Below are positions 1-64,000 of a DNA stretch of 64,000 bases, piece by piece. Source of the DNA: Treponemataceae bacterium (GTDB taxonomy: Bacteria; Spirochaetota; Spirochaetia; Treponematales; Rectinemataceae). A program made the translations under genes and the position numbers. Under the pieces are notes generated by a model that searched no databases, was not told the DNA's origin, and saw only the letters and a program-made list of their open reading frames with translations. Position 1 is the stretch's first letter. Each line of letters starts with the position of its first letter. The stretch is taken from the NCBI GenBank assembly GCA_963667725.2, contig CAXXHO010000003.1, positions 544,001 to 608,000 of the forward strand. Direction: 5' to 3'.

Positions 1-1
1 G

Positions 2-595
2 AACGTGCTTTTCTATGTGTACTATCTCGTGGGCACCAATAGCAGCCTCTATTTCGCTCCGTTTTTCGCCGACGCCCTCGGCATGGACGCGTCGCTGGTG
101 AGTATCGTCGGGGCTCTGTATTCAGGCGGCACGCTCTTCGCGATGCTCTTCCTCAATCCGCCCCTGTTCCGGCGCCTGGGACCGGCGCGATGCACGGTTT
201 TCGGCGCCGCGCTCAATATGGCCGGATTCATTCCTCTGGTTTTCCTGCGGCGCGCGGCGCCCGTCTGGGTCATGGGGGCCGTTCTGGTCTCATCGGTCGG
301 GTTCGGGATGCTCAAGTCAGCCATCGACGCGGCGCTCGCGACCTGCTCCGGCGACATCTCTTCAGGGGAGGGCTTGTCGGCCGGCGAGGAGGCGAGGGCG
401 GGCATCTATTCCATCGCGAACCTCGCCTCTTCCGCGCTCGGCATGGGGGCGGGAGCGCTCTGCAGCCTCTTCTATCCTTCCCTGCCGCGGTTCATACCCT
501 TGATTTCAATCGCGATTCTGGCCCTCATCGCCGGACTGCTCCTGCGGGCGAATCGCCCTGCTTCTCAATCCGCCTTTTCCCGCCGGATGTCATAG
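2..595 (+). CDS. MFS-type membrane transporter, 3' part (5' end lies outside the window)
   Basis: Frame is open to the window edge; multiple hydrophobic helices; 'LFRRLGPARC' resembles the MFS loop motif. Confidence 0.65.
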   Translation, partial: NVLFYVYYLVGTNSSLYFAPFFADALGMDASLVSIVGALYSGGTLFAMLFLNPPLFRRLGPARCTVFGAALNMAGFIPLVFLRRAAPVWVMGAVLVSSVGFGMLKSAIDAALATCSGDISSGEGLSAGEEARAGIYSIANLASSALGMGAGALCSLFYPSLPRFIPLISIAILALIAGLLLRANRPASQSAFSRRMS

Positions 596-2784
596 AGTTC
601 CAGTTGGGGTTTCTCCTCACCATTCCATTTGTTGAGCGTCACCTTGAAGAGCAGATCGACGCGGTCTTTCGCCTTGAAGGAAAAATCCCTCTCCAGGCGC
701 TCGGCGCCGTCCCAGAGAAGGGCCGGCCATTTGTAGCTGCCGAAGTCGAGGGTGAGCTTGAGGTGGCTCTTGGCCGATTTGCCCACGACCTGGGCGTCCA
801 CCATCGGAACGCCGCGGGCGAGGAAGACGAGAGGGCGGTTTTCCTCCCCGAAGGGTTCGAAACGCGAATAGACCTTCTGGAGCTCGGGGCGCAGGTAGCT
901 GTGGGGCAGTTCCGCGTCGACGGTGATGGTCTCCTCGGCGCTCGCCATTTCGGCGGCCTTGAGATGGGACGAGGCGATCGAAACGAAGGATTCCCAGTTT
1001 TCAGGCGGCATGGAGAAACCGGCGGCCGCGTCGTGCCCGCCATAGTCGATGAAAAGATCGGCGCAGGCGGCGAGAAGGCCCGATATCCTGAAATTGTTGG
1101 CCGTGCGGACTGACCCGACGACGCTACCGTCTTCCTTGAAGGCCGCGACTATGGCGGGCACCTTGAAGGTGCCTACCATGCGGGAGGCGAGAAGACCCGT
1201 GATGCCGGGCTTCACGAGAGGCGACCCCACGAGGATGAAGCGGCTGTCGTTCTTCTCGAAGCTTTCGCGCGCCAGCGGATAGACCGCTTCCCAGGTGTCC
1301 GAGCCCATCTTCTTGCGCTCGTTGTTCGCCTGGATGATGTCCTCGACGGCCTTCGTTCTGGCGGCCGGGTCGTCGGAGATGAGGAGGTCGAGGGCAATGT
1401 CGGGCTTTCCTATTCTTCCCGCGGCATTCAGGAGGGGCGTGACCTGCCAGGCGATTTCCGTTGAACTCAGGCCTTTGCCGAGCCCCTGGGCCTGGAGAAG
1501 TTCCCTCAGGCCCTTGCGCGGCGTCGAAGCTATCGCTTCGACGCCGCGCTTCACGATGATCCTGTTCTCGTCGCGGAGCGGCATGAGATCGGCTATTGTA
1601 CCGAGCGCGGCGAGCTGGATCAGCGCCTCTCCTTCCTCGGACTGGGAACCCAGCCTGCGTTGGGCAAGGACGGTGAAAAGCGTCTTCAGGACATCGATGT
1701 CGCCCGTTTCGGAGGAAGAATAGCGGGCAATCCTCAGGACCGATTTAAGCTCGGAGAGTGACTTCCCCGCGAAGTGCGGAAACAAGGCCGTGATCTCGTC
1801 GGCGATGTCGTAGCTTTCGATATCCACGTTGGGCCCGAAAATCCCGCGCGAGACGCGGTTCTGGATCGCCTTCTGCCAGACGAAAATCGAGCGTCCCTGG
1901 AGGAAGCGGGCGATTTTTTCGAGGACGGCCGAAGTCCTGGGTGATCCTTCCTCCAGCGTCTCCGAGAAGCGAGCCGTCTCGATGAGATTGTGGAGCTTCA
2001 CGATTTCGATCTTGTAGCGCCTGACCTCGCTGTCGAGATCGCCGGCGCCTTCTTCCGGCTTGAAGGCGACGGTGCCCTCGGCCGCCTGGGTCCGGCCGGC
2101 CGGAATCGTCGCGTTCGTGATGGAGAGAAGGGCCACGGACTGCTTGTAAAGACCGGTTCTCGCGAATGAAAGAGCTCTCGCGACCTTATAGGCGACGCCG
2201 GCCCCCGCGAGATCGCGGAAGGGATAGCCGCAGCCTTCGATTTTAGGATCGATGACGGCCACCGCTTCGGGCGGAAAATCGGCCTGAAGCTTGTGGTGGT
2301 CGCAGATTATGACGTCGACGCCCAGTTCGGCGGCGTGGGTTACTTCCTTGTGATTCGAGATGCCGCAGTCGACCGTGATGATGAGACTTCCGCCTTCCCT
2401 GGCGAAATCGTCGACCGCGGCCATAGAGAGACCATAAGCCTCTTCGCCTCGCGGCACGCGCCAGGTCGCGGTAATGCCCATCGAAGCGAGGGTCTCGACC
2501 ATAAGCGTTGTCGCGGTCACGCCGTCCGTATCGCTGTCTCCGAACACCATCACTTTTTCGCCCTCGTCGGCGGCGAGAAGTATCCTGTCGACGGCGTCCT
2601 CCATGGATTCGAAGAGAAAGGGATTGTGGAGGAAGCGCGGATCGTTCTCGAGGAAATAGAGCACCTGCTCGGGGCTCGTCACCTTCCTGCGGGCAAGGAT
2701 CGACGCGGTGAGCGTATCAATTTCGTAGCTGCGCGCCATGGACCTCACAAGCCCGGCGTCCAGGTCATCTTTTATCCATCTCAT
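565..2784 (-). CDS. recJ: Single-stranded-DNA exonuclease RecJ (DHH/DHHA1) with an internal insert
   Basis: Motifs FGDSDTDG, ITVDCG, CDHH, LGTIAD, P-LNAAGR and GGHDAAAG; real start MRWIKDD at 2784 with GGAGG upstream, overlapping the pdp stop. Confidence 0.95.
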   Translation of the reverse strand: MRWIKDDLDAGLVRSMARSYEIDTLTASILARRKVTSPEQVLYFLENDPRFLHNPFLFESMEDAVDRILLAADEGEKVMVFGDSDTDGVTATTLMVETLASMGITATWRVPRGEEAYGLSMAAVDDFAREGGSLIITVDCGISNHKEVTHAAELGVDVIICDHHKLQADFPPEAVAVIDPKIEGCGYPFRDLAGAGVAYKVARALSFARTGLYKQSVALLSITNATIPAGRTQAAEGTVAFKPEEGAGDLDSEVRRYKIEIVKLHNLIETARFSETLEEGSPRTSAVLEKIARFLQGRSIFVWQKAIQNRVSRGIFGPNVDIESYDIADEITALFPHFAGKSLSELKSVLRIARYSSSETGDIDVLKTLFTVLAQRRLGSQSEEGEALIQLAALGTIADLMPLRDENRIIVKRGVEAIASTPRKGLRELLQAQGLGKGLSSTEIAWQVTPLLNAAGRIGKPDIALDLLISDDPAARTKAVEDIIQANNERKKMGSDTWEAVYPLARESFEKNDSRFILVGSPLVKPGITGLLASRMVGTFKVPAIVAAFKEDGSVVGSVRTANNFRISGLLAACADLFIDYGGHDAAAGFSMPPENWESFVSIASSHLKAAEMASAEETITVDAELPHSYLRPELQKVYSRFEPFGEENRPLVFLARGVPMVDAQVVGKSAKSHLKLTLDFGSYKWPALLWDGAERLERDFSFKAKDRVDLLFKVTLNKWNGEEKPQLELYDIRREKAD

Positions 2785-4091
2785 GAAGCTGATAATTCCT
2801 CCAGTATCAAGGGCGAAGAAACGGGAGCCTCCGGCGAGACCCGAAGCGCCTCGCGGGCCAGGCCCAAGGCCGGCTCCAGGCAGGCTTCGTCCTTTCCGAA
2901 AATGCTTGCCACGAGATCGCCTCGCGTCACGCGATCGCCTTTCTTGCGTTCGAATATGAAACCGACGTCGGGGCTTACCTTGTCGTCTGTTGTATTTCTT
3001 CCCACGCCGAGATGGACGCCGGCGATTCCAATCTTCCAGGCGTCTATGGAAGCGATATAGCCGTTTTCGGGAGCCCTGAGTTCGGCGCTGTACGGCGAGC
3101 GGCATCGGCCTCGAAGCGAAGCGAGCCTGGCGGGATCGCCGCCCTGCCTCGCGATGTTGGCGAGGAAAAGTTCCATGGCCCTTCCCGATTCTACGGCGCG
3201 CGCGCAGGTCGCCTCTCCCTCGGCCACCGAACCGGCTTTGCCGGAGGCGACGAGCATCCAGGCTCCCAGCCTGTAGACGAGTTCCATCACGTCGGCCGGC
3301 CCTATGCCTTCGAGGCAATCCATCGTTTCCTCGATTTCGAAGAAGTTGCCGACCGTCCTGCCCAGGGGCTCGGACATGTCGGTGATGAGGGCGACGACGC
3401 GCTTGCCCATGGCCGTCCCCGTTCGCACGAGGCTGGTCGCTAAAGCCTTGGCTTCGTCGAAGGTCTTCATGAAGGCGCCCGGACCCGATTTGACGTCGAA
3501 GACGAGGGCGTCGGCCCCTTCGGCCACTTTTTTTGAGAGTATAGAAGCGGTGATGAGGGGGATCGACTCGACCGTGGCCGTGACGTCGCGCAGAGCGTAC
3601 AGCCTCTTGTCGGCAGGCACGACGCGGGCCGTCTGCCCTGTCATCGCGAAACCGTCGGCCAGAATCCCCGAGCGGAAAGCGGCGAGATCCAGGCTGGTCC
3701 TGTAGCCCGGAATGGATTCAAGCTTGTCCAGCGTGCCGCCCGTGTGGCCGAGGGCGCGGCCCGACATCATCGGCACCTTGGCCCCGCATGCGGCCACGAT
3801 GGGCGCGAGGGGCAGGGAAATCTTGTCGCCCACGCCGCCCGTTGAATGCTTGTCGACGAAGGGGCCAGGGATTCCCGAAAGATCCATCCTGTCGCCCGAG
3901 CCGAGCATGGCGGAGGTGAGAGCGGCCGTCTCCGCCGCCGTCATCCCTTTGAAGAATATGGCCATAAGGAGGGCTGATATCTGGTATTCCGGAATTTCCG
4001 CGCTTACATATCCATCGATGATGAAGCCGATCTCCTCGTCCGAGAGCGCCAGACCTGAGCGTTTCTTCATGATTATATCCACGGCTCTCAT
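2781..4091 (-). CDS. pdp: Thymidine/pyrimidine-nucleoside phosphorylase
   Basis: DKHSTGGVGDK, MSGRALGHTGGTLDKLESIPG, LYALRDVTATV, SILSKK. Confidence 0.95.
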   Translation of the reverse strand: MRAVDIIMKKRSGLALSDEEIGFIIDGYVSAEIPEYQISALLMAIFFKGMTAAETAALTSAMLGSGDRMDLSGIPGPFVDKHSTGGVGDKISLPLAPIVAACGAKVPMMSGRALGHTGGTLDKLESIPGYRTSLDLAAFRSGILADGFAMTGQTARVVPADKRLYALRDVTATVESIPLITASILSKKVAEGADALVFDVKSGPGAFMKTFDEAKALATSLVRTGTAMGKRVVALITDMSEPLGRTVGNFFEIEETMDCLEGIGPADVMELVYRLGAWMLVASGKAGSVAEGEATCARAVESGRAMELFLANIARQGGDPARLASLRGRCRSPYSAELRAPENGYIASIDAWKIGIAGVHLGVGRNTTDDKVSPDVGFIFERKKGDRVTRGDLVASIFGKDEACLEPALGLAREALRVSPEAPVSSPLILEELSAS

Positions 4092-4128
4092 GCGTTTTCC
4101 TTTCTGCTCACGGGCGGCCAAACCATGC

Positions 4129-4166
4129 GCGGGGACTCGCCATCAGGTCTGATGGCGAGTCCCCGC
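4129..4166. other. Perfect 18-bp inverted repeat between recO and pdp
   Basis: GCGGGGACTCGCCATCAG-GT-CTGATGGCGAGTCCCCGC, with no U-tract on either side. Confidence 0.8.
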
Positions 4167-4239
4167 CGCGCCGCGCATATATTCAACGTATCGGAACAGA
4201 TATTATACTTCAAGAACAGGCTCGGGATAAAGTCTCCGC

Positions 4240-5001
4240 TCACTGGGACATCAGCGTGAGAAGCGTCCCTTCCGCCGCCTTCTGCGAGATGTAGTAGATG
4301 ATCCCCTTCAGCGACGAAAGCGTCGCGTCATCGGCATGGAGGGCCGAACTCTCGGCGAGGCTGCCCCGCGAGAAACCAAGCAGGCAGTCCAGTTCGTCCG
4401 TTCCGAGAGGGAGTCCGTCACGGCCGCAGGAGTCGCAGACGAAACCGTCATGGGCCGCCGAATATTGAACTCCGGTAATGGCTTCCCTCGCGCCGCCGTC
4501 GTGAAAGGCCAGTTTTTTCCCGCAGCCGGCGCAGCGCTCAAGATCGGGGCGCAGGCCCATTATTTCCAGGATCTTCCAGAGATAGGCGAGGAGCGTCATG
4601 TCGGCCTTTTCGTCCTCTTCGTCGTTGAGAACCCTGAGGGCCTGGAGGGAAAGCTCCAATACTTCCGCGTATTCGCCGCCGCAGCCCGAGGTCTTGATGA
4701 TGAGCTCCGCTATCACGCTTGCCGACCAGAGCCTGGAATAGCTTTCGCGGAGCCTGGAGAATGATTCGATGATGGAAAGATCGCTCAGTTTCCTGTAATG
4801 CTTGACGGGATCGGCATAGATGAAGACTTTTGCGAATACGAAGGGCGAGGCTGAGGACCGCAGCGAGCTGCGCGGTCCTCCGAACACGAAGGCGTCGATG
4901 ATGCCGGCTTCGGCGCTCAGCATGCTTACGATCCTGTCCCCTGAGGGGCTCTCCTTCGAGCGGAGGAAGAGGGCTTCGAAGCTTTCGTTTCGGTCAGGCA
5001 T
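4240..5001 (-). CDS. recO: DNA repair protein RecO
   Basis: N-terminal OB-like 'LRSKE...DRIVSML', then 'GLRPDLERCAGCG' and 'GFVCDSC' zinc finger. Confidence 0.88.
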   Translation of the reverse strand: MPDRNESFEALFLRSKESPSGDRIVSMLSAEAGIIDAFVFGGPRSSLRSSASPFVFAKVFIYADPVKHYRKLSDLSIIESFSRLRESYSRLWSASVIAELIIKTSGCGGEYAEVLELSLQALRVLNDEEDEKADMTLLAYLWKILEIMGLRPDLERCAGCGKKLAFHDGGAREAITGVQYSAAHDGFVCDSCGRDGLPLGTDELDCLLGFSRGSLAESSALHADDATLSSLKGIIYYISQKAAEGTLLTLMSQ

Positions 5002-5740
5002 CGCGATCCTCTGTCCTTGAGTCCTTGTCGTCGACGATCCACCAGCTGACGCCGCCGGATTCGCCGCGCCTGAGCCTCTCCCGCTTCGCGCGTTCTAGCC
5101 GCGCCAGTTCCCGCTTCTTATAGCCGCGGGACCAGAGCCACGACGATACGAATCCCCCGATATGGGCGAGGTAGGCCGTGCCTCCCGCGCTGAGTCCCGA
5201 AAAGCCTCCAGCGAGCTGGAGGATGAACCAGAATCCAATGACGATCCAGGCGGAAAGGGCTGTCGGGATGAAGTTAAACAGGAGCACGACTACCTTGTTT
5301 CCGGGAAAGAGCACGAGGTAGGCGGCGAGCACGCCTGAGATGGCCGCCGAGGCGCCAACGAGGGGCACTTCGGCCGCCGCTCCGCCGATGGCGAGGGCCG
5401 CGGCTACATGGGCGAGGACGCCGATCGTGCCCGAAATCAGGTAGAGGGCGATAAAACGCCTGCGGCCTATCCTGCATTCCACGTTGTCGCCGAAAATGCC
5501 CAGGAAGAGCATGTTGCCCGCGAGATGGGCGAGTCCCCCATGGGCGAACTGGCTCGTGAGAAGACTCGGCAAGCCCCGTCCGCTCGCTATTTCTGAAGGT
5601 ATCGCGGCGAGGGCGAGAGTCGGGAGGTCGGCGCCGAAGCCCTGGATGAAGATGAAGACAGCGACGTTTATCCCGATGAGGCTCCAGGTGGCGATCGCCG
5701 AACCGCGCCCGCAGGAATTCTGATCTCCGATCGGAATCAT
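4994..5740 (-). CDS. Rhomboid family intramembrane serine protease
   Basis: FAHGGLAHLAGNMLFL, GASAAISG, AHIGGF; start MIPIGD. Confidence 0.93.
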   Translation of the reverse strand: MIPIGDQNSCGRGSAIATWSLIGINVAVFIFIQGFGADLPTLALAAIPSEIASGRGLPSLLTSQFAHGGLAHLAGNMLFLGIFGDNVECRIGRRRFIALYLISGTIGVLAHVAAALAIGGAAAEVPLVGASAAISGVLAAYLVLFPGNKVVVLLFNFIPTALSAWIVIGFWFILQLAGGFSGLSAGGTAYLAHIGGFVSSWLWSRGYKKRELARLERAKRERLRRGESGGVSWWIVDDKDSRTEDRDA

Positions 5741-5867
5741 GCCAATACTCCTCCCCCTCGGAAAAATATAGTGCAAAGTACCCCCGAAGGCTACTGGGAA
5801 AAGGACGGGCGATGACAGGTTCGGGCCACGGTTGAAGCGGTCAGCCTAATATGGTATTACTGTGGCG

Positions 5868-6494
5868 ATGACCAAAGCATTGATGTTCGATCTTGACAAC
5901 ACGCTCTATTCTGAAAAGACAGGCATGGAAAAGCAGGTCGTCGAGAGAATAAACGGATTCGTATCCAATTTTCTCGGCTGGCCTCCCGAAGAAACGAACC
6001 TAAGGCGACGCGAAGGCGCTAAGCGTTTCGGCACGACCCTCGAATGGCTCGTCTACGAGAAAGGCCTGAAAGATGTCGACGCGTATTTTGCTTTCACGCA
6101 TCCCGAGGGGGAGGAAGACTGCCTGACGATCGACGATGGGGTGAAGGGGATTCTCGATTCACTGGACTATCCGAAGGTAGTGCTGACGAACGCGCCCATG
6201 GAGCACGCGATGCGAGTGCTGCGCAAGCTGGATATCCTGGACCGCTTCAAGGGAATTTACGATATCAGGTATAACGGCCTCGTGGGCAAACCCCATCCCA
6301 AATCATATCTGCGCGTCCTGGAGGCGTCGGGCTTCTCCGCCGAAACGACGGTGTTCATAGACGACAGCCCCAAATACGTCAAGGGCTATCTCGCGTTGGG
6401 CGGCAGAGGCATCCTCAAGGATGAGGGCGAACGGTTCCTCGGTCACGGATACGAGCGCGTCACGACGTTGAAGGAACTCGCGGCCCTGCTCTGA
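5868..6494 (+). CDS. HAD-IA hydrolase, pyrimidine 5'-nucleotidase-like
   Basis: FDLDNTLY, LTNA, KPHP, FIDD motifs. Confidence 0.88.
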   Translation: MTKALMFDLDNTLYSEKTGMEKQVVERINGFVSNFLGWPPEETNLRRREGAKRFGTTLEWLVYEKGLKDVDAYFAFTHPEGEEDCLTIDDGVKGILDSLDYPKVVLTNAPMEHAMRVLRKLDILDRFKGIYDIRYNGLVGKPHPKSYLRVLEASGFSAETTVFIDDSPKYVKGYLALGGRGILKDEGERFLGHGYERVTTLKELAALL

Positions 6495-6498
6495 TTTT

Positions 6499-7404
6499 TC
6501 AGCCCTTCGCCTTCCCGGCTCGTTTGGCGAGCGATCCCGCCACGAGCGCGATGAGAGTCGCGGCGTAGGGAATCATAAGTATGAATTCAGCGGGTATCCT
6601 GAATAAACCCTGGGCATAGTTCGAATAACTTTCGGCCAGCGCGAAGATGAAGCAGGCAAGGGCAATTTTGCCTGGTCTTCGCGCGCCCAGATAGATGGCC
6701 ACAAGGGCTATCCATCCGCGGCCGGCGCTCATGTTGGGCACATAGGCGGCGAGCGGCAGCGACAGGCTCACGCCGGCCATTCCGCAAAAAAATCCGGACA
6801 AGACTATGGCGATGAGTCGATAGGCGTCGGGCCTGAATCCCGATGCCGCCACCGCCTCAGCGTTCGCTCCCGTCGCCCTTATTTTCATACCCAGGGGCGT
6901 CCTGCGGATGATCACCGCGGCGGCGATGACGAAAAACCACGAAAGATAGACGAGAACGGTATGCGAAAAGAGGGCCGGTCCGAAAAAGGGAATGTTTCCC
7001 AGCAGTCCGGCGAATGGCCTGGCCAGCTCGGGGATTTTGAAGGCGACGACGCTCTTCGTTCCGAACCATTGTCGGGAAAGCACCACAGTCAGCCCCGACG
7101 CGAAAATATTGGCCGCCAGGCCGGTCACGAAAATATTGGCTTTGAGGCGTATCGTGGCCGAACCGTAGGCCCAAGCCAAAAGGGCGGCGGCGAGACTCCC
7201 GGCGACGAGGCCGGCGAAGAGGCTTTGCGTCATCGAGGCCGCCACGATGCCGAAGAAGGCGCCGACGAGAATGAGACCTTCCAGGGCTATGTTGAGCATT
7301 CCCGTGAGTTCGGTGAAAAGGCCGCCCAGGGCGGCGAATATGAGCGGCGTCATGGCGGCTATCGCGTTGCCCGCTATCGTTCCCGTCGTGCCGGCCCAGT
7401 TCAT
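6499..7404 (-). CDS. Nucleoside/sugar ABC transporter permease (BPD_transp_2)
   Basis: GMLNIALEG, GRGWIALVA. Confidence 0.9.
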   Translation of the reverse strand: MNWAGTTGTIAGNAIAAMTPLIFAALGGLFTELTGMLNIALEGLILVGAFFGIVAASMTQSLFAGLVAGSLAAALLAWAYGSATIRLKANIFVTGLAANIFASGLTVVLSRQWFGTKSVVAFKIPELARPFAGLLGNIPFFGPALFSHTVLVYLSWFFVIAAAVIIRRTPLGMKIRATGANAEAVAASGFRPDAYRLIAIVLSGFFCGMAGVSLSLPLAAYVPNMSAGRGWIALVAIYLGARRPGKIALACFIFALAESYSNYAQGLFRIPAEFILMIPYAATLIALVAGSLAKRAGKAKG

Positions 7405-8462
7405 CGCTTCCCCCCGATCCCGGCCCGCGTGAGGCCCGCCGCCTTCAGTTTTTCCGCGAAGGGAAGGGCCGTCGCCGTTATGAGAAGGAATATGACGGCC
7501 TGGACGATGGCCACGATTTCTGAACTCACGTCGGAGCCGAGCATGACGCTTTTGGATCCCGAATCGAGATAGGCGTAAAAAGCCGCTGCGGGGATGAGGG
7601 CGAGAGGATTGTTCCTCGCGATGAGCGATACCGCTATGGCGCTCCAGCCGACGCCCGACGAAAATCCGCGCATGACCTTGTAGTAGGAACCGAAAACCAT
7701 GAGAGCCCCGGCGAGGCCGTGCAGCGCTCCCGACAGCGCCATGGGAAGAAGGGTGTAGATTCCGCTGTCGATCCCGGCATAGCGCGCGAACTCCCTATTG
7801 GCTCCGCAGAGCCTGAGCTCGAATCCGAATCTTGTCCTATCCATCACCGCCTTGCCCGCGAGGGACGCGAGGAGTCCGATGATGAGTCCGGTGCTCAGCG
7901 AGGAGGGAGGAAAAATCTTCGGGAAAGCCGCGGACGCGGCGATCGCGCGCGTCGTCTGGAAATTACTGGCAGGGTCCTGGAAAGGTCCGGTGACGAGGAA
8001 GTCGACGAGAAGGACGGCCAGGGAGGAAATGAGGAATGATGAAATGAGCTCGTCGACGCCGAGGCGGCGCTTGAGGGTTCCCGATAGCCCGCCGATCAAG
8101 CCGCCTGCCGCGGCCGCCGCGGAACAGGAAAGAAGTTGAACGACGAAGGTCGAGCCTTCGGGAAGGTTCAAGGCCACAAGCGTCGCCACGAGGGCTCCGC
8201 CGTAAATCTGCCCTTCGCCGCCGAGGTTGAAGTTGCGCGATTCGAAAGCGAAGGCGACGCCCAGTCCTGCGACGATGAGCGGCACCATCGAGGAGATGAG
8301 GTTGCCCAGATAGTAGCGGTTCGTAAGGGGCGCCACGAAGAAGAGGAACAGCGAATCGGCGAAGGAATCCGAGAAAAGATAGAGCAACAGGCAGGCCGAC
8401 GCAAGAGCCGCCGCTATCGTGAAGAGAAGGACGCCTCCGCGTCCGCGGCTTGCTTTACTCAT
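7401..8462 (-). CDS. Nucleoside/sugar ABC transporter permease
   Basis: FNLGGEGQ, RTRFGFELR-GAN, GVGWSAIAV. Confidence 0.9.
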   Translation of the reverse strand: MSKASRGRGGVLLFTIAAALASACLLLYLFSDSFADSLFLFFVAPLTNRYYLGNLISSMVPLIVAGLGVAFAFESRNFNLGGEGQIYGGALVATLVALNLPEGSTFVVQLLSCSAAAAAGGLIGGLSGTLKRRLGVDELISSFLISSLAVLLVDFLVTGPFQDPASNFQTTRAIAASAAFPKIFPPSSLSTGLIIGLLASLAGKAVMDRTRFGFELRLCGANREFARYAGIDSGIYTLLPMALSGALHGLAGALMVFGSYYKVMRGFSSGVGWSAIAVSLIARNNPLALIPAAAFYAYLDSGSKSVMLGSDVSSEIVAIVQAVIFLLITATALPFAEKLKAAGLTRAGIGGKR

Positions 8463-10014
8463 TTGAGCCGCCTCCGATGGCGAGCGGACTGGGGGAAGCC
8501 GAGAGGCCGAGCATCAGGGAACCCAAGCCTTCGCGCGTCACTTCAGGGCCATTAGGCAGGGAGCCGGCCAGCCTGCCCTTGCGCAGAACGGCTATCCTGT
8601 CGGACAGCGTCAGTATTTCATCGATATCGGAGGAGAGAAGCACGATCGCCGATCCTTTTTCGCGCAGGGCGAGAATTCGGTCGTAGACGAACTCAGCCGA
8701 TGCCCTGTCGAGTCCCCAGGTGGGTTCGCAGAGTATACAGAGAGCCGGGGGCGGATCCGAGAGTTCGCGGGCAAGAATCATTTTCTGTATATTGCCGCCC
8801 GAAAGTTCCTCGACGAGACTATCCGGGCCGGCTTTTATGGAAAAGTCGCTGATGGCGGCGCTCGCCGCCTTCCTGGCCGCTTCGCTGTCGAGAATGCCTC
8901 TCGGGAAGAAGGCGGCCCTGTCCAAAGCTATGAAGTTTTCGGCCACCGTCCTGCTGTCGCAGGAACCCCGCCTCATCCGGTCGGAAGGGACATAGGCTAT
9001 GCCGTGGAAACGCCAGGGCGCCGACCTGAAACGAGGGTAGGGAGCGCCGAAGAACCGAAGCCTGCCCGAACCCGGCTTGACGATGCCAGCGAGGAGATCT
9101 TCGAGTTCGGTGAGACCATTACCGGATAAGGCGCAAAGCCCGCGGATTTCGCCCGGCCTGACGGCGAGGGAAAGCCGATCGAGCAGGGCCACACCGTGAT
9201 GACGAGCCCTGAGGCTCAGGTTTTCGAGCTCCAGGACAGGTTCGCCGCCCGTCACGGCGGGAAAGCGCGGACGATGTTCCCTTAGGCCGCCGCTTCCCAT
9301 CATCATGCCTGAGAGATCCTGTTCCGACACCGCCGACGCGGGAAATTCTCCGACGGTCTCGCCGTCGCGCATCACGGTGACCGTATCGGCGATTTCCTTC
9401 ACTTCCCTGATCTTGTGCGTGATGATGACGATAGTCTTCCCTTCTTCCTTGAGCCCGCGGAGCGTGGAAAAAAGGGAGCGTATCTCCTGTTCGGTGAGCA
9501 CAGAGGTGGGTTCGTCGAGTATGAGCACCTCGCAGTCCCTGTACAGAAGCCTGAGGATTTCCACCTGCTGTCGTTCCCCGACCGTGAGTTCATCGGCAGG
9601 CTTCTCAGGATCGATCGAAAAGCCGAATCTGACAATGGCCTTGGCGGCCGCGTCCACGCAGGCTTTCCTGTCGATGAAAATGCCGCAGAGCCTTGGCTCG
9701 ACGCCGAATACGATGTTTTCGGCGGCGGAAAAGCCCGGTATGGTCATGAAATGCTGGTGGACCATGCCAATCCCATGTTTGGACGCGTCGGAAGCGCTGC
9801 GGAAGCCGACGGCGCGCCCGTCGATGGCGATGCTGCCGGAATCGGGCTTGGTAAGTCCGGCGAGGATCCTCATGAGCGTTGTCTTGCCGGCGCCGTTTTC
9901 GCCGATGACGGCGTGGATTTCGCCCGCGGACAGATGAAGCTCGGCCTTTCTATTTGCCCAGGTTCCGCTCGAAGAGAAAAATTTGTCTATTTTTTCAAGG
10001 CTGATACTTTTCAT
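8455..10014 (-). CDS. ABC transporter ATP-binding protein with two NBDs (CUT2 type)
   Basis: GENGAGKT, LILDEPT, LSGGNIQK. Confidence 0.93.
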   Translation of the reverse strand: MKSISLEKIDKFFSSSGTWANRKAELHLSAGEIHAVIGENGAGKTTLMRILAGLTKPDSGSIAIDGRAVGFRSASDASKHGIGMVHQHFMTIPGFSAAENIVFGVEPRLCGIFIDRKACVDAAAKAIVRFGFSIDPEKPADELTVGERQQVEILRLLYRDCEVLILDEPTSVLTEQEIRSLFSTLRGLKEEGKTIVIITHKIREVKEIADTVTVMRDGETVGEFPASAVSEQDLSGMMMGSGGLREHRPRFPAVTGGEPVLELENLSLRARHHGVALLDRLSLAVRPGEIRGLCALSGNGLTELEDLLAGIVKPGSGRLRFFGAPYPRFRSAPWRFHGIAYVPSDRMRRGSCDSRTVAENFIALDRAAFFPRGILDSEAARKAASAAISDFSIKAGPDSLVEELSGGNIQKMILARELSDPPPALCILCEPTWGLDRASAEFVYDRILALREKGSAIVLLSSDIDEILTLSDRIAVLRKGRLAGSLPNGPEVTREGLGSLMLGLSASPSPLAIGGGSNE

Positions 10015-10035
10015 GATGAGGCGCCAAGCCCTGAA

Positions 10036-11040
10036 TCAGAGCTGGGGAACCTTGAACGACAGCGATCCGTTTTTGATCCTGGCGATAGCCTCAGCCACCT
10101 TGGCTTGCACGGATTTAGGCACGCCATCCAGATAGCTGGGATTCGCGTTCAGCAGCTCGATATAGCCTTCCCTCATGCCGACAATATCGGCCCTTCCGAA
10201 AGCGAGCTTTCCTTCCACCGCTTCCTTCAGCTTCGTGTAGGCCAGACTCTCCTGGCGCAGGGCTGTGCAGCCGAGGATGGTTTTCGGAGCGCGCGAGTAC
10301 TCGTCGCTGTCGAAGAAGACGAGGTACTTGCCGGCATCCTGGGCCGTCTTTATGACGCCCTGGCTTGCCGAACCGCAGATGGGCAGGATGACGTCGACGC
10401 CCGAGTCTATCATACTTCGGGCGAGCTCGGCCGCCTTGGTCGCGTCGTACCAATTGCCGAGAATCCTGACGTCCAGCTGGAAGGCGGGATCGGCCGCCTT
10501 TAAGCCCTGCTCGAAGCCCGGAATGATGAGCTTATCCATGACGGGGTAGTGCTGTCCGATGATCAGCCCGACCTTCTTGGCCGCGTTGGCTCCGGGGAGG
10601 GAACTCATCGACAACAGGCCGGCCAGATAGCCCGTTATGTAGCCCTGCTCGGTCTGATTGTAGAGGACGGTGTAAAGATTGGGATTCCCCGGCTTCATGC
10701 CGTCCAGGCTGATGAACTTCTGCTTGGGGAACATGGGCGAAATCGCGCCGATGAGATCCGGCAGCGAAGGATTGGAGGTGAGGATGAAATCGTAATTGCC
10801 CGTCGCCACGAAGCTCGTCAGCTTTTCCTGCCATTCCGCCTGGTTGAAGCCTGCCTCGAAAATCTTTACCGAGGCGCCGGGGATTTCGGCGGCCAGTCTT
10901 TCGGCGCCGGCCGCGAGATCTGAATACGTGGGGCTGCCTTCCCTGACGCCGGGTATGAAGACGCCGATTCTCGGCGGTTTGGCGAAGACGGGAAGGGCGA
11001 GAACGAGGATGGCCGCGACGATGGACAGACGGAATTTCAT
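10036..11040 (-). CDS. BMP family ABC substrate-binding protein
   Basis: Signal peptide MKFRLSIV..., EQGYITGYLAG, GNWYDATKA, GVDVI; SD GGAGG upstream. Confidence 0.9.
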   Translation of the reverse strand: MKFRLSIVAAILVLALPVFAKPPRIGVFIPGVREGSPTYSDLAAGAERLAAEIPGASVKIFEAGFNQAEWQEKLTSFVATGNYDFILTSNPSLPDLIGAISPMFPKQKFISLDGMKPGNPNLYTVLYNQTEQGYITGYLAGLLSMSSLPGANAAKKVGLIIGQHYPVMDKLIIPGFEQGLKAADPAFQLDVRILGNWYDATKAAELARSMIDSGVDVILPICGSASQGVIKTAQDAGKYLVFFDSDEYSRAPKTILGCTALRQESLAYTKLKEAVEGKLAFGRADIVGMREGYIELLNANPSYLDGVPKSVQAKVAEAIARIKNGSLSFKVPQL

Positions 11041-11083
11041 ACATTCCTCCAAAATGAAGGGAGAATCGACAAGCTTTTGAAAC

Positions 11084-11108
11084 TTACGTAACAAAAAATC
11101 TTACGTAA
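11084..11108. promoter_or_regulatory. Two TTACGTAA palindromes in the divergent BMP/MerR intergenic region (candidate operator)
   Basis: TTACGTAA at 11084-11091 and 11101-11108. Confidence 0.5.
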
Positions 11109-11167
11109 AATTGATAATAGCATATTTCAAAAAATATTCAAGTAGGGTATCATTGAAACAGCACAGT

Positions 11168-11626
11168 ATGAAAACCAACGGCGATAGCTTGAAGATCGGA
11201 GACCTCGCCTCCATGTTCGGACTCACGGCGAGATCCATACGCTACTATGAAGAATTGGGCCTCCTGAAATCCAACGACAGGACGGAAGGGCTCCATCGCC
11301 GCTATCCCGGCAGGAACATCGTCTACCTAAAACGGATCAAACAGCTCAAGACCTATGGACTGAGCCTGGGCGAGATCAAGGAATTTTTCGATCTGGCCGA
11401 GGAAGACCCCTCGGGAGAAGCCTGCAAGGCCCTTCTCGTCAGAAAATATGAAGAGCGGATCAGCGCCGAAGAGGCGGCGATCGGCGAAGCGCAGAAAAGG
11501 CTGGACGAGCTGAAAGACCAGGCCGACTGCCTGCGCGGCCCCGGGCGGTTTTTCGCTTGCCCCGGCGAGGACTGCGGCGAATGCGATACCGCCGATTTCT
11601 GCGACATGGGAAGCGATAAGGCATGA
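11168..11626 (+). CDS. MerR family regulator with a Cys-rich C-terminus
   Basis: IGDLASMFGLTARSIRYYEELGLL HTH; C-terminal CPGEDCGECDTADFC. Confidence 0.9.
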   Translation: MKTNGDSLKIGDLASMFGLTARSIRYYEELGLLKSNDRTEGLHRRYPGRNIVYLKRIKQLKTYGLSLGEIKEFFDLAEEDPSGEACKALLVRKYEERISAEEAAIGEAQKRLDELKDQADCLRGPGRFFACPGEDCGECDTADFCDMGSDKA

Positions 11627-13068
11627 TCGTCGCCATCGATATAGGAACAACGAGCGCGAAGGCTGCTCTTTTCGACAGGGAAGGCGGCTGCGTCGCCGTC
11701 GAGAGGGCGACGATACGGGGCATCATCGGCGCCAATCCTATCGAACATGAAATAGACCCGCGATCCTGGACGGAAGCGGTCAAAGGGCTGCTCGCGGGGC
11801 TGGCGGCCGCGACTCCGGGCGGCCTGGGCGACGTGGAATGCGTGGCGGTGAGCGGAAACGGCCCCACGCTGCTGCCGGTGGGCGCCGACGGCGAGCCGCT
11901 CCACAACGCCATCACCTGGATGGACAGGAGAGCCGCCGGTGAGTCCGCGCTGGCCGAACCTATTCTGGGCAGGTTCCTCGACCCGGCGTACAATCTTCCG
12001 AAGGTGCTCTGGCTCAAGGCCCAGCGCCCCGATATCTACGAAAACACCCGCTGGTTCTCCTCCTGTCCCGAATACATCATCGCGCGCCTCTGCGGCGCCT
12101 GGATAAGCATCCTCCCTGCCGAAGGCTACCAGGCGATAATCTGGGACTCGAGGTCGCTGAGGCTTCTCGGCCTGGATGAAAGGAAATTCCCTCCCTTCGC
12201 GAAGCTGGGCTCCATCGTGGGGGCGGTGACGCGACAGGCGGCCGAAGCGACCGGCCTTCCCGAAGGCATCCCCGTCGTCGCTGGCGGACCCGATTTCATC
12301 GTCTCCCTCATCGGCACCGCGACGACCAGCCCCCGCAGGGCCTGCGACAGATCGGGCACCTCGGAGGGCATCAACCTTTGCTGGAACACGGCTGTCCCTA
12401 GGGATCCTCGTCTCCTCTTCATGCCTCACGTCATAGAACCTTACGAGAACATTTCCGGCGTCATCTCGGCGACGGGAAAAGCAGTCTCCTGGTTCATGGG
12501 CATAGAGGGCGTCGGGGCTGGCGATCACGGCGACTTCTTCCGCATGGCGGCCGAGGCTCCGGCCGGCGCGGACCGCCTGCTTTTCCTTCCCTATCTGTCC
12601 GGCGAGCGGGCCCCGCTCTGGAACCCCGACGCCCGCGCCGTCTTCGTGGGGCTTTCCCTGAGGCATGGGAGGAAGGAGATGGCCCGGGCCGTGGCCGAGT
12701 CGGCGGGATTCGCCATGCGCGACGTCATTGAGGTGATGGAATCCCTGGGGGCTCGGGTGGAGGATCTCCGCGTCACGGGCCAGCCCGCGGGGAACGCCGT
12801 ATGGAACCAGATCAAGGCCGATATAACGAGGAAGCCCATTCTCGTCCCTGCCTTCGGCGAAGCCGAACTTCTCGGCGACCTCTGCCTCGCCCTGGTCGCC
12901 CTCGGCCAGTTCCCGACCATAGGGCAGGCTGCCGAAAAGCTCGTTTCCTTCGGGAAGACCTTCTTTCCCGATGAATCGAAGAAGGCGCTCTATGACGAGC
13001 TCTTTTCCCTGTATCGAGAGAGCTACAAGGGTCTGGAGCCGGTTTTTCACCGCCTCGCGAAGCTTTAG
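11623..13068 (+). CDS. FGGY family carbohydrate kinase (xylulokinase-like)
   Basis: AIDIGTTSAK, ITWMDRR, LPYLSGERAP, WNQIKAD. Confidence 0.92.
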   Translation: MIVAIDIGTTSAKAALFDREGGCVAVERATIRGIIGANPIEHEIDPRSWTEAVKGLLAGLAAATPGGLGDVECVAVSGNGPTLLPVGADGEPLHNAITWMDRRAAGESALAEPILGRFLDPAYNLPKVLWLKAQRPDIYENTRWFSSCPEYIIARLCGAWISILPAEGYQAIIWDSRSLRLLGLDERKFPPFAKLGSIVGAVTRQAAEATGLPEGIPVVAGGPDFIVSLIGTATTSPRRACDRSGTSEGINLCWNTAVPRDPRLLFMPHVIEPYENISGVISATGKAVSWFMGIEGVGAGDHGDFFRMAAEAPAGADRLLFLPYLSGERAPLWNPDARAVFVGLSLRHGRKEMARAVAESAGFAMRDVIEVMESLGARVEDLRVTGQPAGNAVWNQIKADITRKPILVPAFGEAELLGDLCLALVALGQFPTIGQAAEKLVSFGKTFFPDESKKALYDELFSLYRESYKGLEPVFHRLAKL

Positions 13069-13254
13069 AGGCGCTTCGCACGGGTTCGAGGCGAGAAAGG
13101 AAGCCGGGAACACGCAACTTCCCGAGGCTCCCGACGCGATTCCCCTTGACCCTTTTCCAAAGACTGTCTACGTTTACGGAAACTTGCCGGCTTCTTCTAA
13201 AATTTACGCGTTTAAATGTATAATGGATGCGAACGCCAGCACGGAGGTAATTTC

Positions 13255-13836
13255 ATGCCCGAAACCAAAGTCGTCATCAATCTTTCCAACCGCCACGTCC
13301 ACGTCAGCCGCGAGGATCTCGACATCCTTTACGGCAAGGGCTATCAGCTCACCAAGACCAAGGACTTGATCCAGCCCGGACAGTTCGCCTGCGCCGAGAC
13401 CGTCACCATCAAGGGACCGAAGGGCGCCTTCGAGGGCGTCAGGATACTCGGACCGGAACGCAAGGAGACGCAGTGCGAGATTCTCGCGAGCGACCAGTTC
13501 AAGCTGGGCGTTCCCGGTTGCCCCGTGCGCGAATCGGGCCAGCTCGACGGCAGCGCCTCCTTCGAGATTATCGGACCGGCCGGTTCCATTAAAAAAGATA
13601 AGGGCCTCATCATCGCCAAACGCCACATCCACTTCAACCTGGAAGAGGGCAAACGCTTCGGCGTCGCCGACAAGCAGCTCGTCAGCCTCAAGGCCGGCGG
13701 GGAGAGGGGAGCCATCTTCCTCAACGTCGTCTGCCGCGTCAACGCGGCCTACGCTCTCGAATGCCATCTCGATTTCGACGAAGGCAACGCCGTGGGCATT
13801 GGCAACGGCACCCTCGGCGAGATCACGACGCTCTGA
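13255..13836 (+). CDS. pduL: Phosphate propanoyltransferase PduL
   Basis: SNRHVH, QPGQFA, VRILGPER, RHIH, CHLDFDEGNA; SD GGAGG. Confidence 0.93.
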   Translation: MPETKVVINLSNRHVHVSREDLDILYGKGYQLTKTKDLIQPGQFACAETVTIKGPKGAFEGVRILGPERKETQCEILASDQFKLGVPGCPVRESGQLDGSASFEIIGPAGSIKKDKGLIIAKRHIHFNLEEGKRFGVADKQLVSLKAGGERGAIFLNVVCRVNAAYALECHLDFDEGNAVGIGNGTLGEITTL

Positions 13837-13895
13837 TTTCAAATCGATACTACCGGCGGGCCCCTTTCTGGCCCGCCGCCTGAAGGGGATCGGAA

Positions 13896-14960
13896 GTGAG
13901 CAAAATAATACTGAAAGCGCAGGATCTCGACGGCTATCTTTCGGCCAAGGACAACGCCTACCTGGCGCAGATGGACGCTCTTTATCGCCAGGCCATGGTT
14001 TCCTTCAACATTCTGGGCACGAGCCATTCGGAAACCGAGAAAAAGAAGGAAGAAGCCGCCCTCATCGAGCTCTACAACACGATGGGAAGCCTGATGAAGG
14101 AAATCTGCGCGAGCGAGCCGCGCATTCAGGTATATTCCTTCGTCACGCCGCACGAGAACCACGGCGAAGCCTCGCGCCTCATCGCCAAGCTGCGCGACAT
14201 CAACACCGGACGCCAGGAATTCGTCTACTACACGCAGAGGGCCTTCGAACTCCTCTTCAACATCGCTTTCGGCGGCGGCGTCAATCCCAATAAAAACTAC
14301 CTCATCGTCAAGACGCCCGTCGGCATTCCCGTGCAGAACTACGCCGTGCACAAGATTCCCAACATCGACGCGCAGCTCTCCAACACGGTGATGTGCGTCA
14401 TGCTGCGCGGCGCCCTCCTGCCGTCGATGATCGTCTCCAAGGAAATACAGGAGTATTCCTCTTCGGGCTATCTCACCCCCTTCGCCCTCTTCAAGATCAA
14501 ACGCGACGATTCGAAGAGCGAGACGACGATGGAGTACATCCTCGATCTGGACCGTTCCTACTTCAAGCTGGAAGAACTGGACGGGAAGAATCTCGTGTTC
14601 GCCGATCCCATGAACGCCACCGGCGGCTCTCTCGTCACCGTGGTGAAATACCTCCTCGAGAAAGGCGTCAAACCCAAGTCGGTGAAGTTCCTCAATGTCA
14701 TTTCCGCGCTGAAAGGCAGCCTGAGAATCGTCAGGGCCATCGAGAACGTCACGGTCCACACGCTGTGGATGGACCCCATCCTCAACGAGCGCGCCTATAT
14801 CATGCCCGGCCTGGGCGACGCGGGCGACAGGATCAACGGCGTGGACGAGGACAAAAATCCCCGCGACATGCTCAGGCTCGTGGCCGATTACGGCACCAAC
14901 ATCACCGGGCTGTACCGTTCGCAGCTCAGGATCATCGAAGAAACGGTGCTCCACCATTGA
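13896..14960 (+). CDS. upp: Uracil phosphoribosyltransferase, long spirochaete-type form
   Basis: [16 protein letters not shown] loop, [18 protein letters not shown]-terminal extension. Confidence 0.9.
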
Positions 14961-14975
14961 GTCGAAGGTCCTCCC

Positions 14976-15818
14976 ATGACTGAAACGCGAGCCGTCGGCT
15001 TTTCGCTGTTCTGCGGCCCCGACCTCATCCTTCCGCCCGCGTGGAATAATGAGCTTCCGGGATTGCCCCTATTTGAATCGCTGTCGCTTCCGGGCGGCGC
15101 CGTAGTGGCAAAAAAGGATGGCGTCCCCTCGGGCTTCGCGAGCACGGCCTTCGATTTCGACGGCAAGACTTATATGGCCGTGGAGCTGAGCGACGAGCAG
15201 GCTTCGGGGCTGCCGGGGGCTTCCCACGTGCCGCTGCGGCAGTTCATCGGCACAGCGCCCCAGGATTCGGTCACCTTCATCCTCAAGGCGAGGGCCTACG
15301 CGCACTGGTCCTTCGTGGCGCACTACTGTGCCTTCTGCGGCGCGCCGCTCGTCGACGGGCGCGGCCGCGACTACGAAAGAGCGAAGGTCTGCGAGGCATG
15401 CGGCCGCGCCTACTTCCCGCGCATTTCGCCCGCGGTAATCATCCTCATACATCGCGGCGGCGAGATGCTTCTCGCGCATAACGCCAAGTTTCCCGCAGGT
15501 CGCCACGGCTTGATAGCCGGCTTTGTCGAGCCGGGCGAAACGCTGGAGGAGACTGTCCATCGCGAGGTTATGGAGGAGGCCGGCATCGAAATAAGCGAGC
15601 CGCGTTACGTCAGGTCCCAGCCCTGGCCCTTTCCTGATTCGCTCATGATCGCTTTCGAGGCCGAGTACAAGTCCGGCGAGGTACGTCCCGACGGCGAGGA
15701 AATCGACCATCTGGGCTGGTTCTCACCCGACCGTCTGCCCGATATTCCCCCGCACGGTTCCGTGGCACGCTATCTCATTGATCGTTTTATCGCCGCGGCT
15801 CAGCTGCCTTCGGCCTAG
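14976..15818 (+). CDS. nudC: NAD(H) diphosphatase NudC
   Basis: Zinc ribbon CAFCG...CEACG, Nudix box GFVEPGETLEETVHREVMEEAG, SQPWPFP. Confidence 0.93.
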   Translation: MTETRAVGFSLFCGPDLILPPAWNNELPGLPLFESLSLPGGAVVAKKDGVPSGFASTAFDFDGKTYMAVELSDEQASGLPGASHVPLRQFIGTAPQDSVTFILKARAYAHWSFVAHYCAFCGAPLVDGRGRDYERAKVCEACGRAYFPRISPAVIILIHRGGEMLLAHNAKFPAGRHGLIAGFVEPGETLEETVHREVMEEAGIEISEPRYVRSQPWPFPDSLMIAFEAEYKSGEVRPDGEEIDHLGWFSPDRLPDIPPHGSVARYLIDRFIAAAQLPSA

Positions 15819-15827
15819 GCTCGCCGA

Positions 15828-16529
15828 TCAGCGGGGCGATGAGCTCCTCGAATTCCTCAGCTTCCGCAGGCCCTCGCCATTGAGTATCCTTATTTCCTTT
15901 CCCGAAAGTTCCAGGATCCCGAGGCGCTGCAGGGCTCCCAGTTCGCGCGACAGGCTCGGCCTCGCCACGCCGAAAAGCTCGGCCATTCTTTCGCGCGTGG
16001 CCTCAAGGTGTATCGTGGCCGAACCGGAAAGCTCAAGGCGGCGAAGGAGCCAATCGGCAAGTTTTTCCCTCAGGCTTATGAACTGGGCCGCTTTCAGCTT
16101 CTCTGTCAGAAAGAAGACTCTATCTCCAATCTCTTTGAGCAGGGCTTCCAGAATGGGCTGATGTTTCATGCATAGCCTTAAGAGAGCTTCTTTCGGGATA
16201 ACGATGAAGCGGCACTCTGTCCTCGCTTCCACGCTGACTGGCAGTCTCTGTCCCGAAGTGAAGAGTATGGCCGAGGCGATGGCTTCTACGGCCTTGAAAC
16301 TCTCCACCCGCACTACCTTTCCCTCATCGCTCGTCATCTCCGCGAAAGCCTCGCCTTCTATGAGGATATACAGCGATGAATACCCGCATCCTGCCAGCAG
16401 GATGACCGATTTTTCTTCGAAGGTCTTGAGCGAATGCGGAAGCGTATCGAATTCCTTCGCCAGTTCGGCCGGTTCGATATCGGCGAATATCCTGCACGAG
16501 GAAAGTCTTGCCATGTCGCGAAGCTGCAT
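15828..16529 (-). CDS. Crp/Fnr family transcriptional regulator
   Basis: cNMP-like domain plus HTH TRERMAELFGVARPSLSREL. Confidence 0.9.
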   Translation of the reverse strand: MQLRDMARLSSCRIFADIEPAELAKEFDTLPHSLKTFEEKSVILLAGCGYSSLYILIEGEAFAEMTSDEGKVVRVESFKAVEAIASAILFTSGQRLPVSVEARTECRFIVIPKEALLRLCMKHQPILEALLKEIGDRVFFLTEKLKAAQFISLREKLADWLLRRLELSGSATIHLEATRERMAELFGVARPSLSRELGALQRLGILELSGKEIRILNGEGLRKLRNSRSSSPR

Positions 16530-16648
16530 TGCCTTCCATTTTCCCGTGGGAACGGTCTTTTGTCCAGTGCGAGCGCGCATTGCCCTTAACGCACCCCCTT
16601 GCGCGCGCGGTCGGCAGCGCCTACCATGCCGATAGCAAGGAGGAACGA

Positions 16649-18055
16649 ATGGATTTTTCCTGGAAAGTAATCATCGATGCCGGCCTCATTTCATCCGCTT
16701 TAATTGTGGCTACCTTCATACGCTCCAAGGTAAGGTTTTTCCAGAAATACCTCATTCCCAACGCTCTCACCGCCGGATTCATCCTCCTTCCCGTCTATAA
16801 TTTCGTGCTTCCCGCCGTGGGATACAAGATGAATGGGCTGGGGGATCTCGTATACCATCTTCTCAATATCTCCTTCATCTCAATGTCCCTGCGCTCCTCT
16901 CCTCCCAAGGTAAAAGGGCATTCAGGGGGCGGCGTTCTGGGCATGTCCACGGGCATTCTCATGGGGTACGCCACGCAGGCCTTGCTGGGGCTCGGTCTTA
17001 CGCTGCTTTTCCTGCCCAAGATCCATCCTGCTTTCGGGCTGCATCTTCCTCTCGGTTTCGCCCTCGGACCGGGCCAGGCCTACGCCATCGGCAAGGGCTG
17101 GGAGGCTATGGGCTTTGAGGGAGGCGCTTCCGTCGGCCTTACCTTTGCGGCCCTCGGTTATCTATGGGCATGTTTCGGAGGCGTGGTTCTCATAAACATG
17201 GGGATCAGGAAGGGCTGGATCGGCGCCGAAATGCTCGCTTTCATGAAGGACAAGACCCTCCTGACAGGCATCATGCCGAAGAATGGCAACAAGCCTGTGG
17301 GCGGCCGCCTCACCACGGATTCGGAAGCCATCGATTCATTCAGTTTCCATATCGCCGCGGTCTGTGTCGTCTATTTCCTATCTTTCCTTCTTCTCAAGGG
17401 ACTTACGATCCTCCTCGGATTCGCCGGCAAGACAGGCGCCGAATTGGCCGCCAACTTCTGGGGCATCAACTTCATATTTTCCGCCCTCGCGGCTATCGTG
17501 GTAAGGCGTCTTGTCGATGTTTTGAAGTTAGGCTACATCCTGGATGACGATTCCCTTACGCGCATTTCGGGTTTTTCCGTCGACTTCATGGTCGCCGGCG
17601 CCCTGGCGGCGATTTCCCTTGTCTTCGTGGGGAAGTATTGGTTTCCCATCCTCCTTATGTCAGCCATCTGCGGGCTTCTAACCAGCGTCACGGTGCCATG
17701 GGTAAGTTCGCGCATGTTCAACGATTACAAGTTTGAGCGAATGCTGATGCTGTATGGCGTCTCGACGGGCACGCTGTCGACAGGGCTGGCACTTCTCAGG
17801 GTCATGGACCCCGAGTTCAAGACCAAGGTGTCCTCCGACTATATGCTCTCGGCCGGTCTTACCTTCATCCTTGCGATCCCCTTCATTTTGGCCATCAATT
17901 TGCCCGCCAAGGCATATGTTACGGGGGATATGTCCTATTACTGGCTGATGGTTGGCGTCGCGGCTCTCTATCTTGCCTATGTTCTGGTGTCGTACATGGT
18001 GCTCGCGAAGAAGAAACGCTTCGCCAAGCCCGGTCAATTATGGTATAGGGGTTGA
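16649..18055 (+). CDS. Sodium:glutamate symporter family transporter (GltS-like)
   Basis: FFQKYLIPNAL, GFALGPGQA, YGVSTGT; many TM helices; SD AGGAGG. Confidence 0.82.
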   Translation: MDFSWKVIIDAGLISSALIVATFIRSKVRFFQKYLIPNALTAGFILLPVYNFVLPAVGYKMNGLGDLVYHLLNISFISMSLRSSPPKVKGHSGGGVLGMSTGILMGYATQALLGLGLTLLFLPKIHPAFGLHLPLGFALGPGQAYAIGKGWEAMGFEGGASVGLTFAALGYLWACFGGVVLINMGIRKGWIGAEMLAFMKDKTLLTGIMPKNGNKPVGGRLTTDSEAIDSFSFHIAAVCVVYFLSFLLLKGLTILLGFAGKTGAELAANFWGINFIFSALAAIVVRRLVDVLKLGYILDDDSLTRISGFSVDFMVAGALAAISLVFVGKYWFPILLMSAICGLLTSVTVPWVSSRMFNDYKFERMLMLYGVSTGTLSTGLALLRVMDPEFKTKVSSDYMLSAGLTFILAIPFILAINLPAKAYVTGDMSYYWLMVGVAALYLAYVLVSYMVLAKKKRFAKPGQLWYRG

Positions 18056-19330
18056 GTTTTCCTTGCTGCCGCGTGACGCGATCAGCAGTTCCAGGGCCAT
18101 CGCGTACTTGTACCCCGAAACGGTCTTGTCGTCGAATCGGGCACGGTAGACCATCATCCCAACATAGAACTCGAAAAAATTCCACTTGAGGACGCCGGGT
18201 CGCTCTATCTCCTTAATCTCGAAGGAAATGGCTTCGCCATTTTCCGGCCGCAGGGTCAGGCCGTCGGAGCTGAGCGTGAGGCTGCCATAGCCCAGGCTTT
18301 CCATTTTATCCATGCGTTTGCCGCGCAGGAGCCTTACTTTTTCGTCGAAAAAAATCGCGCGGCCGGGCGCCGATGCAAAATCCTGCTCAAGCAGGGTACT
18401 TAGATATGCTTTCTGCCACCTATCCCACTCATGCAGGGAAGGGAAGAGAATTCTGTCGTTGCCTCCGCCCATGGTTTCGCAGACGGGTTTCCCGACATTT
18501 CCTGTCGCGGCCGACCGGAAGCTTCCGTCCTCGCCGTACTCGGCGGCGAATCCGCAGGCCGAACAGGAGACGAGGATGCCGTCGGACTTCATGGTCTGGA
18601 GTTTCCCGCAGGCCGGACAGACGTAGAGCGCCAGATCGACGCGTTCGGCCCGCTTCGCGCTGCTGTACCGCTTTCCGTGTTCTTTTGCCCATGCGGGATC
18701 GTCGTGATATATCGCCTTGTTCAGCCTTTCATCGATTTCCGCCACGCTCAGCTGTTTGATGTTGATCGGGTCAAGCAGCTGAGTGAATTCGATCTCCATC
18801 TCGCCCTTCCTCTTTCTGTATGACCAGCGGGGCTTTGTCATGAAGGCGCCCCTGGAAACGGCGCAGATGACGGGCACCTTGAGCAGTTTGACCAGCTTCG
18901 CCGTCGATACGAGGGAGGGCAGGGATGTTCCGTCCCAGGTAGCCTGGCCTTCCGGATAAAAGCCGACCACGCTTTTTCTCTTTCTGATGAATTCGACGAT
19001 CCAGTTCACGGTTTCGATGTCGGGGATGGCTTTCGATTTAGGGATGGATCCGACCAGCTTTATAAGGAGAAAGCGCATAAGGGGAGAGCGCAGGTTGCCG
19101 TCGCTCGTGACCCAATGGACGGGATGGGGCACGAAGAAATTCGTGAGGAAGGGGTCCATGTTGCAGGAATGGTTGCCGACGAGGATGAAGGGAGGTTTCA
19201 CGGTATCGAAGATTTCGCGCCCGATGGCATGGGCATTATATGTCCCCGCTATGTAGGCTCCCACGGTGTACCTCAGGATCCAGGTTGAGAACCTGCTGCT
19301 GGTGGGGCGATATCGTCGTGCGTTGATCAT
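18038..19330 (-). CDS. Lysophospholipid acyltransferase family protein (PlsC-like) with a C-terminal zinc ribbon
   Basis: NHSCNMD, FYPEG motifs; CPACG/CSACG. Confidence 0.88.
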   Translation of the reverse strand: MINARRYRPTSSRFSTWILRYTVGAYIAGTYNAHAIGREIFDTVKPPFILVGNHSCNMDPFLTNFFVPHPVHWVTSDGNLRSPLMRFLLIKLVGSIPKSKAIPDIETVNWIVEFIRKRKSVVGFYPEGQATWDGTSLPSLVSTAKLVKLLKVPVICAVSRGAFMTKPRWSYRKRKGEMEIEFTQLLDPINIKQLSVAEIDERLNKAIYHDDPAWAKEHGKRYSSAKRAERVDLALYVCPACGKLQTMKSDGILVSCSACGFAAEYGEDGSFRSAATGNVGKPVCETMGGGNDRILFPSLHEWDRWQKAYLSTLLEQDFASAPGRAIFFDEKVRLLRGKRMDKMESLGYGSLTLSSDGLTLRPENGEAISFEIKEIERPGVLKWNFFEFYVGMMVYRARFDDKTVSGYKYAMALELLIASRGSKENSTPIP

Positions 19331-19457
19331 GTTTCCCTCTCGTCCTGAGACAAGTATGAGAGAAAACCGCGTCTGCCGCAACCCGGGGCGCAACAAGGGC
19401 AACTTCATTTGACTGTCGCGGCTCTTTTCATTATTGTAGCTCAACAAAGCAGGGATT

Positions 19458-20051
19458 ATGGATTTTGACAAAATACTGCGCCAGTGGGACGAAAGTCAGA
19501 AACAGGGCGCCCAGAAGAAGAAAACCGAGCAAGGGCCGGGCAAGAAAGCCAATGCCCCGGCGATCGAGGAAAAGCTCTCTCGGAAGACCGGAGCTCCGGC
19601 ACCCGCGACACAACAGGTTTCGCGCGGCGCCCCGAAGCAGGTGAGCGCCGACGATTATCTCAATCATTGGATGACGATACACGGGGTTCCCGACAAGGAT
19701 GAGCGAGGCGATCCCGGGGAAAACGACAGGACGGCGCGCATCGAGGAAGCCGAGCGTCTGCGGCGCATGCGTCCGCAGGCTGTCCTCGATCTTCATGGCA
19801 AGACGGCCGCCGAGGCCGATGCCTCAATAGTGGATTTTCTGCTGGCCAGCCGCAATTCTGGACTGGAGAAAGTGCTCATCATTCACGGCAAGGGTCTTCA
19901 TTCAGCCGGCGAGCCTGTCATGGCCGATGTGGTGAGAAGGGCTCTGGAGACGAATAGTCTCGCGGGAAGTTTCGGACCCGCCGACCGCAGTCAGGGAGGG
20001 CGGGGTGCGACATGGGTGAGAATCAGGAAGCGGGATTATTTTTCTCGGTAG
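19458..20051 (+). CDS. Smr/MutS2 C-terminal domain protein
   Basis: [20 protein letters not shown]. Confidence 0.9.
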
Positions 20052-20254
20052 ATGATTCTGCCTCGGGAAAGATCGTAGGGCGAGAGCCCGACGCGGACCT
20101 TATCTCCCGGGACAATGCGGATATAGTGTTTTCTCATTTTGCCTGAAAGGTGGGCGAGAATGATGTGGCCGTTCTGCAGCTCGACCCTGAACATTGTGTT
20201 TGGGAGGGCTTCACGAACGATTCCCTCTACCTCTATGGCTTCTTCTTTCGCCAC
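20036..20254 (-). CDS. infA: Translation initiation factor IF-1
   Basis: [10 protein letters not shown]...LPNTMFRV...SGKMR..YIRI.PGDKV...SPYDL.RGRI; GTG start with AAGGAG SD. Confidence 0.97.
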
Positions 20255-20463
20255 GTCGACTCCTTGGATTGGTGGGCCTTCAATTTTTCGGATTGGTACT
20301 TGCGCCCAGTAAGTATATGAAATAGTATGTACCGCCGAGACGAATGTCAACATGCGCGGGAGCGCGCGGGGCACACGACTTGACATTTTACGCTATATGA
20401 TGCATTGTGCGCATCCAAAATTACAGAACCGGCGTTGAAAAATGCCTTGTTCGGGGGAGTCTG

Positions 20464-20820
20464 ATGGAAACAACCTTTACCGAACAGATGCGGGAATTGC
20501 TCATTCTGCAGAAGCGCGAGATCCTTGAGGCACTCGCCGCCACAAATGAAGAATTCCGGGCTATCGTCGCGGAGATGGATCCCAAGGATGTAGCCGATGT
20601 CGCGTCCGATGATATCGACAGGAAGATGATCGAGGCGCTCGGCTCCCAGGATATCAAGAGGCTCAAAGCCATAGACGCGGCGCTCACGCGCATAAGTCAG
20701 GGGCGATACGGGCTTTGCATGGCCTGCGGCAAAAAAATACCCCAGGAAAGACTCGGGGCTATCCCCTACGCCGTCCTCTGCATCGACTGCCAGAAGAGCG
20801 AGGAAAGGCGAAACCGCTAG
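20464..20820 (+). CDS. dksA: TraR/DksA family zinc-finger regulator
   Basis: DVADVA coiled-coil tip, YGLCMACG...RL.AIP...CIDCQ. Confidence 0.85.
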   Translation: METTFTEQMRELLILQKREILEALAATNEEFRAIVAEMDPKDVADVASDDIDRKMIEALGSQDIKRLKAIDAALTRISQGRYGLCMACGKKIPQERLGAIPYAVLCIDCQKSEERRNR

Positions 20821-20881
20821 AGAAGGGATTGTTTCCCGATCGGAAAGAAATATATGCGGGGCAGCGGAAGCTGCCCCGTTT

Positions 20882-21757
20882 TTATATCTTCGCGCCTCGG
20901 CAAGCCTTCCCGGCTTCGTCGATCCCGATTTCCCGCCACAGGCGGTCGGCGTCCATATACCAGAGACTTTCGTAGCCCGCTTCCCTGGCCGCGCCGATGG
21001 CGACGGCCTGATATCGGCCGAGATGGGCAGGGGCGTGCGCGTCGTCGCCCAGGGTCAGCCTTAGGCCTTTCTCGCGCATGTGTTTCAGGATGGCCATGGA
21101 CGGGTAGGGCGAGTCGATCTTCCCCCTGGCCAGGCCGCCGGTGTTGATTTCCGCCACGCGATCCAGTTCGGAGGCCCTGTCGACGGCGGCATAGGCGGCG
21201 GCCAGATAATCGGCGGCCGTCTCGTCGAACCATCTTCCTTTCGCGTTGTTTTTCTTCACTAGATCGAAGTGTCCCAGAATGTCGAAACCGCCTTTTTCGA
21301 TCATGGCGATCAGGTTTTCATAGTATTGCTTCCAAACGAGCGACGCGTCTCCCCCAAGGCCGGCTACATGACGCGCGAAATCCTCCTCGGGCTCGTCGAC
21401 GGTAAATTCGTCCTGGGCCAGGCCGGTGAGGAAGTGAACGGAACCGAGGCGGAAATCGGGGTCGATGACGTCATAGACTTCGTCTCCGGGAGAAACGATG
21501 CCCCTGATGTAGTCAATTTCCAGGCCGAGGAGAATGGTCATGCCGCGGGGCTTCCAGAGCGAGGCGAGCGATCGTATCGACGCGGCGTAGTCGCCGATGG
21601 ATCGCCACTTCATGTTCCATGAGGTTTCGAAGGGCAGGGGTGCGTGGGAAGAGAATCCCAGGATGGAATAGCCGGTCTCGAACGCCGCTTCGGCCATGGT
21701 CGCGGCTCTCGATGTCCCGTCGCAGAATTCCGTGTGCGTGTGGTAACTGAACAGCAT
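20882..21757 (-). CDS. Histidinol-phosphatase, HisJ/PHP family
   Basis: HTHTEFCDG, GFSSHAP, GHFDL, EINT, GDDAH. Confidence 0.88.
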   Translation of the reverse strand: MLFSYHTHTEFCDGTSRAATMAEAAFETGYSILGFSSHAPLPFETSWNMKWRSIGDYAASIRSLASLWKPRGMTILLGLEIDYIRGIVSPGDEVYDVIDPDFRLGSVHFLTGLAQDEFTVDEPEEDFARHVAGLGGDASLVWKQYYENLIAMIEKGGFDILGHFDLVKKNNAKGRWFDETAADYLAAAYAAVDRASELDRVAEINTGGLARGKIDSPYPSMAILKHMREKGLRLTLGDDAHAPAHLGRYQAVAIGAAREAGYESLWYMDADRLWREIGIDEAGKACRGAKI

Positions 21758-21873
21758 GGCTTACTATAGCGGAAAGGCGGCGGGCCGCGCCAGCCGGGTT
21801 CCGCCTTGATCCGCCGGGCTGGCGCGGCCCGGGCGCTTGACTGTTCGCTCGCGCGACCCCTACTATTGAGCCA

Positions 21874-22989
21874 ATGGAACAGGAAAGGTCCTTCGACGCT
21901 GCCGCCTCCGATTCGGCCCGGATCGGCGAGAGTTTCAAGAATCTGGTGAAAGCCCTTCCCGATATCGTCTACGTTCTCGATCCTTCAGGCTATTTCGTCT
22001 ATCTGAACGAAGCGGTGCGCAGTCTCGGCTATGAGCCTGAATCGCTCATAGGCAGGCACTTTACCGAGATCATTCATGAGGATGACAGGCTCAAGGTATC
22101 CCGCGACGCCGTTCTCGCCAAGATCCGCACGCAGGAGGCTTTTCCGGAGACGCCTCCCAAGCTTTTCGACGAGCGCCGATCGGGTCAGCGAATGACGAGG
22201 GAGCTTGATGTAAGGCTCATCGGCGGTAAAAACGGGGAAATCGTCTACGCTTCGGTCAACGCCTATGGCGAACCGGTGGCCGACCCCGTTCTTCACTCGC
22301 TTTTCAAGACCGATGGTCCGGTGACGATGGGTGTCATCCATGACGTCACGGCCGCCATGCTCTACCGGAAAAGCCTCGAGGAAAACCTCGCCTCGAAGGA
22401 AATCCTCCTCAAGGAAATCCACAACCGCGTCCGCGACAATCTGCAGATGATCTCGAGCCTGGCCCACCTGCGCGAGATGGACGTCCACGAGGAAAGCGCG
22501 AAGCGGTCCCTCTCCGAGCTCATCGCCCAGATAAAATCCATCGCCATCGTCCACGAAGCGCTCTATCAAGCCGAAAATGTCTCGGGCGTCTCGGCGCGGC
22601 ATTATTTCGAGCACTTCGCCCGCCTCATGGCGCAGTCCTATGGCCATATCGGTTCTCCCGTCGCGCTGAAGGTAAACGCCGACGATTGTCTTCTCGACGC
22701 GGGAAGGCTTTCCTGCATGGCGGTGATCGCCAGCGAGTTCGTCTCGAACGCCTACCGTTACGCTTTTCAGGATGGCCGGGCGGGCACGATCACCATCACC
22801 TATCACCGACTGCCTGGCCGCGACGAACTTGCCGTCGTGGACGATGGAATGAGGCCTTCCTCAGACCGAGACATTGGGGCCGGGCTAGGCGCTGAAATCG
22901 TGGAGGCGCTGGCGAAGCAGCTTGGCGGGCGGATAGAAAGGGAGTCCGCTTGCGGCACCTCCATGAAACTGATAATGCCGTCGCGATGA
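21874..22989 (+). CDS. PAS-domain sensor histidine kinase (HisKA_2 type), with no adjacent response regulator
   Basis: PAS domain, EIHNRVRDNLQ H-box, EFVSNAYRYAF, GLG. Confidence 0.87.
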   Translation: MEQERSFDAAASDSARIGESFKNLVKALPDIVYVLDPSGYFVYLNEAVRSLGYEPESLIGRHFTEIIHEDDRLKVSRDAVLAKIRTQEAFPETPPKLFDERRSGQRMTRELDVRLIGGKNGEIVYASVNAYGEPVADPVLHSLFKTDGPVTMGVIHDVTAAMLYRKSLEENLASKEILLKEIHNRVRDNLQMISSLAHLREMDVHEESAKRSLSELIAQIKSIAIVHEALYQAENVSGVSARHYFEHFARLMAQSYGHIGSPVALKVNADDCLLDAGRLSCMAVIASEFVSNAYRYAFQDGRAGTITITYHRLPGRDELAVVDDGMRPSSDRDIGAGLGAEIVEALAKQLGGRIERESACGTSMKLIMPSR

Positions 22990-23011
22990 GAAGGGCTTTT
23001 TAATTTTTCTG

Positions 23012-23037
23012 TATATAATAGTTATATTATATATAAC
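23012..23037. promoter_or_regulatory. Nested AT-rich palindromes upstream of trxB
   Basis: TATATAATA-N4-TATTATATA overlapping GTTATAT-N3-ATATAAC. Confidence 0.5.
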
Positions 23038-23096
23038 ATTCAGGTTTTCCCCCGCTGACCTGAGGGGAAGACCGAGGATTCAAGGAGTCGAAAGGC

Positions 23097-24032
23097 ATGA
23101 ACGCCAGCTACGAACTGATCATCATTGGAGCGGGAGTGGCCGGATTGACGGCAGCCCAATATGGGGCCCGCGCGAATCTCAAAACGCTCGTCATCGAGGA
23201 AATGGCGCCCGGTGGGCAGGTCCTGCTCATCGACCAGCTGGAAAACTATCCCGGCATCAAGGAACCGGTTTCAGGCTATGATCTCTCGGAGACGATGAGG
23301 ATGCAGGCCGAAGGTTTCGGCGCCGAATTCGTCACGACATCGGTTGAAAAGGTTGAAAGGGCGGGCACGGGATTCTCCGTGACGACTTCAGACGGAATTT
23401 TCATGGCCGAAGCGGCCATCATCGCCACCGGCGCGAAGCATCGCCGGCTCGATATCCCCGGCGAGGAAGCCTTCATTGGCAGGGGCGTCTCCTATTGCGC
23501 AACCTGCGATGGTCCCTTCTTCAAGGGAAAGAAGATACTTGTCGTGGGAGGCGGGGACTCGGCCTGCGACGAAGCCATGTACCTCGCCAAGCTGTCGGAC
23601 AAGATTGTCATGATCCATCGCAAGGATCGCTTCAGGGCGCAGAAAGCTCTTGCCGAGCGCGTTCTGGACAACCCGAACGTGAAGGTCGTTTTCAATACGG
23701 TGGCGCTAGAGATTCGCGGCACGAAGAAAGTGGAGTCGGTCCTGCTGAAAGATGTGGTGAGCGGAGCAACGCGCGAGGAAGCCTTCGACGCGGTTTTCGT
23801 ATTCGTGGGGTCGGACCCGAACACAGCCTTCCTTCCCGATATAGCCAAGGATGAAACCCATTACGTCATCACCGACGAGAAGATGGCCACGAGCCTGCCC
23901 GGTCTCTTCGCCGCCGGCGATGTACGCGTTTCGCCCTTCAGGCAGATCGTGACGGCCTGCTCCGACGGAGCCGTGGCCGCCCACGCGGCATCCCAATACA
24001 TAGACGAGACGAGGGGGGCGGCGTATCGCTAG
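23097..24032 (+). CDS. trxB: Thioredoxin-disulfide reductase
   Basis: IIGAGVAG, GVSYCATCDG, VGGGDSA, FAAGDV. Confidence 0.96.
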   Translation: MNASYELIIIGAGVAGLTAAQYGARANLKTLVIEEMAPGGQVLLIDQLENYPGIKEPVSGYDLSETMRMQAEGFGAEFVTTSVEKVERAGTGFSVTTSDGIFMAEAAIIATGAKHRRLDIPGEEAFIGRGVSYCATCDGPFFKGKKILVVGGGDSACDEAMYLAKLSDKIVMIHRKDRFRAQKALAERVLDNPNVKVVFNTVALEIRGTKKVESVLLKDVVSGATREEAFDAVFVFVGSDPNTAFLPDIAKDETHYVITDEKMATSLPGLFAAGDVRVSPFRQIVTACSDGAVAAHAASQYIDETRGAAYR

Positions 24033-24072
24033 AAAACGGGAGCCGGGGCGGGCGGGGAGAGGCGGATCCGGA

Positions 24073-25812
24073 ACGAAGGTTGGATTATTCATCCTCTTCG
24101 CCGTCGTTTTCGTCCCTCTCGCTTTCGCCGCGCCGGGTTCTGCCGCGGCGAGCTCCGCCGCGAACCCGACCCCGCGCGATTTCTGGCGCGAGCCGGATGT
24201 TTCGGCCTATCCAGTCTTTTTGCAGGAAAAGTGGGCTTCCTATCTGGTCGAGGCATATCTGGAATCGATGACCGACGAGGAAATTCTTTCCCAGGTCCTC
24301 ATGGTGGGGTATTCGGGCATGGTACCCTCGGCCTCTCTTCTGCGCTGGGTGGAAACCTGGGGTATCGGCGGCGTCAAGATTTTTGGCTGGAACGCCGAGG
24401 ACACCACGGCGTTGGCCGACGCCATCGCCGTAATCCAAAAAAAGGCCCTTGCCCGTCCCTCCTCCCTGCCTGTCCTTGTCGCCACAGACCAGGAAGGCGG
24501 CTGGATTCGCCACGTGAAGGGAGAGACCTCGGAATCGTCGGGGAATATGGCCATCGGCGCCACCGCCTCGGTCCGCGACGCTTATCTGGCCGGTTTTCAT
24601 ATCGGAAAGGAACTGAGGATTCTCGGCATCACCATGAATTTCGCCCCCGATGTCGACATCGCGACCAATCCCGACAGCGTGATCATCGGACCGAGGGCTT
24701 TTTCCGACGATCCCGCCCTCGTGGCGAAACTGGGGCTCGCCTACGCGCGCGGCTCTCTCGCCGCCGGCGTCATTCCTACGGCCAAGCACTATCCGGGACA
24801 CGGCGCCACGTCCAAGGATTCCCATGGCTCGCTTCCCGTCATCGACGTCGACGAGAGCACCTTCCTGCGCCGGGAACTGGCTCCTTTCGCGAGCCTTGTC
24901 CGCGACGGAATTCCCGCCATCATGAGCGGCCACCTGGCTTTTCCCAAGATAACAGGCGGTTTCGAGCCGGCCTCGCTCTCGAAAACCCTGATCACCGACT
25001 ACCTGCGCGGCAGGCTGGGGTACAAAGGTCTCGTCATCACCGACGATCTCTATATGGCGGGAGCCCTTGGGGAGGGCTCCATCCTGGGCACCTGCATCCA
25101 AGCGCTGATGGCGGGAAACGACATGATTCTGCTCTCGGCCGCCCCCGATCTGGATGGAGCCTTGTGGAAGGGCCTTCTCGCCAAATATCGAGGGGATGAA
25201 GCCTTCGCCAAGAGAGTACAGGAGGCGGCGGGACGCGGAATCGCCCTCAAACTGAGGCATCTGCGGCCCTTGGGCGAGAAAGCGCTCGTGCCCGACTCCA
25301 GGGCCGTGGCCAGGCTTCTTCCCGATCCCGACGCACAGGTTTTTTTCAGGGACCTGGCCAGGCGCAGCGTTTCCCTCGTGGGGAAGGGCGAGCTGCCTTT
25401 CCTTCCCGAGAAAAAAGTAATGATCGCCGGACCTTTTTCCGTGTTCAATACGATTGGAAAGAAGAAATATCCCAATTCCACCTCCTACCAGTTTTCGTAC
25501 AGGCCGGAAAATGCAGCGTCCAAGGCCGAACTGGACGATTTCAGGACAGCGATATCAGGCTGCGAAGCCGCCATCGTCTGCGTCGCGAATATGGCGGGAC
25601 TGCAGTTCGCTAGCGCCGCCCACGACGCTGGTCTCAAGGTAGCGATCATATCCGTACTCTCGCCCGTTAATATAAGGCATTCCTCCTGGGCTCAGGCTAT
25701 CGTGGCCGTCTATCACTACGCGCCCGTCAGTCTGGAGGCCGGTTTTGAGGCCCTGCTCGGGGAAATCCCGGCGGGAGGCCACGTGCCTCTGTCGGCCAAG
25801 GCGCTGCAATAG
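24073..25812 (+). CDS. Glycoside hydrolase family 3 (beta-N-acetylhexosaminidase/NagZ-like); start uncertain (ACG 24073 or TTG 24220)
   Basis: ATDQEGG, NFAPDVD, KHYPGHG...DSH, VITDDL; an in-frame signal peptide lies upstream of the TTG. Confidence 0.88.
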   Translation, partial: TKVGLFILFAVVFVPLAFAAPGSAAASSAANPTPRDFWREPDVSAYPVFLQEKWASYLVEAYLESMTDEEILSQVLMVGYSGMVPSASLLRWVETWGIGGVKIFGWNAEDTTALADAIAVIQKKALARPSSLPVLVATDQEGGWIRHVKGETSESSGNMAIGATASVRDAYLAGFHIGKELRILGITMNFAPDVDIATNPDSVIIGPRAFSDDPALVAKLGLAYARGSLAAGVIPTAKHYPGHGATSKDSHGSLPVIDVDESTFLRRELAPFASLVRDGIPAIMSGHLAFPKITGGFEPASLSKTLITDYLRGRLGYKGLVITDDLYMAGALGEGSILGTCIQALMAGNDMILLSAAPDLDGALWKGLLAKYRGDEAFAKRVQEAAGRGIALKLRHLRPLGEKALVPDSRAVARLLPDPDAQVFFRDLARRSVSLVGKGELPFLPEKKVMIAGPFSVFNTIGKKKYPNSTSYQFSYRPENAASKAELDDFRTAISGCEAAIVCVANMAGLQFASAAHDAGLKVAIISVLSPVNIRHSSWAQAIVAVYHYAPVSLEAGFEALLGEIPAGGHVPLSAKALQ

Positions 25813-25829
25813 CCATGAGGCCGGATTGA

Positions 25830-26429
25830 ATGAGCGGCGTTTTGCGTGAAGCTGACCTGCTTGAATTCGATTTTCCGCCGCAGCGGGAAATCTGCGGCAT
25901 AGACGAGGCCGGCAGGGGGCCTTTGGCTGGCCCCGTCTGCGCCGCGGCCGTCATGCTCCCCGCGGATTTCGCCTTCGGACTGCTGGACGATTCCAAGGCT
26001 TTGAGTCCCGCTAAAAGGATTAGGGCCTACGAAGCCATTGTGTCGGGAGCTCTCGATTGGGCTGTGGGCTGGGCGACCTGGGAGGAAATCGGGCGCCTCA
26101 ACATTCTCAACGCCAGCCTTTTAGCGATGAAACGAGCCTTCGACGCCCTCATTCTCGAACCGCGGATGGTTTTCGTGGACGGCAACAAGGCGCCTTCCCT
26201 GGGCTGTCCGGTGTTTCCGCTCATAAAAGGCGACAGTCTGCTTCCCTCGATCATGGCCGCGTCCATTCTGGCCAAGGTAGCGCGGGATAGGCTCATGGCG
26301 AGGCTGGACGCCGTGGAGCCCCAGTACGGTTTCGCGCGGCACAAAGGCTATCCCACGAAGGAGCACCGGCAAGCCATAAAAAAAACCGGGCTCTCGCTCT
26401 GGGCGAGACCCGGTTTCAGGGTTGAATGA
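25830..26429 (+). CDS. rnhB: Ribonuclease HII
   Basis: GIDEAGRGPLAGPV, DDSK, KGD, AASILAKVARD, HKGYPT. Confidence 0.96.
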   Translation: MSGVLREADLLEFDFPPQREICGIDEAGRGPLAGPVCAAAVMLPADFAFGLLDDSKALSPAKRIRAYEAIVSGALDWAVGWATWEEIGRLNILNASLLAMKRAFDALILEPRMVFVDGNKAPSLGCPVFPLIKGDSLLPSIMAASILAKVARDRLMARLDAVEPQYGFARHKGYPTKEHRQAIKKTGLSLWARPGFRVE

Positions 26430-26444
26430 TCGGTCGGGCGGAGA

Positions 26445-27161
26445 TCAGTCCGTCGGGCCGGATTTTTTCACTTTGCGGACGACAATGCGCTTGACCGGCT
26501 TGTCCGCGCCGCGGGAAGCCGTGGCAGGGCCTTTGCTGCCCGGGCGTTCGGTGTATCGTCCCGCCGAGGACAGGGGTTTGCCCGATGAGGCGGCCGAGCG
26601 GCCGGAAGCTGCGCCCGAACGGGGCGAAGCGGTGAAGGTGCGACCCGCGGAAGCGCCCGAGCGGGGCGAGGCGGTGAAGGTTCGGCCGGCCGGAGCTCCC
26701 GTCCTTTCGGAAGGGGAACTGGTCCTGCCGGAGGGGCCGCCCGCGCGCACAACGGCTCTTCTCGCCGGTTTGTGGTCCGAATCGCCATGTTCGCGGTAGG
26801 ATGAAGATCTGCCTTCGCGGGGACTGTCGAACTCGCGGCGAGGTCTGGATTCCGAACTCCTGCGCGCGGGGCGCTTTCCTTCGTCCTCGTCGTCCGAGCG
26901 GTTGTACGCAGTCGGATCCGGGGCTACCTTGATACCTGTCTTGTCTATGAATTTAAGCGCCGATTGGAGGGATTTCAGGAATTCCTCCATATGTTCGCCG
27001 AACACCACGATGGAACGCCTGTCGAAGCTTTCACCTTCGCTGGGCTTGCTCTCGACGATGCTCAGGAACACGTCGCCGTTCCTGTTCTGTTTGACGTTGA
27101 AAAAATACGTCCTGCCATCGCAGGCGAATCTCGTCGAAAAAAGCTCTCCGCGAATACCCAT
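26445..27161 (-). CDS. PUR-domain (DUF3276/BpuR-like) nucleic-acid-binding protein with a long disordered tail
   Basis: MGIRGELFS...RTYFFNVKQNRNGDVFLSIVESK matches the spirochaete PUR domain. Confidence 0.85.
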   Translation of the reverse strand: MGIRGELFSTRFACDGRTYFFNVKQNRNGDVFLSIVESKPSEGESFDRRSIVVFGEHMEEFLKSLQSALKFIDKTGIKVAPDPTAYNRSDDEDEGKRPARRSSESRPRREFDSPREGRSSSYREHGDSDHKPARRAVVRAGGPSGRTSSPSERTGAPAGRTFTASPRSGASAGRTFTASPRSGAASGRSAASSGKPLSSAGRYTERPGSKGPATASRGADKPVKRIVVRKVKKSGPTD

Positions 27162-27242
27162 CCCTAACTCCTCTTGTAAGCAGCGTTCCATACTACACGA
27201 AAGTCCGGGTTTTGCACAAGCCGCGGAGCCTTCGCGGGCTTC

Positions 27243-29192
27243 TTAGCGGTCGGCGGCGCGTACCATGCCCACGTGCCATGAGAGGAAGTAATCCTCGTCG
27301 GCCAGACCGCCGCCCTCCACGTCGGCCATGACCCTGAAAACAGGTTCCGTGCCCGAGCCGCGCATCCAGAGGAAAGCCTTGGGCGCTCCCGCCGCCGTCG
27401 AGAAGACGATGCGCAGGCCTCCCTGCCCCGAGGCGGCGAAATCGTCGCCTATCGCCTTTTCGACGGTGCCGTTGGACGCGAAGGCTGTCCAGGACGTGAT
27501 GCCATAGCGACGATCTAGTTCGGATTTGCGTTTTTCCCATTCAGAGGAGAATATGTCCCGGTAGCTGGCCTTGAGGGCTATCTTATCGGAAGTTCGAACG
27601 TGCAGCGCCGCCCTCTCCTCGAAGACGCTCGTCGTGGCCCATACCGGCAGGCTCGCGATGACATCGGCGAGGTCATAATCGTCCCTGTATTCCGATTCCT
27701 TCCCGCAGGCCTTGAGCCAGAGGCGGAAAAGACCCGGGCTGTCCGGCAGGTCGGGGAGACGCAGGAGACGTATCATGGCGCCCAAGGTGGAGAGCGGGTC
27801 CCTCACCTTCGAAGGATGCGTTATCGTGCCCCCGTTCGATCCCTCGCCCAGGATGCGCACGGTCCAGCCCTCGCGGCGGAGATTCTCGGCGAGGTTCACG
27901 ACATTCGCCTCGCCCGTTTCCGATCTGAATACTGCGGCGCCGAAATAGCCGGCGATGCGTTCTATGCGCATGCTCGTCGCGTCGTTCACGACGACGGCGA
28001 TCCTACCCGATTTAAGCGCCGCGAGTTCGGCCAGGCAGGAGAGAGAGAATACTTCCTGGGCCTCAAGGATGCGCGCCTTTCCCTGGGCTTTGTCATAAAA
28101 GACAAGATTGCCTCGGTCGCCGTCGCAGTCGGGCACGTAACCCAGCTGGTACGCAGGATCTATGGCGTGGGCTTCGCCCACGAGGCGCATGCAGAGCGAA
28201 AGCGATCCGCCCTCGGGCACGATGCGGTGGCCGAAAAGTCTCGGCTGATCGTTGAAAAATTTCGTCCTGATCGACAGCCCCTCGAAGAAATCCCTGTCTA
28301 TGGAAAGCGACCTGGCCGAGCCGTTGAGTTCGGCGACGATGCCCAGGGGGCGCTTCGAGCAGGCATTGGCGAGCCGGTCCAGGCAATCGGCTTGATCTTC
28401 CATCGCCGATTCGCCCGTAACGACCTCATGGGTGAAAAGGGTATAGGCGGAGATGGACTGTCGTTTCCATGCCGTACATTCCTCGAAACAGGCGGCGACG
28501 GCTTCTTTCCTTGCTATCGATACCAGCGCGAGGGCCTCGCCCGAAGGATCGGGGGAAGCGACCGCTGCCTTGAAATCGGCGATGAGCGGGGTTATCTGGC
28601 TCGCGTTCAGGACGCCGCCCGTTCCAAGGCCGAATTTTACACCATTATGACCGGGAGGATTGTGGCTGGCTGATATGTAGGCGAATCCAGCGATCCTGCG
28701 GGGATCCTCGGCGGGCAGCCCGCCCGCGTTTCCCGCGAGCGCCATTATCTCCGGGACGGCAACGATGAAGCAGTAGCGCACCTCCATTCCCATACCCAGG
28801 AGGACGCGCGCGAAAATGTCGCCCAGGGCGGGGCCGGTAGGGCGGGAGTCGAGACCCAGGAGGACGGCAGGCTTCCCTCCGCCATGATTTTCCGTCGGCT
28901 GGCTCATGATGAAGTTGCCGAAGGCTCTCGCCATCAGCGCCGCGAGGACTGTGTCGGCCTTCGATATATGGATGGAGAGGGAGTCGTCGGCATCGTCGCC
29001 GGTCGACCATGAGGCTTGCGCGTCCCCGGCCAGAGGAGCCGCGAAGACTTTTCGCCAGCCCGATGCCGACAGTATCAGCGTCGAGGCGGCGCGTGCGATT
29101 TCGGCGCGGGAGGGCAGGCTCTTGGCGTCCAGAGGGAGAATGTCGGGATCTCCGATGTCGATACCCGTGGCGGGATGATATATCATGGACAC
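27243..29192 (-). CDS. Phosphohexomutase (PGM/PMM family)
   Basis: ISASHNP catalytic Ser loop, DCDGDR metal loop, RGSGTEP. Confidence 0.87.
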   Translation of the reverse strand: MSMIYHPATGIDIGDPDILPLDAKSLPSRAEIARAASTLILSASGWRKVFAAPLAGDAQASWSTGDDADDSLSIHISKADTVLAALMARAFGNFIMSQPTENHGGGKPAVLLGLDSRPTGPALGDIFARVLLGMGMEVRYCFIVAVPEIMALAGNAGGLPAEDPRRIAGFAYISASHNPPGHNGVKFGLGTGGVLNASQITPLIADFKAAVASPDPSGEALALVSIARKEAVAACFEECTAWKRQSISAYTLFTHEVVTGESAMEDQADCLDRLANACSKRPLGIVAELNGSARSLSIDRDFFEGLSIRTKFFNDQPRLFGHRIVPEGGSLSLCMRLVGEAHAIDPAYQLGYVPDCDGDRGNLVFYDKAQGKARILEAQEVFSLSCLAELAALKSGRIAVVVNDATSMRIERIAGYFGAAVFRSETGEANVVNLAENLRREGWTVRILGEGSNGGTITHPSKVRDPLSTLGAMIRLLRLPDLPDSPGLFRLWLKACGKESEYRDDYDLADVIASLPVWATTSVFEERAALHVRTSDKIALKASYRDIFSSEWEKRKSELDRRYGITSWTAFASNGTVEKAIGDDFAASGQGGLRIVFSTAAGAPKAFLWMRGSGTEPVFRVMADVEGGGLADEDYFLSWHVGMVRAADR

Positions 29193-29321
29193 GATGTCTC
29201 TCCTTATTGCCGCGGCGGCTTTTCCACCGCGCGTTGCATGTTTATCGCTAGTTTATTGCCAGTGCATTACCCGTTCATTGCCAGTATACGACAAGCATCA
29301 TCTAAAAATCCATAAAACGCA

Positions 29322-30422
29322 TTGCGCCCGCGTGAGCAAATCGATATCTTTTCGGGAGTGAACACCCTCAGCCTGTTGAAAAGCCTGGCCTCCGGATTCA
29401 TTCCGCTTCTCGCCTACATCGCGGCGGAACTCGTTTTCGGCGAGACAATAGGCCTCTTCGTGGGACTTGGCATCGGGATCCTCGAATTCATCATCTATTA
29501 TCTGAAGGAAAAGAAAGCCGACCTCTTCGTCGCCGCCGACACCCTGCTGCTGGCCGCCATGGGACTCCTCTCGCTTCTTCTGCGCAATCAGATATTCTTC
29601 CGCATGAAGCCGGCTATAATGGAAGGCTTCATGGCCATCGCCATGGTCTTCCTGCTCTTTCTGCCCCCAAAAGCGCTCCAAGGGTATATGAGCCATCAGA
29701 TCAAGGGAATTGTCCTGGACGAAGCCGGAATGCCGGCGCTCCGACGCAGCCTGGGCCTGATGGTGGCCGTGTTCGCGCTCCATGCCGGACTGACGGCTTG
29801 GGCGGCCTTGGCCGCCAGCACCGCCCTGTGGGGTTTCGTCTCCGGCGGCCTGCTCTATATCATGCTCGGCATAGCCCTGGCGGGTCAGTGGATGACGCTG
29901 CGCAGGCAGAAAAAAAACGCCCCCAGGCCCGCACCTTTGACCTGGTGCCTCCTTATCTTCGACGGGACGGGAAGCCTCTACGCGGGAAAAACCCCCGGGA
30001 ACGAAAGCCGATGGGACAGCCCCGCCAGAGGGAAAGCAGCCGGAGAAGCAGGCCTGGAGTCCAGTCTTGGACAGACGCTCGCCCGGCTGGGCATCAAAGC
30101 CGCGGGCGCGGACCATGCTTTTTCCATACGCCCCGCCTTCATCCTCGATGTTGCGGGAAAAATCTTGCCGATATCCGCGTCGCCGGAGCCGGGCGCCGAA
30201 TTGGTGCTCACCGCCGCGCTTCCGCTAGAAGCTTTCCCCAAAGGCATCGACCCGACCGAACGCAGACTCTGGCCTATTCCCGACCTCCTCGCTCTCGTCG
30301 CGACGAGCAAGCTGGCCGCTTCCTTTGAGCGGGAGCTCCTCGCGCTCTCCTTCCTGGGCAACCCTTTACGCGGCGAGGCCGGAGCAGGTATAGTGTCCGA
30401 TAATAATGATGCACATATTTAA
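29322..30422 (+). CDS. IspZ/YciB-like membrane protein with a soluble C-terminal domain
   Basis: N-terminal TM helices with FFRMKPAI motif; C-terminal domain possibly a degenerate Nudix fold. Confidence 0.55.
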   Translation: MRPREQIDIFSGVNTLSLLKSLASGFIPLLAYIAAELVFGETIGLFVGLGIGILEFIIYYLKEKKADLFVAADTLLLAAMGLLSLLLRNQIFFRMKPAIMEGFMAIAMVFLLFLPPKALQGYMSHQIKGIVLDEAGMPALRRSLGLMVAVFALHAGLTAWAALAASTALWGFVSGGLLYIMLGIALAGQWMTLRRQKKNAPRPAPLTWCLLIFDGTGSLYAGKTPGNESRWDSPARGKAAGEAGLESSLGQTLARLGIKAAGADHAFSIRPAFILDVAGKILPISASPEPGAELVLTAALPLEAFPKGIDPTERRLWPIPDLLALVATSKLAASFERELLALSFLGNPLRGEAGAGIVSDNNDAHI

Positions 30423-31296
30423 CGCCCTGTTCTGGCTGCTGAGAGGAGTCAGGGTTTACGCGCTCGTAGGTTCGACAGGAACCGGAAAGAGCTTCAGGGC
30501 AAAGCTCGTGGCGCAGAAGTATGGCATCGAGATGATAATCGACGACGGGCTTCTCATCCGCGGCGACCAGCTCGTTGCCGGCAAATCGGCGAAAAAGGAA
30601 GCGCTGTATCTCGGCGCGGTCAAGACGGCGCTTTTTCACGAAAAGAATCACCGCGACCAAGTAGCCAAGGCGCTGCAGCGGGAGAAATTCCGCAAGATAC
30701 TCGTTATCGGCACCAGCGAGAAAATGGTAACCCGGATCTGCGAACGCCTTCAGATACCTCAGCCTTTTAAAATCATCAAAATCGAGGACATCGCGACAAA
30801 AGCCGAGATCGAAAAAGCCCTGCAGTCGCGCCAGATCGAAGGCAAGCACGTGATCCCAGTTCCCGCCCTCGAAATCCGCCGCAATTACCCATCCATATTT
30901 TACGACAGCGTCCGCGTCTTCCTGAAAAGAAGCTTTGGCGCCGGCGCTTCCCTGCCTAAAATCTATGAAAAGTCAGTAGTCAGGCCAGAGTACGCCAAGA
31001 GGGGTAGGGTGGCCATTTCCGAAGCAGCCCTTTCCCAGATGGTCGTCCATTGCGTGAGCGAATTCGATCAGTCGGTCCATGTGAAAAGGCTCGCGATCCG
31101 CGATGATTCCCAAGGGTATAGGATAACAGTCGTGCTGGAAGCGCCCTATGGAACGAAACTGGCGTCCAACGCCCATGCCCTGCAGGAATATATAGTAGAC
31201 AGCATCGAACGCTTTACGGGCATCCTCGTGGCTGAGGTCAACATCGTCATTGATCGGCTCACTCCAAGAAGAAAAGCTGATAAAACAAAAAAATAG
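30406..31296 (+). CDS. P-loop NTPase fused to an Asp23/Gls24-like domain
   Basis: GSTGTGKS Walker A, IIDDGLLI; C-terminal ...IERFTGILVAEVNIVI. Confidence 0.75.
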   Translation: MMHIFNALFWLLRGVRVYALVGSTGTGKSFRAKLVAQKYGIEMIIDDGLLIRGDQLVAGKSAKKEALYLGAVKTALFHEKNHRDQVAKALQREKFRKILVIGTSEKMVTRICERLQIPQPFKIIKIEDIATKAEIEKALQSRQIEGKHVIPVPALEIRRNYPSIFYDSVRVFLKRSFGAGASLPKIYEKSVVRPEYAKRGRVAISEAALSQMVVHCVSEFDQSVHVKRLAIRDDSQGYRITVVLEAPYGTKLASNAHALQEYIVDSIERFTGILVAEVNIVIDRLTPRRKADKTKK

Positions 31297-31333
31297 ATCG
31301 GTTTCCGCGGAGCCGAATGAAGTTCCTGGCGTA

Positions 31334-31362
31334 TTGACGACGTCGAAAGAACTGTGTACTAT
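31334..31362 (+). promoter_or_regulatory. Sigma70-type promoter of the bS22 gene
   Basis: TTGACG-N17-TACTAT. Confidence 0.7.
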
Positions 31363-31423
31363 TGGCTTTGTTGCGAGATGAATGAGCCTCATTGCGCATC
31401 AAACGTATCCAAGGAGAACCGTC

Positions 31424-31519
31424 GTGCCCTGTGGTAGAAAACGAAAGCTTAAGAAAATAGCGACGCATAAGAGAAAGAAGAAGAGAAGACTCAATAGACA
31501 CAAGACCAGAGTCTCCTGA
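31424..31519 (+). CDS. Small ribosomal protein bS22 (AURKAIP1/COX24 family), 31 aa, absent from the ORF track
   Basis: MPCGRKRKLKKIATHKRKKRRRLNRHKTRVS; GTG start with AAGGAG SD, own promoter and terminator. Confidence 0.88.
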   Translation: MPCGRKRKLKKIATHKRKKKRRLNRHKTRVS

Positions 31520-31537
31520 CAATCGTTATTTTCATGG

Positions 31538-31568
31538 AAAAGCTGTCCTGACGGGCAGCTTTTTTTTA
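31538..31568 (+). terminator. Intrinsic terminator
   Basis: AAAAGCTGTCC-TGAC-GGGCAGC followed by a T-run. Confidence 0.85.
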
Positions 31569-31675
31569 TGCGGCGACCCGAGAGCGCCGCCAGACCGAAA
31601 GCCTTGTCCCGCGTGGCGCTATAGCCTTATAATCTTCATGAATCTCAATTCTTCAATGGAAGCAGGTGATTGCAT

Positions 31676-32638
31676 ATGAACGAACTCCTGAAAAAGATTT
31701 CCGATTTCGGCATCGTGCCCGTCGTAAAGCTGGATGAGGCGAAGGACGCCCTGCCGCTGGCGAAAGCCCTCTACGAAGGCGGCCTGCCCCTGGCCGAAAT
31801 CACTTTCCGCACATCGGCCGCCGAAGAAGCGATCCGCACGCTCAGCGCCCAGATGCCGGAAATGCTCGTCGGCGCCGGCACCGTCCTCACGCGGGAACAG
31901 GCCGACAAGGCCATCGCCGCCGGCGCGAAATTCATCGTTACGCCCGGCTTCAACAGGAAAGTAGTAGAGCACTGCCTGGCGAAAGGCGTTCCCATAGTAC
32001 CGGGCTGCTCCGGCCCAAGCGACATGGAAGCCGCTATGGAACTGGGCCTCGACGTGGTCAAATTCTTCCCGGCCGAGCAGGCTGGCGGCGTGGAGTACCT
32101 CAAGGCCGTCGCGGGACCCTATCCCAACCTAAAATTCATGCCCACGGGCGGCATCAATGCCCAGAACCTCAACGACTACCTCTCGCTCAAGAACGTACTG
32201 GCCTGCGGCGGCTCGTGGATGGTAAAAGCCGACCTCGTCGCCGCGGGAGACTTCGCCGCGATCGTCGAACTCACGAAGCAGGCCGTGAGCAGCATGCTCG
32301 GATTCGGCCTCCTCCACATCGGCGTCAACGCTTTAAGCGAGGAAAGCGCCGCGGAAATCGCCGGAGTCTACAGGGACAGGTTCAACATGAGCTACCGGGC
32401 GGGAAAGAGCTCCATATTCGCCGGCGAAATCCTGGAAGTGATGAAAAAACCCGGGGCCGGAAAGCTCGGCCACATCGGCATCACCACCAACTACATCGAG
32501 CGCGCCATAGCCCATTTCAAGCTCCGAGGCATAGCCCTGGACGAAAATTCCAGGAAGTACAACGACGCGGGCAAGCTGGTAGCCATTTTCTTCACCGACG
32601 AACCGGGTGGATTCGCCATCCACCTCACCCAAGTCTAG
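31676..32638 (+). CDS. eda: KDPG/KHG aldolase with a C-terminal VOC-like extension
   Basis: AEITFRT, VGAGTVL, VKFFPA, FMPTGGI, ACGGSW. Confidence 0.93.
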   Translation: MNELLKKISDFGIVPVVKLDEAKDALPLAKALYEGGLPLAEITFRTSAAEEAIRTLSAQMPEMLVGAGTVLTREQADKAIAAGAKFIVTPGFNRKVVEHCLAKGVPIVPGCSGPSDMEAAMELGLDVVKFFPAEQAGGVEYLKAVAGPYPNLKFMPTGGINAQNLNDYLSLKNVLACGGSWMVKADLVAAGDFAAIVELTKQAVSSMLGFGLLHIGVNALSEESAAEIAGVYRDRFNMSYRAGKSSIFAGEILEVMKKPGAGKLGHIGITTNYIERAIAHFKLRGIALDENSRKYNDAGKLVAIFFTDEPGGFAIHLTQV

Positions 32639-32668
32639 CGAAAAACTCGAGTCCAGCCTCCCTCGACG

Positions 32669-32703
32669 AAGCCCGTTTCATTTAATGAAACGGGCTTTCA
32701 TTT
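32669..32703. promoter_or_regulatory. Nested inverted repeats between eda and the buk promoter
   Basis: AAGCCCGTTTCATT-T-AATGAAACGGGCTT overlapping AATGAAA-N5-TTTCATT; TTGTCA-N16-TATACT follows at 32719-32746. Confidence 0.6.
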
Positions 32704-32776
32704 TTTCACAAAACACTCTTGTCAAATTTTGAAACAATGGTATACTCTGGTGAAACGACACGAAGGAAGGAATAAG

Positions 32777-33850
32777 ATGGCCCAATCCGTTCTCGTGATA
32801 AACCCAGGCTCCACCTCCACCAAGATCGCCTTGTTTGAAGGCAACGCGAGGATCTTCGATCATTCGCTGAGCCATTCCTCAGAAGAACTGAAGCCTTTTC
32901 CCACCATCGCCTCCCAATACGAATTCCGCAAGAAGGCCATCCTGGAAGTCCTCGCGGCCAAGGGCTTCGATATAGGCCAGCTCGTCGCCATCGTGGGCAG
33001 GGGAGGGGTCCTCCATCCCATCCCGAGCGGCGTCTACCGCGTCAACGAAGCGATGAAAGCCGATATCCTCGCGGCCAAATACGGCGAACACGCGTCCAAC
33101 CTGGGCGCGCTCATCGCCGACGACATAGCCGCCGAACTCGGAATTCCGGCTTATATCGCCGACCCGGTGGTCGTGGACGAACTCTCCGACGTCGCGAGGA
33201 TTTCGGGCCACAAGCTCTTCCGGAGAATTTCCATATTCCATGCCCTGAACCAGAAAGCCGTGGCCAGGCGTTATGCCGCCGAGCAAGGCAAGAATTATGA
33301 AGCGCTGAACCTCATCGTCGTCCATATGGGCGGAGGCGTCTCGATCGGACTGCATAGACAGGGCCTTGTCGAGGACGTCAACCAGGCATTGAGCGGCGAA
33401 GGCCCCTTCAGCCCGGAACGCTCGGGCACCCTTCCCGTGAACCAGCTGGCTAAACTCTGCTTTTCAGGCCAATACAGCGAGAAGGAAGTCATGAAGATGA
33501 TTTCCGGAGCTGGCGGCATGGTGAGCTTCCTCGGCACCAACGACATGAGGGAGGTTGAAAAACTGCGGCTCGCGGGCGATCCGGCCGCCACCCTCTATTT
33601 CAGCGCCTTCGTCTACCAGGTCGGAAAGACCATCGGCGCCATGGCCGCCGCCGCGAAGGGCAAGGTGGACGCCATCATCCTCACCGGCGGCATCGCCTAC
33701 GATAAGGACGTCGTCGCCGGCCTGAAGGAAATGTGTTCCTTCATCGCTCCCTTCACCGTCTATCCCGGCGAGGGCGAGCTCGAGGCCCTGGCCCAGGCTG
33801 GCCTGGGCGCCATCAACGGCACGAGGCCGGTCTTGGAGTATAAAGCATGA
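32777..33850 (+). CDS. buk: Butyrate/branched-chain fatty acid kinase
   Basis: INPGSTSTK, HASNLG, HALNQKA, HMGGG, GPFSPERSG. Confidence 0.96.
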   Translation: MAQSVLVINPGSTSTKIALFEGNARIFDHSLSHSSEELKPFPTIASQYEFRKKAILEVLAAKGFDIGQLVAIVGRGGVLHPIPSGVYRVNEAMKADILAAKYGEHASNLGALIADDIAAELGIPAYIADPVVVDELSDVARISGHKLFRRISIFHALNQKAVARRYAAEQGKNYEALNLIVVHMGGGVSIGLHRQGLVEDVNQALSGEGPFSPERSGTLPVNQLAKLCFSGQYSEKEVMKMISGAGGMVSFLGTNDMREVEKLRLAGDPAATLYFSAFVYQVGKTIGAMAAAAKGKVDAIILTGGIAYDKDVVAGLKEMCSFIAPFTVYPGEGELEALAQAGLGAINGTRPVLEYKA

Positions 33851-34767
33851 AATACATTTCTGAACTGCTGCAGGCCGCCGCGTCAGCCGGGCGGATGAAA
33901 CTGGCCGTTGCCTCGGCGCAGGAAGCCTCAGTCCTGGAGGCTGTCGTGGACGCCTACGCGGCGGGCATAGCCGAACCGATCCTCGTCGGCGATCCCGAGG
34001 CCATCGCGGCCGCTGCGGCCGAGGCCAGGGGCGGCAAGGGCGTGGACATTTCGGCCTTCGAGATAGTACCCGTCAAGGATATCTACGCTTCAGCCGCCAA
34101 GGCCGTGGAACTGGTCAAGACGGGCAGGGCGGGATTCCTCATGAAAGGCATCATCGATACGGCCCCCCTTCTCAAGGCGGTGCTCAACAAGGAAACTGGA
34201 ATCAACGCCGGGCATCTCGCCAGCCACGTGGCCGTCATGGAAGTGCCCACCTACCACAAACTCCTCGTCATCACCGACGCGGCCATCAACATCGCCCCTG
34301 ATCTTCCCGGGTTCATCGACATCATCAACTCGGCCGTCACCGTCTCGCGGGCTCTCGGTACGGAACTGCCCAAGGTGGCCATCCTCGCGGCCGTGGAAAA
34401 GGTGAACGCCGAGAAAATGCCCTGCACGGTGACCGCCGCCATTCTTACCCAAATGAATCGACGAGGCCAGATCAAGAACTGCCTCGTCGACGGACCTCTC
34501 GCCCTGGACAACGCGATCAGCGCCGAAAGCGTGCGGATCAAGAAGATAGTCTCCGACGTGGCGGGCGACGCCGATATCCTCGTCGTCCCGGATATCGAAG
34601 CCGGCAACATCCTGTACAAATGCCTGCTCGACCTGGCTCAGGCCAAGGGCGCGGGCATCATAATGGGCGCCGCCAAGCCCGTCGTCCTCACCAGCCGCGC
34701 CGACACCGCGGAAACCAAACTCGCCTCCATAGCGCTCGCCGCCCTCACCGGCCGTCGGGCAAGCTAG
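33847..34767 (+). CDS. ptb: Phosphate butyryltransferase
   Basis: LMKG, TDAAINIAP, DGPLALDNA, PDIEAGNILYK, LTSRAD. Confidence 0.92.
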   Translation: MKYISELLQAAASAGRMKLAVASAQEASVLEAVVDAYAAGIAEPILVGDPEAIAAAAAEARGGKGVDISAFEIVPVKDIYASAAKAVELVKTGRAGFLMKGIIDTAPLLKAVLNKETGINAGHLASHVAVMEVPTYHKLLVITDAAINIAPDLPGFIDIINSAVTVSRALGTELPKVAILAAVEKVNAEKMPCTVTAAILTQMNRRGQIKNCLVDGPLALDNAISAESVRIKKIVSDVAGDADILVVPDIEAGNILYKCLLDLAQAKGAGIIMGAAKPVVLTSRADTAETKLASIALAALTGRRAS

Positions 34768-34789
34768 AAGGCGCGACAAGGAGTCCTCT

Positions 34790-35005
34790 ATGGCCAACAA
34801 GGGTAAACCGGTCATCGACAGGGAACGATGCAAAGGCTGTCTGCTTTGCGTCCGCGCCTGTCCCGTGAAAGTGCTTGGGCCTGATTCGACGCCCAATTCC
34901 TGGGGCTACTATCCTTCCTCGGTTCTGGCCCCGGAAAAATGCATAGCTTGCGGCAACTGCTACCAGGTCTGTCCCGACGTAGCCGTCACCGTCTATAAAC
35001 TGTGA
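34790..35005 (+). CDS. 2x[4Fe-4S] ferredoxin, delta subunit of a 2-oxoacid oxidoreductase
   Basis: CKGCLLCVRACP and CIACGNCYQVCP. Confidence 0.93.
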   Translation: MANKGKPVIDRERCKGCLLCVRACPVKVLGPDSTPNSWGYYPSSVLAPEKCIACGNCYQVCPDVAVTVYKL

Positions 35006-35016
35006 AGGAGAAGCCA

Positions 35017-36120
35017 ATGTCCGAAGACATTCGCCTGATGAAAGGCAACGAGGCCATCGGCGAAGCCGCCGTGCGCGCCGGCTGCAAAGCCTATTTCGGG
35101 TATCCGATCACGCCCCAGAACGAACTCACGGCCTATATGGCTGTGCATATGCTCGCCAAGGGTAGGACCTTCATCCAGGCCGAGAGCGAAGTGTCGGCCA
35201 TCAATATGGTCTACGGAGCCGCCGCCACGGGCGTTCGCGCCATGACCAGTTCCTCCAGCCCCGGCGTTTCCCTCAAGCAGGAAGGCATCTCCTACCTCTG
35301 CGGCGCCGATTTGCCCGCCGTCATAGTCAACGTGGCCCGCTCCGGCCCCGGCCTCGGCGGCATCTCGCCCAGCCAGGGAGACTATTTCCAGTCCACCCGC
35401 GGCGGCGGCCACGGCGACTATTACACGATCGTCCTCGCCCCCAAGGGTGTGCAGGACGCTGCCGACCTCACCTACGAAGCCTTTGCCATCACCGAAAAAT
35501 ACAGGATTCCCGTTCTCATCCTTGCCGACGGGCTCATCGGCCAGATGATGGAGGGCGTCGTCCTCCCGCAACCTCTCGATCCCGAGGGCTTTCCCCGCAA
35601 GGCCTGGGCTGCCGGCCATCAGGAAGAGATGAAACGCGATCCCAACCACGTCACCAGCATCCATCTCGTGCCCGAGGAACTGGAGCCCACTATCCTGGAA
35701 CGCTTCAAGCGCTACGATCAGGTGAAGAAAGAGCTCTGCCGCTTCGAGGAAGTCCAGGTGGAGGAGGCCGATCTTGTGCTCGTGGCCTACGGCACCTCGG
35801 CGCGCGTAAGCCTGGGCGCCCTGCAGGCTGCCCGCAAGCTCGGGCTCAAGGTGGGGCTTTTCCGCCCCATTACCCTCTGGCCCTTCCCCTCAGACAGGCT
35901 CTCCGAACTCGCGCGGAAGGGCAAGCGCTTCCTCGCGGTGGAAATGAGCATGGGGCAGATGGTGGAAGACGTTCGATTGGCCGTCAACGGCCAGACGCCC
36001 GTCGATTTCTACGGCAGGTGCGGCGGGATAGTCCCCAGCGAGGAAGAAGTGCTCGCCGAAATCCAGCGGATTCTCGCCCAGCGGATTCTCGCTAAGCGCC
36101 TTCCCGCCGGTCAGGCATAA
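35017..36120 (+). CDS. vorB: 2-oxoisovalerate:ferredoxin oxidoreductase alpha-type subunit
   Basis: MKGNEA, YFGYPITPQ, QAESE, TSSSSPG, RGGGHGDY. Confidence 0.92.
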   Translation: MSEDIRLMKGNEAIGEAAVRAGCKAYFGYPITPQNELTAYMAVHMLAKGRTFIQAESEVSAINMVYGAAATGVRAMTSSSSPGVSLKQEGISYLCGADLPAVIVNVARSGPGLGGISPSQGDYFQSTRGGGHGDYYTIVLAPKGVQDAADLTYEAFAITEKYRIPVLILADGLIGQMMEGVVLPQPLDPEGFPRKAWAAGHQEEMKRDPNHVTSIHLVPEELEPTILERFKRYDQVKKELCRFEEVQVEEADLVLVAYGTSARVSLGALQAARKLGLKVGLFRPITLWPFPSDRLSELARKGKRFLAVEMSMGQMVEDVRLAVNGQTPVDFYGRCGGIVPSEEEVLAEIQRILAQRILAKRLPAGQA

Positions 36121-36130
36121 GGAGTTCATC

Positions 36131-36898
36131 ATGGAACTAGCATTCGGCCATCCCAAAAGCCTTAAACCCATTCAGACCAAGTATTGCCCCGGCTGCGGTC
36201 ATGGAGTCATTCACCGACTTATAGCGGAGGTCATCGACGAGATGGGCCTCCAGCTGAAGTCCGTCATCACGAACCCCGTCGGCTGCTCAATCTGGGCCGA
36301 CCTCTATTTCGATTTCGACTCGGTGCAGCCAGCGCACGGCAGGACCCCCGCGGCTGCCACCGCCGTCAAGCGCATGCTCCCTGACCACCTCGTCATCTGC
36401 TATCAGGGCGACGGCGACCTCGCCGCCATAGGCACGGCTGAAATCATCCACGCCGCGAACCGCGGGGAAAAGTTCACGACGATTTTCGTGAACAACGCGA
36501 TCTACGGAATGACGGGCGGCCAGATGGCGCCGACAACCCTCGTCGGCCAGTACGCGACCACGGCCCCGAACGGACGCGATCCCATCGGCGCCGGCATGGG
36601 CTATCCCATCAAGGTCTGCGAGCTTCTCGCCACGCTCGGCGGCACCAAATATCTCGCTCGCGGCTCCGTGAACAACCCGGCCAACGTGAAAAAGACGAAA
36701 AAATACATCAGGACCGCTTTCGAGGCCCAGATGAGGGGCGAAGGTTTCACCATGGTGGAAATACTCTCCCAGTGCCCGACCAACTGGAAAATGAGCCCAG
36801 CCGAATCGGTGGGCTGGCTCGAGCAGAACATGATTCCCTTCTACCCCCTCGGTGAGATCAAGAATACTTTGCCCGCCGAGAAGGAGGCCCAGGCATGA
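36131..36898 (+). CDS. 2-oxoacid:ferredoxin oxidoreductase beta (TPP-binding) subunit
   Basis: YCPGCGH, YQGDGD, NNAIYGMTGGQMAPTT, CPTNW. Confidence 0.93.
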   Translation: MELAFGHPKSLKPIQTKYCPGCGHGVIHRLIAEVIDEMGLQLKSVITNPVGCSIWADLYFDFDSVQPAHGRTPAAATAVKRMLPDHLVICYQGDGDLAAIGTAEIIHAANRGEKFTTIFVNNAIYGMTGGQMAPTTLVGQYATTAPNGRDPIGAGMGYPIKVCELLATLGGTKYLARGSVNNPANVKKTKKYIRTAFEAQMRGEGFTMVEILSQCPTNWKMSPAESVGWLEQNMIPFYPLGEIKNTLPAEKEAQA

Positions 36899-37428
36899 CG
36901 GAAAAAACCTATATGGCAGGTTTCGGCGGCCAGGGAGTCATATCCCTTGGACAGATGTGGGTCTACTGCGCGATGAAGGAAGGCCTTCAGATCACCTTCT
37001 TTCCCTATTACGGAGCCGAAAAGCGGGGAGGCATCGCCCGCGCCTCGGTAATCGTCAGCGACCACGAGATAGCGAGCCCTCTCGTCACCAAGGCCCACTC
37101 GGTCGTCGTGATGAATCAGGATTCAGTGCCCATCGCCGAGGAAGTCTGCGCCGAAGGCGGCACCATCCTCGTCAACTCAAGCCTCGTGAAGACCGATCCC
37201 AAAAGACCGGACGCCAGGATTATCCACGTTCCCTGCAACGAAATAGCCGAAAAGATCGGCGATGGCCGAATCGCGAACATGGTGATGTTGGGAGCGCTCA
37301 GCGCCGCCACCGGCGCGATCCAGCTGAAATCCTTCGAGACCGTGCTGAAATCCTTCTTCCCGCCCGCGAAGCACCACTTGATTCCGATGAACATCGCCGC
37401 CGTGGAGGAAGGCAAAAAGGCCGTCTAA
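36895..37428 (+). CDS. 2-oxoacid:ferredoxin oxidoreductase gamma subunit
   Basis: AGFGGQG, YGAEKRGG, NMVMLGA. Confidence 0.93.
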   Translation: MTEKTYMAGFGGQGVISLGQMWVYCAMKEGLQITFFPYYGAEKRGGIARASVIVSDHEIASPLVTKAHSVVVMNQDSVPIAEEVCAEGGTILVNSSLVKTDPKRPDARIIHVPCNEIAEKIGDGRIANMVMLGALSAATGAIQLKSFETVLKSFFPPAKHHLIPMNIAAVEEGKKAV

Positions 37429-37531
37429 GATTTCCGGCGGTCTTTTCAGCCGTCCCATTCCACGCAGTACGTACAAAAGCGCTCGATACACTGTACCGAG
37501 CGTTCTTTTTTCGACTATACTCCATCGTGGA

Positions 37532-38599
37532 ATGAGTCCGACTAAATCCGAATTACGACGACGGCTGGACGGCGCTCGAGCCGCCAGAGCCGCTCGAGCC
37601 GCGCGCATCGCCCGAGCCGCGCGCGGCCGCAAACCCCTCAGCTTGAAAAGAGTCGCGGCATTCATCCTCAAGCTCGCGCTCATCGTCCATATCGCCTATA
37701 TCTTCCTTACAAGCGTCTTTATCATATCCTATAAATTCAACAATCCCGTCTTTACGATCCTCATGCCCTACCGATCGATCGGCTATGGATGGAAGCTTCA
37801 GAAGCCCATCCCCATCAAGCTCAAACAGGTGCCGGCCTACGTGCGGAACATGTTGGTGTCGGTAGAGGACGGCAAGTTCTATACCCACCACGGCATCGAC
37901 ATGGAAGCCTTCAAGCGCGCCAAGGAGATAAACGACAGGCTGGGCAAGCCCCTCTACGGCGGCTCGACACTGACGATGCAGCTGGCGAGGACGCTCTTCC
38001 TCGTGCCGGAAAAAAGCTACGTGAGAAAATATTTCGAGGTTATAGCGGCGCTCGAGCTGGAGCTCTTCCTCTCGAAAGACAGGATCCTGGAGCTTTATTT
38101 CGGCTACGCCGAGTGGGGAAAGGGCATTTTCGGCATAGAGGCGGCGGCGAGACACTGGTACGGAAAGGGCGTCGCCTCGCTCACGAGGGACCAGTCGGCC
38201 AGGCTCATCGCCCTCCTGTCCTCGCCCATCAAGTACTCGCCCACGACGCTGAACAAGTCGGCCATCCTGCGCGAGCGATACGCTTACCTGACGCGCCGCT
38301 ACGTTTCGCCCAGCCAGGCAACCTCGCCCGATCAGTCGCCAGCCCTCGCGCCGCCTCCCGGCGACGTCGTGCCCGGCGCCGACGATGCCGCGCCCTCCGA
38401 CACCCTCGCTCCGACCGATGCCCAAGCGCCCGTCGACGCTCTTGGGTCGCCCGATGAAGTCACCCCTCCCGGCGAAGTCGTGTCTGACGACGCTAGCCCG
38501 ACGAGCGATGCCCAGTCGGGCGGACAGGACAGCGCGGCAACCACGACGCTCCCCGCCGCCGACACCACGGCTCAGGGCGTCACAGGCGCCGTTCCTTAA
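37532..38599 (+). CDS. mtgA: Monofunctional peptidoglycan transglycosylase (GT51) with low-complexity termini
   Basis: VEDGKFYTHHGID, GGSTLTMQLAR, RKYFE, KDRILELY, FGIEAAA. Confidence 0.85.
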   Translation: MSPTKSELRRRLDGARAARAARAARIARAARGRKPLSLKRVAAFILKLALIVHIAYIFLTSVFIISYKFNNPVFTILMPYRSIGYGWKLQKPIPIKLKQVPAYVRNMLVSVEDGKFYTHHGIDMEAFKRAKEINDRLGKPLYGGSTLTMQLARTLFLVPEKSYVRKYFEVIAALELELFLSKDRILELYFGYAEWGKGIFGIEAAARHWYGKGVASLTRDQSARLIALLSSPIKYSPTTLNKSAILRERYAYLTRRYVSPSQATSPDQSPALAPPPGDVVPGADDAAPSDTLAPTDAQAPVDALGSPDEVTPPGEVVSDDASPTSDAQSGGQDSAATTTLPAADTTAQGVTGAVP

Positions 38600-38608
38600 T
38601 AGTTTTTT

Positions 38609-39124
38609 CTAGATGATATCCATGATATTGCTGTAATCGTTCTCGACCTTCAGCTCCTCGAGGTAGAGGGAGATCATGCCCCTGTGGTGCGTCTGGTGGT
38701 TGAAGACATGAAGGACGACGAGCCCGAACTCCTGGTTGTGCTCGTCGTCGTGTGAATCTTTGTACTTCAAGCTCCGGCCGAGATCATCCTCGCGGACTTC
38801 GGCGGCGAATCGCCTGAAATACCCGTCCAGAGCCGCCCGCAGCGCGAAGTATTCTTCCTTCGACTCGAAGGTATGCATGCCGTAGCGGAGCTCCCGCGCG
38901 AAGAAGTCGTCCCTTATGTACTCGAAGGGGCGCAGCAGCGAAAACCGCTTGAGCCAGTTGAAGTCGCATACGCACAGATGGTCGCAGAGCGATCGTATCG
39001 AGTCGAAATACCCGCCGAACTTCGCCGTCCACTGTTCTTCGGTGAGGTTCGCGATCAAGGCATCCATCTGCTCGTTGACAGTCTTATTGTAGTCCGCCAG
39101 AAAAGCTATAGTCGCAAGGTCCAT
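38609..39124 (-). CDS. DinB family protein
   Basis: SIRSLCDHL, HVFNHQTHHRG. Confidence 0.9.
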   Translation of the reverse strand: MDLATIAFLADYNKTVNEQMDALIANLTEEQWTAKFGGYFDSIRSLCDHLCVCDFNWLKRFSLLRPFEYIRDDFFARELRYGMHTFESKEEYFALRAALDGYFRRFAAEVREDDLGRSLKYKDSHDDEHNQEFGLVVLHVFNHQTHHRGMISLYLEELKVENDYSNIMDII

Positions 39125-39220
39125 AGGTGCTCCTTGTTTCCGCAGTATACGCATTTATAGTCTTGGCGGCGCCCGAAGGCAAGCGACACGAAGTATCCTC
39201 GGTATCCTTTAACGCGACCC

Positions 39221-41200
39221 TTAGCCGAAAACCCCCAGATTTTTCGGGACCCATGACGGATAGCCAACGAGAAGGGCGCCCACCATAGCCCATAGTCTTC
39301 TTCGATCCGTCCACTCCAGCCCGCGCCTCTCGCAGGAACGGCGGCCGGCCCTGAGCGCGGCCGGAATCTCGGGGGCATGGAGTCCCTCGATGGCGGCGAA
39401 AATGCCGAGCCAGCCTGGCCACGCGATGCCTGCCACAGGTCCCGAGGCAGAAGAGATAAGGGCGAAGACCAGAGGGCTCAACGTGATGGAAGTCGTCGCC
39501 GCTGCCTTTAAAATCCAAAGCAATTTTTCCTTCACCCTGAAAACGAGCATGCCGCGAAGGCCAGCGAGCGCCGCGTCATCCTCGAAGCCCAGCAGCCTCT
39601 GGGTTTCCTCCGCCCCAAGGGGAGGAAGCGGCCACTCGATCCAGTCGCGTTCCGATTCCGCGAGGGTAAGGGGGCGCACTTCGACCTTCCCTTCCTCGAG
39701 ACGCAGGGGAACATCGAGCCTCTGACCTTCCAGAAGGAGCCTTCGGCGAGCCGCCCGCTGTCCCAAGATGGCCAGCAGCATAGGGAAAAGGTTGCGGTTT
39801 TTGAGGGACATGACCCTGCAGGACCGGCCGCCGAGTTCGTGGAGTATCATGTGAGGGGCGTTGGGCATGGGCATGCAGCCGACGATGTAGCGATCGACAA
39901 AGAGCGCGAGGATTTTCGAGCAGGAACCGATGGCCATTTTCCTGCCCGGGAGGGTCTTGATGGCCTCCATGTCATAGGCCTTACCTTCAAAGTCGTACCA
40001 ATTCAGGCGTTCGCCCGCCTTTACCCCGGAGCCGACGATCATGACGATTTTTCGCTTGAGCGAGATTCCCTCGGCTTCGAGCATGGAAAAAGCGAAGCGC
40101 GTGGTGGCGATACAGCCTCCCCTGCACGAGGCCTCGAGCGCCGAAACGGCCGATGGCTCTATGCCGCCTGCCGCGAGGCTATTCCCTTCCTGGTTTTTGT
40201 CGATGCCGACCAGCACCCTGACCGTCGGGAAAGCCCGGCGCACCCGATCGGAGATGAGGGAAGCGTCGGCGGGGCGGAAGGCGAGGGGACTTGGATCGCC
40301 GAGGACTTCGACATTGCAAGGATCGCCGAAGCCCAGCTCGTCGGCCACTTTCATGAGGGCGATCGTCCTGGGGTCGAAACCCATGAGCCTCGTCGCCACG
40401 CGGTCGGTTTCCACCGGATGGTCGCCCGCGATGATCATCCTGGAATCCACGGGATCGACCGGCGCCGGACATTCACCTTCAGCGCCCACGACGCCATCGA
40501 TGAGGACAAGGTCGGGCTTGAAGAGGTAGAGCATTTCGACGAGCTTTCGGTCGATGTGGTAGTGGTGATCCCGCTGGCGCAGATTGTAGGGGATCGTGCC
40601 CATGGCGTTCTTGAAACCGAGGGTGACCTTCGTGTAGAGGTTGGTCTTGAGTTTGGGAACGGAGACGTAGGCCGCTTCCCCGCGCACCACCCGGGAGAAG
40701 ATCCGCGGCACCAGGATCTCGCGCTGAACCTTCGCTTTGGGCAGGATATAGCGATCCACAGGCTCCTCATCGAGGGCGACGAGGCCGCAGCCTCGATGCC
40801 TGGCCAGACGATCCAGCCCCGATACCTTGAAGGAACCGCGCGTGGGAGCGCCTCGTCCCGATGATTCAACGATGATGACCTCCGGCGAGCGCTTCGAAAG
40901 CCAGAGCACGACGGCATCCAGAACGCGCGGATCGGTCGTTTCTGGATAGTCGCGCCTCAGTAGCCCCATGTCGTGGTAGACGGTGACGAGGTTGGGCTTG
41001 ACGAGAACGGGGCGATCGCGGAACGTGGCCCCTATGCCGGTCTGAGCATCCAGGGAGTCCAGGGCGGCGAAGACCGCTTTCCTGATCGCCTTCACTTCGG
41101 GACGGTTTTCCCAGGACGCGCTGCCATAGTCGCCTGTGAGCGCGACGCAGTCCTCCCCGTAATCGCCGGGCGGGAGACGTTCGATGATGACCAGTGCCAT
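39221..41200 (-). CDS. DUF362 domain protein with Cys motifs and a C-terminal membrane segment
   Basis: VLVKPN, TTDPRV, VPKLKT, LGFKN, DGVVGAEG; CRGGC, GSC, GC-P motifs. Confidence 0.8.
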   Translation of the reverse strand: MALVIIERLPPGDYGEDCVALTGDYGSASWENRPEVKAIRKAVFAALDSLDAQTGIGATFRDRPVLVKPNLVTVYHDMGLLRRDYPETTDPRVLDAVVLWLSKRSPEVIIVESSGRGAPTRGSFKVSGLDRLARHRGCGLVALDEEPVDRYILPKAKVQREILVPRIFSRVVRGEAAYVSVPKLKTNLYTKVTLGFKNAMGTIPYNLRQRDHHYHIDRKLVEMLYLFKPDLVLIDGVVGAEGECPAPVDPVDSRMIIAGDHPVETDRVATRLMGFDPRTIALMKVADELGFGDPCNVEVLGDPSPLAFRPADASLISDRVRRAFPTVRVLVGIDKNQEGNSLAAGGIEPSAVSALEASCRGGCIATTRFAFSMLEAEGISLKRKIVMIVGSGVKAGERLNWYDFEGKAYDMEAIKTLPGRKMAIGSCSKILALFVDRYIVGCMPMPNAPHMILHELGGRSCRVMSLKNRNLFPMLLAILGQRAARRRLLLEGQRLDVPLRLEEGKVEVRPLTLAESERDWIEWPLPPLGAEETQRLLGFEDDAALAGLRGMLVFRVKEKLLWILKAAATTSITLSPLVFALISSASGPVAGIAWPGWLGIFAAIEGLHAPEIPAALRAGRRSCERRGLEWTDRRRLWAMVGALLVGYPSWVPKNLGVFG

Positions 41201-41244
41201 ATCCTAAAGAGTAGGCGAACTTTCAGCAAAGCGCAAGCAATATT

Positions 41245-41275
41245 ATTTGCAGTATGCACATTATCGAGGTATGAT
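41245..41275 (+). promoter_or_regulatory. Promoter overlapped by a TGCA-N3-TGCA palindrome (candidate MarR operator)
   Basis: TTGCAG-N17-TATGAT; ATTTGCAGTATGCACAT. Confidence 0.55.
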
Positions 41276-41313
41276 GATCCGGGTCGGCTGAACGCCGATA
41301 GAAAGGAGGCATC

Positions 41314-42449
41314 ATGGACGACAGGAATGGCTACATGCTCAAGGGCAAGCTGGCTCGCCGCGGTTATGACTGGTGGTGGCACTCCCTCGTGGGTGTCAGC
41401 GAAAAAACGGGCGAAAAACAGCCGTTCTTCATCGAATACTACGTCATCAACCCCGCGTTGGGCGGCACCAAAGCTCAGCTCGGCCAATTGCCCGCCAATA
41501 AGAAGAAAGGCATCCGCCCTTCCTACGCGATGGTCAAGGCGGGACGCTGGGGCAGCCCCGACGCCTCCGGCGAAAAGCATATGGCGCAGCTGCACAATTT
41601 CTACCCTATAAGCCAGTTTTCCGCCGATCCCGATAGCATGAATGTCAAAATTGGCAAACACACGGCCACGGAAACGCGACTCGTCGGCTCCGTCGGCTCA
41701 GCTCCGAGGAGGCGCTCGCCCATCCCGAGTATATGTCCGACTCGGGGGAGATGAGCTGGGACCTGAAAGCGAAGAAGATCCTTCCCTACAGCGTGGGGTT
41801 CGGCACGAGCCCCTTCTTCCGAAACATCAATGCCTTTCAGATGTACTGGCACGCGGCAGGCATGCTCACGGAGTACGAAGGCCGCATAACCTTCAACGGC
41901 GAGGAGTATCGCGTCGAGCCAGAGACCAGCGCGGGATATCAGGACAAGAACTGGGGCTGCGATTATACGAGTCCTTGGGTATGGCTCAATTGCAATAACT
42001 TCAAAAGCGGGATAACAAGAAATCGCCTAACGCGAACGAGCCTGGATGTCGGCGGCGCGCAACCTGTCGTGTTCGGCGTCTCGTTACCCAGGCGCCTTCT
42101 CGTCGCCTTCTATCATGAGGGCGAACTCCACGAGTTCAATTTCTCGAAGTTCTGGACAGGATCCACGCAGCGGTTCGACTGCCCCGTGACCGACGAGAAG
42201 GTGGAATGGAATATCGACGCCTGGACGAGGAAGGCTAAAATCGAGATCCGGTTCTCTTGCCCGCGATCGACCATGCTCAACGTGAACTACGAAAATCCCG
42301 ACGGAGACAAACGCCATAACGCCCTCTGGAACGGCGGTTTCGCCTCGGGCTACGTGAAGCTCTCCAGGAAAACGGCTTCAGGCTGGGAGGAGATCGATAC
42401 CTTCGACGGCGAATTGGGAGGCTGCGAATATGGGGAATACGATCGCTGA
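41314..42449 (+). pseudogene. Tocopherol cyclase family protein split by a one-base frameshift near 41695
   Basis: GYDWWW N-terminal half and GYQDKNWG...WVW C-terminal half are in different frames; the junction is at tandem CGTCGGCTC x2. Confidence 0.75.
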
Positions 42450-42475
42450 TTCCATCCGGCAATCAGCCGGAAATG

Positions 42476-42943
42476 TTATTCGGGTTTCCTGACCGTCTCG
42501 AGAGCGCGGTCCGATACGCCGAGAATCTTATCCAGGTTCTCGGCTACCATGACGAACCCCGCGAGTTCCGATTCGGAAAGCCCCGACGCGTAGGCTTTTA
42601 CAAGTTGATAACTTCTGTCCTCGATGTCCTTGATGAGTCCCAACGCTTTCGAGGAGAGGGATAACAGGACGGCGCGCCGGTCGGCCGGATCGGAGACGCG
42701 AGCCACGAGATCCTCCACCTCCAGGTGCTGAACGAGCCGCGTGGCCGAGAAATGAGGGAGTTCGAGGACGGAAGCGACCTTGCCCACCCGCAGACCCGGA
42801 TTGCGCCTCAAGAGCTGGAGCAGGCAAATCTCCTTGTAGCCCAGGCCGAAATGAGTATAGAGGTCGCACTCGAAATGGTGGATCGCGCGAAGCGTGGCGT
42901 AGAGGGCCGCGTCGACGCGATCGCGTTCCGGAACCTTGGTCAG
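42476..42943 (-). CDS. MarR family regulator (probable CTG start)
   Basis: TRLVQHLE..DLV.R..DPADRRA winged helix. Confidence 0.85.
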   Translation of the reverse strand: MTKVPERDRVDAALYATLRAIHHFECDLYTHFGLGYKEICLLQLLRRNPGLRVGKVASVLELPHFSATRLVQHLEVEDLVARVSDPADRRAVLLSLSSKALGLIKDIEDRSYQLVKAYASGLSESELAGFVMVAENLDKILGVSDRALETVRKPE

Positions 42944-43419
42944 ATACTGCCTCCGAGCTTGACTTGACCATGCCGAATTTTTACCACTACCTTCCTGACC
43001 TCGCTTTTTCCGCTTAGGTCGCATGAAGGCATATGGGCGTCATGCGGAAAGAAAATCGCGAAATTATCCGGCTTGAGGGGAAAAGATCCGCCCTCGCGTC
43101 CTTCATAAAAACCGATATCTTTTTCTTCGCTGAAGGATCCTGACGCGACAAGAGCATCGAGGGGCGCGTAGTAGCATCTTTCCTCGCCCCTAATGAGGAT
43201 CTGTATGTCGATATATTTTCTATGGGCTTCAAAGGCCGCCTCGGGCAGCGATTTCGTTACGTACGACATGACGTTGACGATAACATCGTCTCCGTCGATA
43301 GGGTAGCTGCCGTCAGCCAGGACAGAAATATCGTTATCGAGAAGATAATCGATGGCAAAATCGATGTTCTTAGAAATTCCTTTGTAAAGTCTCAGCTTAT
43401 CCAACTGGTCGAAGATCAT
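42940..43419 (-). CDS. YhcH/YjgK/YiaL family protein
   Basis: FEAHRKYIDIQ, FAIFFPHDAHMP, VRKVVVKI. Confidence 0.92.
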   Translation of the reverse strand: MIFDQLDKLRLYKGISKNIDFAIDYLLDNDISVLADGSYPIDGDDVIVNVMSYVTKSLPEAAFEAHRKYIDIQILIRGEERCYYAPLDALVASGSFSEEKDIGFYEGREGGSFPLKPDNFAIFFPHDAHMPSCDLSGKSEVRKVVVKIRHGQVKLGGSI

Positions 43420-43486
43420 CGTAAACCCCATAAAGTATCAAGATAGAATGATTATACTATATTCTCCGGAATCTTTTCGCTTTTAA

Positions 43487-44197
43487 TTATTTCGTGTCGT
43501 GAATTTTCAGATAATTCCGCGTCGAAACCTGCAGATGCTCGCGCATAACTCGTTCGGCTTCGTCGCCATCGTTGTTTCGAAGTATTCCGAGCAGCTGTTT
43601 ATGGAATTCAACGCCGCTTAAGTGACCTTCGGAAGGTATCAGCGCTTCGCGGATAATCGGTTTCAGCAAGCCAGTCATGGATTGAACGAAGGTGGCCAAG
43701 ATCGGGTTCTCGGAATACTGAGCGATGAGCGTATGAAACTGCAGGTCGTAGAAAATTCGTTCCTCGGTGTTGTGCTGATTTTCTATCATCTTGACGATTG
43801 TTTCCTCGAGCGTACCGAGCTGCTCCGCGCTCAGGCGATGCTGCGCCGCGAGACGGCAGGCATAGGGCTCGAGGAGCAAGCGCATATTGAACACATGCGT
43901 GTAATCGATGCAGTCCATCTGTATCATTCGCTTGATCACATCGATGAGGTTTTGGGTGCCGGGCTTGCAGGTATAGGTGCCGCCGCCTGTGTGGGACTCG
44001 ATCAGCTGCCTTTCCTTCAGGAGCTTCAGCGCCTCGCGTATCACCGGTCTGCTCACGCCGAAGTTGAGCGCGAGATCCTTTTCGGCCGGCAGCTTCTGGC
44101 CGGATTGGGCGGCGTTCTGGATGATATAGTTTTCAATTTTCGCGGCGACATCTTCGTAGAGATTTCTCTTTTCAACCCTATAATCTATTTTATCCAT
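43487..44197 (-). CDS. GntR/FadR family regulator (FCD domain)
   Basis: LPAEKDLALNFGVSRPVIREAL, DLQFH, MREHL. Confidence 0.93.
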   Translation of the reverse strand: MDKIDYRVEKRNLYEDVAAKIENYIIQNAAQSGQKLPAEKDLALNFGVSRPVIREALKLLKERQLIESHTGGGTYTCKPGTQNLIDVIKRMIQMDCIDYTHVFNMRLLLEPYACRLAAQHRLSAEQLGTLEETIVKMIENQHNTEERIFYDLQFHTLIAQYSENPILATFVQSMTGLLKPIIREALIPSEGHLSGVEFHKQLLGILRNNDGDEAERVMREHLQVSTRNYLKIHDTK

Positions 44198-44230
44198 TAT
44201 TAAACCTCATTTTTCCTATAGCGTACAACA

Positions 44231-45520
44231 CTACATTTTGCCAAGCAACCGCGGAACCCAAAGCACGACGTCGGGAATGTAGGTAACTACGAGCAAGACC
44301 GCGACTTCGGCGATTATCATAGGAGCGACCTCCTTTATGATAACCTTCATCTTTTCGCCGGAAATGCCGGTGACGACGAACAGGAGCATTCCGTAGGGAG
44401 GAGTGCACAGCCCGATCATCGTATTGAGCGTGAAAATCACGCCGAAGTGCACCATGTCGATGCCGAGCTGACGGGCGATGGGAACGAGAATCGGCAGGAG
44501 CACCAGCTGAAGCACGGCGGAGTCGACAAACATTCCCAATATGAAAAGTACGACATTGGTGAGGAGGAGGAAAGATACCTTCGTTGACGCGATGGAAATG
44601 ATGAGCTGGCCCGCGAGCTGCGGAAGCCTTTCCACGGAAATGATGTAGGAAAATACATAGGCCGAACCGAGGACGAGGCCGATTTGGCCCGTGGATTTTA
44701 CGGTGTCTTTCAGCACACGCAACATCTGGCGCGGACCCAGGGTCTTGTAGAACGCCACGGCGGTGATCATCGCGTAGAAACCGGCCACGGCGGCGGCTTC
44801 GGTGGCTGTCATCACTCCGGTATAGATTCCCACGAGAAGGATCACGGGCGTCAGCAGCGCGGGAAAGGCGCTGAATATCATTCCGAAAAACTGGCCGATG
44901 GTGTATTTGATACCCTTCGGATAATTACGCTTCCGCGCGATGTAAGCGACGTATACGCAGAGCGCGACGGCGAGCAGTATCCCGGGCACCATGCCGGCCA
45001 AGAAGAGACTACCGATCGATGCCCCCGCGATCACGCCGTAAATGACGAGCGGAATCGAAGGCGGAAAAATCGGCCCGATGACGGCTGAAGCCGCGGTGAT
45101 AGCGGCGCTGAAACCATCGTCGTAGCCTTCCTTGCGCATGGCTTCGATTTCCATGATACCGAGCCCCGATGCGTCGGCGACGGCCGAACCGCTCATGCCG
45201 CTGAAAATCAAGGACGCGAGCACGTTGACGTGCCCCAGGCCGCCTCTCCATCTGCCGACGAGGACATTGGCGAATCCGAAGATCTTGTCGGTGATCTTCG
45301 ATGAATTCATGAGGTTGGCGGCGAAGATGAACAGCGGGACGGCTATGAGGATAAAGTTGTTGAACATCTTGGCCGAGAAGATTTCCACCACGATGCTCAT
45401 GTCCATGCCTTTGAACAGCAGATAGGAAGTCGCGCTGATGAGCATGCCTATTCCGATCGGCATCTTGACGACGAAGGCGATCACCAGAAGCGAAAGCGCG
45501 ATGATTATCTGATAGCTCAT
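44231..45520 (-). CDS. TRAP transporter large permease DctM
   Basis: SGMSGSAVAD, IFPPSIP, TPPYG. Confidence 0.95.
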   Translation of the reverse strand: MSYQIIIALSLLVIAFVVKMPIGIGMLISATSYLLFKGMDMSIVVEIFSAKMFNNFILIAVPLFIFAANLMNSSKITDKIFGFANVLVGRWRGGLGHVNVLASLIFSGMSGSAVADASGLGIMEIEAMRKEGYDDGFSAAITAASAVIGPIFPPSIPLVIYGVIAGASIGSLFLAGMVPGILLAVALCVYVAYIARKRNYPKGIKYTIGQFFGMIFSAFPALLTPVILLVGIYTGVMTATEAAAVAGFYAMITAVAFYKTLGPRQMLRVLKDTVKSTGQIGLVLGSAYVFSYIISVERLPQLAGQLIISIASTKVSFLLLTNVVLFILGMFVDSAVLQLVLLPILVPIARQLGIDMVHFGVIFTLNTMIGLCTPPYGMLLFVVTGISGEKMKVIIKEVAPMIIAEVAVLLVVTYIPDVVLWVPRLLGKM

Positions 45521-46026
45521 ACCTGTGCCTCCACGTCTCTTTTTTCTATTGGGTTCGTTTTAAGGCACTTAACGAGCCTGTAAACGCTACGGCATATAGT
45601 GATGACGACGAAGGGGACAAAAGCGAAATAGATTATGCCCAGCGGGAAATTGAATACAGCGCTGTAGCGCGTCATGTAGAATTTGTAGAAAGCGATGGTC
45701 GCAGGTATCGGAATGCAGAAGAAAACGATGGTGAGTGAATAATTGATTATGTCGAAGGCCTTCCTGACTTTAGGCGATGCCGACTCATGGGCTATGGAAA
45801 ACACGATGTGATCGTCGGTGCGGGACGCGTAGCAGGCGCCAAGCAATATCGTCCAGAGGTAGCCGAACTGCGAAAGTTCGTAGGGCCATACCAGCGGATG
45901 CCTGAATACATAGCGCGATACGATCTGCAGTATGAAGGAAAGGAATAGCGCGACGAACGCGGCTACTGGAATATATACTTCCACGATATCCAGAAACACT
46001 TGGAAAATTTTCTTGGGTTTTGCCAT
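45517..46026 (-). CDS. TRAP transporter small permease DctQ
   Basis: Four TM helices, VSRYVF, WPYEL, DHI. Confidence 0.9.
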   Translation of the reverse strand: MAKPKKIFQVFLDIVEVYIPVAAFVALFLSFILQIVSRYVFRHPLVWPYELSQFGYLWTILLGACYASRTDDHIVFSIAHESASPKVRKAFDIINYSLTIVFFCIPIPATIAFYKFYMTRYSAVFNFPLGIIYFAFVPFVVITICRSVYRLVKCLKTNPIEKRDVEAQV

Positions 46027-46082
46027 TCTACGCTCCTCGAGAAGGGGAGAGCCGGAAACCCGGCCCTCCGTAAATGTTCAGT

Positions 46083-47087
46083 TCAGTATTCGAGATTCTT
46101 GATTTTGTTGTAGAGATCCAGGTCCCAGTCTTTGATCATCTGCTTGTTGCCCAGGTAGGCTTTTTCCGTCGCCGTCATAAAAGCCTTGACGTCGGGAGTG
46201 ATGATCTTCAGGCCTTTCGAGCGGAAGAATTCCAGATCGTTCTTTTCGCTTTCAAGGTTGGCGGCATCGTTCCATGCCGTGATTTCCTTGATCGCCTTCG
46301 TTATTATCTGGCGCTGTTCGGCCGTGAGCGACTGCCATTTTTTCTCATTGATGGCCACGCACATCGGTTCGATCACGTGACCCGTCAGGACGATGGAACT
46401 CGTGACTTCGTACCATTTCTGGGCTCTCGTCGTCGGGAGGGGGTTGTCCTGTCCATCGATGGCGCCGGTCTGGAGCCCCTGATACACTTCGGCGAAAGCC
46501 ATGGGGGTGGGGTTGGCGCCGAGGGCGCGGCCCATGAACAGCCAGGCCGCCGAATTGGGCATTCGAAGATTTACGCCCGCCAGATCGGCCGGCGTCTTGA
46601 TATCGCGCCCGATATTGCGCATGTCGAGATTCCTGGAACCGCAGTAGAGCGCAGTGAGCCATCGGACATTAAGTTTCTTGGCTACGTCCTCGGCCACCGT
46701 CTGTCCGATCGGTCCATCCATCACGGCGCGCATATGCTTCTGGTTTTTGAAGATGTATGCCGCGGTGAACATATTGAGGTAGGGAAGCTGGTTCGAAATA
46801 AGGAAAGGCGAGCTGAACATCATATCGAGCGTGCCGCGCGCCACGGCGTCCACTTCCCCTTCCTGGGTCATCAGGCTGCCGTTGTCGTGAATTTCCAGCA
46901 GTAAGCTGCCTTTGGAAGCGCTCTCCACTTTTTCCTTGAGCATATACATCGCCTTGACATAGTTTACATCGGCCGACGCTTGCGTGGAGAAAACAATTTT
47001 CGTGGGCTGATTCCCCGCGGCGAACGCGGGCATCGCCATCAACGCGGCGGCGAATACGCAGATCAGAACCTTGCTGATTTTTCTCAT
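46083..47087 (-). CDS. TRAP transporter substrate-binding protein DctP
   Basis: Signal peptide, LRMP, GANPTPMAFAEVY, DGQDNP. Confidence 0.95.
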   Translation of the reverse strand: MRKISKVLICVFAAALMAMPAFAAGNQPTKIVFSTQASADVNYVKAMYMLKEKVESASKGSLLLEIHDNGSLMTQEGEVDAVARGTLDMMFSSPFLISNQLPYLNMFTAAYIFKNQKHMRAVMDGPIGQTVAEDVAKKLNVRWLTALYCGSRNLDMRNIGRDIKTPADLAGVNLRMPNSAAWLFMGRALGANPTPMAFAEVYQGLQTGAIDGQDNPLPTTRAQKWYEVTSSIVLTGHVIEPMCVAINEKKWQSLTAEQRQIITKAIKEITAWNDAANLESEKNDLEFFRSKGLKIITPDVKAFMTATEKAYLGNKQMIKDWDLDLYNKIKNLEY

Positions 47088-47109
47088 AGGTAATTCCTCC
47101 CCTATTATT

Positions 47110-47889
47110 TCAGAGCCTATGGCCCTGTATTTCCCTTAAAATGCCGCGGACCTTGCGAGCTCCGCTCATTATGTGCAGATAGTCCGTTCCGGCGCTGATG
47201 ACGTTGATTCCCTTGTCGTGCCAGTAGCGGAGTACTTCGGGATCGTCGCTTCCGGTCGATATGCCCACCGATTTTCCGGCTTTCTTCAATATCGCGACGG
47301 CGCGATCGATCAGATCGCTCGTGTTCGGATCGAACACCTTGTTGAGTTCGCCGATAGAGCCCGAGAGGTCGCAGGGGCCGAATATGAAGCAGTCGATCCA
47401 GGGGTTCTTCGCCATTTCCTCGAGATTGTCGACCGCGAGCTTGCTCTCGATCTGAACGCACCTGACCATGTCGAGGCTGCCTTTGCGAATGTATTCGTCG
47501 GCATCGTCGAAGCCGTAGCGTACGGCCCTCATCGGGCCAAATCCGCGGTTTCCGTTCGGAGGATAGAGCGTGCTTTTCATGGCCTTGTCGAGTTCCTCGG
47601 CGCTGTTCACGACGGGGAATATCAGTCCGGTCGGGCCCATCTCCAGGACTCTTTTCGCCAGGATCGCGTCGTTCCAGGGAATGCGGACAAGGGAGTTCAC
47701 CCCCGCCGCCTTTGCCGCGATAATATGCTCGAGAAGAATATGATAGTCGATTGCCGCATGTTCCGTATCAATCCAGATGAAGTCATAATCGGCGTATCCG
47801 CAGAGCTCGGTTATGCAGCTATCCGCGAGCGATACATGCATGCCGGCCAAAGGTTCGCGCTTTCTGAGCTGCTCTTTTAGCTGCGTCAT
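47110..47889 (-). CDS. HpcH/HpaI family class II aldolase
   Basis: WIDTEH, VRIP, YPPNGNRG, QIES, FGPCDLS. Confidence 0.93.
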   Translation of the reverse strand: MTQLKEQLRKREPLAGMHVSLADSCITELCGYADYDFIWIDTEHAAIDYHILLEHIIAAKAAGVNSLVRIPWNDAILAKRVLEMGPTGLIFPVVNSAEELDKAMKSTLYPPNGNRGFGPMRAVRYGFDDADEYIRKGSLDMVRCVQIESKLAVDNLEEMAKNPWIDCFIFGPCDLSGSIGELNKVFDPNTSDLIDRAVAILKKAGKSVGISTGSDDPEVLRYWHDKGINVISAGTDYLHIMSGARKVRGILREIQGHRL

Positions 47890-47919
47890 CAATAGTCTCT
47901 CCTTTCCAAACTGAGTGAA

Positions 47920-47956
47920 AAGCTGTAAAGCTGTATTACAGGTTTGATTGTAATAC
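47920..47956. promoter_or_regulatory. Candidate FadR-type operator upstream of the aldolase-TRAP operon
   Basis: CTGTATTACAG palindrome and GTATTACA-N8-TGTAATAC inverted repeat. Confidence 0.55.
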
Positions 47957-48009
47957 CCATTTTTGAATTCTGTAAAGGGAAAATCGTAATTTTTTCGGCA
48001 GCGAACCCG

Positions 48010-48630
48010 TCAGGCTTGGTTATGAGGCAGGATTTTGGCGTACAGGAACTCAACGCAGACGATAGAAAGGCCGGCGCCCAAGGCTCCCGCTACCATTCCC
48101 CCCAGGATATCAGAAGGATAGTGCACCATCAGGTAGCAGCGGGAGAGGCCCATGAGGATGACTATTCCGAAGAAAAGCCAGCTCACTTTCCTGTTTCCCT
48201 TGAAGAAGAGGACGGTCATCGCCGCCATTGTCGCGGTGGCGTGGCCCGAGGGGAAGGAGAATCCGTCCTCGGCGGGCGAGCCGACGAAGATCCACCATTC
48301 GCGGTAGAGGGAGCCCGCCGCGTCGAGGAAGGGCCTGGAGCGGCCGATCATATCCTTCAATAGAATATTGGTCACGAGGGCGCCGAATACGACAGCGCCG
48401 AAAACGCAGGCCCCCGTTTTCCTCGTCTTCTTGAAGCCGAAGAGAACAATCCCCAGAAGAAACATGCCGGCGCCCTTTTCCGCGACCATGCTTACCGTCT
48501 CAAAGAAGCCGGTAAACCTCCCGCCGGTCATTTGGGCGAAGTCGTGAAGCGCGCGAAGAATGCCGCCATCGAAACCCGAAAACGCGTCTTTGAGCCATTG
48601 AGCGATGCCAGATCCATCCATACAATCCAT
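48010..48630 (-). CDS. PAP2 family phosphatase
   Basis: K...RSRP, SFPSGH, SRCYLMVHYPSD. Confidence 0.92.
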   Translation of the reverse strand: MDCMDGSGIAQWLKDAFSGFDGGILRALHDFAQMTGGRFTGFFETVSMVAEKGAGMFLLGIVLFGFKKTRKTGACVFGAVVFGALVTNILLKDMIGRSRPFLDAAGSLYREWWIFVGSPAEDGFSFPSGHATATMAAMTVLFFKGNRKVSWLFFGIVILMGLSRCYLMVHYPSDILGGMVAGALGAGLSIVCVEFLYAKILPHNQA

Positions 48631-48786
48631 CCTTTCTCGAAACCGAAATTGCGGCTTTCCGGAAGCCGGACAGAGTATGGCTCTTGCTCGGCCTCGATTT
48701 CGAGAAACGATTCGTCACCTTGGGCGATAGGAGAGGCTTTCTTGCGACACTTTTCGTGTCATCGGCGTTTCTCGCCCCGAGTTCCG

Positions 48787-49398
48787 CTATTTTTTCAGGG
48801 ATTTCCTGAAAAGCAGGAGGATTTTCGACAAAAGGAGGACGAGGGAGAAGAAGGTTACGTAGGGTTCCCGGGTGAGGGAGAAAAAGAGGACGGCGACCGA
48901 GTGCCACAGTATGGAGAGGAGCCTGGCGGTCGAGAGCGCTTTTTTGTTGTCGAAAAACTGGACGAGCATCTCGATCACGCCGAGCGCGGCGAGGGTTGTC
49001 AGCAGGATAAAATGCACGACGCGGACATCGGAGACTTCGTTATAATGGAGCAGGTTGACCGACCGTATATGCCCGCCAACTTCCTGCCCGTACAGCGGAA
49101 GGAATATGAAGGCCAACGAAAGAAGATCGAGGACGCCGAAATTCAGGCTGTACGCTTTATCCACGTTGGCGGCGTTATCGCGCTCCGCGATCGTTATAAG
49201 CTCATCCCCTGAGAGAAGGTCGTCAATGGGAACCTGAAAAACCTTGGAGATGTTCTTGAGCGCCTCTATGTTGGGGAATCCCCTGCCGCTCTCCCATTTC
49301 GACACGGCGGTCCTGGATATATTGAGTTTTTCGGCCAGTTGTTCCTGAGTCAAGCCGCTCTTTTTTCTGAAGAACTGCAGTTTTTCGTTGAATTCCAC
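48787..49398 (-). CDS. XRE family HTH regulator with C-terminal TM helices
   Basis: LTQEQLAEKLNISRTAVSKWESG; GTG start with GGAGG SD. Confidence 0.9.
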   Translation of the reverse strand: MEFNEKLQFFRKKSGLTQEQLAEKLNISRTAVSKWESGRGFPNIEALKNISKVFQVPIDDLLSGDELITIAERDNAANVDKAYSLNFGVLDLLSLAFIFLPLYGQEVGGHIRSVNLLHYNEVSDVRVVHFILLTTLAALGVIEMLVQFFDNKKALSTARLLSILWHSVAVLFFSLTREPYVTFFSLVLLLSKILLLFRKSLKK

Positions 49399-49520
49399 GC
49401 TTCCTCCGCTCCGCGCACTCACGGACTTTCATTCTACCAAAACTATAGCGCTGGGGCGAGCCTCACTGGAATTTTTCCGGAAGAAGCCCAAGAGGAGCAC
49501 TATTGTTGAATTTTTACGAT

Positions 49521-49578
49521 TTTCCGCAGCATCCTGCGGATTTTCTTGATATTTCCGCAGCATAGTTGCGGATTTTCT
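49521..49578. repeat. Tandem pair of palindromic sites TTTCCGCAGCAT-N2/3-TGCGGATTTTCT
   Basis: Copies at 49521-49546 and 49552-49578. Confidence 0.85.
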
Positions 49579-49589
49579 AGATTTTACCC

Positions 49590-50069
49590 ATGAAAATCCC
49601 TATTGAGATCGCGCATTTTGCTGTCGATGTTTTCTCTATGAAAATACTCAAGATCGCGGTGATAGCGCTGCACTTTTTTGTCGGCATGTTAGGCTTGCTG
49701 GGCGGATACGCGGCGGTATCGACGCCGGCGGGACCGTTTGGCATTTCGACGGATATCTTGCGGAATGGCCCATTCAGCGATTTCTTCATTCCCGGTTTGA
49801 CCCTCCTCATTGTGATAGGGATCGGGCAAATAGCGACGGGAATAATCGTCTGGAAAAATGCGCGATTCTCTCCCTACGTTCAGGGAGCGATGGCCGCCGT
49901 TACGCTTGGCTGGATCGTCATCCAATGCTGGGTAATGGAAGAGATAAACGCCATGCATATCACGATATTCGCTATTGGAGCGGCGCAGGGCTTGTACGCC
50001 TTGTCCGTCGTCATGAAGCGGAAGATTTTCCCCGCGAACATAATTCTGAAGATGCTAGGGAAAGCCTAA
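49590..50069 (+). CDS. Four-TM membrane protein of unknown function
   Basis: Hydrophobic ORF with PFSDFFIPGL and WIVIQ motifs. Confidence 0.7.
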   Translation: MKIPIEIAHFAVDVFSMKILKIAVIALHFFVGMLGLLGGYAAVSTPAGPFGISTDILRNGPFSDFFIPGLTLLIVIGIGQIATGIIVWKNARFSPYVQGAMAAVTLGWIVIQCWVMEEINAMHITIFAIGAAQGLYALSVVMKRKIFPANIILKMLGKA

Positions 50070-50075
50070 GCGAAA

Positions 50076-50669
50076 TTATTTTCTTCGAATACCCGCGTCG
50101 AGATCGTACATCAGCCTTTCGAGGCGATTTCCCGTTCCGGGATTCCTCGCGGGCATATGGAGAAGAATTTCCCGCGCTTCTTGCGGGACGCGCTCTATAG
50201 CCCAGCTGATCTCCCGATCGCCTATATCCGTATCCTCGGGATGGCTGAATTCCAGGGCGAGGGCAGCGTAGGCCGCGGGTCCGAGAATGTGCTTTGTCTG
50301 CTGGATATCTGCCAGGGGATGGGTGTAGGCGCTCGAGGCCGCGAGGCATGCCGCATTGGCGGCGGCCGATGCAGCCGGATCGCTCGATTCCCTGGCCGCG
50401 GCATAAGCTGACAGGGCGAGGGTGCGCAGTTTAGCGGTCCTGGCGCCCCCGGCGGCAAATGCCCTTATTCCCTTTATGGCTTCGCGAGGGCGCTGATCCT
50501 CGCCCGAATACGCTTCGTATACGCCCAATGCCCTCTCCGCGCAGTCCGCGACCCAGCCGCCGAGCGCTCGCAGGGAATCGAGGCTCAAGGGGAAGTATTT
50601 GGATTCGGGTGAGATGGGCGTCATTTTTCCGCTTACCTTGATGCTTTCTATAGTACCCGGCATATTCAT
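50076..50669 (-). CDS. Imm-5-like putative immunity protein (helical)
   Basis: WVADCAERAL...DQRPREAI...AAAR...AA-A-H pattern. Confidence 0.65.
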   Translation of the reverse strand: MNMPGTIESIKVSGKMTPISPESKYFPLSLDSLRALGGWVADCAERALGVYEAYSGEDQRPREAIKGIRAFAAGGARTAKLRTLALSAYAAARESSDPAASAAANAACLAASSAYTHPLADIQQTKHILGPAAYAALALEFSHPEDTDIGDREISWAIERVPQEAREILLHMPARNPGTGNRLERLMYDLDAGIRRK

Positions 50670-50737
50670 TCACTTCAACATCTTGGGCGAGCGGGACGCG
50701 AAGCGCGTGCGGAACTTCCTTTTTTCAATAATTACTA

Positions 50738-50766
50738 TTGACAGTCAAGCTAATAAGTATTACTGT
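50738..50766 (+). promoter_or_regulatory. Sigma70 promoter of the padR-DUF1048 operon
   Basis: TTGACA-N17-TACTGT. Confidence 0.6.
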
Positions 50767-50813
50767 GTAGTGGTAGTCAGTGATACTGAATATACGTCAT
50801 ACCGAATAGCGAG

Positions 50814-51149
50814 GTGATCGTGCTGGAAAACTTGACGGAAATGCTGAAAGGCGTGCTGGAGGGCTGCGTTCTTGAAATCATAAGCCGGGGAGAAACCTAC
50901 GGTTATGAAATCACGCGGCGGCTGAACGCTCTCGGCTTTACCGATGTCGTAGAAGGAACGGTCTATACGATTTTGGTGCGGCTAGAGAAGAATGAGCTCG
51001 TGGACATGGAAAAAAGACCATCCGATATGGGGCCGCCGCGCAAGTTTTTCGCGCTGAACGACGCGGGGCGCAAAGAACTGCGGAAGTTCTGGGAAAAATG
51101 GGAGTTCTTGTCATCGAAATTGGGCGAACTGAAGGAGAGTAAATTATGA
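50814..51149 (+). CDS. PadR family regulator
   Basis: LKGVLEGCVL, YGYEI, EGTVY..L.RLE, GPPRK. Confidence 0.93.
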   Translation: MIVLENLTEMLKGVLEGCVLEIISRGETYGYEITRRLNALGFTDVVEGTVYTILVRLEKNELVDMEKRPSDMGPPRKFFALNDAGRKELRKFWEKWEFLSSKLGELKESKL

Positions 51150-51493
51150 ATTTTTGGGAAAAAATCACCGGCAGCGACATGGATAAAGCGTTGAAGGCTT
51201 TTGAGTCGCGAGCCCAAAAACTGCCCGCCGATTATCAGGCGGCATGGGTAAAAATAAAAGCCAATCTGTGGCCGCGTTCGGATTTCACCGGGCGCAACCT
51301 CATGCCCATCATCGACGGCGTGTTGGGCCTGCTCGAAGAAACGGCGGCGGAGGGGCAGAGTGTCCAAGAGGTGTTGGGCGACGATATCCAAGGCTTCTGT
51401 TCAGCGCTTGTCGGCGAAGAAGGGGCCAAGTCTTTCCAGGACAAGTGGCGAGCGCAACTCAACCACGCTATCGCCAAAAAATTAGGCAAATAG
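51146..51493 (+). CDS. DUF1048 family protein
   Basis: RAQKLPADY, LLEE.AAEG...V.GDD...FC. Confidence 0.85.
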   Translation: MNFWEKITGSDMDKALKAFESRAQKLPADYQAAWVKIKANLWPRSDFTGRNLMPIIDGVLGLLEETAAEGQSVQEVLGDDIQGFCSALVGEEGAKSFQDKWRAQLNHAIAKKLGK

Positions 51494-51502
51494 GAGAATA
51501 CA

Positions 51503-51853
51503 ATGAGCATGCGCGATATCATCGAAGGGAAAAAAGAGTGGCGAGCCCATGTGGCGCGCGTCAAAGCGCTTCCGAAAGACTATCGGATCGTCTATAAGGA
51601 AATTCAAAAATATCTCTTCAAGGTCGGCCCTGTAGAGTTGGCCGAAGGGACGAATTTACTTTCGGGGATCATGGATCTTTTTGAGGAGGGCGCGGCTTCG
51701 GGCAAGGGCGTGCTTGAAGTGACGGGTTGCGACGTGGCGGCTTTCTGCGACGATCTGATCAAGGGCTTGAAAACCTACGCCGAGATTTATCAGGAATCTA
51801 TCGACCAGGACGTGAACAAGGTCATGAAAAAAACAATGGATAAAACAGAATAA
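51503..51853 (+). CDS. DUF1048 family protein
   Basis: KKEWR...RVKALPKDY..VYKEIQKY, LFEEGAA.GK. Confidence 0.87.
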   Translation: MSMRDIIEGKKEWRAHVARVKALPKDYRIVYKEIQKYLFKVGPVELAEGTNLLSGIMDLFEEGAASGKGVLEVTGCDVAAFCDDLIKGLKTYAEIYQESIDQDVNKVMKKTMDKTE

Positions 51854-51897
51854 AAGAGGGATATCAGATTACATGCTTCTTTTACATCTGTAAAATA

Positions 51898-51931
51898 AAA
51901 GAGGCCGCCCAACTTTTTGGACAGCCTTTTG
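51898..51931. terminator. Probable bidirectional terminator between convergent genes, at the edge of the AT-rich block
   Basis: AAAGAGGCCGCCCAA-CTTT-TTGGACAGCCTTTT imperfect stem. Confidence 0.55.
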
Positions 51932-51949
51932 ATTTATAGGATTACAATT

Positions 51950-52720
51950 TTATGATAACGAACCTGCTGCCCACCTGCTCATCCGCTGCCAAAACTCCGC
52001 GTAAGCCGGCCACTCCAGGAAACTTCCTGCCCAATGTGGTCCGACATCGGTAGCGCATATTATTGAGCGCCCTTTGCCAACTTTTCTTGTGGCGATTTGG
52101 GGATCTCCTCTATAGGAAGCAACAAGGTGTGCATCGTTTCGAAGGTGTGTTTTATTATACCCGAGGAACATATATGGTTTATCCCAAGGCAAACCTTTTA
52201 CGATCGGATGCTCTGGGTCATCGAGTTGAAACTGATATCCCTGGGTGATCTCCATTCGATCATCCACGCCACGAGGTTCGCAAGTGACAGGCATGATTTC
52301 TTCTATTTTAGTGCCGCCCCACAACCCTTTGCCTTGGATGCCAGAAAAACTCATCCAACCTCCAATCATCATGAAGCCTCCGCCTTGGATGACGTAATCG
52401 TGGAGTCCTTGAATACGATCTGGCCCCATTGGAATCTTAAGGGCACCAGTATTCCCAGGTTGAAAGTTGACGCTATTGAATCCGAGATCACTTAGAATCA
52501 CACAATCATACTTCTTGAATTCGTCGACTGTGGATGGTATATCCCTGGTTGCTTCACTCGACCTGATATGTTCTAACTTAATGTCTGGAGCGACATTTAG
52601 TGCATCCCTCAGGTAGTGTGCCGAGTCGCTATAATATGTGAATGTCCAGCTGTCGATTCCCTTACTCGACGTTTGCACGTTCACCTGAGTGTCGCCAATG
52701 TACAAAACCTTGATACTCAC
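51950..52720 (-). CDS. Glutamine amidotransferase-like (DUF1355/GATase1-like) protein
   Basis: YDCVILSD.G, GGGFMMIGGWMSFSG, GYN, TDVGPHW. Confidence 0.82.
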   Translation of the reverse strand: MSIKVLYIGDTQVNVQTSSKGIDSWTFTYYSDSAHYLRDALNVAPDIKLEHIRSSEATRDIPSTVDEFKKYDCVILSDLGFNSVNFQPGNTGALKIPMGPDRIQGLHDYVIQGGGFMMIGGWMSFSGIQGKGLWGGTKIEEIMPVTCEPRGVDDRMEITQGYQFQLDDPEHPIVKGLPWDKPYMFLGYNKTHLRNDAHLVASYRGDPQIATRKVGKGRSIICATDVGPHWAGSFLEWPAYAEFWQRMSRWAAGSLS

Positions 52721-52790
52721 TTCACACCTCCCTATGCAATTTAGATAACATGAATACCTATTTCGCCAACGCAAAAAGATTTATAAGCAA

Positions 52791-53567
52791 TTAGAGCACT
52801 GAGGACAGAAACGCTTTTGTACGCGCATTAACTGGATTAGCAAGCATAGCTTTAGGTTTTCCCTGCTCCGCGATGATTCCTTCATCCATGAAAACCAAAG
52901 TGTCCCCGACTTCTCTCGCAAAACCTATCTCATGAGTGACTACTATCATGGTCATGCCATCAACAGCGAGATCATGCATGACTTGCAGTACTTCTCCCAC
53001 AAGTTCTGGGTCTAGGGCTGAAGTGGCTTCGTCGAAGAGCATGATTTCCGGTTCCATCGCTAGAGCTCTCGCTATCGCTACCCTTTGCTGCTGCCCTCCT
53101 GAGAGCTGAAGAGGGTAGGAGTTGAATTTCTCAGCAAGGCCAACCTTAGCTAGAAGAGTATGCGCCCGAGCCAATGCTTTATCTTGAAGTTCACCTTTCA
53201 CTATATGTGGTCCAATCGCGACATTCTCAGCTGCCGTCATATGCGGGTATAGATTAAAATGTTGAAACACCATACCGACTTTAACACGAAACGCAGCTGC
53301 TTCTTTTTCGTCCCATTCCTTGAGTTTGTTCCCATGTTCCGCATACCCTACAAGCTGACCTTTGAACAGCAATGCTCCGCTGTCAATCTTCTCAAGAAAA
53401 TTGACGCAACGCAGAAAAGTGCTCTTCCCTCCCCCTGAAGGACCGATAATACAGACTGTTTCGCCTTCTTTAACCGTAAGGTTAAGCCCCTTTAGAACTT
53501 TTAATGGACCAAAACTCTTGCTAACATTTCTCGCCTCGAGAAGCGGTTTTTCACCCACGAATCTCAC
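52791..53567 (-). CDS. Polar amino acid ABC transporter ATP-binding protein
   Basis: [34 protein letters not shown]. Confidence 0.95.
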
Positions 53568-54507
53568 TCTCCTTTTTCAAGTGCTCCAGCGCACTCTGTG
53601 CCCTCGAGGAGCTGAACACATGCTCGCGAATAAAATCGGATAACTTTACCCCCGAGGATGAAGACCCTGCGCCGAATTTTTTCTCTATAAAATACTGTCC
53701 TATGCTCGCCACAGAAGTTCCAACCAAGTACCATAGACTGGCGACGATCAATAATTCGACTACAAGGAATGTTTTCGCATAGATATTTTCTGTGACGGTA
53801 AGCAGGTCTTGCGCCGCGATTACAGAAGCAATTGAAGTTGTTTTAAGCATGCCAATCGCTTGGTTACCCGTTGGTGGAAGTATCACGCGTAACGCTTGGG
53901 GAATAATGATATACCTCATGGCCTGCCTACGAGTTAGCCCTGTAGCGAGTGCGGCATCCATTTGTCCGTGCGATACGGAGAGTATCCCGCCTCGTACAAT
54001 CTCAGCCATGTAGGCACCTTCATTCAGTCCCAGGGCGAGAATCGCTGCGCCGAATGTAGTGATTAGTTTGTTCGTATCAACACTGAATGCTCCAATGCCG
54101 ATCCGCGGGAATATAAGCGCCATGTTATACCAAAAAATTAGCTGTACAAGCACTGGTGTTCCACGAAATGCCCAAATATATACGCCACTCGTTGTTCTAA
54201 GGACAGTATTAGGCGAAAGTCTCATGAGCGCTAGAATAACGCCCAGCGCCATACCGATTACCATTGCCAACACAGTGAGTTCAAGAGTTACACCAAGCCC
54301 CCTTAAAACGGCGCTATCAAAAATGTAGACGCCCATTTTTGACCACTTGATGTTGGGGTTTGAGGCAACCATACCTAACAAGCACACTCCAAACAGAAGG
54401 ACTATCGCCGCAGCGATCCAACTCCCCCATGGTTTGGTTCGTACGTACTTCAACTGTGACTTATCTTTTAAAAGCTCTTTATCCTCAGAGTTCATTGGAG
54501 CTGCCAT
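53551..54507 (-). CDS. Polar amino acid ABC transporter permease
   Basis: [27 protein letters not shown]. Confidence 0.95.
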
Positions 54508-54631
54508 GATGAATCCTTTTCACGCACACGTCATCGGCCTCTTCTCTACTTGAGGTCAGTCTTTTCTAATCCGTTGCCATCCGAGCCTCAAGCAGTAGAT
54601 GCATATGCACCCCTGCTTGAGCCAGATAAAC

Positions 54632-55108
54632 TTACATTCTTTGAACGCGTAACATTTTTGGGCCGTCATCTGACCTAATTCGCGCACACTGTTCCGCAAA
54701 CGCCTCAAGACCTTCAATAATATGAGCCCAAACAGTGATAGGGCGTATACCAAGCGATGAATCGAAAGTCACTTCTCGACCGTAGACGAAAGCAAAATCC
54801 CACACCTCATCGCGCTTTCCTCTTTCGTCATGAGGTGGGCAATATAACCAGCCGATGTCCCCAGCAGACGGATAAGCTGTTGCGTTTTCTCGTGGGAGAA
54901 CTTTAGGATTAAAAGTACGATTCACCATAGGGAAGTTTGGGATGAAAACTTCTCTACCCGCATACATCGCATGTATCGCCTTTGCTTCAAGCGGTACAGC
55001 GAGCGCGCCCCATAATGCCTCACATGTTTGGGGGGCATCCTCGTCCTCAAGTTCTGCGATGGCCTTTACTTTCGTTCCAAGGACCTCGATGGAAATTCGG
55101 CGACTCAT
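54632..55108 (-). CDS. DUF3830 family protein (cyclophilin-like fold)
   Basis: APQTC..LW..L, HAMYAGREV, ENAT.YP..GD, FVYGR. Confidence 0.8.
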   Translation of the reverse strand: MSRRISIEVLGTKVKAIAELEDEDAPQTCEALWGALAVPLEAKAIHAMYAGREVFIPNFPMVNRTFNPKVLPRENATAYPSAGDIGWLYCPPHDERGKRDEVWDFAFVYGREVTFDSSLGIRPITVWAHIIEGLEAFAEQCARIRSDDGPKMLRVQRM

Positions 55109-55173
55109 TATTACTCCTTTCGTATACATGATGTTCATTAATCTCAATTACAAAATCACTTTATCCTTTTCCG

Positions 55174-55201
55174 AGCCCCGCAGTTTAGGGACTGCGGGGC
55201 T
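55174..55201. other. Intergenic stem-loop after the substrate-binding protein gene
   Basis: AGCCCCGCAGT-TTAGGG-ACTGCGGGGCT. Confidence 0.7.
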
Positions 55202-55220
55202 TCATAGCTTTAGAGTCGTT

Positions 55221-56102
55221 CTAGCCATTCGGCTGAGCGTACTTCGCGCCGTCATTGACCCACGGAACAGCGATCATCCCACCTTCCAAACCCCACTTTG
55301 TGAGGATCTGCTCATAGGCTCCACTAGCCATCAGACGTTGCATAGCCTGTTCAATACAAAGTAGTAATGCAGGATTGTTTTTCGATATGCCAATGGCATT
55401 ATAACCCGCGCCATAAAGTGTCTTCAGAAGAACTGTAAGTCCTGTGTCCGCGTTGTGCTTTACATAGTAGTTCGACGTACCAGCCATGCTTAATGTCGCT
55501 TCCGCACGTCCTGATCTCACCGCAAGGTTCGCTTCATTCTGATTCGGGTAGACCTGAATGTCGATTTTCTTCACGTTCTTTTGATTGCGCTGTTCGACCA
55601 GCCCCTGCATAACACTTCCGCGGAGCACCGCTACTGAACGGCCATCAAGATCTTCAATCGTCTGGATATTCTTCGGATTACCCTCTTTGACAACGACCGC
55701 ATTGCCCTCAACTGAGTAGTTTACAAAGTTGATTTGTTGCTCACGAGCAGGAGTATCTCCCATACTTGAAATGGACATGTCAAAACGGCCCGCCAGGATA
55801 GCTGGGATGATTCCAGGAAAAGCTATGGCGGTAAATTCAACTTTGAGTCCGAGTACCTGGCCGATCCCAAGAGCCAAATCGATGTCTCCACCCGTAATCG
55901 TTTTATTGTCCTCTGCATACATCGTGTAGGGAGGCGATCCTGCACTGGTCGCTACTTTGAGGACTCCTGATTTCTGCAAGTCGGTAGGGAGTAGATCATG
56001 GAGGGCTTGATTAAACTTGACCTCGATAGCAGGGGTTGGAGCGGCGAACAAAAAAGCGTTCGCTACTACCATAAGCAGCATTACCATCACCACTCTTTTC
56101 AT
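55221..56102 (-). CDS. ABC transporter substrate-binding protein (SBP_bac_3)
   Basis: Signal peptide, G.DIDL, GRFDM, DTPAREQQINFV, G.YEQIL.KWG. Confidence 0.92.
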   Translation of the reverse strand: MKRVVMVMLLMVVANAFLFAAPTPAIEVKFNQALHDLLPTDLQKSGVLKVATSAGSPPYTMYAEDNKTITGGDIDLALGIGQVLGLKVEFTAIAFPGIIPAILAGRFDMSISSMGDTPAREQQINFVNYSVEGNAVVVKEGNPKNIQTIEDLDGRSVAVLRGSVMQGLVEQRNQKNVKKIDIQVYPNQNEANLAVRSGRAEATLSMAGTSNYYVKHNADTGLTVLLKTLYGAGYNAIGISKNNPALLLCIEQAMQRLMASGAYEQILTKWGLEGGMIAVPWVNDGAKYAQPNG

Positions 56103-56301
56103 GTCAAACCTCCTTAAATACGGAATACATTGTTTCTCTACGCTCCCTTTCTACTTGAGCGATAAACCCTGTATAAATCATGATTATCTATCTGTCAAGT
56201 ACAAAAAGTAGTTATTTTGCATTCAATTATCTTTTATTATTGCATACATCATACTTATATATTGCCTTTAATCTAAATTTATAGTATATAAACTAAAGAG
56301 T

Positions 56302-56988
56302 ATGGAAAAAATTAATGAAGCGGATTCGTCTAATCAACCTCTCACCAACAAGGCATACTTGTGTATAAAAGACCTAATCATGTCATACGCGCTCAAGCCT
56401 GGTGAGGTGCTCTCCGAGATCGAATTGGCACGGAAGCTTAAAATGAGCCGAACTCCAATCCATCAAGCATTGCTTCATCTTAAAAGAGATGGGTTTTTGG
56501 AAGATTCACCAGGAGTCGGATGGAAGGTCTACTCGTTATCGATTGCGGATATACGGGAAATTTTTGCCGCTAAAATCGCAATCGAAAATATCATCATGGA
56601 AGAGGCTGCTTTAAACAAGGACGCAAACAAGGAAGGTGTTCGGCATTGCTTGGAGCGGATGCAAGAGGCAGCCTCAGATAGAGACATCGACAGATGGATT
56701 AAACTCGATCACGAACTTCATGATAACATCAATGCATTGGCCAGCAATTCAAGAGCGGTCAGGATATCTGAAGGCCTGAGCGAGCAACTGTATCGGTTTC
56801 AAAGCCGATTCCCCCCGTTGGACTTGGCACAGCGTCAACGAGAGCATGTCACCATAGTCGACTGCATCTGCTCAGGGGATGCTGAAGGAGCGAAATTTAA
56901 CCATGCGAACAATCTCATTCAATTGTGTGAGGAGATAGAGTACATCCTTCGTAAGATGGTTTTTCCGTTGACAAATGACCTCGTATAA
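56302..56988 (+). CDS. GntR family regulator (FCD domain), divergent from the ABC operon
   Basis: LKPGEVLSEIELARKLKMSRTPI, DHELH, EH. Confidence 0.9.
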   Translation: MEKINEADSSNQPLTNKAYLCIKDLIMSYALKPGEVLSEIELARKLKMSRTPIHQALLHLKRDGFLEDSPGVGWKVYSLSIADIREIFAAKIAIENIIMEEAALNKDANKEGVRHCLERMQEAASDRDIDRWIKLDHELHDNINALASNSRAVRISEGLSEQLYRFQSRFPPLDLAQRQREHVTIVDCICSGDAEGAKFNHANNLIQLCEEIEYILRKMVFPLTNDLV

Positions 56989-57097
56989 AGGTTTAGGTAT
57001 ATGGAGTTATGAAATAAATCCGATCTCTGGCTACTAGAGAATCAGCTAAATACAAAATTTTACATAAAATGTCTACTTAAGGCATGGCGGCTTGACG

Positions 57098-58144
57098 TTA
57101 TCGGGCATTTTTAATGGTTCCGATATTTATCTTGAATATCATGTTCCTTAAAAAAGAATTGTAGATAAAGAGTCCCTTGATGTTTTTCATGAAGATATTT
57201 ATCCGAAGGCCGAGGATGCCTCTGTCGTACTTCTTGATATCGAAGGCGGAGGCCTCTTGCAGCGTTTTGGCCAGCGTATAGGCGCTTCGATAGGCGTAGC
57301 TCAATCCTTCCGACGAGCTTGGGCTGATAAGTCCGGCGGCTTCGCCTATCAACGCGACGCCGCCCTGGCCGGTTTTTATGTCCCTCAATCGCGGGCGCAG
57401 CAGATAGCATGCGTCCAGCCTTACTGGATCCCCCAAGCTATAGCCGTATGAAACCACTTCCTCGATCAATTTTTTGTACTTCTGTTTGGCGTTATTCCTT
57501 TCGTCAAAGGCGCCTCCGACCAGAACGGTGTCGCCCTTCGGTATCAGCCAAGAGTAAAAATCGCTTATGCCCCGGTCGAAAAACACGGCATAGTGGTTGA
57601 TGGATGTTTCCAGCTTATATTCTCCCTGAATTGCCAGATACTTTCTTATTTTGTGAAAATCGTCGTAGAGAGCTTTCCTCACCGATGAATGGGCGCCATC
57701 GGCGCCCACCAGGACGCTGCATGAATGTTCCGCCACTTCTCCGTTTTGTCGTATGGATACGATGATTTCGCCATTCTCTTGCCTATGCCCTAAATACTGC
57801 CCCCCGGCCATGTGCTTCACGTTGCTGGGCAATTTCTTGATAAGGTATTGATCGAGAAGCCTTCTGTTTATATTGGTGTAATGTCTTTGGTATTTGCCCT
57901 CGCGATTGGTCTCAAGGTCGATGGACCTGACGTAGAAGAGCTGTGGATCGGATATTATTTCCTTGGGAATGCCAAGGTCGAAGCGCGCGAGCATTTTCTG
58001 CGCGTCGGGCGCCACAAGACCACCGCAGCATTTTTCACGATCCGTGCTTTTTTCCACGAGAAGTATATTTAGGTGTCGTTCCGCCAATCGCGCGAAAGTC
58101 GCGCCGGCAGGACCCGCGCCAATAATGATAATATCAAACATCAT
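57098..58144 (-). CDS. FAD-dependent oxidoreductase, CbrA/YidS-like (geranylgeranyl reductase family)
   Basis: IIGAGPAG, CGGLVAPDAQ, GADGA.S.VR, YSW.IPK, IGEAAG.ISPSS.EG. Confidence 0.82.
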   Translation of the reverse strand: MMFDIIIIGAGPAGATFARLAERHLNILLVEKSTDREKCCGGLVAPDAQKMLARFDLGIPKEIISDPQLFYVRSIDLETNREGKYQRHYTNINRRLLDQYLIKKLPSNVKHMAGGQYLGHRQENGEIIVSIRQNGEVAEHSCSVLVGADGAHSSVRKALYDDFHKIRKYLAIQGEYKLETSINHYAVFFDRGISDFYSWLIPKGDTVLVGGAFDERNNAKQKYKKLIEEVVSYGYSLGDPVRLDACYLLRPRLRDIKTGQGGVALIGEAAGLISPSSSEGLSYAYRSAYTLAKTLQEASAFDIKKYDRGILGLRINIFMKNIKGLFIYNSFLRNMIFKINIGTIKNAR

Positions 58145-59508
58145 TTCAAGTACTCTATCGCCTTCTCATATACGGGATCGGTTCCGCTTTTCAGGTCCTC
58201 GATTGTTTCATAAACCCTGATATTGGGCAATATCGAAGCGCCTTCCTTGGCGAGCATTTCTTTATTGGCTCTTGCCCAGATATAGTGGGTTGTCGCGAAC
58301 TTTATTTTCGTATACGGCAAGGTGATAGGATCGGACATGAAACCATAGCGTATGGAACCGTTACCCACTTGATCGCCTATGATGATTCCCAAATCATTGT
58401 CTTTGATCGCGACGACGAAAAAAGTAGCCGAGCTGAATGTTTGACGACTCGTCAAAACCACGATTTTCCCCGTAAAGGAAAGTTCGCTGTTTTTAGGCAC
58501 CATAGGCCAAAGCCCTTTGGAAACTTGAACATTTCCATGCGGATAATTGGATTTCCAGCCATCGTAGACATAGAGATCCCTAGGCTTATCGATGATATAC
58601 GAAAGAAATTCATTGCACCAGAAGCTGTTTCCTCCGGAATTATTCCTTAGATCAAGAATAAGGGAGGCTGCTTTATTCTTTTGCGCGAAAGCGAATGCTT
58701 CATGCCAAAACTCAACATAGCCTGATTGAGGCAAAGAATTAAGCTGCACATACAAACTGTTCGAATCTGGAATAATGGCATACGTATTTCCGGGCTTTAT
58801 TTCAGTGGTATCGTTTCGGAATCTTGCCGGAATAGCGTATGCGCTTGAGGCAGAAGGGAAGGTACACCCTAAGGTAATATTCCTTTTCTCACCATTTTGC
58901 ACCACAGTAAGCTCAACTTCCTCTCTCTCGTTCATCAAGCCCAAGTGAAGAAGAAGGAAATTGGATAGCATCAGGTCAGGGCTATACATTTTCTTATAGT
59001 CATCCTGGCCTATATCCGCGGCTATAAACTGATTGGCGACTTTTTCGATATCTCCCACTAGCTTGCCGGATATGGCTACAATTTCTGAATACAGAATATC
59101 GGCGGCTGAGGGATCGGTAATAGAAGTAATCACAAGCTTTTTATTGAACCACCAAGCGCCAATACCCATAGATTTTCCAACCGATGTATTAATTCTCGTG
59201 TGTCCGTCTTGCAATGAAGTGATGAATGGAGCGATTTCGTAATAGAAATCAGAGGCATTACTGATATTCTTAAGCTTTTGCGCAGTCGTAGCGACTAGCT
59301 CGTCATAATCATGAAATGAAGTAGTCTGCAAGGGAGTCTTGTAAAAACCGGCATGGTTTTTACGAATGTAATCAGCAAGAATCAAGAAATCCTTCTGGTA
59401 AGGGTTTTCTGCATCAATTTCTTTTACGACATATGGATTTGACTTACAGGAAGATAAAATAACAAGCAGGACTATTAGAGAAAGAGTGATCCTTGATTGC
59501 ATTGGCAT
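58141..59508 (-). CDS. S41 family peptidase, probable lipoprotein
   Basis: Lipobox ILSSC, LQDGHT, LILDLRNNSGG, TFSSA. Confidence 0.87.
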   Translation of the reverse strand: MPMQSRITLSLIVLLVILSSCKSNPYVVKEIDAENPYQKDFLILADYIRKNHAGFYKTPLQTTSFHDYDELVATTAQKLKNISNASDFYYEIAPFITSLQDGHTRINTSVGKSMGIGAWWFNKKLVITSITDPSAADILYSEIVAISGKLVGDIEKVANQFIAADIGQDDYKKMYSPDLMLSNFLLLHLGLMNEREEVELTVVQNGEKRNITLGCTFPSASSAYAIPARFRNDTTEIKPGNTYAIIPDSNSLYVQLNSLPQSGYVEFWHEAFAFAQKNKAASLILDLRNNSGGNSFWCNEFLSYIIDKPRDLYVYDGWKSNYPHGNVQVSKGLWPMVPKNSELSFTGKIVVLTSRQTFSSATFFVVAIKDNDLGIIIGDQVGNGSIRYGFMSDPITLPYTKIKFATTHYIWARANKEMLAKEGASILPNIRVYETIEDLKSGTDPVYEKAIEYLK

Positions 59509-59522
59509 TATTCCTCCAATTT

Positions 59523-59582
59523 TCTTAGCTACTATTTAACCTGCGAAGCTACAGACTGAGTTAGGTTAAGTCATGGTTAGGC
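59523..59582 (-). mobile_element. Integron attC site 2 (60 bp, degenerate)
   Basis: Minus strand reads GCCTAAC-catgac-TTAACCTAACTCAG...CTTCGCAGGTTAA-atagta-GCTAAGA; shares TTAACCTGCGAAGC with attC1. Confidence 0.8.
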
Positions 59583-59884
59583 TGCTCAAGATAATCAACC
59601 GATTTACCCATGCGAAGTGCATAATCAATCTCGCTTCTTGTTGACGATCCAATATACCCACCGACGTTTATAACGAAAACACCGTCAGCCATGTCGATTT
59701 TACGCTTATGCATATCATCAAGCATGATCTTTTGTTCGTCATTTATTGTGTCGCCGGAGTGCCCGAAAAGTCCGACAGACACAACTATGACACCGTCAAG
59801 CGTTAATCTCTTCTGTTGTTCAATAAATTGTTCTTTAAAGCGTGTACTTCCGCAAAGCGTTATGATTTTATATTTTCCAATCAT
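59561..59884 (-). CDS. Cassette gene: small Rossmann-like protein (NDT-like/DUF4406-like)
   Basis: ITLCGSTRF...KIDMADGVFVINVGGYIGSSTRSEIDYA...GK; stop codon lies inside attC2. Confidence 0.7.
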   Translation of the reverse strand: MIGKYKIITLCGSTRFKEQFIEQQKRLTLDGVIVVSVGLFGHSGDTINDEQKIMLDDMHKRKIDMADGVFVINVGGYIGSSTRSEIDYALRMGKSVDYLEQPNHDLT

Positions 59885-59943
59885 TTTTTTTCCTTTACGA
59901 GTTATCCGAGCTTTTGCTGTATGCGAAACGTGGCAGAGCGTCC

Positions 59944-60056
59944 GCCTAACATTGGCTTAACCTGCGAAGCGTAATGGCGCGATTCTTGCCGAGGAGCGTA
60001 GCGACGACTAACAAGAATCGTGACATAGCTGAGTCAGGTTGAAGCAGTTGTTAGAA
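59944..60056 (-). mobile_element. Integron attC site 1 (113 bp)
   Basis: Minus strand reads TTCTAAC-aactgc-TTCAACCTGACTCAGC...GCTTCGCAGGTTAA-gccaat-GTTAGGC, with an extra base in L'' and an inner CGATTCTTG/CAAGAATCG stem; begins 3 nt after the upstream stop codon. Confidence 0.92.
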
Positions 60057-60059
60057 AGA

Positions 60060-61862
60060 TCATACTATTTTCATAAATAATTGTAAAATATCTAACGAAA
60101 GATGCTCTGGGAAATCGTTAATTACAGTATCAATAATATAATTTTTTAATATATTGTCCTCAGTTTTCCCTTTTTTAATTCTATTCAATTCTGGTATTTT
60201 TGTAACAATATATTCTTCTAAATCATGACCTTTCATAGAAAACCATTGACTAGGAACACTATAACTAGAGTGGTTTATTGTTTCATATCTAGTCATATCC
60301 TTTATATCGATATTTATAGTCGTCATTAAATAATTAATGGCATTTTGCATATCTTCTACTGCGATTCTTTTGCAATCAACATAATTATTTATATTCGATA
60401 ATCCAAAATCTGATGGCTTTTTAATATTTTCTCTAAGAAGTAATAAAAAAAGATATATTGGATCAAAAATATAATTTTCGATCGAATATCTATTATTTTC
60501 TCCTAAGACTTTAATATAAACGCTTTCAGTATTTTTTAAATCCCAATCAATTATACCGTATATTAAATCATTTCCTAATTCCCTAAGTTTTGTTACAATA
60601 TCTATAACATCTGTACAATTCGTTCCCAATCGGCTATGCGGTGGAATAAATTGCAGATGGACACTAGTATCACTTTTAACGATTCTGTATATCTTTTCAT
60701 AATATTCTACGTCATAATTATTCTCAACAAATATCTGGCGTCTTCTCTCAATATTAATACGCAGGTTTCTGATCTCACTAGTTAATATCCTAATTGCATT
60801 TTCATGATTAGATTTTATTGGTTTCTTAAGCGACTTATCCATTTCATAAATATATATACCATCTGCTACTGCAACGGTTGTTGGTGAATGTGTTGTAATA
60901 ATAACACTTACACCAGCACGTTTATATATATATTCATTTAATGATTCTATCAGTAATCTTGAAAACTCTGGATGCAAACCGGCATCTGGTTCATCAAGTA
61001 AAAGTAAATCTAATTTTGCTCCTGTCTCCGTAGCATTGTATATTGCCAGCGCTAAGGACATTAAAACTTTTTCTCCCGTTGATAAGTCATTTACTTGAAT
61101 TGATAATCCGGATTCTGGGTTGTTAAGCTTCAAGGTAAATTCCGACTCTTTATTTTGTGATAGAGGATCATTAACAATATAAGGAAGTTTTGCATTTCTT
61201 AATATTTCATTTATTAGATCCCATGGTTTAGGTCCATAAATTACAATAAACTCCTCATCCGATAATACATTATTTGTTTCGCCATATTCTTTATTCTTAA
61301 ACAATTGATATCTATTGTCTTCAAGTCGCGTGTGATATGCTTTGAAAACTGTAGCAAATTGACTTGCAAACATTTCTTCTGGAACAAGAGTATTAAAATC
61401 AAAATATTTACGGAATAAGTCTTCTGTCTGCTCTTCTACTGATAAATGTGATTTTTCTAAAACAGCTTTTATTGCTCTTTTATGATTTGCATCGCCTATA
61501 TGGTTCATCAGCCACTCTATCTCATTTTGCCCTTGTGGAAGCTGTCCTTGTTTCTTTTTCAGTAAATAACTATCTCTTACTGGACTAAACTGATTCCATA
61601 TATTTTTTACATGATTAATGATTGTGTTATATTCACATTTTGAATCAACATTTGGATTCAATCCATTAAATGGTATATACTTAATTTTGCTTGCTTTCTT
61701 CCCATCGACAATCACAGTTGTTTTACTTTCTTGTACTAGTGATTCTAATAAATGGCTTTTGCCCGCACCGTTCTTTCCTGTTAAGATACAAAAGTTTGGT
61801 AATTGAACATCCACACCTACTGGAATAGACTTATGTTCTTTTTTAACAATAATATTTATCAT
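60060..61862 (-). CDS. Cassette gene: ABC-type (AAA_15/AAA_21) ATPase fused to a TOPRIM-like (OLD/DUF4435-like) domain
   Basis: GKNGAGKS, LSTGEK, LLLLDEPD, TTHSP; IFVE..YD, DWD, YSIENY; very AT-rich. Confidence 0.85.
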   Translation of the reverse strand: MINIIVKKEHKSIPVGVDVQLPNFCILTGKNGAGKSHLLESLVQESKTTVIVDGKKASKIKYIPFNGLNPNVDSKCEYNTIINHVKNIWNQFSPVRDSYLLKKKQGQLPQGQNEIEWLMNHIGDANHKRAIKAVLEKSHLSVEEQTEDLFRKYFDFNTLVPEEMFASQFATVFKAYHTRLEDNRYQLFKNKEYGETNNVLSDEEFIVIYGPKPWDLINEILRNAKLPYIVNDPLSQNKESEFTLKLNNPESGLSIQVNDLSTGEKVLMSLALAIYNATETGAKLDLLLLDEPDAGLHPEFSRLLIESLNEYIYKRAGVSVIITTHSPTTVAVADGIYIYEMDKSLKKPIKSNHENAIRILTSEIRNLRINIERRRQIFVENNYDVEYYEKIYRIVKSDTSVHLQFIPPHSRLGTNCTDVIDIVTKLRELGNDLIYGIIDWDLKNTESVYIKVLGENNRYSIENYIFDPIYLFLLLLRENIKKPSDFGLSNINNYVDCKRIAVEDMQNAINYLMTTINIDIKDMTRYETINHSSYSVPSQWFSMKGHDLEEYIVTKIPELNRIKKGKTEDNILKNYIIDTVINDFPEHLSLDILQLFMKIV

Positions 61863-61880
61863 AAAACTTCTCCCGTTTTG

Positions 61881-61905
61881 ATTCTTTCTAACAATAGTTA
61901 TAAAG
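61881..61905 (-). mobile_element. Cassette insertion point (attI-like or secondary core site)
   Basis: Minus strand reads TTTATAACTATTG^TTAGAAAGA, complementary to the TCTTTCTAAC end of the same cassette. Confidence 0.7.
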
Positions 61906-61920
61906 GTCTATCCTATAAGT

Positions 61921-62385
61921 TCATCTTCTTAATCCTTGATCCATATTCTTTAGCATCACCAGCGCCCTATCCAACCCATCTGCAAACAGTTTAGTTTCTT
62001 TGACCGTCCTATGTGACCCTTTTGGTGAAGATGGCACAATGCCCAAAAATCGAAGCTCTTCAGCTGCATCCCGTAGCGAACGGCGTTCGGAGGCGTTTTC
62101 TTTGGTGTAGAGCTCGCCGCGGTCGTTGATTACGGCAATGCCGGATTCCGCGAGGCGCTCGGCGAAGGGAATGTCGCGGGTGACGACGAGGTCGCCCAAC
62201 GCGGCATTCGCTTCGATAAAATGGTCGGCGGCGTCGGGTCCCGCTGGTACGAGGGTTGCGAGAGCGGGGGGCACGTCGGGAAGCTTGCGGGCAGAGACGA
62301 AGCGCACGGGGATGTTTGCGCCACGGCGCACGAGGATAGGGCGGATGTCGCGCGGGGCGCTGTCCCCATCCACCCAGATCGTCAT
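61921..62385 (-). CDS. YaiI/YqxD (DUF188) family protein
   Basis: IWVDGDSAP, DAAD, DLVVTRDIPFA, RGELYT.EN. Confidence 0.9.
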   Translation of the reverse strand: MTIWVDGDSAPRDIRPILVRRGANIPVRFVSARKLPDVPPALATLVPAGPDAADHFIEANAALGDLVVTRDIPFAERLAESGIAVINDRGELYTKENASERRSLRDAAEELRFLGIVPSSPKGSHRTVKETKLFADGLDRALVMLKNMDQGLRR

Positions 62386-63638
62386 GGCGCCGCCTCGGGA
62401 TCTAAATGAGAGGAAGCGAGGGAGCCTACGCGAGCGCGATAGACCGTGCACGGACCGCGCAGGGAATAGGATTTGCAGGCCGCGCCTACGAAGACGGATT
62501 CGCCTCGCTTGAGGGCGATGGATGGATTGGCGCCGGAAGCGCAGTCGATGGTGGCCTGGCCCGCGGTGCAAAGAAGAATTTCGGGGCCGGAAGGCTTCAC
62601 TTCGGCGTGTTTCTGGTCGGAAAGATCGAAACGAGAGAGGGCGAATTCGCGAGCCGGCGTAGGCCAGAAAACCTCGCGCGCGCCGGAAATACCGGCGACG
62701 GGCTCGATGAGCGTAGGCTCGGCCTTGAAATCGAGGGTGCCGAGGAGATCGTCAACATCGACATGCTTGTGTGTGAGCCCGCCCCGGATCACGTTGTCTG
62801 AAGTGGCCATAATCTCGAGAATCGTGCCCTTCAGATACGCGTGCATGACGCCCGCGGGAATATAGATGCCCTGCCCGGGCTCGAGAAAAAGCACGTTCAT
62901 GAAAAGCGGGGAAATCGCCCCCGGATCGTGTGGATAGTGCTGAAAGCACATAAGGACGGTTTGTCCGGCGATCCTCGCGCCCTCGTCCTCACTCTTCGCG
63001 AGATCCCGCGCGCGGGAAGTCGCTTTGATTTCGAGCAACGTCCTTTCCTTATCGCGCAGGGCGAGGGCCTTCCCCAGAAGCCCGCGCAGCGAGGCCTCAG
63101 AGTCGAGGGCAGAAAAACCGAAATACCCGCAAAGCTCGGGACCCAGCATTTCCGCGGCCTCGCCCGCGCTCCTAAAACCGCAGAGCGCCGAAAAGGGCGA
63201 GAGGGCGACCGCCAGCTCGGGCTTGTGGTTCCTGTCCTTGTAGTCGCGCTCGGGCGCCGATCGCGGCAGGCCGCGTTTTTCCTCGCGCTCGAAACCGATC
63301 GCGGCGCGCGCCTTGTCAGGATGCACCTGAATGGAGAGGGGCATCGAGGCGGAAAGCGCCTTGAAAAGGAAGGGCAGGTCGTCGAACTCGGCGAAAACCT
63401 CCTCGCCGAGACTCTTCATCGGATTGTCGTGGATGTACTTCGGGAGGGGGAGAGCCTTGCCGTCGGGCAGTAGCAGAGAGGAGGGAGCGTCCGGATGCGA
63501 GCCCATCCAGCATTCGGCCGAAGGCTTCCCTGAGTCGGTGACGACGCCGGCGTAGAGGGAAAGTCCGTTATAGCTCCCCCACGCGTAGTTGCGTATCGTG
63601 TTTTCGAGCTTGAAAACGGGGGCCGAGGTATCTTTCAT
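62382..63638 (-). CDS. manA: Mannose-6-phosphate isomerase, class I
   Basis: YAWGS, AECWMGSHP, PLSIQVHP, DRNHKPEL, HAYL.G, EIMATSDNVIRGGLT. Confidence 0.95.
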   Translation of the reverse strand: MKDTSAPVFKLENTIRNYAWGSYNGLSLYAGVVTDSGKPSAECWMGSHPDAPSSLLLPDGKALPLPKYIHDNPMKSLGEEVFAEFDDLPFLFKALSASMPLSIQVHPDKARAAIGFEREEKRGLPRSAPERDYKDRNHKPELAVALSPFSALCGFRSAGEAAEMLGPELCGYFGFSALDSEASLRGLLGKALALRDKERTLLEIKATSRARDLAKSEDEGARIAGQTVLMCFQHYPHDPGAISPLFMNVLFLEPGQGIYIPAGVMHAYLKGTILEIMATSDNVIRGGLTHKHVDVDDLLGTLDFKAEPTLIEPVAGISGAREVFWPTPAREFALSRFDLSDQKHAEVKPSGPEILLCTAGQATIDCASGANPSIALKRGESVFVGAACKSYSLRGPCTVYRARVGSLASSHLDPEAAP

Positions 63639-63705
63639 AATGTCGATTTTCCTTGCATCGCCTCGCATTGTACCAGCGCTGTCGAGATGGGGCAAGGAAA
63701 AAGCG

Positions 63706-64000
63706 TCAAGCGTCCAGGAATCGCTCCACTTCGACGGCTATCGTCTCGATGCCCTCGGTGATCAGCTTGCATTTCGGGAGACTTTCTATGAAAAGCTGGC
63801 CGTATCGGGCCGTGGCGAGACGTTGGTCGAGAACGACCGCCACGCCCCTGTCGTCGGAGTGGCGGATGAGCCTGCCGAAACCCTGCTTGAACTTGATGAT
63901 GGCCTCAGGAACGCTGATTTCCATGAAGGAATTGCCGCCGCGCTTCTCGACGGCCTCCGCGCGGGCCTGCTGGATGGGGTCGTTGGGAACCTTGAAGGGC
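63706..64000 (-). CDS. DinG/YoaA family helicase, C-terminal end (gene continues beyond the window)
   Basis: PFKVPNDP...KQGFGRLIR...DRG...LDQRL...YG..F..SLP. Confidence 0.9.
   Translation of the reverse strand, partial: PFKVPNDPIQQARAEAVEKRGGNSFMEISVPEAIIKFKQGFGRLIRHSDDRGVAVVLDQRLATARYGQLFIESLPKCKLITEGIETIAVEVERFLDA

Follow-up and report, generated by a model that had tools for sequence, protein, structure and literature searches.

A stand-alone ABC ATPase with a predicted AriB-type TOPRIM domain, carried by an integron cassette behind yaiI in a Treponemataceae genome and belonging to a fused PARIS-like clade

We analyzed a 64,000-nucleotide stretch (the window) of the genome of a Treponemataceae bacterium and found that it carries, in a complete integron gene cassette inserted behind yaiI, a gene for a single-chain protein in which an ABC ATPase precedes a TOPRIM domain. 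The C-terminal domain is of the AriB/DUF4435 type and not of the OLD or GajA type, and since it has also kept the acidic residues of AriB, the protein is fused PARIS-like (AriAB-like). In the sample that we studied its relatives form a third fused clade, apart from the published clades Merge_1 and Merge_2. An anti-phage role of some kind is probable. The coordinates of the features are given in Table 1.

Table 1. Features of the cassette, its gene and its flanks (positions are those of the window).
Feature	Position	Strand	Basis
Single-chain ABC ATPase and AriB-type TOPRIM protein, 600 aa (P0001)	60060..61862	minus	translation, Pfam, PADLOC, fold models
Walker A GKNGAGKS (residues 29-36)	61755..61778	minus	translation
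Helical insert in ATPase (about residues 70-225)	61188..61655	minus	AF2 secondary structure
ABC signature LSTGEK (260-265)	61068..61085	minus	translation, conservation
Walker B / D-loop LLLLDEPD (286-293)	60984..61007	minus	translation, conservation
H-loop TTHSP (323-327)	60882..60896	minus	translation, conservation
AriB/DUF4435-type TOPRIM nuclease domain (366-600)	60063..60767	minus	profiles, domain model, structure search, alignment
Complete integron gene cassette, 1,942 bp, this gene only	59950..61891	minus	complementary ends GTTAGAAAGA / TCTTTCTAAC; empty site in sister genome G001
attC, 113 bp, R'' TTCTAAC ... R' GTTAGGC	59944..60056	minus	BLAST to the genome's large arrays, pattern scan, fold
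Cassette insertion site: AT-rich flank and G/TT core 28 bp past the yaiI stop	61886..61920	minus	sister-genome and attI comparison
yaiI/yqxD (DUF188) gene, conserved left flank	61921..62385	minus	PF02639 76.6 bits; 40/41 genomes searched
107-aa ORF of older second cassette	59561..59884	minus	ORF list, locus comparison

The initial annotation had described a set of ABC ATPase motifs split by a long insert, a TOPRIM-like C-terminal region and the most AT-rich gene in the window, and each of these descriptions was borne out. All of the named ATPase motifs could be read from the translation, as could the TOPRIM motifs FVE (378-380), DWD (439-441) and YSIENY (459-464), and among the stop-to-stop frames of at least 150 codons in the window the ORF had the lowest GC content (29.7%), followed by one at 42.1%. 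Pfam identified AAA_21 (75.4 bits, cut-off 27) and AAA_15 (58.1 bits, cut-off 32.1) in the 600-residue protein. An AF2 model of the full protein, built from 72 sequences, had a mean pLDDT of 88 and comprised an ABC core, a mostly helical insert between Walker A and the signature (H78-H223) and a separate C-terminal alpha/beta domain. AriA and P2 OLD suggest by analogy that the insert is a sensor or oligomerization region. Residues K35, S261, G263, E264, D290, E291, H325, E380, D439, D441 and H546 were invariant in 80 of 80 diverse relatives, as were G29, N31, G32 and G34 of Walker A, and the ABC and TOPRIM motifs are therefore not a product of chance. In each of two runs of the probable source sample, one 13,045-base contig covered positions 59000-62800 with zero differences; as these contigs, which are not independent support, cover the region unchanged, misassembly is unlikely.

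The type of the C-terminal domain was assigned from profiles, structure models and an alignment. The C-terminal 240 residues of the window protein matched no Pfam family, with DUF4435 (PF14491) absent at E ≤ 10, and the sole PADLOC match to this segment was AriAB (E 1.8e-5). Across the C-terminal domains of 77 family members, DUF4435 matched 39 at E ≤ 0.1 (best 1e-6) and OLD-like_TOPRIM (PF20469) matched two at the same threshold (best 0.028), while the PADLOC AriAB and AriB models matched 57 and 53, respectively, at E ≤ 0.01. PF14491 is also annotated in the database on some partial relatives. Sequence searches of the PDB returned only generic ABC, UvrA, Rad50, PtuA and AriA ATPase matches and nothing meaningful for the C-terminal domain.

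Fold searches with the whole protein were filled by ATPase matches and for this reason the TOPRIM domain was folded alone (pLDDT 92, pTM 0.88). In a Foldseek search AriB was the sole match of this model at E ≤ 0.001 (8ux9_A, E 3.5e-4, prob 0.99), and a second AriB chain, 8v46_D, followed at E 1.4e-3. VIA-align against 48,161 chains gave AriB 8v46_D a Z of 11.6 (rmsd 4.0, 185 aligned), with lower scores for Bp OLD (7.0), PH0156 (6.9), Ts OLD (6.9), Eco8 (5.6) and GajA (5.5), and the top matches in the ESM Atlas were DUF4435 clusters (score 0.95). The metal residues reported for AriB are E26, D30, D88, E90 and E122 (PMC11464382). The residues were matched through a 69-row alignment with AriB homologs, rather than by superposing single residues on the E. 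coli AriB structure. Acidic residues occupied the columns of E380, D384, D439, D441 and E462 in all 32 family rows, all 13 merged-clade rows and 18-22 of the 22 two-gene AriB rows. In the same alignment G545-H546 corresponded to G-K/H in 21 of the 22 two-gene AriB rows.

Two observations speak against a simple PARIS reading: the ATPase part scored lower against AriA (Z 12.3) than against PtuA and SMC (14.0), and the PADLOC bit scores of the full-length protein were alike across MAD3, retron I-B, AriA and AriAB. For the full-length protein MAD3 (84 bits) and the retron I-B ATPase-Toprim model (82 bits, spanning 9-469) were slightly above AriAB (78 bits on PDLC02981, where the best stretch was 286-540 of 694); PDLC02982 was absent among the 25 PADLOC matches listed. 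Among the 80 diverse members, 35 reached E ≤ 4e-23 on the retron I-B model and 15 on the AriAB model, and about 80 bits on the AriAB model was reached by 15 of the 80. These full-length matches are driven mainly by the ATPase. The thresholds reported for the merged-AriAB HMMs are 80 for AAA_15 with DUF4435 and 20 for AAA_21 with DUF4435 (PMC9122126).

The family is large and patchily distributed. A word-indexed search found 1,144 relatives among 7,995 candidates scored, and a profile search of 1.84 billion representatives found 1,531 clusters at E ≤ 1e-30; the conservation counts given here rest on 80 diverse full-length members of 580-677 residues. Of 80 loci, four (L033, L045, L075 and L085) were excluded from alignment A2. 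Homolog loci in GTDB genomes came from at least nine phyla, 44 of the 79 being from Bacteroidota, and the gene had a lower GC content than its flanks at 72 of 77 loci. Twenty-seven viral-contig loci carry a family gene, as do four plasmid records, in which it is labelled simply "AAA family ATPase" or "ATP-binding protein". Zero homologs were found in 50,697 phage records, or in E. coli genomes searched with the DNA of a Phytobacter homolog, and a metagenome scan with the single protein returned only two unrelated short ATPase matches. A search of 68 further genomes from the host family found no homolog at E ≤ 1e-10, and 301 genomes of the host phylum yielded the host's own copy and one weak short match (E 7e-4) only. 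Members are marked by RRQ[VI]FVE, C416, R458, Q506, GH-x-LE and DEPDA.

Fusions of AriA and AriB were first noted by Rousset et al. 2022 with dedicated HMMs (PMC9122126), and Burman et al. 2024 reported two merged clades, Merge_1 and Merge_2, from one fusion event (PMC11464382). To place the family we used a comparison set of 38 DUF4435 loci from three phyla, 37 of which entered a TOPRIM tree of 69 rows and 228 columns (L152, a contig row, and L182, whose motif is missing, were excluded). The 32 family rows formed one side of a branch with support 97/99, 10 Merge_2-like rows stood apart at 100/99 and two of three Merge_1-like rows at 100/98, in a tree whose deeper nodes were without resolution and whose groups we assigned to the published clade names by visual comparison with the source table. 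A quick tree of the ATPase core, with one row per merged clade, placed the family on its own branch and grouped the fused forms weakly (support 77). The bona fide fused members L127, L129 and L130 scored 314-639 bits on the PADLOC AriAB models, and BLASTP of the window protein against 15 fused DUF4435 proteins gave at most 48.5 bits. The family strings RRQVFVE, RRQIFVE, GEKVLMSL and LSTGEK had zero occurrences in the source table of Burman et al. Figure 6, which was covered to the first 400 characters per cell, such that divergent members could be missed. On this sample the family lies outside both Merge_1 and Merge_2.

A single origin of all fused forms was not rejected (AU p 0.168) and, given this value and the weak grouping of the fused forms, an independent fusion is not established. 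The earlier suggestion of a possibly fused PARIS-like protein can thus be narrowed to a clade separate from both published ones, and its alternative, a new family, was overstated, as the family is a novel branch of AriAB-type proteins. A genuine two-gene form was considered and rejected: a single in-frame stop splits the gene at L085 and at L052, and the breaks at L061 and L075 fall within the ATPase. Short family matches look like fragments, judged from their names and the lengths of their contigs. In the chiefly open-access literature that we searched we found neither an experiment on a fused AriAB nor any account of this clade, for which a recent name may exist.

The genomic context of the family was assessed from 242 neighboring ORFs of at least 120 residues within two ORFs of the gene at 79 loci. 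Consistent with the initial annotation of a stand-alone gene, no neighbor family recurred at more than five of the 79 loci, and the 242 ORFs included no retron RT, no GajB and no other fixed partner. PADLOC at E ≤ 1e-12 matched 57 of the neighbors (52 when five accessory-type matches were left out), many of them as candidate (PDC) systems, and by a hand count established systems (R-M, Lamassu, SIR2-HerA, CBASS, AbiE and others) were present at about 20 of the 79 loci. Control ORFs, taken from the window and from the yaiI regions of relatives and so not phylum-matched, gave two matches in 100, both to part of an ATPase domain (mad3). R-M genes were the commonest defence neighbors (L009, L012-L014, L016-L018, L032, L048, L050, L068 and L083), and one plasmid match (H3) adjoins a type I R-M system. 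One neighbor matched RT-Protease_XI over profile positions 328-486 of 506 only, which we read as the protease part. About 50 of the 79 loci had zero defence matches within two genes.

Comparison with known systems places the protein nearest to fused AriAB, with which it shares an AAA_15/AAA_21 ABC ATPase and an AriB/DUF4435-type TOPRIM domain in one stand-alone chain and the same acidic set. It differs from the fused AriAB models (PDLC02981 and PDLC02982) in its separate TOPRIM clade and in reaching 78 bits over part of one model instead of 314-639, and from the fused AriAB definition in that the window protein falls below the DUF4435 (PF14491) cut-off. Two-gene PARIS, which is the form treated in PMC11381338, supplies the best structural match of the nuclease domain (8ux9, 8v46). 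However, PARIS is reported to be a 6:3 complex whose activation needs AriB release and dimerization, which a fusion cannot undergo (PMC11464382; 10.1101/2024.01.02.573835). Class 1 OLD (P2 Old, Ts OLD 6p74), GajA and retron I-B (Eco8) are likewise single-chain ABC ATPase and TOPRIM proteins, and class 1 OLD is also stand-alone, but their TOPRIM domains resemble this one weakly (Z 5.5-7.0) and the protein has no GajB or RT partner. Membership of class 1 OLD was rejected, as the layout fits but PF20469 matched only 2/77 domains and the OLD Z scores were 6.9-7.0 against 11.6 for AriB. Gabija was rejected, there being no GajB UvrD-like helicase in the cassette or among the 242 neighbors, as was retron type I-B, since the cassette fits one gene only and none of the 242 neighbors is an RT.

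The gene lies in what has all the properties of an integron cassette: a single ORF, a G/TT core (the slash marks the crossover) and an attC, complementary ends, and an empty site that is restored upon removal. The upstream core, G/TTAGAAAGA at 61892/61891, complements the R'' arm TCTTTCTAAC exactly, and the attC belongs to the genome's own attC family, its bottom strand folding at -22.2 kcal/mol (z -2.89). It is followed by the second cassette, whose 107-residue ORF matched no Pfam family better than E 0.11, and then by a degraded attC-like remnant at about 59530-59575. The three IntI of the genome that were above the cut-off occur only on contigs C1, C5 and C7 and not on C3, which bears the gene. 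Each precedes an attI-like core, which ends in CTGTCCAATAAAT/GTTAG, and then a large array; intI and cassettes share one orientation, a layout of the Treponema type that suggests a spirochaete host. An attI core adjoining a G/TT crossover was found only on those three contigs, and the left flank of the cassette was identical to attI at 16-17 of 34 positions. We therefore rejected an integron attI position for this cassette, which has neither intI nor attI beside it. The "first cassette" of the initial annotation is accordingly a real one in the front position, but not that of an integron platform.

In the sister genome G001 the yaiI flank passes directly into G/TTAGGCGGACGCTCT, the sequence past our attC crossover, and exactly one cassette has therefore been added at the front. 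This accords with the earlier claim of a most recently acquired position, with the correction that the site is an integrase-free secondary site and not the attI of an integron. A second relative, G002 (about 6% contamination), carries the locus in three versions, which differ in the cassettes at the front: one with a TIR-like protein (a weak TIR match), Shedu (480 bits) and a 241-residue protein, one with proteins of 296, 137 and 317 residues and one with a 1,086-residue NACHT-like protein. In G005 and G021, which are more distantly related, yaiI is not followed by a cassette. Five versions of the locus, in three genomes of one genus, thus each have a different front cassette, several of them defence-type. 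Complete cassettes are reported to integrate at attG sites outside integrons (10.1101/2022.09.11.507474), and by analogy the site after yaiI may be a natural attG-type hotspot, loaded in trans, probably by one of the three IntI of the genome. Like the SALIN/CALIN elements at attG in that report, this is a complete cassette at a GWT core outside an integron with IntI elsewhere in the genome; unlike them, it occupies one natural site that has been used repeatedly, in five versions with several defence-type cassettes. Contigs of the probable source sample, an assembly type that drops rare variants, contained no joint skipping the whole cassette. At other homolog loci a strict attC-fold test, which was too strict, passed 1/78, and a test of end complementarity called 11/75 cassette-like against 167/5,550 cross-pairs (3%).

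The ATG lies 58 bp past the yaiI stop and is preceded by an RBS-like GGGAGAAG. A sigma-70 scan of the minus strand upstream of the gene found no promoter-like site, and no terminator-like site was found between the yaiI stop and the ATG. As neither kind of site was found between yaiI and the ATG, read-through is the simplest route to expression; its likely source is the yaiI gene, and the cassette would probably be read from the manA-yaiI transcript.

Our preferred reading, to which we give about an even chance, is a stand-alone abortive-infection system in which ATP gates the nuclease, which is probably a tRNase. Until a phage signal is received, the ATPase would keep the nuclease closed; the nuclease would then cut host tRNA and halt translation. 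Based on its motifs the ABC dimer is predicted to bind ATP, and the helical insert, from the precedents of AriA and P2 OLD, would sense the trigger, for which a DNA-mimic protein as in PARIS and aberrant DNA as in P2 OLD are candidates. Because a 1:1 fusion cannot release its AriB-type domain as two-gene PARIS does, we propose that the switch is a change of conformation or of oligomeric state, of the kind described for OLD and GajA. Of these P2 OLD, a relative that is likewise one chain, has been reported as a tRNase that is opened by a tetramer-to-dimer change (10.64898/2026.07.10.737580). The five acidic residues identified by alignment would carry out two-metal cleavage. The putative substrate, tRNA, is suggested by P2 OLD and by AriB, which is reported to cut tRNA-Lys (PMC12409363).

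The same defence role would be served if the activated TOPRIM domain instead nicked or degraded phage or host DNA, as GajA and some class 1 OLD proteins do. We consider this somewhat unlikely. The layout of a single-chain ABC ATPase and TOPRIM is that of class 1 OLD, GajA and Eco8, and the retron I-B ATPase-Toprim match, which spans 9-469, is the commonest strong match in the family (35/80). OLD-type DNA cleavage has been reviewed, with GajA listed as DNA-cutting (PMC10568477), and a Vibrio class 1 OLD is reported to cut DNA. However, both the fold and the sequence of the nuclease are clearly nearer to AriB than to OLD or GajA, and P2 OLD is now described as having tRNase activity with no detectable activity on dsDNA (10.64898/2026.07.10.737580). 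A narrower version of the tRNase model is a back-up (anti-anti-restriction) guard that acts only once R-M has been disabled by a phage, in the way that PARIS responds to Ocr, in which case the effect of a lone cassette would depend on the R-M of the host and on DNA-mimic proteins. The frequency of R-M genes beside family loci and the reported sensing of Ocr by PARIS (PMC11464382; 10.1101/2024.01.02.573835) are in keeping with such a guard, but R-M adjacency is common to most defence genes, the ATPase resembles AriA no more than PtuA or SMC, and the trigger pocket of AriA is reported to form in a hexamer, with pore residues that are poorly conserved (PMC11464382). We regard the guard as decidedly unlikely.

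A role outside defence, either as a silent or selfish passenger cassette or as an ATPase-nuclease with a cellular function in repair or RNA maturation, is in our estimation unlikely. The intact ORF and catalytic residues, and the patchy, low-GC, mobile occurrence of the family across nine phyla with defence-island neighbors, argue against it. An archaeal OLD-family ATPase has been reported to have a cell-cycle role (PMC12796447), and no promoter consensus was found on the coding strand upstream of our gene, which would suit a silent cassette, but the RBS-like GGGAGAAG and the short distance from yaiI, in which no terminator-like site was found, would allow expression.

ABC-TOPRIM immunity and integron defence cassettes are both established, and the finding would come as no great surprise to a specialist; two 2025 Science papers on integron defence cassettes are cited in 10.64898/2026.03.17.712381. 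A more far-reaching interpretation, which we put forward only tentatively and consider doubtful, is that the family is a third, independently fused PARIS-like lineage with an AriB-type tRNase that is switched on without release, delivered to an integrase-free "defence slot" loaded in trans. If true, a lineage as widespread as this one would be unnamed and its activation mechanism undescribed, and the slot would lie behind a housekeeping operon. The site itself would be a naturally occurring secondary (attG-like) hotspot at which defence cassettes have inserted repeatedly with no integrase nearby. The 2023 PADLOC models score the family only partly, and a family HMM would bring into annotation many defence genes that are now missed in part. 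What is understood of PARIS is a release mechanism involving two proteins; its fused forms have been catalogued, with no tests found in the literature that we searched. The family offers a large, clean single-gene set in which to study the restraint and the activation of an AriB-type nuclease that stays tethered.

Behind the front cassette at the yaiI site, the 107-aa ORF (window 59561-59884) was conserved: three versions of the locus carried it in second position. In the sister genome with the empty site it was mostly deleted. Its only family hint was a weak one, to SLOG (LDcluster4, E 0.11). In one version of the locus in genome G002 (L120), a full attC lay immediately before the S41 peptidase gene, and for this reason the peptidase may be an old, settled cassette, as perhaps may the FAD oxidoreductase. 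The other cassettes at this site in G002 (L120-L122) encoded a 384-aa protein resembling TIR proteins, Shedu SduA (480 bits), a NACHT-like 1,086-aa protein, a product with a weak match to PD-T7-4, and three low-GC ORFs without an assigned family.

Features in and beyond the window (G000, the genome carrying the window; C, its contigs; L, loci)
Feature	Coordinates	Remark
Shortened attC-like remnant	window 59530-59575	between 107-aa ORF and S41 peptidase gene
S41 peptidase gene	window 58141-59508
FAD oxidoreductase	window 57098-58144	after S41 peptidase gene
Cassettes at yaiI site, G002	L120:5034-8345; L121:3313-5827; L122:3002-6262
Integrons, G000	C5:405171-550000; C1:385-33680; C7:38580-63198	three, separate, outside window
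Integrase-free attC clusters, G000	C3:352942-359549; 519672-527456; 1636345-1653908	3, 4 and 9 matches
Fused ATPase-DUF4435 proteins	L150:1372-3150; L161:1372-3369

A pattern scan of G000 gave 266 attC matches, against 16 in the shuffled genome. Each of the three integrons had intI facing the cassettes and shared an attI-like core, with approximately 165 (C5), 39 (C1) and 31 (C7) matches. One of the further integrase-free clusters on the window's contig was approximately 17-25 kb left of the window; no similarity was found between the yaiI site and the fronts of these three clusters.

Eleven family homologs, from Bacteroidota and Ignavibacteriota loci (L021-L030, L060-L063, L086), were in units that resemble cassettes and whose GTT...AAC ends are complementary (e.g., GTTGGCG/CGCCAAC), which points to integron-like arrays in these phyla. 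The two other fused proteins (L150, L161) were outside both published merged clades of fused PARIS and outside the family of the window protein, and therefore additional fused ATPase-DUF4435 lineages may exist beyond these groups.
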